From a cyanobacterium endosymbiont of Epithemia turgida isolate EtSB Lake Yunoko (GTDB lineage Bacteria > Cyanobacteriota > Cyanobacteriia > Cyanobacteriales > Microcystaceae): a stretch of 32,000 nt of DNA. The position numbers were made by a program, and so were the translations under genes. Positions 1-32,000 of this stretch are shown one piece after another. Location: the NCBI RefSeq assembly GCF_000829235.1, contig NZ_AP012549.1, positions 1,500,001 to 1,532,000 on the forward strand, given 5' to 3'. The notes beneath the pieces were generated by a model. The model had not been told where the DNA came from. It saw only the letters and a program-made list of their open reading frames with translations, and did not search any database. Position 1 is the stretch's first letter. Each line of letters starts with the position of its first letter.

Positions 1-777
1 TTTTTCTTTAAAGAATAAAACAAAAGATAAGGATCAAAACGGTTGAATTTGACTAATAAACTGGCAGTAACAATCAATAATACTGCTATTAAAACAGGGA
101 CAGAGAAATATGTAAAATTTACATAAATAGTTTTCCTAAATAATAGAGACGGCTAAACAAGTACAATGAATTATTAATGAACGATAAGAAACATAAATTT
201 CACTATATATTGTAGTTAACTCTCCGGAGGTCAATTTTTAAAACCTAGCTACAGACAAAGCAAAGCCTCTTAGTGTTTTACTGATTGCTGAAAAAACATC
301 AATAATGATTTTCTTCATTTCCGTATTTTTCCGATCTCTAATATTTAATCAAATAAACCCGGTAAAACTAACCACTCAATCTGGTAATTTAAAGGAAAAG
401 GATACTAGAAATGTTTCACCTTAAAGTCCATAAGCATGTACATGACGTTCAACGGATTTTGATATTACATAGGTCTGCTAGTGATGTAACAAAAAATCTC
501 AGATTTTATCGATAAGTAGCTGACTAACCAGAACGAGTAAACTGATATGAATTATCTATGGAAGCTAAAAGTGTAGAATTGGACTGGAATGTTGCTATTA
601 AAATTAAAGCCAGCAATTCTCTTTATCCGAAATATTTTCTTTTGAGAAAAAATGAGTTTTTGTACATGAGATGAGAGAATCAATTATGTATTGACATTAT
701 CTCATTTCTTACAAATTAGTCGAGTGCATAAAGTAAACAGAATAAAAAAGTAGTCTTTCGTCATAAATTAGCAAAGA

Positions 778-1818
778 ATGGTTACAGTGTTGGCAATTGA
801 AACAAGTTGTGACGAAACCGCCGTTGCAATCGTAAATGATCGTAATGTTTGGAGTAGTGTAGTAGCCTCACAAATTCCTCTACATCGTATCTATGGTGGT
901 GTTGTTCCTGAAGTGGCTTCCCGCGAACATTTAATAAAAATCAATCTTTGTATTGAGCAAGCGTTAGTTCAATCCCAAATTAGTTGGCAAAAAATTGATG
1001 GTGTGGCTGCTACTGTCGCCCCAGGATTAGTGGGAGCATTAATGGTAGGAATGACAACAGCTAAAACTCTCTCTCTTGTACACCAAAAGCCTTTTATTGG
1101 TGTTCATCACCTCGAAGGACATATTTACGCAACTTACTTAAGTGAATCTACTTGGAAACCCCCATTTTTATGTTTGTTGGTATCAGGCGGTCATACCAGC
1201 CTAATACAAGTTCAAGATTGTGGAGTCTATAAACAATTGGGCACAACCCGTGATGACGCGGCCGGAGAAGCATTTGATAAAGTTGGAAGGTTATTAAATT
1301 TAGGCTATCCAGGGGGACCAGCCATTGATCGCTTCGCTAAAATCGGTAATCCTAAGGCGTTTCTTTTCCCAGAAGGACGGATTTCTTTACCAGAAGGTGG
1401 CTATCATCCTTATGATTTTAGTTTTAGCGGTTTGAAAACAGCAGTATTACGGTTAGTTAACAAATTAGAAAAAGAAAGTAATAACCCATTGCCTGTAGCT
1501 GATATAGCAGCCAGTTTTCAGGAAACTGTAGCACGCTCACTCACGAAAAAAACTATTGCCTGTGCTCTAGATTATGGTCTTCATTCTATTGCTGTTGGGG
1601 GAGGCGTTGCTGCTAATAGTGAACTGAGAAAACAGTTAGAAGTATCAGGAGTTAAACACAATCTAAAAATTCATTTTCCTCCTCTAAGATTATGCACTGA
1701 TAATGCTGCAATGATTGGTTGTGCTGCAGCTGATCATCTTTCCCGAGGACACACTTCTTCTTTGACTTTGAATGTGACTTCTCAATTGTCTATTACTGAA
1801 GTTATGCAACTTTATTGA
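778..1818 (+). CDS. tsaD: tRNA N6-adenosine threonylcarbamoyltransferase TsaD (Kae1/Gcp family)
   Basis: Full-length 346-aa ORF. The N-terminus VLAIETSCDETAVAIV and the HHLEGH and VSGGHTS metal/ATP motifs are typical of TsaD/Gcp. Confidence 0.95.
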   Translation: MVTVLAIETSCDETAVAIVNDRNVWSSVVASQIPLHRIYGGVVPEVASREHLIKINLCIEQALVQSQISWQKIDGVAATVAPGLVGALMVGMTTAKTLSLVHQKPFIGVHHLEGHIYATYLSESTWKPPFLCLLVSGGHTSLIQVQDCGVYKQLGTTRDDAAGEAFDKVGRLLNLGYPGGPAIDRFAKIGNPKAFLFPEGRISLPEGGYHPYDFSFSGLKTAVLRLVNKLEKESNNPLPVADIAASFQETVARSLTKKTIACALDYGLHSIAVGGGVAANSELRKQLEVSGVKHNLKIHFPPLRLCTDNAAMIGCAAADHLSRGHTSSLTLNVTSQLSITEVMQLY

Positions 1819-4782
1819 TTAATAATTATTAATTATTTAATTGTGTTTAAGCTCTTTTTATTCACTAAGAAATAAAAAAACTTTTAAGTGAATATGATGA
1901 ACTACAAATTGGCATGAAATAATTTTATATACAAAAACACAATACATGATTATATCGATAATATCATTGTTAAGTTAGGTAGTTTATAAGAACAGTAGTA
2001 GATAAACAATTTAATCATGTATTCATAGCCGATAAAATCAATTTTGTTGATAGCTTAGTTTAGTTTTTGAAAATAAGAAATCTATAATATTATTGGATAT
2101 TTTTTATTTTTAAATAACAGTTTTAATATGGTTTACATCAAGAGAATAAAAAGATGATAATGCGACCTATAATTTCATATATTTCATTAGTTCTCTAACT
2201 TCTATTACTTTATAAGTGAATAAATTTTTCATAACTAGATAAGTCCCTAGCTAGAGCTATAGTATCAGCATTTCTATTTTATTCATAAGAAAAAGTGATT
2301 TATTTATCCATTGTTCACAAGTAAAAGGGACCAAAGAAACTCAACGTAGCAGACGACTCAGGTCAACATGATATTTTTTTCTTGATTATTGGAATATTTT
2401 ACATGAGCTAGTTTTTCTTTAATCGCTCGGCAAAATTATGAGGCACGGCTAACTTAACCCTGATTTTGTCAATAAAAACTAGATCTAAAAGTTTAGGTTG
2501 ACTAACTGTAGTCAAATATTTTTATTTCTGAGTTTAAAGCTTATTGTGTGTAACTTACCAAGGTATAAAGTATTTTAAAAAATCAAGTTAAGTTTTTTGA
2601 CGAAACGACATATAGTAAAAATACTAACTGTAACACCTTATTTTTTCTCGTAAGTGAGAACTTAGTTATTGTAGAATAGTATCATTATTTTTTCTAATAT
2701 TCTATAATATTAAGCATATATTTATATCTAATCAAAGAAGATTTAAAGCATAGATATAATAGTAATTATATACTTTTTATTATTTGATAACTTCTAAACA
2801 ATAGATAAACATATGTCAGATTTAAATTCAAGTTGATTGATATTATTTACATTTAATCTGATTTTAAAGGGAATATATATAGACTACTGCTTTATCTTTT
2901 AGTGTGACTATTATTTTTATATTCTTTACATCAATCTATCTGAACAAAAACTACTTTTAGTTAAATAAAATATAAATTTTAATATATTTAATTTGATACT
3001 AAAATAATAAAGTATTAATTGTTTAGTTATCGACGATATAAAAACTAAATTAACATGATATTTACTATTTCTAAAAAAATTAATATTTTTATTGTACAAC
3101 TTAATCCATAAGAGTATTAATAATTACTTAAAATAACAATCTTAACGATAAACAATAAAATTGTTATCTCAAAAAATAGAATAAGATAAAGATATTTTAT
3201 ATATTTAAATCAAAAATTTCTTTTATACAACTAATATTAATACTTAGTTAAGTAAGAAATAATTTAATAATTATAAATACTTTTTTGTTTTCAAATTTAC
3301 ATAATATAAAATATTAATTTCATATTATGTAACTAACCATTCATATTAATTTTTATATAGAAAATTTTTCTTATTAAGAAATAATCTATAGTTCTTTTTG
3401 ATTAATTTTTTTAAAAAATTTGTTAGTAGTAGATACTTAGTCTATAAAAATTTTAAGATTAAATTGTACTTTAAATAAAAATATATTTAGGTAATCTGTA
3501 TTATCTTTGATTGACTTTAAAATTAATAATGTACCACAGTAGCGCGAAATCAAATTTGATTTATATTTATAATCTTATCTCACAGGATTTAGTTTGATTT
3601 AAATAAGTTTTTAAAAACTTATTACGCTCTACTATAAGGCTGAGAAAAAACTTATATCAGAGTATAATTGATAAAACTAATTCTAGTAATTTATTCTTTG
3701 TAAACCGAAAAATAGCATAATAACACCATTGTTCAGGACATAATCTCTGCTAAAAAATTATTACCAACTACATTAGTATTTTTTTTACAAGTAGAAACCT
3801 ATAAAGAAAATTATTTCATAGGTTTATTTTCTGATCTATAATAATCGATTTTAATAAATTTACTATAATTTTTTACCAACAAAACCTATTAATTAAAAAA
3901 CAAAATAATAACGCTGTTTATATATTTAATATAAATTGCTTAAATCAAAAAATATTTAGGTAAACTTAAGATAAGATTTTATGCTTATGGATTTGTATTT
4001 TCTGTCTAGTCAATATCGTCATTTTAATTGAGTTATACATGGGCAAATTAATAAATTTCAAAAATAGCGATACATTAGAATCTACTAACCAGGTAGATAG
4101 ACTGACTTTAGTCCTGCTTAAAAAATATATTAAAGTATAGTTAACGATATTTACCTCAATAAAAAATAACTAATATTTATCTATATTTTATTTTTATAGT
4201 TCTAAAAAATAATTCCCGTTATTGCTACTTTTGAATAAGTTATTTGTATGGAAATAAAAAATATATTTTAACCTAAATAAATATAACTTAACCCCAGATA
4301 ATTAAATTAAAATAAAAAAGATAATCATGATTATTTTAACTTTTAAATATTTAGGTTGTTGATCTTGTTAAAGACAATGTCATCATTCCCATGAATAAAC
4401 GAACATAAAAAGTTTTCCCTGATGTGAAACTATCGAGAACTACAAAGTCTATAGGAACCAATAATATAATTACGGCATGCAATGCTCGAGTAGTCAAGTA
4501 TAAATTATTCTAAGAAATTCATTAACTTCTTATCTAAAATATCAAGATATATAGCCTAAAAATATAATACTGAGCGATGGACAAAAATTTTTCCTACTTA
4601 TTGGTGACTAACACCCCTTAAGAGATCACCACCATTAAACTCTCAATAATATAAGTTTAATCTAGCTTCTAACAAGTTAGACAAAGATAGTAGACTAACT
4701 ACTTCAATTAAGTTTAATTTAGTGGATTTATTACCTAGAGATAAAATTTTTAAAACAGTGAGTGATTAATAAGGAGTATCTT

Positions 4783-5052
4783 TTATCCTCTTTTCTCTGA
4801 TATATATTTTTGTAGTACCTGCTCCAATCTAGCAACCGAAATACGAGGGGAAGGACGGGGAATTATTGTTTCAGTATCCTCCCATCTTTGATACAAAGTA
4901 GGAACTTCATATTGATAAGCTTCGAACCAATCTTCACGAGTTGTAATATCTCTAATTTCTAGGTTAATATTTATAGTTTGAATTTGTTCTAATTTTTTTT
5001 GTAATCTTTCACATAAATGACAACCAGGTTTGCTATAAAGAATTAATTGCAT
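4783..5052 (-). CDS. Glutaredoxin-like thioredoxin-fold protein (DUF836-type)
   Basis: 89-aa ORF with an N-terminal beta-strand plus CxxC (LYSKPGCHLCE). Its size and the YEVP motif match the small glutaredoxin-like family common in cyanobacteria (family assignment from memory). Confidence 0.8.
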   Translation of the reverse strand: MQLILYSKPGCHLCERLQKKLEQIQTININLEIRDITTREDWFEAYQYEVPTLYQRWEDTETIIPRPSPRISVARLEQVLQKYISEKRG

Positions 5053-5931
5053 AATATTTATAGATAGAATGTATTGTTATGAATAATTTAATGAATTTCA
5101 TTAAAAGTTAACCATCATTTAGATTACCTTAAAACAGATTATTTATGCAAGTGTGTAGACGAGCTTCAAATTCATGGTTTTCAACTACATAAAAAAAATG
5201 CTATAAGTAAATATACTTACCTCCAACAATAGAGATAATCTAACCCAATAATTATTTATTGTTTAAAATTTAAATTTATACTACAAAACAATTTAAATAG
5301 TGTGTAAACAACCACACAAATAGAATTTTTTATTGACTTTAAATAAGTAGTAATATTCTTATCTTGTTGTTAAAGATAGCAAATAAGGTAGAAAATTATG
5401 CTGTAATTGCTGATAATTAGGAAAAAATATTAAATTTTAGATGATTCTAAAATTTAAGTTTTCTTAAGTAAAATAATAATTAAATTAAAAGAAAAATATA
5501 TCAACTACCTGACCATCTAGATTGAAACAAAATTGAAAATCAGTAGTTTACTACAATAACTAAACTTAAACAAATGTTACCCATACTTGAAACAGTTAAG
5601 AAATCTATATATTTTTGTTTATCAATTGTTCTAGTGTTTTAGAATTTTTCTGTTAGGCTTTAACATAAAAATTTTAAAAACCTATCCTCTTTTTCTTGCC
5701 TGAGATATGTTTTAATGTTTGTTTTTTGTCAAGTATTACTTTTGACTTTTTTTTTTGTTCTGAGATTTTGTTATAGCTAAGAAAAAAAATGGTGTTTTTA
5801 TCGCTAAGGAATTTATTTTAAACACCTGCATCTACAAATAGTAAACTTATAACTTTTGTTCGAGTAAAATCTCTAGAATAGAAACCGGGCAAGAAACAAT
5901 GTTATCAGTTATTAAAAAGTCTGAACTTGAT

Positions 5932-5983
5932 AATCTCCCTAAATAGATATTTTTGTCGACAAAAATATCTATTTAGGGAGATT
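5932..5983. repeat. 52-bp perfect palindrome (26-bp arms, no spacer) centred on GTCGAC
   Basis: aatctccctaaatagatatttttgtc|gacaaaaatatctatttagggagatt. I checked every position pair from 5957/5958 out to 5932/5983, and the first mismatch is at 5931/5984. It lies 74 nt upstream of the purA ATG. Confidence 0.95.
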
Positions 5984-6051
5984 TAGCTAATGAAACTGGG
6001 TTAAAGCCAACTAGTTGAATAATTTTAACTTGACAAAAACTTCTCTTATAA

Positions 6052-7440
<1,389 letters not shown>

Positions 7441-7475
7441 CAATTAACGATTTTGTTTTAGGGAGTAATTATCTT

Positions 7476-7784
7476 ATGTCTCTTAGTATTGAGTGTCAAA
7501 AAAGACCTGAAGGCAGTAAACCTAATGCCCTGCGCCGGAAAGGATTAATTCCTGGCAGTTTATATGGACATGATGGAGCAAATTCTATGTCCTTAGTTGT
7601 TAATGCGAAGGAAGCAGTGAACCTCTTAAAAAAGGTTTCCATTAATGAGACCATCATCGAAGTTCAGATCCCCGATCTATCTTGGAAAGGTAAAGCTTTA
7701 ATTAGGGAAGTACAAGCTCATCCTTGGAAAAGAACGGTTTTACATTTGAGCTTTTTTCATGTAGTTGATGCTGAAGCAGCCTAA
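7476..7784 (+). CDS. rplY: 50S ribosomal protein L25 (short form)
   Basis: 102-aa ORF with LRRKGLIPGSLYG, like the RR-x-G-x-IP-x-x-x-YG motif of bL25. A GGGAG Shine-Dalgarno lies ~10 nt upstream, and the gene sits 35 nt after purA. Confidence 0.8.
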   Translation: MSLSIECQKRPEGSKPNALRRKGLIPGSLYGHDGANSMSLVVNAKEAVNLLKKVSINETIIEVQIPDLSWKGKALIREVQAHPWKRTVLHLSFFHVVDAEAA

Positions 7785-7829
7785 TGGTTTGACATATTCA
7801 TCCTCTCAGTGAAAATATATTAATCAATA

Positions 7830-7865
7830 TCCCCGCTAATCTACTGAGACAACGGGGAGTTTTTG
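7830..7865 (+). terminator. Candidate intrinsic terminator between convergent rplY and ribH
   Basis: tccccg (7830-7835) pairs with cgggga (7853-7858) around a 17-nt loop, followed by g-ttttt. The large loop makes it only moderately convincing. Confidence 0.4.
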
Positions 7866-7903
7866 ACTTTCTAAAGCATCAGTTAATTGGTCAGTTTCAA
7901 AGA

Positions 7904-8497
7904 TTATTCTAGTTGTTCTGAAATTTCCGAGAAAGATTCACTAATCATCGGGCGACTATGGGAAGAAACTGGTAACTTAGAGGGATTATTACCTTGGTAC
8001 GTTGAAGATCGTACTTGCTGGTGAATTTTTTCCATTAAACTAGCCATTTCCAAAGCATTGAGAGCATAATTCCAGCCCAAATTGCTTTTAATCCCAGCTC
8101 TTTCCAGAGCTTGTTGCATAGTGTCGGTGGTTAGAACTCCAAAAATTACCGGAATGCCTGTTTGAAAGCCTACTGCTGCGATCCCTTTGGCAACTTCTGC
8201 GGCCACATAATCAAAGTGGGGCGTATGTCCTCGAATCACAGCCCCCAAGCAAATGATGGCATTGTAACGATGAGACAGAGCTAGTTGACGAGCCACTAGA
8301 GAGATTTCAAAACTTCCTGGGACCCAAATATAATCAACCTGAGTACTGTCAGGATTAACATTTATGCCGTGCCTTTTTAAGCAATCTTTACAACCTGATA
8401 GAAGTTTTTCGGTTACTAGGTCATTGAAACGACCAATAACGACAGCAAAGCGTAAGGCAGATAGATCTTGAGTAAAAGTTCCCTCGAATGTCGTCAT
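7904..8497 (-). CDS. ribH: 6,7-dimethyl-8-ribityllumazine synthase
   Basis: 197-aa ORF with [17 protein letters not shown] and [14 protein letters not shown] motifs characteristic of RibH. The S/Q-rich C-terminal tail is longer than the core domain. Confidence 0.9.
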
Positions 8498-8542
8498 AAA
8501 TATTCAGTTGAGTACGTCTGTGTAAAGGTTATTTCTCATATC

Positions 8543-8570
8543 ATAGAGGTCAACAGTTGTTGACCTCTAT
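8543..8570. repeat. Perfect 13-bp-arm inverted repeat 45 nt upstream of the ribH start
   Basis: atagaggtcaaca gt tgttgacctctat. The arms contain G/C, unlike the surrounding sequence. Confidence 0.9.
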
Positions 8571-8881
8571 ATTAGTTATTAGTTTATCCATGATTGATAG
8601 TTAATGTCCCTATATATAATTTCTACTTTAGGTAAGGACACTTGTATTGTATTCGAAAATAAGCTTAAAATTCCTCCAATTGATGATCAGGACAGTCCAA
8701 ATAGCATATTCAATATTTAAGGTAAGAGTTTAGACTTATCTTGAATTTTTAAAAAAAATATAGGTTACTGGGATACCGCAAACCATGATAAAGAAAAAGA
8801 GGACTACAGTTGATAAAGCAATTTAGAAAACGATAGACATTGTAAAAGTTTTCCTAAAGTTATCGTAAGTAGAGTTGGGTG

Positions 8882-8927
8882 AAAGTAGCTTTGAGAGTCT
8901 AAGCTATCAGACTGTCAAAGCTACTTT
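8882..8927. repeat. 19-bp-arm inverted repeat (1 mismatch), 8-nt loop
   Basis: aaagtagctttgagagtct aagctatc agactgtcaaagctacttt. The single g/g mismatch is at 8895/8914. Confidence 0.9.
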
Positions 8928-9456
8928 ATTAGTAAGTTATTAAATATAAGAATATTCATAGTTTCTCTATTTATAGTCATTTAAATTTTTGAGTAGTTCT
9001 CAGACTAAAGATATAAGTAACTATTAACTTATATTAGTTAGAGTATTATACTTCATAACTTTTTAGATAAAAAATACTGGATACATATATAAAAGTTGAA
9101 TCAAAGTAAAAAATTATTATTACTTTGACTATAAATATATGATCAAACAATTTATTATTAGTAATCTACTGAATAAATTAAAAATATTTAGTAATTTAAT
9201 TTATAGCTAGAATATAATTTATTTTATATTAAATACTGCTTTGATTTTTAATAAAATTTAGGTAAGAATACAAGATTAAAATTTATTACCAGTCAAAGAT
9301 AAAATAAGAGTTGTGCAAAAATTATTATCAAAATAGTAAGTTAATAAACTTTTAATTTAAAAACTGGGTAGATTTTTAAACCTATAAATTTATAAATTTT
9401 TATTGTAATTAACTTTAATTTATTAGGATATTCTACTATTTTGTTATTGCTTGGCT

Positions 9457-9508
9457 ACGATAGGCAATATTTAGACTAAATATTGCCTATCGTAAAAAAT
9501 TTACGATA
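9457..9508. repeat. 17-bp perfect hairpin overlapping a second 9-bp hairpin
   Basis: acgataggcaatattta gac taaatattgcctatcgt (9457-9493). The 3' end of its right arm also forms tatcgtaaa aaa tttacgata (9488-9508). The tacgata motif occurs in direct and inverted orientation. Confidence 0.9.
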
Positions 9509-10439
9509 AATACACTTTTAATACCGATTATTTAATCTTAATAATTCTGATATATGGATTTAGGTTTTCTCACAAATATTTTATATTTATCTGAATTTAT
9601 TCTTTTATTTAACTTTGATAAAAGTTTATTTAGAGATAGAATTAAGTATTAACTTGCTTTGTACAATCAAATCTATCTGTTACCACTTAAGTTTATAAAA
9701 TCAATTAGTTGATAACACAATTAAATATCTTAAAAGAATATTTTAATTATGTTAAATTTTAGCAACCCCCGGTTTTTTGAATTAATCTTAAGCTATTTAA
9801 ATAGATAAAGTTTTTATATGCAATTATTGATCTACTCAAAAGAGTATATATTTTTATTTTTTTGTTATTAAATTTTCTATAAATATATTTATAAATTAAT
9901 CATATTCTATGTATAAATAGTTCATAAAGTATCTTCTCTTTTTAAGAATTATTTTTATAATTAATTTGTTATTTTAATAAATCTTTTTAAGAAGTAAATT
10001 ACACTAAAGATAAGTTAATGTTGTATGTATTTACAGTAAATGTAACTATTTTTATCTCATTTAAAATCTTACAACAGATAATGATAAAGTTTTCTCGATT
10101 TAAAATATTATTTATTAACCTAAGTTAAATTTTTCCTTTTATAGAATAGATATAAATTAAATAAACGTGTTGAGTTTGCGATAATTTAATTCAAATAAAA
10201 ACCTTGTTATTATATTGTCTATAGTATAATTACTACTTTTTAAAAAAATTATAATTAATAATGAATCTTTATCCTTGTTTTTATTCGTGTAGCTTTTATA
10301 TTAATATCAAATATATAAAAATAAAATCTTTAAATAAATTAAAATATAAATAAGAAATTAACATAGAATATATAGGTTAATTTTTGAATAATAAATATGT
10401 TTTAATTAAATTATTAGTAATTCTTTACAAAAATTATAC

Positions 10440-10488
10440 ATATCTTGTATTTATTGATATTTTTAAAATGCCAATAAATACAAGATAT
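10440..10488. repeat. 17-bp perfect inverted repeat, 15-nt loop
   Basis: atatcttgtatttattg (10440-10456) is the exact reverse complement of caataaatacaagatat (10472-10488). Confidence 0.9.
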
Positions 10489-10538
10489 TCTTACTGGTCC
10501 AATATGAGATTAATAATAAACTCCTTCTATATTATGCT

Positions 10539-10572
10539 CTTAAAGCAGAAAGCTATAGCTTTCTGCTTTAAG
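10539..10572. repeat. 34-bp perfect palindrome
   Basis: cttaaagcagaaagcta|tagctttctgctttaag, checked pair by pair. It lies 50 nt downstream of the previous hairpin. Confidence 0.9.
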
Positions 10573-11159
10573 CTTAAAAATTTAAAGTTAAAAATATTTT
10601 GACAAAAAAATCTTAGTTACAAGTCAAATAATCTTATTTTAAAATTAGATTTTTATAAGAATTATTATAAGTACTTTGTTATCTCAGGCAGGATAGTAAG
10701 TTTAAGAAAATTATATTTATTTATTATTATTATTGTTCATTAATTAGTATAACTACAATAATAATAAATAGAATTTCTCATAGAAAATATGGTGTCTTAA
10801 AAATATTTTTATTAACTTGTATTTAAACGCATTCAAATTATTTACGAAATTAAAGTGACTAAATTTATCAATAAATTTTATAATTAAGTGTTAAAAAATC
10901 GAGGTAATTAAGTAACTATATCTGTCTAGTAAACAGACTAAAAAATACAAAATTATTCAAAAAATTAGATAGTAATTATATATTTTTATACAATAGAATT
11001 TCTCATAAAAGAAATAATTTTACTTTTTACAAAAAAATACTTATAATGAAATGAAAACAATCTAGATATAAATAATATCTATAAAATCTTGTTTAATTGA
11101 AAATTAGAGCTTATTATTACAAAATAAGTATCTAAAAAGTAAAGATTATTTTTAATAAA

Positions 11160-11199
11160 ACTATTTTTTATATTTTAAGAATAAAATATAAAAAATAGT
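11160..11199. repeat. 18-bp perfect hairpin, 4-nt loop (almost pure A/T)
   Basis: actattttttatatttta agaa taaaatataaaaaatagt, checked pair by pair. Confidence 0.85.
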
Positions 11200-11694
11200 A
11201 AATTTTCTGTAGTGATAAATTGTACCCATGGTAATAAAATTGTTAATAAATCTAATAAATCAAAACAAGAGGAGATATCGTATTTATCATAATTCCTTAA
11301 AAAAGAAGTTTTTATAAACTAAAATCAAGCATGGTTTTTTGATTAAAATTACTATTTACGTTAACTATAAATTACTGGACAACAAATAGTTAAAAAAATT
11401 TATTTTCCATTTGCTAAAATTCTTTACTGACTAAGTAAAATTATCTAGGTTTACTTCAGTATTATTCTGATGGAATTAAATTTATTTGTTGTTGTACTTA
11501 TCTATTAATATCTGTATGAGAGCAAAGCTATAAGAATAATTTTAAAAATTTATAAATATTGAGGCGTTAGTAAAAAATTTTATGTTAAATATTTTTTGCT
11601 AACGATACTAGAGATAACTCGGAATTAATTTAGAAACCTACTGTGTATAATGACACATATTATAGGTTAGCTTATTAAAACTTAGCCCATATTT

Positions 11695-12146
11695 AATTTA
11701 TATATTTCTTGTACATGATATCATCAATATATTGAAATTTTAATGGTTCAGATCTATTAATCTCAATAAGAATTTAACCAAATAGTCTGTTTAGCTAAAG
11801 GAGGGGTAAGAATTGGGAATATTTTCTGTCGTTTTGATAAAAAGTCTCTGGAAATTCTTTATATTACTTCATATCTGGATGAAAAAATTAAAAATGAGGA
11901 GAAATTTAACTTTCAAATGATTTAGCTATGATATGGGAATCATTGGGATATCGTATATTATTAGTCGAAGATTTAATTGATTCTGGTATTTATCTTTAAG
12001 AAGGAACCCAAAAATAATTAGAATTCGGTCTGCTTTCCTCTGCTACAAAAGTTCTTCTGCCGTTAAACCTGATTACTATGTGAAATATTTAGCTTTACAT
12101 GTATATTCATATATTTGAAAAGTTAAGAGTCAAATTACTTGTTTAA
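11695..12146 (+). pseudogene. Decayed type I phosphoribosyltransferase (small cyanobacterial Gpt/Hpt-like PRT family)
   Basis: Translation across three frame changes gives four segments. Segment 1: YISCT*YHQYIEILMVQIY*SQ*EFNQIVCLAKGGVRIGNIFCRFDKKSLEILYITSYLDEKIKNEEKFNF. Segment 2: DLAMIWESLGYRILLVEDLIDSGIYL*EGTQK*. Segment 3: IRSAFLCYKSSSAVKPDYYVKYL. Segment 4: YIHIFEKL. The PRPP-binding loop (ILLVEDLIDSG) and the ARGG-like and PDYYV motifs are recognisable. In-frame stops lie at 11716, 11758, 11767 and 11997, and the frame changes from 1 to 0 to 2 to 0. Confidence 0.7.
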
Positions 12147-12205
12147 AAAATAATGTACGAGATACTAACAAAAAAATATATATCTATCAGTTATGCAAAT
12201 AAATA

Positions 12206-12511
12206 ATGAGAATTATTATCATGGTATACGTTCTTATGTCCATAACAACGAATCTCTAAAGAGAATCTATAACTGCCTTTCTCATATTTAAGGACATATC
12301 AGAGGGGTGGGTAAAAACAATGGTAATAGATAATCGTCACTGCCTATAAATTTTAATCCAATTAGCAACAGTTAGAGTAGCAATTGATCGAGTATCTTAG
12401 TCAAATTTAGATGAATATTTAAGCGAATGTGTAGCATGTGCGGAACAATAGGGTAATATCAATGAGGAAATTGAAAAATTAAAAGTAGCTTTAGATAAAA
12501 TTTTGCCTTAA
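12206..12511 (+). pseudogene. Possible decayed ~100-codon gene of unknown family
   Basis: One frame reads MRIIIMVYVLMSITTNL*RESITAFLIFKDISEGWVKTMVIDNRHCL*ILIQLATVRVAIDRVS*SNLDEYLSECVACAEQ*GNINEEIEKLKVALDKILP*. It has only 4 internal stops in 102 codons, and G+C is locally higher than in the surrounding desert. I could not recognise a family. Confidence 0.3.
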
Positions 12512-13267
12512 TCTTGTATTTGAGTGAGTTGATTGTTTCTCAAAATCAAAGATTATATAGTGAATTAATCCAATTTAGTCAACTCACTCAAGTTCTTCTA
12601 TTAAGACTTGTAAAGGTAATTTTCGAGGGAGTTGGAACACATATAAATTTATGGGGTAATTTTTTTGTGTCGACTATATTGACAACTATGAGAAATTTTA
12701 TGCATTGTCATGAACTAAAGTATTGAACTATAATACTTAATTGGAGTACAAAGATTGGGGAATGATAGGCACGACCCCATATAAGAAATATTATTAACTT
12801 TATTTATCCACGAGTGGGAAAGTTCTCTTTTTTATTCGAATGCAAACACATGAATATGATACGGAAGAGCAATATTTGGCTATATTGGAAACTAAACTAT
12901 ATTTAAGAAAAATAGTTTTTATAACCTTATTTATTGCTCAAATAAGTTATATACTTGTGATTTTAAATTAATTATTTATTGAAATACATTATTTTTTTAC
13001 TCTTTATTTTATGGGGCGATGGTTACAGCAAAAGTGCTTAATTTAAAGTTAATTAATGTTACTTTATTACACAATTTCTTGAATGTATTTCTAGTACAGA
13101 AGTGTTAAGTAGAAAACAATTAGTAATCTGTTTTTAATTTATTCTACTCTTTATTTTGATAAAATTTTAAAAAATATTTATTTACTTGAAATAAAAAATT
13201 ATCAATATTGTTATGATAGACAACATCTATCAAATATTTTTTTAAAAAAATTTAACCTTAACGATTT

Positions 13268-13999
13268 ATGATCTGTAACTTATTACCTGACTTCAACGAA
13301 ATTTGGCAAAAAACTCTACATTGGGAACCCACTAAATCACAACTTGAACAATGGGAAAAATTATATCAAGAAATAATATCAGCTAACTGCAAAATCAACC
13401 TGACTAGGATTACTGAACCCAAAGATTTTTGGGAAAAACACTTATGGGATTCTTTGGCAGGTATTGATACAAAAATTATTGATATTAAGTCTTCTTTAAA
13501 AGGAATAGATATTGGTACAGGAGCAGGATTTCCAGGTATTCCAGTAGCTACAATTTATCCTAATTTACAAGTTACTCTTCTTGATTCAAAAATAAAAAAA
13601 ATAAAGTTAATAAACTTAATTTTAGATAAATTAAAGTTTATTAATTGTAAAACATTAATTGGAAGATCAGAGACTATTGGGCAGATAAAAAAATATCGAG
13701 AAACTTATGATTTAGCTTTAATTCGTGCTGTTGGCACACCTTCTGTTTGTACTGAATATGCCTTACCTCTCTTGAAAATTGGAGGAATAGCTGTATTATA
13801 TAGAGGACATTGGCACGATAAAGACAAGTTAACTCTAAAATCTACCGTAGAAAAATTAGGGGGTAAAATTATATCAATCAAAAATGTTGAAACTCCATTA
13901 ACTAAGAGTATTCGTACCTTTATTTATATTAAAAAAATATCTACAACTTCCCAAAAATTTCCTCGTCAAATAGGAATACCTAACCGGAATCCTCTATAA
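13268..13999 (+). CDS. rsmG: 16S rRNA (guanine527-N7)-methyltransferase RsmG (GidB)
   Basis: 243-aa ORF with NLTRI, HLWDSL, the SAM-binding DIGTGAGFPGIP motif, LLDS and IRAV motifs. It is strongly K/I/N-enriched. Confidence 0.9.
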   Translation: MICNLLPDFNEIWQKTLHWEPTKSQLEQWEKLYQEIISANCKINLTRITEPKDFWEKHLWDSLAGIDTKIIDIKSSLKGIDIGTGAGFPGIPVATIYPNLQVTLLDSKIKKIKLINLILDKLKFINCKTLIGRSETIGQIKKYRETYDLALIRAVGTPSVCTEYALPLLKIGGIAVLYRGHWHDKDKLTLKSTVEKLGGKIISIKNVETPLTKSIRTFIYIKKISTTSQKFPRQIGIPNRNPL

Positions 14000-14548
14000 A
14001 TTACACTATTATAAAAAAAAATTTTTAGATATTATTAAGCAAGACTTTTGAAGCTAACTTAACCTTATTAAGACTATCGACTTTAGGTTTTTGATTATTT
14101 TTTCAATGGAGATTTTATCCAAAATTTTTATATTGACATTACTATACAATTTAACATCTCAAAAAACTCTACTATTTGGGAGAAAAAGTCATCAAGAGAG
14201 ATAGAAACACTTACTGTATGGTTGATGTAGAGACTCATACAATTTTTTAAAGATTTTTTTATTTTCAGTAGTGGTATATTAATAGTTCTTAGTTCAAAAC
14301 TTTTCCTTGTTCTGCCCTGTTAGGGCTCACTTTTTGTGAACAGCTTTCTATTTTTGACTTATTTTAAGTTTATCTACTTACCGGTTTTAAATTATTTTTT
14401 TGACTTTAAATTTTATAAAATTTTTTAAATAAATGATTGTTATATTTTTCTCTGTCTTTCAACTTTTAACTAATTAGAGTCTCTTTTGCTGGTTAAAATT
14501 TTAAAATTTTTCTGATCCATAATTTAAGATTAAATGTTGAGATTTACC

Positions 14549-14595
14549 CAAAAAATAAAAGTATAAATGACACTTATTTATACTTTTATTTTTTG
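14549..14595. repeat. 20-bp perfect hairpin, 7-nt loop
   Basis: caaaaaataaaagtataaat gacactt atttatacttttattttttg. The arm complementarity was checked base by base. The U-rich 3' arm makes it terminator-like in both orientations. Confidence 0.9.
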
Positions 14596-15293
14596 TTCTT
14601 ATTTATATACTTGATATTTTGCTTATTAGTTATACATCATAAGTTTTATAAAATAAAATGATATATTTTTTTTATAAAACAATCAAAAAATAACAATATT
14701 GACTCTTTCTAAGAAAACCAAATAAACTTTATGATCTAAAATATTTTTATAGTATAGTAAAATATTAATAATATCTATCTAAAAAATATTAATGATGATG
14801 AGATCAACTAAATAACTAATTATAAATTATTAAATACATTCCCTTTATCTTTAATATATTAAAAATATGTAAAACTTAGCTTTAGTAGATACTATCGGAA
14901 TTTATATTCCACCTGTGTGCTTGAACTATAAAAATCATCTAATATCTTTTTTAAAATAAAAATAAATTCTTGGATCTTGTTTGAGAATAAGTAGATATTA
15001 AAAATATTATTAAAATAATATTTTATATTTAAAGACTTTAAACCTTGAAATAAACATGCTTTTATGATCAATTACATAATCATTAACTAAGATTATTTTC
15101 TTCTTTATTTTTTGTCTATACTTTAGTCTTATAAAGAAATAATCATTTAATTCCCTTTTAAACCTTATAGGATTTTTAAGAATGTAGATTTTCTTGATTT
15201 GTTAATTAACTAAGGAGAATTAGCTATAAAATAATTTAATATTTACAAAGAGTACATAATTGTTATTCTGATAATTACTGGTAAAGACTTTTG

Positions 15294-15367
15294 CTTAAAT
15301 GGTAATATTTTCCTTGAAATATCGCCATTTAAGCCTCTATTTATTACTTCAATAAATAGAGGCTTAA
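15294..15367. repeat. Two overlapping strong hairpins sharing 5 nt
   Basis: Hairpin A is cttaaatgg-ta-atattt tccttg aaatat-cg-ccatttaag (15294-15333). Hairpin B is ttaagcctctatttatt acttc aataaatagaggcttaa (15329-15367, 17 bp perfect). Both use ttaag at 15329-15333, so they are mutually exclusive. Confidence 0.9.
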
Positions 15368-15850
15368 TAATCTTCACAATATTGATCAGCCACTTATAGT
15401 GTCATTTATGTGTTTTTAATCAAATGTTTAAAAACCTAAGCTAGACGAGCTGTAGCAATATTACAATAAATAAAAGCTAAAGGTCTTACCTTACGAAAAT
15501 TATAGAATACCAATAACTTTACTTTTACCAAAATCAATTTTTTATAATTATAGAATAAGATTCTAACAGGAGTTTTAAAAATTATTAGTTATCAGATACT
15601 GATTTATTATACTCAGTCCAGAAAAGGAAAAATTTAGATTATATATATAATCTCTGTCCTGTAGTCCTTTGTTAATATTTTTATCTTGCTTTAGTTTATA
15701 TAAAGAATAACAGGAGAAGAATAGTGTTTGTAACAATATAAAATTAGCAGAAATAAGTATATTAGTCTCAAAATTATTAATTGTTTGGATACATTTGATA
15801 ATTCAGTGAATAATTACTCAGATTTTAATGTGATGAATCTTGAGAATAAA

Positions 15851-15923
15851 CGGGAACGGAGGGACTTGAACCCCCGACACCCAGGACCGGAACCTGGTGC
15901 TCTATCCACTGAGCTACGTACCC
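15851..15923 (-). tRNA. tRNA-Arg (anticodon CCG)
   Basis: The reverse complement is GGGTACG TA GCTC AGTGGATA GAGC A CCAGG TTCCGGT CCTGG GTGTC GGGGG TTCAAGT CCCTC CGTTCCC G. It folds as a 73-nt cloverleaf with anticodon loop TT-CCG-GT. No CCA is encoded. There is one U4-U69 mismatch in the acceptor stem. Confidence 0.9.
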
Positions 15924-15982
15924 ATAGCCAACCCTTAGGATAACATTATCTGTCGTCAGTTGTGGAGAACATGAGTAAAAAC

Positions 15983-16894
15983 TTAACGACGGGTCTTAGG
16001 GTCAAAGGCATCTCGTAAACCATCCCCAACATAGTTAATACTTAAAACAGTTACAAAAATCGCTAACCCTGGGAAAAAAGCCATATGGGGTGACCAGGTC
16101 AAATAATCTTTGGCTTGAAATAACATTTGTCCCCAGGTTGGCATATCGGGAGGAAATCCCAACCCTAAAAAACTTAAAGTAGATTCAGTAACAATTCCAT
16201 TTCCTACCGCCAGAGTCGCTGCAACGATGATAACACTGAAGACATTAGGTATAATATGAACCGAGATTAATCGTAAGGGACTAGCACCCAGGGCAGTCGC
16301 CGCACTCATAAATTCCATTTCCCTTAGTTTTAATACATTTGCTCTTACAAGTCGCGCTAGGGACATCCAATTAAGTCCACCAATGACGATCACAACTAGG
16401 ATAAAGATACCTAACTCAGGTCCAGCAACTATTTTAACTGTATCCCGAAATAAATAAACTACTAGCAATAATAGAGGTAATTGGGGTAACGATAAAAATA
16501 AATCTGTTAAGCGCATCAATAGATTGTCTACTAACCCTCCATACAACCCAGCGATTACCCCGATAGCCGTTCCCCAAAAAATCGCTACTACCATCGCCGT
16601 AATTCCTACAGTTAAAGAAATGCGTCCTCCAAATAACACCCTTGCAAGTTGATCCTGTCCAAGATCATTGGTACCAAAAGGATGTTGCCAACTTGGGGGA
16701 ATAGACGCTTGAGCAAAGTCAATAGTATCGATAGGAACATGATAAAAAAATGGACCAACAACGATACTAGCAATGATAAGACTTAATAAACTTAACCCCA
16801 ATAAAGCCAGCCGGTTACGATAAAATCGCTGCCAGGTATTTTGCCACAAACTATTTGAGGGATAATCTTTCAGTTTTGGGGACTCAAAAGTCAT
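15983..16894 (-). CDS. ABC transporter permease, OppC/DppC family (peptide or nickel type)
   Basis: 303-aa ORF with an N-terminal anchor helix, a GTNDLGQDQLARVLFG(G)R motif, an MSAATALGASPLRLISVHIIPN EAA-loop region, and the C-terminal VGDGLRDAFDPK typical of this family. Confidence 0.85.
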   Translation of the reverse strand: MTFESPKLKDYPSNSLWQNTWQRFYRNRLALLGLSLLSLIIASIVVGPFFYHVPIDTIDFAQASIPPSWQHPFGTNDLGQDQLARVLFGGRISLTVGITAMVVAIFWGTAIGVIAGLYGGLVDNLLMRLTDLFLSLPQLPLLLLVVYLFRDTVKIVAGPELGIFILVVIVIGGLNWMSLARLVRANVLKLREMEFMSAATALGASPLRLISVHIIPNVFSVIIVAATLAVGNGIVTESTLSFLGLGFPPDMPTWGQMLFQAKDYLTWSPHMAFFPGLAIFVTVLSINYVGDGLRDAFDPKTRR

Positions 16895-16895
16895 T

Positions 16896-17843
16896 ATATT
16901 TCTTGCTTTTACCCGACAGAATTTTTAAAGACACCCATCGTAAATAAGTTAGTTCCTATTTAATACTTAACCTTCATCATCTTAATGTTAAGGGACATAA
17001 CTTAAATTTTAAGGAACTTTGTCTTTCTAGCAATTATACTATATTCCCACACACCATTTCATTTTAGTAACTGATGATACTCTTTATTTTGACGGTAATT
17101 ATTAAAAATAAAAATCTTATATCAAAAAGCATAAGCCGTCAAATTAAAGCAATTTAACCTTATATTATCGATGTGCCTTACTTATATAGATGGGAAATCT
17201 TTCTTTTCAAGGAACACTTAGAATTTCAGATAAGAGATGGTATCCCGATATCATTTTTTAAAAATGGGGAGATTATCTAACCTCAGTGTTCTCTAAAAAG
17301 TTGAAGATAACTTAAAACCCACGTTCCTTTTGCTGCGGTTTAATAATTGGTTTTCATTACAAGACTATCTGTGTTGTAGTAAACAAAGTCTATTTTCTCA
17401 CCCTGGGTTGTCCTTCAAGCCTTAGATTGATACTTTATTACTGGTATAAAGACCTTAAAAGTTACTTCTTTTGTCCTCTTGACTACTTAAGCAAAAGGAT
17501 TACGGCAATACGATTTTGTTCTGATAAACATACCGTTTTAGAACAGATATTTAAGCACGTTTCTATATCAAGATAGATTATCCAATTATTTTTGTTGGAT
17601 AAAATTAACTTCATATCTAAAGTCGGTGATAATATCTGAAAACTAACGTAGAGAAAAAATTGATCTCCAGTTCTTGGCTCGCCTTTGTCTTTACACGGCT
17701 GATGTTGTCAATCATTGGCATAAATTTACTTCGACTAATCTAACTCAGATCAAAGCAAATCTAAGGAGGAATAACTTAGTAAAAAGTAAATCTTAGTTGA
17801 GCTAATTTTGTAGAGCAACTGTTAGAAACTTCGAATCTGGCAT
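16896..17843 (-). pseudogene. Decayed OppB/DppB-type partner permease
   Basis: Minus-strand translation gives ...MKTNY*TAAKGTWVLSYLQLFREH*G*IISPFLKNDIGIPSLI... at ~17350-17230. Compare the conserved DY-x-RTARAKG...H-x-x-RNA-x-x-P EAA region. It also gives ...ELTYLRWVSLKIL at ~16955-16915, compared with the C-terminal DL-x-Y-x-x-LDPRIR. A TAATG stop/start overlap with oppC is visible in a shifted frame. The tract length (~950 nt) matches a full-length gene, and there are many stops and frameshifts. Confidence 0.55.
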
Positions 17844-17932
17844 AAATTTAGAGTTCAATAAAAAAATTTTTATTTTTTTATTGAAACAAAAGCTATTTTG
17901 GTTATAAATTTATAAATTACCTTGATTAACTG

Positions 17933-17970
17933 AAAACCCCTATTACTGTTTTTGAATTAAGGTATAGGGG
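17933..17970 (-). terminator. Weak candidate terminator downstream of nfu
   Basis: On the minus strand, cccctat...ataggggtttt forms a 7-bp stem with a 20-nt loop and a T4 run. It starts 16 nt after the nfu stop. Confidence 0.3.
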
Positions 17971-17985
17971 TCTTTCGAGACTATC

Positions 17986-18225
17986 TCACATAATCTGTTC
18001 TACTTCGGCAACTTCAGGAATCATTTCCTTTAGACGTCGTTCAATTCCCATTTTCAAAGTCATAGTTGAACTAGGACAAGATCCGCAAGCACCCTGTAAG
18101 CGAAGTTTAACGATGGGACCGTCAATATCTACGAGTTCCACATTACCACCATCAGCCATCAAGTAGGGGCGCATCTCATCCAAGACTTGTTCCACATTAT
18201 CTCGAGTAAGTGCCATTTCTTCCAT
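17986..18225 (-). CDS. nfu: NifU-like (Nfu) Fe-S cluster scaffold/carrier, C-terminal NifU domain
   Basis: 79-aa ORF with [15 protein letters not shown]...[16 protein letters not shown], carrying the CxxC motif of the Nfu/NifU C-terminal domain. Confidence 0.9.
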
Positions 18226-18446
18226 AGTTAACCTCGATCTACCTCATTTCTAAAATCGCTGTCATTGTCATCCTAACGCGAAGCCTGGTATTTGATAAGT
18301 ATTGTTAGTAGCAAATTCTCTCAGACTTGAAAGAGTTATGCTGACAAACAGATATAGGTTTTTCGATAATCGCTTTTTCGTCTAAAATAATGAATATGGA
18401 TAACATTTCATAAACCAATAGTTTAATATTTCCTTTTGTTAAGATT

Positions 18447-19079
18447 TCAGTGCTCAAAAATCTCTCTATATTGTCCAAGATCTAAGTCTACAAAAGTGGG
18501 AATACAATCAAAACAATTTTGGGCTAGTTGCCATCTTTCTTCTCGTTTTAACATAGTCGTTAATTTTTCCTGAATGGATAGTAGATACAAAACATCATTT
18601 GCTGCATAATTCAATTGTGCCTCTGATAAACTAGAAACGTTTCCCCAGTCTGAACTTTGGGGACTTTTATCCAATTCAATACCTTCTAATTCCTGTACTA
18701 AATTTTTTAATCCATGAGAATTAGTATAAGTACGAGCTAATTTACTAGCAATTTTGGTACAGAAAATTGGTTTAGTATGAATTTTAAAAGAATACAATAA
18801 TTGCGCCACATCAAATCGTGCATAATGGAAAACCTTAATAACTTTTCTAGATTCCATTAACTGTTTTAAATTGGGGGCTTCTGTCTGTCCTATTCTAATG
18901 CGAATAGCCGTAACAAATCCATCAGAATCACATAATTGGATTAAACAGAGACGATCACGTTGGGGAATTAAGCCCATGGTTTCTGTATCTACCGCAATAG
19001 ATGTAGTGGTTGAATAGCGACGTAAAGTATCATCAGATAAATCACAATCTTCAACTTGAAAATTTGTTAAATTTAACAT
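18447..19079 (-). CDS. RNase D-like 3'-5' exonuclease (DEDD family)
   Basis: 210-aa ORF with the ExoI-like motif IAVDTETMGL, FHYARFD, and YAANDVLYL (ExoIII, DEDDy). Confidence 0.8.
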   Translation of the reverse strand: MLNLTNFQVEDCDLSDDTLRRYSTTTSIAVDTETMGLIPQRDRLCLIQLCDSDGFVTAIRIRIGQTEAPNLKQLMESRKVIKVFHYARFDVAQLLYSFKIHTKPIFCTKIASKLARTYTNSHGLKNLVQELEGIELDKSPQSSDWGNVSSLSEAQLNYAANDVLYLLSIQEKLTTMLKREERWQLAQNCFDCIPTFVDLDLGQYREIFEH

Positions 19080-20195
19080 AAAAAAGTTAAGTTGGTAATA
19101 GCTTGATAAAACTTTTAAAAAGCTGTTGAATTAACCAGGTAAAGGCTTAAAATCATCTAATAGCTAGATGTAGTTAATTAAAATTTAACTCACTAAATCT
19201 AGTCTACACTATTTTAGTAGTGTAACACAAAAGGCTTTGTTTAAAAAAATCAAGTCATATTCAACTGAATATTTATAATTCACTAAGAAAATTGAAAACC
19301 TGACAATTTTTGTGAAAGCTATTCCTTTGTTAAAATTCAATTTGTTTAGTTCTAATTTTTATATTATTTTTATAATCAAGTTGTAAACAAAGTTATTAAA
19401 AGTCTAGTTATTCAATTTTTATAACTTATTTTTTTATTAATGATCACCATAGATAGTATATCAAAGTAATTGTGTGAGTTAAACAAAGTTTATCTAGAAA
19501 GTAGCCGGCAATTTTTACTCACTTTATTCAGTACCTTATGAATTTTTATAAATCTAGATTTAATAAAGTGTAAATAGTTAGAAACTATTATCTTATATTC
19601 AAAAATAATCATCTCTGAATAAAATTTTATAATATAGTATTTAAACTAAAATTTAAGCTTTTTATTTGAAAAATATTTAGTTATCTTTTACAAATTCAAA
19701 ATTACTATAATACATAGTAATTATCTTAAATTTTTTATATAGCTTATGTTATAGTTGACTTGTCAATACGTAGTCACAAGTATAGTATAGTGACTAATGG
19801 ATTTGAGTTCTTATTGATTAATTTGGTAAGTCAAGGGAATTAAAGATTATACAAAAGTTGTTTATAATTGATTTTCTCCTAGATAATTAATTCGCTAACT
19901 GAAAAAAAACTAGGAGCAGTTAAGCTGAAAAGAGAAGGTCTTTCCAGAATATAGTTTGGATGAATTTCTTCAAGTTAGGGTAATTTATTTAGAAACTAAT
20001 CATTGGCTAAACTTTCTGCTATTTAAAGATAATCATGCTAGAAGGTTAAACAAAAAATCAATTATAAAATCAGAGACTATAGATAGTAATCAATAGCTAA
20101 AATAGATTATTAATTGTTGTTTGATAAACGTAATGATCTTTCGGAAAAACTGCTAATTATAGTAAATAAACAGTTTACCCTTATCTTGAATAAAA

Positions 20196-20807
20196 ATGAT
20201 ATCATCAGACCTAATTACTTATCCTATCGTAGAAACCTTTCATTCAATCCAAGGAGAGGGAGCATGGATGGGGGTAAGTGCATTTTTTATTCGTTTGGCT
20301 GGATGTGATGTTCATTGTTCTTGGTGCGATCAAAAAGAGTCCTGGACAGTTAAACCCTATCCACTAAGGACTGTAGAAGAGTTAGCAAAGTTAGCGAAAC
20401 AAAGTAACCCTCTCATTGTTGTTATTACAGGGGGAGAACCTTTGATTCACAATTTAGATCCCTTGACAGATAAATTAAGGAGGTTAGGGTTGCGAGTTCA
20501 CTTAGAAACATCAGGAACACATCCATTTAGTGGTAGTTTCGATTGGGTAACTTTTTCACCGAAGCCGTTAAGTCTACCCAATGAAAGTATTTATAGCCAG
20601 ACTAATGAATTAAAAATAGTTATTGCATCAGAATTAGATTTACAATGGGGACAGCAAGAGGCTAAAAAAGTCTCTTCGGGTACGATTAAGTATTTACAGC
20701 CAGAATGGAATAGTCATGAAAGTAAACAACTAATTTATGATTTTATTTTGCAATGTTCCGACTGGCGGATTAGTGTGCAAATCCACAAATTTTTAGATTT
20801 TAGGTGA
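20196..20807 (+). CDS. queE: 7-carboxy-7-deazaguanine synthase (radical SAM)
   Basis: 203-aa ORF with FHSIQGEG and the radical-SAM cluster motif CDVHCSWCD (CxxxCxxC), plus ITGGEPL. Confidence 0.9.
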   Translation: MISSDLITYPIVETFHSIQGEGAWMGVSAFFIRLAGCDVHCSWCDQKESWTVKPYPLRTVEELAKLAKQSNPLIVVITGGEPLIHNLDPLTDKLRRLGLRVHLETSGTHPFSGSFDWVTFSPKPLSLPNESIYSQTNELKIVIASELDLQWGQQEAKKVSSGTIKYLQPEWNSHESKQLIYDFILQCSDWRISVQIHKFLDFR

Positions 20808-21102
20808 ATGTAAGTGGAATTTCGCCACCTCAATCGGAAAAGTTATTTAATTCTACACTAACTTAAAATCATTATGAGAAAGTGTTGCTGAACGTTAGTA
20901 AATCTAATTTTTAAGATCATTAGTTAAATTCTGATGACTTTTTGAGAAAATATATATAGCGGCTGAATTTATAGTATTACGTATTATGGTTAAGAAATTA
21001 ATAATTATTAGAAGATTTTGCAAGTTTGTGCACTGTCCACCTCACAACAAGGTATTATTATTACATAATACGGTATTTTAATGAAAAATTGCCATAAATT
21101 TG

Positions 21103-21161
21103 GTATCAAAGATCAGCCAAGAGTAGTTTAGTGGTTACGGCTCTTGACTGATCTTTGATAC
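21103..21161. repeat. 21-bp-arm hairpin (1 mismatch), 17-nt loop
   Basis: gtatcaaagatcagccaagag tagtttagtggttacgg ctcttgactgatctttgatac. The single mismatch is at 21117/21147. Confidence 0.9.
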
Positions 21162-21606
21162 TTCTCCCGACGATTCGTGTAAGGATATAACTCTGGTCTC
21201 TCTACTCCACAACGAAAGGTTACTTTTTTAGTGATCTTTATCTCAGATAAAAGATATTGCAATTTATCCATACTCTACCCAGATACTCCTAAAGTCAGTA
21301 CTAACGAATATCTATCAGCTGTAAGTACATCGTTTTTAAATCACCAAAAAACTTTTCTTACTTGCTTCCTGGCTTCTCAGTATGATCAACTGTCTAACAT
21401 AATCTGTAATCTATGAATGCCTGTTTTCATTAGCTAACTTGAGGAAGTCAGTTCTTCAACTTCTTATCTTGTTTTAGAAGAAATTGCCATATTTGCTATA
21501 TATCTAATTTTTCTAATTTATTAGTCAAGCTCTAAGCGTATTTTTATACTAACATCAAGATATTGTAAATATTTCCCTATGTTTTGAGAAGTACCACAAG
21601 TCTACA

Positions 21607-21624
21607 GCGCGGGGATTCCCGCGC
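21607..21624. repeat. Short all-G/C-stem hairpin
   Basis: gcgcggg gatt cccgcgc. It lies 32 nt beyond the stop of the minus-strand SPFH gene. It is the most G+C-rich 18 nt I noticed in the non-coding parts of the window. Confidence 0.85.
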
Positions 21625-21655
21625 ATAAGCTAGTTAATATTAAATTAAATAAAAG

Positions 21656-22501
21656 TTATTGGTTTTGTACATCCCCTAAATTAAATAAAAACGGTACACT
21701 TCCTTGATTTTTACTTCCCATTACTAATACATTAGGCATTTTTGCTCCTCCTTCTCTCCAAGCTTCAATTGCCTCTTTTTGGAGAACTAATTCCCCACCT
21801 TGGGCTTTCAGAGTTTCTGCTAGTAAACGTTGGGCTTCTGCCTTTCCTTTAGCACGGTTGACATCGGCTTGGGCTTCTTGTTCAGCTTCCTGGGCAATAT
21901 AAACTGCTCGTTGCGCCCGTTGTTCAGCAATTTGTTTTTCTTCAACGGCACGAGCAAATTCAGGAGAAAAGTTTAGATCAATAACGCTTGTATCAAGGAC
22001 AATAATGCCATATTTAGCTAAGCGCTCATTGAGGGCATTATCAAAGTCTTGTTTTAATTCATTACGTTGAGTGATGGACTGTTCTACAGTACGTTTAGCT
22101 GCTGCAATCTTAAAAGATTCTTGGGTTTGGGGAGCAATAATTTTTGCAACGATGTTTTGTAATGTTCCTTGCGTCCGGCGAATTTGAGCTACTTGTACAG
22201 CATCAAGACGAAAGTTAATCGCAAAACTAGCGGTTAGATCCTGTAAATCTTTAGTAGCACTTTGGGCAGGCACTTCAAACTTTTGCACTGTTACATCATA
22301 AACGTCCACTGTTGAAACTAACGGCGGTTTATAATGTATTCCCTCTAATAAAGCCCCATTTTGGGCTTTTCCTAATACACTAAGTACCCCTGCCTGACCA
22401 GGGTTAATTACAATAAATGAATTAAAGCTAATAAAAACCACTAAAGCGACAATGATGCCACCAATTAAAGGCCATAAACTCGGGAAGGATTGACGAGTCA
22501 C
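21656..22501 (-). CDS. SPFH/Band 7 (prohibitin-like) membrane protein
   Basis: 281-aa ORF with an N-terminal TM helix, a PHB-domain core (NPGQAGV...TKDLQ...) and a coiled-coil AEQRAQRA...AEQEAQA tail. It has a GTG start with AAGGAG ~9 nt upstream. Confidence 0.85.
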   Translation of the reverse strand: MTRQSFPSLWPLIGGIIVALVVFISFNSFIVINPGQAGVLSVLGKAQNGALLEGIHYKPPLVSTVDVYDVTVQKFEVPAQSATKDLQDLTASFAINFRLDAVQVAQIRRTQGTLQNIVAKIIAPQTQESFKIAAAKRTVEQSITQRNELKQDFDNALNERLAKYGIIVLDTSVIDLNFSPEFARAVEEKQIAEQRAQRAVYIAQEAEQEAQADVNRAKGKAEAQRLLAETLKAQGGELVLQKEAIEAWREGGAKMPNVLVMGSKNQGSVPFLFNLGDVQNQ

Positions 22502-22616
22502 AAGGTTTTCTCCTTAATCTAAATTAAATGTTAAATTTGACAACGTATTGTATAGAGTTTGGAGTTTCAAGTTAGAAGTTTAAAGATAAAAACTCTTGTC
22601 ACCTTACTCTTCACTC

Positions 22617-23603
22617 TTAAACTTCTCTTAGCCACTGTACCGCATCTTTGGCATGGTAAGTTAAGATTAAATCGGCTCCTGCCCGTTTAAAACTAGTTAA
22701 AGTTTCTAGAATTACTTTTTTCTCGTCAATCCAACCATTGAGAGCGGCTGCTTTGACCATAGAATATTCTCCAGAAACATTGTAAGCTGCTACAGGGAGG
22801 TAGGTTACTTCTTTAACACGCCAGATTACATCCATGTAGGATAAAGCAGGTTTGACCATCAACATGTCCGCCCCTTCTTCGATGTCTAATTTTACTTCTT
22901 TAAGGGCTTCTCTAGCATTTCCTGAGTCCATCTGATAAGTAGATCGATCCCCAAATCTGGGGGAAGATTCAGCCGCATCACGAAAAGGACCATAATAAGC
23001 AGAAGCATATTTAGCAGCATAGGAAAGAACAAGAGTATTATTAAATCCTGCTTCATCTAACCCCTGTCGAACCGCTTGGACAAATCCATCCATCATCCCT
23101 GATGGGGCAATAATGTCAGCTCCTGCTTTAGCTTGAGAAACTGCCGTTTTCTTCAGTAACTCTAGAGTAGGATCATTAAGAACTCGTCCAGTTAGGTCCC
23201 CTACTTCTAGATAGCCACAGTGACCGTGATTGGTATACTCACACAAACAGGTGTCGACAATAACTACTAAATTGGGAACTGCTTCTTTGATAGCAGTAGC
23301 CGCCTGTTGAATAATTCCATGATCATGCCAAGCTCCTGTTGCTGCAATATCCTTAGTTCTAGGAATACCAAAAAGAATAATAGACGGAATGCCTAGATCG
23401 TAAACCTCTTTGGCTTCATCAACAATTTTATCCACCGAGAGTTGATAAACTCCTGGCATAGACTTAACTTCTGTGGCGATTTTTTTGCCAGGAACGACGA
23501 ATAAAGGGTAAATTAAATCATTAGCTGTCAAAATTGTTTCTCGCACCATGCGGCGCAGTTGGACAGTTTGACGTAGACGACGAGGGCGATTAATCGGAAA
23601 CAT
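22617..23603 (-). CDS. hemB: Porphobilinogen synthase (delta-aminolevulinate dehydratase)
   Basis: 328-aa ORF starting [11 protein letters not shown], with the cysteine-rich metal site [14 protein letters not shown] and the active-site MVKPA lysine region. Confidence 0.95.
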
Positions 23604-23909
23604 AAGTCAATAATTGAGGATAAAATTAAGTTAATCTTGCTATTTCGATCACTTAAAAGTCGAAAGTTGCCTATAATAATGTCTTTTAGTTAAAAGTAAA
23701 ATCTTACCAAGGCTATTTCTGCATTTGCTTTTATTCTGATAAAAGTGTTTAACTAACTAAAAAATAATAAACTAGCTTAAGTGTTGCATACCTGAGCATA
23801 ATTATTAAAGAGTAAAGTTTTTTATATAGTTGAGTTAAAAAATATTTTTATAAAAATATTTTTTAAGTTTTTTGTCTAAAGTTAAGTCTCGTTAAAATAG
23901 GTAAACTAT

Positions 23910-24695
23910 ATGGAAGAAAGGGTTCAAAAAATTTTATCCCAATGGGGAATCGCCTCTCGTCGAAAAGCTGAGAAATTGATTTTAGCCGGACGGGTAAAGC
24001 TTAATGGACATCGGGTTCAGTTAGGTGAAAAGGTCAATCCTGAGTATGACCGCTTAGAAGTGGATAGCCAAATTATTCAACCAACTCAACGACCTGATTT
24101 TCTGTATATTTTACTCAATAAACCTCAAAAAGTCGTTTCCACCTGTGACGATCCTCAACTTCGTTTTACAGTCCTTGATTTACTGCCAAAAAACCTCTGT
24201 CAAGGTACAGGTATCCATCCTGTCGGGCGACTAGATTTCAATTCAACTGGAGCTTTACTTTTGACCAATGATGGAGAACTAACTCTCAACTTAACTCATC
24301 CTCGGTATCATTTACCAAAAACTTATGACGTTGTCATTTCTGGAAATATTCCAGAAACACGCTTACAACAATGGCGTGAAGGTGTTATGCTTATGGGCAA
24401 AAAGACCCTAGCAGCTCAGGTTGAAGTAATTCACCGTTATCCTTATCAGCAAACCCACTTACGAGTGGTTATTACTGAAGGAAGAAATCGTCAAATTCGC
24501 CGTATCGTGCAACAGATGGGGTGTCATGTACTACGACTACACCGCAGTGCGATCGGTTCTATTACTGTAGATTCAGAGTTATTTCATGAATCTAGGTTAC
24601 CCAGCGGGCACTATCGCTTACTAACAACCTCAGAAATTAATTTTCTAAAATCTCGTCCCCATCTAATTACAGAAACATCTCAAAAGCTCAGTTGA
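23910..24695 (+). CDS. rRNA pseudouridine synthase (RsuA/RluB/RluF family) with N-terminal S4 domain
   Basis: 261-aa ORF with an S4 motif (RVQKILSQWGIASRRKAEKLILAGRVKLNG), the catalytic GRLDFNSTG(A)LLLTNDG motif, and EGRNRQIRR. Confidence 0.9.
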   Translation: MEERVQKILSQWGIASRRKAEKLILAGRVKLNGHRVQLGEKVNPEYDRLEVDSQIIQPTQRPDFLYILLNKPQKVVSTCDDPQLRFTVLDLLPKNLCQGTGIHPVGRLDFNSTGALLLTNDGELTLNLTHPRYHLPKTYDVVISGNIPETRLQQWREGVMLMGKKTLAAQVEVIHRYPYQQTHLRVVITEGRNRQIRRIVQQMGCHVLRLHRSAIGSITVDSELFHESRLPSGHYRLLTTSEINFLKSRPHLITETSQKLS

Positions 24696-25501
24696 GCATT
24701 ATGTCTAGGAAAAAGCTCTCTGTTAATCCATCGTCAGACTTACTATCTAAGATAGAGCGATCGGAAATCTCTCCCAGAAAAGGGAGTCTAACTTTTTGGC
24801 GACGGTTAGTGACTAAAATTCATTTAAATCTATTGGTAAAAAACAATCGAAGAAGAAAACTAACAGAAATGGAGTTTCGAGTATATTTGCCGATAATTTT
24901 TTCTTTAAGGCAAATTAAGCTACTTTTATCTAATCGTCGATGGAATAAAACTTCATCCTATGATCTCGAACAAGAACAATATAATGTTTTAACTAATATA
25001 GGAAATCAACTTTATCAAGCTCGTCGGGAACAGGATATCTCCCTTGAGATGGTTGCTGCCGATACCTTTATCTCTCTAGGGTTGTTACAGTCACTCGAAA
25101 AGGGTGATCTAAAGGATTTGCCAGAGCCAATTTATGTCAGAGGACTAATTAGAAAATTTGCTGATTATTTAGGTTTAAATGGTAGAGTTTTAGCCAATCA
25201 TTTTCCCACGAAAATGGTAGGAAAATCTTCTCAATCTTCCCGTCTTCAAATTTGCTTTCCCACTTTGGAGTTACGTCCTTTTCATCTCTATTTTATTTAT
25301 ATTGCCATTATTATTTTGTCTGTTGAAGGAATTTCTAATCATCTTAAACGCACAGCTTTAGATTTAGAGACAGGGGAGGTTCATCACTCATCCCCTAAGT
25401 CCTCTTCGTCAGTCACAGTATCTAGTGATCAAAATTCTTTTGTCAACCAACATCAAAAGGTTTTACCCAAAAAAATATGTTGTGATAGATACTGGCCTTA
25501 A
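24692..25501 (+). CDS. RodZ-like HTH membrane protein; start uncertain, C-terminal domain apparently missing
   Basis: HTH segment LYQARREQDISLEMVAADTFISLGLLQSLEKGDLKDLPEPIYVRGLIRKFADYLGL, then one TM helix (FHLYFIYIAIIILSV) and an S-rich linker. The ORF opens at a TTG overlapping the upstream stop. The first ~90 codons are K/R-rich and unlike RodZ, so an internal ATG (24701 or ~24869) is more likely. Confidence 0.6.
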   Translation: MSIMSRKKLSVNPSSDLLSKIERSEISPRKGSLTFWRRLVTKIHLNLLVKNNRRRKLTEMEFRVYLPIIFSLRQIKLLLSNRRWNKTSSYDLEQEQYNVLTNIGNQLYQARREQDISLEMVAADTFISLGLLQSLEKGDLKDLPEPIYVRGLIRKFADYLGLNGRVLANHFPTKMVGKSSQSSRLQICFPTLELRPFHLYFIYIAIIILSVEGISNHLKRTALDLETGEVHHSSPKSSSSVTVSSDQNSFVNQHQKVLPKKICCDRYWP

Positions 25502-27420
25502 AATAACTGTTTTTTAAAATTTTAAAAAAATATTGACTTACTATGATTAGTTTATATAAAAAATATTAGTTTAATAAAACTCTTGTTTTAATATTATTAA
25601 GGTTAATTTAATTGAGCTATAAACGTATAGTTTTAATTAATTTAATTTTTTTATTTACATCTTAATATCCCTTTTTGTGGATATCAATTGTCAGAATAAA
25701 CTACAGGTTTTAAAATTTATCTACTCATTATCTAACAACTTTGTAGTTTTTATTTATTTTCGAAGTTTATTCAAAGTCTCTAGAGGAATTATAAAAAGTG
25801 ACTTACTCTACTTTAGTTTTTCACTGATTTTTTTTAGACTTTCTCTAACAATACTGACTTCTTCTATTTGGCTTAATTTCTTTTAATCCAAGTTTGGAAA
25901 ATATTTTACTATTATCGTTTTAGTTTTTTTAAATCAGACTACAGGTTTTTAACTTTTTATATATACTAGTAATGTTTGTTAATTGAGTAGTTCCTAGTAA
26001 TAGCAATAAATAAACTACCTGATTAAATTTTAATCGATTATTAAATCAATGGTTTAATTAAACCTTATATGATTTTGCTTGTATTTTTAAACTTTATAAA
26101 TTAGTTAATTATATATAAAAATATAAACCTATACTAATACTTTTAGTATCAGTATTTCTATTAAATAAGTACAATAATCTCTCTTTTTATTCATCCTTAA
26201 AAAGTAAAATAGTCTAAAAAACTTAATCTAGTGGTTGTTATGATTAACATCATATTTTTAATATATAAATTTTATATGTATAAGTTTTAAATGCATGAAG
26301 TATATCTTCTGTAGTTAAGTTTTTATATTCAACTACAGATAGTAGAAATATGAACTGTAACAGCTGTTGTTCAGTGTCACCGAGAACTATTTAACTTAGC
26401 ACACTATCTTTTTATACTATACTTTAGTAAGTGTTCCACAGTATTAAGTTGTCCTACCTAAATTAAAGAGAATTTTTTGTAAACATAAGAGAATATTTTT
26501 ATGCTTTGTATTGCTTCTTAAAGTCTAAGAACAAGATTCATAAGACTATAATTAACTTGAATACACTATACTACTTGTTAAGTTGATTTATTAATCTTAA
26601 TTATTAGTTAATATGATTTTAGTGATACTATTTACAGTGTACATAAATTAATTAGAGTTTAATTTTATGTCAACTACTACCTTAACTTGACATAAAAAAA
26701 TATATAAAATTTATTATTTTTTTTAAAAAAGTTTAGATATTGAATAGTATTAAAAAGTTTAATAAAATAATCGTTATATTCTATTGACAGACTGATAATA
26801 TAAAAAAAAATTCAAAACTGGATTACTATTGGTGTTTTTGGACACCACTAAAAACAAGATAAAAGATGCTTAAAGCTAAGGTTTATATATTTTTTATTAT
26901 CTATTGATTATCCAGGATGTGGCATAATTTCAGTCAATAACAATGAAGAAAATATAAAAAGTTAAATTAGCCAGTGAGGTATTTACATATAGATTAGCCT
27001 TGGGGATAATAAAAATTATTTGCTGATGCTCAGAATAAGGCAGTTTATAATTTGAGATATTTTTGATGAAGAATAAGAAATTATAAGAAGTTTAATTAAC
27101 TAAAAGCTAAACAGAGAATTATAAATTTAATTTGACGAGATTAAAAATAATTGTCGGATAAATATAAGCTAATATCTTTATTAACCACAAGCTTCTTAAA
27201 AAGAAGATATCAGATAATTTTAAAATTTTCAGTATTAATTAATAGTTAAAATACTTTATTTACATTTTTTAAGATATTACTATTCATGTCTGAATACTCA
27301 TAAAAAATTGACAAGTACTGCAGAATAAATTAAATCAAATAAATTAAAGATTTAATAAAACTGATTCAATTAGATATTCATGAAATTTTAAATAGATATT
27401 GACAAGTATTTTTGTGTCAA

Positions 27421-27840
27421 TCAAGCAATGCGATCAAGAAGTCGACGGCGTTTCTGTTCAAATTCATATTCTGAGACTAACCCTTCTTCCCGCAATTGAT
27501 CCAATTCTCTTAGTCCTTCGGCAATAGCCTCGACTTTTACCGGTTTAGTAATACTAGGATTAAGAACAACAGGTTGGGAATAACTTAAGGATAATTCGTT
27601 AAATTGAGCTTTAAACAGTTCTTGTCCTTGTACAATATACCATACTACATCAATAGCACAAGCAATACGGGGAATAGGACTATCCCACAATAGACAATAG
27701 ATTACTCCCCAGACAGGTTGTCCCAGGTAGAATTTATGAAGTCCTGCAATTGGCCACGGAACAATCGTAGCAAGTAAAGCTAAGATAACCCCTACTTTAC
27801 GGCTTTTTTGTTGATTTAATAGCTTTTCTAAAATTTCCAT
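27421..27840 (-). CDS. TM2-like / SHOCT domain membrane protein
   Basis: 139-aa ORF with two predicted TM helices around GLHKFYLGQ (TM2-type motif). The C-terminal EEGLVSEYEFEQKRRRLLDRI matches the SHOCT short C-terminal domain pattern. Confidence 0.7.
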   Translation of the reverse strand: MEILEKLLNQQKSRKVGVILALLATIVPWPIAGLHKFYLGQPVWGVIYCLLWDSPIPRIACAIDVVWYIVQGQELFKAQFNELSLSYSQPVVLNPSITKPVKVEAIAEGLRELDQLREEGLVSEYEFEQKRRRLLDRIA

Positions 27841-28168
27841 AGAATTTTCGATAAAATAATAATAATTGATCTAATTTATTTAATCTACTGTTTTTGACTG
27901 TTGTTTATAGGAAAACGGTTCCTTCTTGAAGTCATAAGTGTCTCAGCAAAATTAATTACTAAGTTCACAATGCCTAATAGTAGAGCTATAATCTTTATTA
28001 AACAATTATTATGGGGATATATATCCTACCGTTGTTAGCATCTCAATCAACGACTAAAGATGATACGGAAACCCGTAGTTTTCAAGAGGTTGAGAGTCAT
28101 TTATAATGGTATATGAAGTCCTGTTGTCAGATGGGACTGCTGATTGACGTCGTTTAAAATTACATGAA

Positions 28169-28489
28169 ATGACAATGGGATTTTTTGATTCTGAAGTTGT
28201 TCAACAAGAAGCCAAACAGTTATTTGAAGACTATCAATCTTTAATAAAGTTAGGAGGAGAATACGGAAGGTTTGATCGTGAGGGTAAAAAAATTTTTATT
28301 GATAAAATGGAAGCTCTTATGGATAGATATAAAATTTTCATGAAACGCTTTGAGCTATCGAAAGATTTTATGGCAAAAATAACTGTTGAACAACTCAAAA
28401 CTCAACTAGTACAATTTGGCATCACTCCTGAGCAAATGTTTCATCAAATGAATTTAACTTTAGAGAGAATGAAATCCGAAATCGAATAA
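28169..28489 (+). CDS. Conserved cyanobacterial protein, DUF1825-like
   Basis: 106-aa ORF. The (M)GFFDSEVVQQEAKQLFEDY N-terminus and the size match my recollection of the cyanobacteria/plastid-lineage DUF1825 family. The assignment is from memory, not a search. Confidence 0.55.
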   Translation: MTMGFFDSEVVQQEAKQLFEDYQSLIKLGGEYGRFDREGKKIFIDKMEALMDRYKIFMKRFELSKDFMAKITVEQLKTQLVQFGITPEQMFHQMNLTLERMKSEIE

Positions 28490-28614
28490 TGAACAAGGAT
28501 AGAATCAGTTAATTCTAAGAGCTAATAAATGGGTATTTTTTTTGGCATTTTTCTGTGATTATCAGAAAAGAAAATAAATGGTAAAATAAAACTGTTTTTA
28601 ATGTCAAAAAAAAT

Positions 28615-29796
28615 ATGTATGATTTTGCAATTATTGGTGGAGGTATTGTCGGACTTGCCACAGGGATGGCATTAGGTCATAAATACCCTAATGCTTCGAT
28701 TGTAGTTTTAGAAAAAGAAGCCTGTATTGCTTTTCATCAAACTAGCCGTAATAGCGGTGTCATTCACTCAGGCATTTATTATCAACCTGGTAGTTTTAAA
28801 GCAAAATTTACTTCTGTTGGTAACCAGTCTATGGTAGATTTTTGTCGTACCTATAATATCCCTTATGAAGTTTGTGGAAAAGTTATTGTTGCCACGAAAG
28901 AAACAGACCTTCTCTTATTAGATAATTTTTATCAACGTGGTTTAGAAAAAAAGTTAAAAGTTAAAAAGATTAGCTCTCAAGAAGTAAGGGAGATAGAACC
29001 TTATGTTAACTGTCTAGCTGGAGTTTACGTTCCTACTTCAGGAATTACTGACTACACAAAAATAAGTCAAAAATATTCTGAATTAATTCAAGAGCAAGGA
29101 GGAGAAATTTGTCTTAACACAGAGGTAAAAAAAATTGTTAAAACTTCTGAGAGCCAAGTTTTAGAAACTAATCAAGGAGCAATTAAAACCAGTTTCGTTA
29201 TTAATTGTGCCGGATTATATAGTGATCGCGTAGCTAAATTAGCTGAGGTTGATAGTCAAGTCAAAATTATCCCATTTCGTGGTGAATATTACGAGTTGAC
29301 TCCTGAAAAACGTTATTTAGTAAAAAATCTTGTTTATCCTGTTCCTAATCCCCAATTTCCTTTTTTAGGAGTTCACTTCACCCGTATGATTGATGGAAGC
29401 GTTCATGCTGGACCCAATGCAGTGTTAAGTTTGAAGCGAGAAGGATATAAAAAGACAGATTTTAACATCAAAGATTTTGCTGAGGTTATGACTTATCCAG
29501 GATTTTGGAAGTTGGCAGCCAAACACGCTGATGAAGGCATAAAAGAAACGATTCGCTCTTTTAGTAAAGCCGCTTTTGTTCGAAGTCTACAACAACTCAT
29601 CCCTGAAGTAACGGTCTCTGATTTAATTGTCAGCAAATCTGGAGTTCGCGCCCAAGCTCTGAAATCTGATGGGGAACTAGTCAATGACTTTTTAATTATT
29701 CAAAATGAACAAGCTTTGCATGTTTGTAACGCGCCTTCTCCAGCAGCAACTGCTTCTTTAGAAATTGGTAAAGCAATTGTTGCCCGAATTCCTTAA
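28615..29796 (+). CDS. lhgO: L-2-hydroxyglutarate oxidase/dehydrogenase-type FAD oxidoreductase
   Basis: 393-aa ORF with the N-terminal FAD fold YDFAIIGGGIVGLA, then EKE...HQTSRNSGVIHSGIYY and NAPSPAATASL near the C-terminus, as in LhgO. Confidence 0.8.
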   Translation: MYDFAIIGGGIVGLATGMALGHKYPNASIVVLEKEACIAFHQTSRNSGVIHSGIYYQPGSFKAKFTSVGNQSMVDFCRTYNIPYEVCGKVIVATKETDLLLLDNFYQRGLEKKLKVKKISSQEVREIEPYVNCLAGVYVPTSGITDYTKISQKYSELIQEQGGEICLNTEVKKIVKTSESQVLETNQGAIKTSFVINCAGLYSDRVAKLAEVDSQVKIIPFRGEYYELTPEKRYLVKNLVYPVPNPQFPFLGVHFTRMIDGSVHAGPNAVLSLKREGYKKTDFNIKDFAEVMTYPGFWKLAAKHADEGIKETIRSFSKAAFVRSLQQLIPEVTVSDLIVSKSGVRAQALKSDGELVNDFLIIQNEQALHVCNAPSPAATASLEIGKAIVARIP

Positions 29797-29823
29797 ATAA
29801 TTTTGACTAAAAATCATTAAGGA

Positions 29824-29852
29824 GGATGAATCAATTAATTCATTCTTTTTTT
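29824..29852 (+). terminator. Intrinsic terminator downstream of lhgO
   Basis: ggatgaat caatta attcattc forms an 8-bp stem including one G-U, with a 6-nt loop, followed directly by T7. It starts 28 nt after the lhgO stop. Confidence 0.6.
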
Positions 29853-30457
29853 GCTATCAGTTCACAAAGTAATCTCTTCTGAGAGTAAAAATTAGCACAA
29901 TGAAACGACCTTTTTAGTTTTCAGCAAAAGAAATGAATATAAATTTAGCGTCTTGCTTTTCCGTAGATTATAGCTTTTGTTCATAATGATAATCGTATTC
30001 TAGTCGAAAATTTATATTCGATTTTAATTAAACTTCTTGAAGTCTACAATATTATTTGACAATGGACACTCTGAGTATCTATAAACAATTTAGGCATTAT
30101 TAGCTATATCCTTGCACTAGAGAGATTTATAAATACATCCCTAACCATTTTTTCAAACATCTATAGATAGTGTTCTATCAGATATAGAGCAGACTTACCC
30201 ATGATCCCTTATAAATTGAGTCAATCTTTCAGAAAGTCATGCTAAATTACCTAACAAGATGGATGAAAAAATTTACTGAAACTTTTTATTATCCTAATTA
30301 ATAGCCTTCTATTGGATCCTAAAATGTTCAAAAGGCAAGTCAATTCTTTATGCTATAAGCTAATTAACATAGGAATTTCAGACACTATTAACTGATCTAG
30401 ACTTTGTTATAGTCCCGATTTTTTGCTACACTCGCTCGATTAGACTGAACTATTATT

Positions 30458-32000
30458 ATGCCAACGCTTGTTATCGTCGAATCTCCGACTAAAGCTCGTA
30501 CCATTAGAAACTATCTACCCAAAGGGTATCGCGTCGAGGCATCTATGGGGCATGTACGAGATCTCCCTGCCTCAGCTGAGGAAGTTCCCGCATCATATAA
30601 GGAAAAAAGTTGGTCAAACTTAGGAATTAACATTGAGAATAATTTTGAGCCACTTTATATCGTTCCCAAAAATAAGAAAAAAGTGGTTCAAGAACTTAAA
30701 TTTGCTTTAAAAGAGGCCGATGAGTTAATTCTTGCCACTGACAAAGACCGTGAAGGGGAAAGTATCAGTTGGCATTTGCTACAGCTACTCAAGCCCAAAG
30801 TTCCTATCAAACGTATGGTTTTTCATGAAATTACTCGTGAAGCCATACAACAGGCGTTGAATAACTGCCGTGATATTGATAAGAATTTGGTTCATGCCCA
30901 AGAAACAAGACGAATTTTAGATCGTTTAGTTGGTTATACGGTTTCTCCGCTACTTTGGAAAAAAATTGCTCGCGGTCTCTCCGCTGGACGAGTGCAATCA
31001 GTAGCAGTTCGTCTGTTGGTGCAACGGGAGCGAGAACGCCAAGCTTTCCAGTCAGGAGGATACTGGAATCTCAAAGCTTTATTAGAAACAGAAGATAAGA
31101 ACTCCTTTAATGCTAGGTTAGTGACCCTAAAGGACAAGAAAATTGCTACAGCCAACGACTTCGACCCCAGTACTGGAAATATCACTCAGGGACGAGATGT
31201 AGTTCTTCTTGATGAAGATAAAGCTTATACTCTTAAATATCGCTTAGACGGGAAGCATTGGACTGTTAGCAATACAGAAGAAAAACCCACAACTCGCAAA
31301 CCTGCCCCTCCTTTTACTACCTCTACTCTTCAACAGGAATCTAACCGAAAATTAGGAATTTCAGCACGGGATACGATGCGGATTGCCCAAAAACTTTATG
31401 AAGAAGGGTATATCACTTATATGAGAACAGATTCTGTCCATCTATCTGATCAAGCTATTACTGCTGCGAGAAACTGTGTTGAACAAAAATATGGCAAAGA
31501 ATACCTTAGCCACAAACCTCGTCAATACACAACTAAAAGTAAGGGAGCCCAAGAAGCACATGAAGCCGTTCGTCCCGCAGGAAATGAGTTTTGCACTCCT
31601 CAAGAAACAGGATTGTCAGGCAATGAGTTTTCCCTTTATGACTTAATTTGGAAACGTACTGTGGCCTGTCAAATGGCTAATGCTAGTTTAACCCAAATCG
31701 TTATTAGTCTTAAGGTAGAAGACGCAGGCTTTCGTGTTTCAGGTAAACGGATTAATTTTCCAGGTTTTTTCCGCGCTTATGTAGAAGGGTCTGATGATCC
31801 TGAAGTAGCTTTAGAAAACCAAGAAATAATCCTTCCATTTCTACAAGTAGGAGATCATCCTACTTGTCAACAATTAGACGTTTTAGGACATGAAACCCAA
31901 CCCTCTACTCGATTTACCGAAGCATCTCTTGTAAAAATCCTCGAAAGTGAGGGAGTCGGTCGTCCGAGTACCTACGCCAGTATTATTGGGACAATTATTG
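30458..32000 (+). CDS. topA: DNA topoisomerase I (partial; continues past the window end)
   Basis: The frame opens at ATG 30458 and is still open at 32000, so it is absent from the ORF track. It has a Toprim N-terminus ([37 protein letters not shown]), [10 protein letters not shown], and the active-site region [12 protein letters not shown]. Confidence 0.95.

Follow-up and report, generated by a model that had tools for sequence, protein, structure and literature searches.

Non-coding DNA in the spheroid-body genome of Epithemia turgida (EtSB) carries long perfect hairpins in excess over chance, and comparison with related genomes reveals their lineage-specific birth as reverse-complement copies, extension of their arms, loop inversion and concerted changes of both arms. 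The hairpins are probably products of short-range template switching in replication (also named quasi-palindrome correction) on neutral, dead DNA. The E. turgida endosymbiont is a N2-fixing cyanobacterium residing inside a diatom. The window, the whole stretch of 32,000 nucleotides analyzed here, was compared with the spheroid body (SB) of E. adnata (97% identity), two metagenomic strains and three Rhopalodia-clade SB genomes; the SB sequence covered amounts to ~115 kb from a single genomic neighbourhood.

Excess of perfect hairpins in dead DNA

About 57% of the window is non-coding gene wreckage, and all 12 hairpins with arms of at least 13 bp fall within this part. A tblastn search with intact L165 proteins recovered two plus-strand pseudogenes, a phosphoribosyltransferase (11695-12094) and a CsoR-like repressor (12193-12505), both with 65-69% identity to the L165 proteins, spread over 2-3 frames and interrupted by in-frame stops; the two genes are intact in L165, L166 and L169. 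The spacer containing these broken genes is thus dead gene DNA. The G+C content of the DNA is 17-25%, and non-coding divergence between the window and L081 is 7.6%.

Perfect inverted repeats (loop ≤20 nt) were counted over the whole window and in dinucleotide-preserving shuffles (200 for each of four block sizes, from 100 nt to the whole window). There are 13, 12, 8 and 7 repeats with arms of at least 12, 13, 15 and 17 bp, respectively, against shuffle means of 0.18-0.46, 0.05-0.14, 0.005-0.025 and 0; a 17-bp hairpin appeared in none of the 800 shuffles. A sequence-only reading had listed inverted repeats, all of which were recovered in place, and had estimated roughly that chance would supply practically no arms of this length; the estimate was correct and the excess stands. 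As a control for low complexity we counted mirror repeats and close direct repeats of at least 13 nt, finding none of either vs. 12 reverse-complement repeats; the excess is confined to reverse-complement symmetry. It is also largest for perfect arms: 16-nt arms with 0, 1, 2 and 3 mismatches number 8, 3, 8 and 18, compared with shuffle means of 0.02, 0.17, 1.7 and 13.4.

The hairpins are mutually unrelated and none has a second copy in the ~140 kb of related sequence searched, in agreement with the earlier view that they are not one repeat family. Seven of the 12 crowd into 2.7 kb of the window. Loops are only 0-2 nt in 5 of 13 hairpins, so that complementarity runs through the axis. The exceptional density implied by the sequence-only reading has to be toned down, as the number per non-coding kb is only ~1.6 times that in intergenic DNA of free-living cyanobacterial loci. 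Many intergenic hairpins of free-living cyanobacteria presumably have a function, and density taken alone may be compatible with hairpin function.

Hairpin births, arm extension and concerted change

The syntenic 20 kb yields 27 hairpin instances (arms of at least 13 bp) across four SB species, and only one is common to all genomes. Each SB genome has its own set, almost entirely lineage-specific, and the sets differ even among strains that are 93-97% identical. Orthologous DNA of the other species (60-77% identity) has background arms of 4-9 bp in almost every case. New arms are exact reverse-complement copies written over unrelated ancestral sequence. In the hairpin at 11160-11199 (18-bp perfect arms), which was born in the EtSB lineage, five genomes, L081 and three outgroups among them, have kept the right arm, while the left arm is found only in EtSB, in place of ~27 nt of unrelated ancestral sequence. 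Close to this site L081 has a different, 15-bp hairpin of its own and L165 a third. The converse arrangement occurs at L165 2312-2359, where the left arm is ancestral and the right arm replaces sequence common to EtSB, L166 and L169. Further births by reverse-complement overwriting are L166 922-975, L169 9269-9303 and the 52-bp perfect palindrome at 5932-5983 (26-bp arms, no loop), located ~75 nt upstream of purA; the three Rhopalodia-clade genomes have non-palindromic DNA of equal length at this position (best arms 5-7 bp), and a central G>A in E. adnata SB leaves 25-bp arms. The divergent genes hemB and rsuB start on either side of an all-A/T perfect palindrome of 32 bp (23835-23866), which is unaltered in E. 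adnata SB and missing from L166 and L169.

The one hairpin common to all SB genomes, with 13-bp arms, is the G+C-containing palindrome at 8543-8570, located 46 nt ahead of the start of ribH. Its outer pair is A:T in EtSB and G:C in the outgroups, reading GTAGAGGTCAACAG / CTGTTGACCTCTAC, and it alone among the hairpins matches a terminator-like pattern. It is probably a separate, older element, possibly functional or REP-like.

Existing hairpins have also been modified. The arms at 14549-14595 are 16 bp in E. adnata SB and 20 bp (perfect) in EtSB, where four substitutions within 6 nt (AACGATT to ACCCAAA) lengthened them; AACGATT is ancestral, being common to L175 and L176. This hairpin is not present in outgroups and was removed from strain L175 by a ~60-nt deletion. 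At 15329-15367 (17-bp perfect arms), the 5-nt loop reads ACTTC in EtSB, as in the outgroup orientation, and GAAGT in the 97% identical E. adnata SB, both states being confirmed by a second assembly; the difference is a loop inversion. An overlapping hairpin occupies 15293-15334 (18 bp, 89%), and over 15293-15367 as a whole E. adnata SB also differs by one two-sided G:C>A:T change and two one-sided changes.

Two-sided changes recur elsewhere. At 8882-8927, one of two near-perfect hairpins in the earlier list (a single G.G mismatch in 19-bp arms, of which 13 bp are perfect), L081 has A:T at a pair that is G:C in both EtSB and E. adnata SB. In the 34-bp perfect palindrome at 10539-10572 (17-bp arms, no loop), one G:C pair is replaced by T:A in L081, both arms having changed, and the L081 arms are 19 bp. 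The hairpin previously given as 17 bp at 9457-9493 is real but longer, extending from 9456 to 9494 (perfect arms of 19 bp around a 1-nt loop); a second, overlapping hairpin (9489-9507) uses a third copy (TACGAT) at 9502-9507. The three copies read C/G/C in EtSB, G/C/C (a mismatch) in E. adnata SB and G/C/G in L081, with the right arm derived relative to outgroups L165 and L166. This pattern represents a chain of arm-to-arm conversions, with the donor allele visible in a sister genome. Over the 79 stem pairs of five hairpins shared by the window and L081 there are three two-sided complementary changes and no one-sided change; none of 20,000 permutations was free of one-sided changes (P < 5e-5). 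As transversion pairs, two of these double changes had no G.U intermediate.

Other hairpins are stable, lost or less perfect in one genome. The hairpin at 10440-10488 (17-bp perfect arms; 24 bp at 92%) is unchanged in L081 despite 6% flank divergence, and its region is deleted from E. adnata SB. For the decaying hairpin at 10724-10767 (arms perfect over 13 bp; 20 bp at 90%), L081 shows several one-sided differences and a best arm of 6 bp. The nearly all-A/T hairpin at 17854-17885 (14-bp arms) is shorter in E. adnata SB (12-bp arms, two one-sided differences) and has no counterpart in outgroups. At 11565-11604, the second near-perfect repeat of the earlier list (16-bp arms, 2 mismatches; 90 nt upstream of the phosphoribosyltransferase pseudogene), the L081 version is less perfect than that of EtSB, and at 3297-3332 (16-bp arms, 1 mismatch) the E. 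adnata SB counterpart has 16-bp perfect arms and another loop.

A generic scan for mutation clusters returned hairpin-associated events only, one between the window and L081 and one between the window and L176 (the loop inversion, counted from both sides); its mirror and complement controls gave 0-2. With so few events, template switching is a minor source of clustered changes overall. The case for it rests on ~10 events inspected one by one.

Mechanism and alternative explanations

Template switching would begin at a chance short inverted match, at which the nascent strand could fold onto itself or anneal to the opposite template. A stretch would then be copied as reverse complement before the polymerase switches back, a single copying step replacing the old sequence by a perfect arm. 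Once a hairpin exists, further switching could lengthen its arms outward and now and then invert its loop, and a new stem mismatch could be resolved by reversion or by copying onto the other arm, so that arms would change together and stay fully matched. In the end hairpins would be destroyed by point mutations and deletions, leading to turnover, and selection would purge such events from genes, leaving hairpins to build up in non-coding DNA only. We infer that the enzymatic route is template switching at replication and not, e.g., mismatch repair in extruded hairpins. A higher switch rate in spheroid bodies owing to their loss of RNase HII is speculative.

The strongest competitor, which we regard as unlikely, is selection for structure in RNA or DNA (terminators, read-through insulators or plastid-like 3'-end stabilizing stem-loops): hairpins would arise repeatedly since any stable stem suffices, and would be kept perfect by selection. 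Some locations agree with this: 17854-17885 lies 100 nt downstream of a live nifU-like gene (minus strand), 14549 and 15329 lie between convergent rsmG and tRNA-Arg/oppC, and L166 922-975 is exactly at a live gene's 3' end. Predicted RNA stems are stable (-7 to -32 kcal/mol), intergenic hairpin density is similar in free-living relatives, and the absence of one-sided changes relative to L081, while flanks diverge 3-8%, would also fit strong purifying selection on stems. However, most hairpins are far from the 3' end of any live gene. Six are inside 4.8 kb of dead spacer (8498-13267) with a 5' gene end on either side, those of ribH and rsmG, so no live transcript ends there, and three more (5430, 5932 and 23835) are upstream of live gene starts. 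Hairpin positions are not conserved between SB species, and stem G+C is as low as 0-7%. U-tracts are lacking and terminator-like sites are not in excess (5 observed vs. 4.4 expected from shuffles). Central pairs across a 0-2-nt loop cannot be used by an RNA hairpin, and five hairpins are perfect through the axis. One-sided stem changes relative to E. adnata SB are about as frequent as in neutral DNA, and neither the loop inversion nor the four-substitution arm extension resembles stepwise selection on point mutations. The hairpins matched no terminators, mobile-element families, known RNA families or assembly artefacts, and appear to lack a function. The interpretation in the sequence-only reading is thereby partly upheld: its RNA 3'-end stabilizers and read-through insulators find no support in the dead-spacer sites, positional turnover and terminator counts, and its third option, a mutational process creating and homogenizing palindromes, is what the comparison of genomes bears out, with newly copied arms, a lengthened arm, an inverted loop and concerted changes of both arms.

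It is quite improbable that the hairpins are decaying relics of ancestral terminators or operators of now-dead genes. The DNA was formerly genic, as the two pseudogenes attest, and the ribH-upstream palindrome is ancestral to all SBs, but every other polarizable hairpin is derived and missing from outgroups. Relics should be imperfect, yet the perfect class has the largest excess, and new hairpins distinguish even near-identical strains. An origin from mobile elements, be it as remnant or as footprint (terminal inverted repeats of MITE or IS type, REP elements, excision footprints), is more improbable still: the outgroup ends of 8543-8570 are of the GTAG...CTAC type, like REP-type palindromes in free-living cyanobacterial loci, but the hairpins are mutually unrelated and single-copy in the sequence searched, and births copy directly adjacent sequence with no foreign DNA inserted. 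That the hairpins match by chance in DNA that is A+T-rich and of low complexity, or are artefacts of assembly (k-mer assemblers are upset by perfect palindromes, and Logan unitigs terminate inside 5932-5983 and break within 10539-10572), is refuted by the shuffles, the mirror and direct repeat controls, and independent recovery of the palindromes: they recur in the SRR29904087 Logan assembly, in another strain's metagenome contig from JGI and in E. adnata SB, with strain-specific two-sided changes.

Comparison with known systems

The mechanism of template switching and its signatures are established elsewhere (PMC5453318, PMC8794818, PMC5941160). A reverse-complement copy of neighbouring DNA overwrites the old sequence in a single event, making perfect stems, apparent compensatory double changes and inverted loops (PMC5453318, PMC8794818). 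All signatures of these quasi-palindrome or short template-switch mutations (Ripley model; Loytynoja & Goldman 2017; Monttinen & Loytynoja 2022) are also present in the SB. While those studies concerned reporter genes, primate genomes and rRNA genes, the SB hairpins occupy kilobases of dead endosymbiont DNA and have arms of unusual length (17-26 bp) and a density that makes them visible to the eye. Perfect inverted repeats of prokaryotes are far above expectation, mostly outside genes and perfect beyond neutral decay, for which template switching was proposed as the cause (Lavi et al. 2018, PMC5941160). The SB hairpins share the excess, the non-genic location and the maintained perfection, but many E. 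coli repeats are terminators or REP elements conserved across species (PMC5941160), whereas those of the SB are almost all unique, lineage-specific and in pseudogenized DNA. Mutation can therefore be largely separated from function here.

Kelchner and Wendel (1996) reportedly described small hairpin-associated inversions in plastid non-coding spacers. Such spacers have A+T-rich hairpins with loops that flip between close relatives (PMC6824564, PMC7393888), the same phenomenon as at 15329-15367. Plastid hairpins, however, are often in 3' UTRs, positionally conserved and with a known RNA-stabilizing role, while those of the SB are mostly remote from live 3' ends and turn over fast. Hairpin-forming sequences of reduced or organellar genomes also include REP/BIME, Rickettsia palindromic elements, cyanobacterial MITEs, Volvox organelle palindromes and the coding palindromes of Nematomorpha mitochondria (PMC6649704). 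Dispersed palindrome families have a shared, multi-copy sequence or are intragenic; in contrast, every SB hairpin differs in sequence from the others and is a copy of DNA from its immediate surroundings. Given their modest density relative to free-living cyanobacteria, the SB hairpins are a clean new example of a known process rather than a new kind of element.

Hairpin excess in the window

All of the inverted repeats listed in the sequence-only reading were found in the window, one with a different extent: the hairpin placed at 9457-9493 in fact spans 9456-9494, with perfect arms of 19 bp. The near-perfect repeats have 19-bp arms with one G.G mismatch (8882-8927) and 16-bp arms with two mismatches (11565-11604). 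Counting only perfect inverted repeats with loops of ≤20 nt, the whole window contains 13, 12, 8 and 7 hairpins with arms of at least 12, 13, 15 and 17 bp, respectively. The corresponding means in dinucleotide-preserving shuffles (200 for each of four block sizes between 100 nt and the full window, with local composition retained) were at most 0.46, 0.14, 0.025 and 0, and no shuffle contained a 17-bp hairpin; the suspected excess beyond base composition is therefore real (7 vs. 0 at ≥17 bp). The window has no mirror repeats and no close direct repeats of at least 13 nt, and the excess is confined to reverse-complement symmetry. For 16-nt arms with 0, 1, 2 and 3 mismatches, 8, 3, 8 and 18 cases were observed vs. 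0.02, 0.17, 1.7 and 13.4 in shuffles, the largest excess being in the perfect class.

The 12 hairpins with arms of at least 13 bp all lie in non-coding DNA, and across five spheroid-body (SB) loci there are 33 non-coding and no coding hairpins. About 57% of the window, part of the 2,794,318-bp chromosome of EtSB, the SB of the diatom Epithemia turgida (PurA, BAP17811; RsmG, BAP17814), is without long open frames. Calling this DNA dead was accurate, since the ribH-rsmG spacer (8498-13267) holds pseudogenes of genes that are intact in the Rhopalodia-clade SBs, namely a phosphoribosyltransferase (11695-12094) and a CsoR-like metal repressor (12193-12505), both with frameshifts and in-frame stops, in agreement with the literature. 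In the E. adnata SB no gene is called at either equivalent position (based on gene calls only). Seven of the 12 hairpins are bunched in 2.7 kb (8543-11199), mostly the most A+T-rich stretch (~17% G+C), and none lies inside a still-recognizable pseudogene body in the window. This bunching may reflect accrual with time since gene death or a locally hot region.

Segments corresponding to 4275-4772, 10299-11547, 19666-19802 and 20900-21381 are missing from the E. adnata SB; the last is present in L165, a Rhopalodia-clade SB, and was therefore deleted in the E. adnata SB. Deletional erosion is thus ongoing between genomes that are 97% identical. The last segment (481 nt) includes a hairpin richer in G+C (21103-21161; 21-bp arms, 1 mismatch, 17-nt loop). 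Logan short-read unitigs from the same strain (SRR29904087) stop within the zero-loop palindromes 5932-5983 and 10539-10572; the break points are the ends of L082 at 5954 and 10568 and the starts of L164 and L172. K-mer assemblies of SB genomes are fragmented by perfect palindromes.

Turnover and birth of hairpins among SB genomes

Relatives were retrieved by exact-protein look-ups and one homology search. The E. adnata SB (CP076462; L176 and L178) is 97% identical and covers 1425-32000; L081, a JGI metagenome contig from another strain, is 93.6% identical and covers 7540-13488; L175 is a more distant strain. The Rhopalodia-clade SBs (L165, AP018341; L166/L167; L169, CP192514) are syntenic, with spacers that align at 60-80% identity. 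Ordered by identity, the relationships are ((EtSB, E. adnata SB), L081), then L175, then the Rhopalodia clade. A PurA scan of genome contigs returned no SB genome among the matches listed (best 86%, Cyanothece), and these matches served solely as free-living control loci; an RsmG scan of metagenome contigs gave no match above 62%.

Every SB genome carries a private set of long perfect hairpins, located at other sites and with arms of up to 23 bp. Across the syntenic 20 kb of four species there are 27 hairpin instances with arms of at least 13 bp, and the only one shared is the ribH-upstream palindrome (8543-8570; L165 5307-5334; L166 4567-4594). Orthologous DNA at the other sites almost always has background arms of 4-9 bp, and at 11130-11230 EtSB, L081 and L165 carry three different hairpins in one place. 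The ribH-upstream palindrome, kept in all SBs, contains G+C and has a compensated outer pair. Its outgroup versions have GTAG...CTAC ends, like the GTAG(A/G)G...C(T/C)CTAC palindromes of free-living cyanobacterial loci (L007, L012, L017); judged by these sequences, it may be an ancient element, REP-like or regulatory, and unlike the A+T-rich hairpins in nature.

Where outgroups give polarity to a birth, the new arm reproduces its neighboring sequence exactly in reverse complement and overwrites unrelated ancestral DNA. At L165 2312-2359, polarized by three genomes, the left arm is ancestral and the right arm overwrites ~18-22 nt kept in EtSB, L166 and L169. At 11160-11199, polarized by L081 and three outgroups, five genomes share the right arm, while the left arm is found only in EtSB and replaces ~27 nt. 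For the purA palindrome (5932-5983), which the E. adnata SB has with one central substitution, three outgroups have non-palindromic DNA of the same length with only a 7-bp seed. Ancestral quasi-palindromes became perfect at L166 922-975 and L169 9269-9303. In the former, a perfect hairpin of 23 bp, the right arm coincides with the final 22 nt of a live glutaredoxin-like gene; compared with EtSB, L165 and L169, the end of this gene is rewritten (...YTLESDA* for ...YISEKRG*) with the stop position unchanged.

Changes are also seen between close relatives. At 14549-14595 EtSB has ACCCAAA, where the E. adnata SB and L175 have AACGATT, and the arm was lengthened from 16 to 20 bp by four substitutions within 6 nt, at ~3% divergence. 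The 5-nt loop of 15329-15367 reads ACTTC in EtSB and GAAGT in the E. adnata SB, with the stems retained; the outgroups have the ACT.. orientation of EtSB, and both states are reproduced in a second assembly. This is a clean loop inversion. Overlapping hairpin chains with a common arm motif occur at 15293-15367 (GCTTAA / TTAAGC / GCTTAA) and 9456-9507 (TACGAT / ATCGTA / TACGAT), and the next hairpin in a chain appears to be seeded by an existing arm.

Arm maintenance, probable template switching and rival explanations

Between EtSB and L081, whose non-coding DNA differs by 7.6%, five shared hairpins with 79 stem pairs show three two-sided complementary changes (G:C>A:T, C:G>G:C, G:C>T:A) and no one-sided change. 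The expected number of one-sided changes was about 12, and zero was reached in 0 of 20,000 permutations (P < 5e-5). Of the double changes, two are transversion pairs, which have no route through a G.U intermediate. At 9456-9507, where one motif in three copies forms two overlapping hairpins, the copy states are C/G/C in EtSB, G/C/C in the E. adnata SB (a mismatch remains) and G/C/G in L081; the variant that spread in EtSB is present in its sister genome as a visible donor, exactly what arm-to-arm copying would predict. Maintenance is not absolute, since one-sided stem changes relative to the E. adnata SB occur at a roughly neutral rate, and the hairpins at 10724-10767 and 11565-11604 are decaying. 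In L175 (~1518-1524; window 14546-14611), a deletion of ~60 nt takes out the 14549-14595 hairpin almost exactly, which suggests a palindrome-associated deletion.

One option in the sequence-only reading was a mutational process that makes and homogenizes palindromes. Births, extension, loop inversion and concerted arm changes are now observed, with two-sided arm changes and de novo hairpins both emerging from spacer alignments of related strains. Quasi-palindrome mutation by template switching, the probable source of the hairpins, depends on replication, and studies in E. coli and yeast have shown that 3' exonucleases or RNase H2 suppress it. The features expected of it were found here: a derived arm copied from neighboring sequence as one clustered change (L165 2312-2359, 11160-11199, 14549), a loop inverted between close relatives with its stems kept (15329-15367), and simultaneous two-sided arm changes that include transversion pairs (79 pairs vs. 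L081; 9456-9507). Stems, double changes and loop inversions are known products of template switching (PMC5453318, PMC8794818). The case for this process comprises about ten hand-inspected events in one genomic neighborhood. A first generic template-switch scan, which required reverse-complement flanks, found no event; a second scan, of mutation clusters, detected just two events, the birth at 11160 and the loop inversion at 15329 (mirror/complement controls, 0-2). As nothing else exceeded the controls, we make no claim that clustered mutations arise mainly by template switching. Lineage-private bases were more frequent in arms than in flanks (0.21 vs. 0.13), a weak measure owing to alignment in A+T-rich DNA.

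Selection on RNA structure, with the hairpins acting as terminators, read-through insulators or plastid-like 3' stabilizers, is unlikely. Six hairpins lie within 8498-13267, a spacer that ribH and rsmG both flank with their 5' ends, another three lie upstream of gene starts, and positions are not conserved between species, so the 3'-stabilizer and insulator options raised earlier are disfavored. Terminator-like sites are at shuffle level (5 vs. 4.4), and only 8543-8570 fits the pattern sought for an intrinsic terminator (G+C-rich stem, 3-8-nt loop, then a U-tract), in line with the sequence-only view that most of the hairpins are not classical intrinsic terminators. The only hairpin no more than 150 nt from the 3' end of a live gene, where such a terminator would be located, is 17854-17885, and the gene-3'-end position and positional conservation of plastid-type 3'-UTR inverted repeats were not found. 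Stem G+C is 0-39%, down to 0-7%, and in five hairpins (loops of 0-2 nt) the complementarity runs through the axis. An Rfam 15 covariance-model search returned only tRNA-Arg at gathering score, and a permissive search of 5800-15600 gave one sub-threshold miRNA-hairpin match (E = 0.58). A function is possible for a few hairpins (17854-17885, 14549, 15329 and L166 922-975).

That the hairpins are relics of ancestral regulatory structures is very improbable, as they are derived rather than ancestral (8543-8570 being a separate case). An origin as mobile-element remnants or dispersed palindromic families (REP, MITE, RPE) is more doubtful still: the hairpins are mutually dissimilar and each is unique in ~140 kb of related sequence, consistent with the earlier judgment that they are not one repeat family, and SBs are reported to have no intact transposases (PMC11131595). 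Chance or assembly artefact is negligible given the shuffles, repeat-symmetry controls, other strains and second assembly.

Possible cause, significance and comparison with other genomes

In SBs there are 0.50 hairpins per non-coding kb with arms of at least 13 bp and 0.23 with arms of at least 17 bp, vs. 0.31 and 0.16 in nineteen free-living cyanobacterial loci; on these densities, the idea that SBs are exceptional was dropped. Massive loss of DNA repair was also ruled out as a cause, with 24 of 27 repair proteins retained in SBs. RNase HII is missing from all SBs (PMC12903740), and in yeast quasi-palindrome mutations are specifically raised when RNase H2 is lost (PMC3820800). Speculatively, RNase HII loss could underlie the SB hairpin process. 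The rate in SBs may be truly raised, or the events may simply be easier to see against so much neutral DNA. It is rather improbable that RNase HII loss speeds template switching and that some newborn stems (such as those at the 3' end of the L166 glutaredoxin-like gene and between convergent genes) are being taken into use, as plastid-like RNA 3'-end elements or insulators, in an emerging organelle.

SBs, which are polyploid, form a young endosymbiont lineage that is close to an organelle, with megabases of dead DNA and many sequenced sister genomes (roughly 25 SB genomes in all). Together with the lack of mobile elements, this amounts to a mutation-accumulation experiment run by nature, where template switching can be tallied with little interference from selection. 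Within 20 kb, one can see hairpins being born, arms growing, loops flipping, arms converting each other and deletions taking hairpins out. Such events resemble compensatory evolution and clustered substitutions, and can therefore mislead alignment, phylogenetic and selection analyses of SB genomes; in one case the C-terminus encoded by a live gene was rewritten, and zero-loop palindromes break short-read assemblies. The finding also offers a testable connection between the loss of RNase HII and quasi-palindrome mutagenesis. The searchable SB literature does not mention hairpins or palindromes, and what is new is the setting, i.e., a process nearly free of function, with unique sequences and several kinds of event within 20 kb.

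The similar density in free-living cyanobacteria indicates that an excess of perfect inverted repeats is a general trait of bacterial intergenic DNA; in proteobacteria, such an excess has been ascribed to template switching (PMC5941160). Plastid spacers undergo small hairpin-associated inversions of the same type as that at 15329-15367 in SBs, and the SB hairpins show such a plastid-like spacer dynamic emerging at an early stage of organelle evolution.
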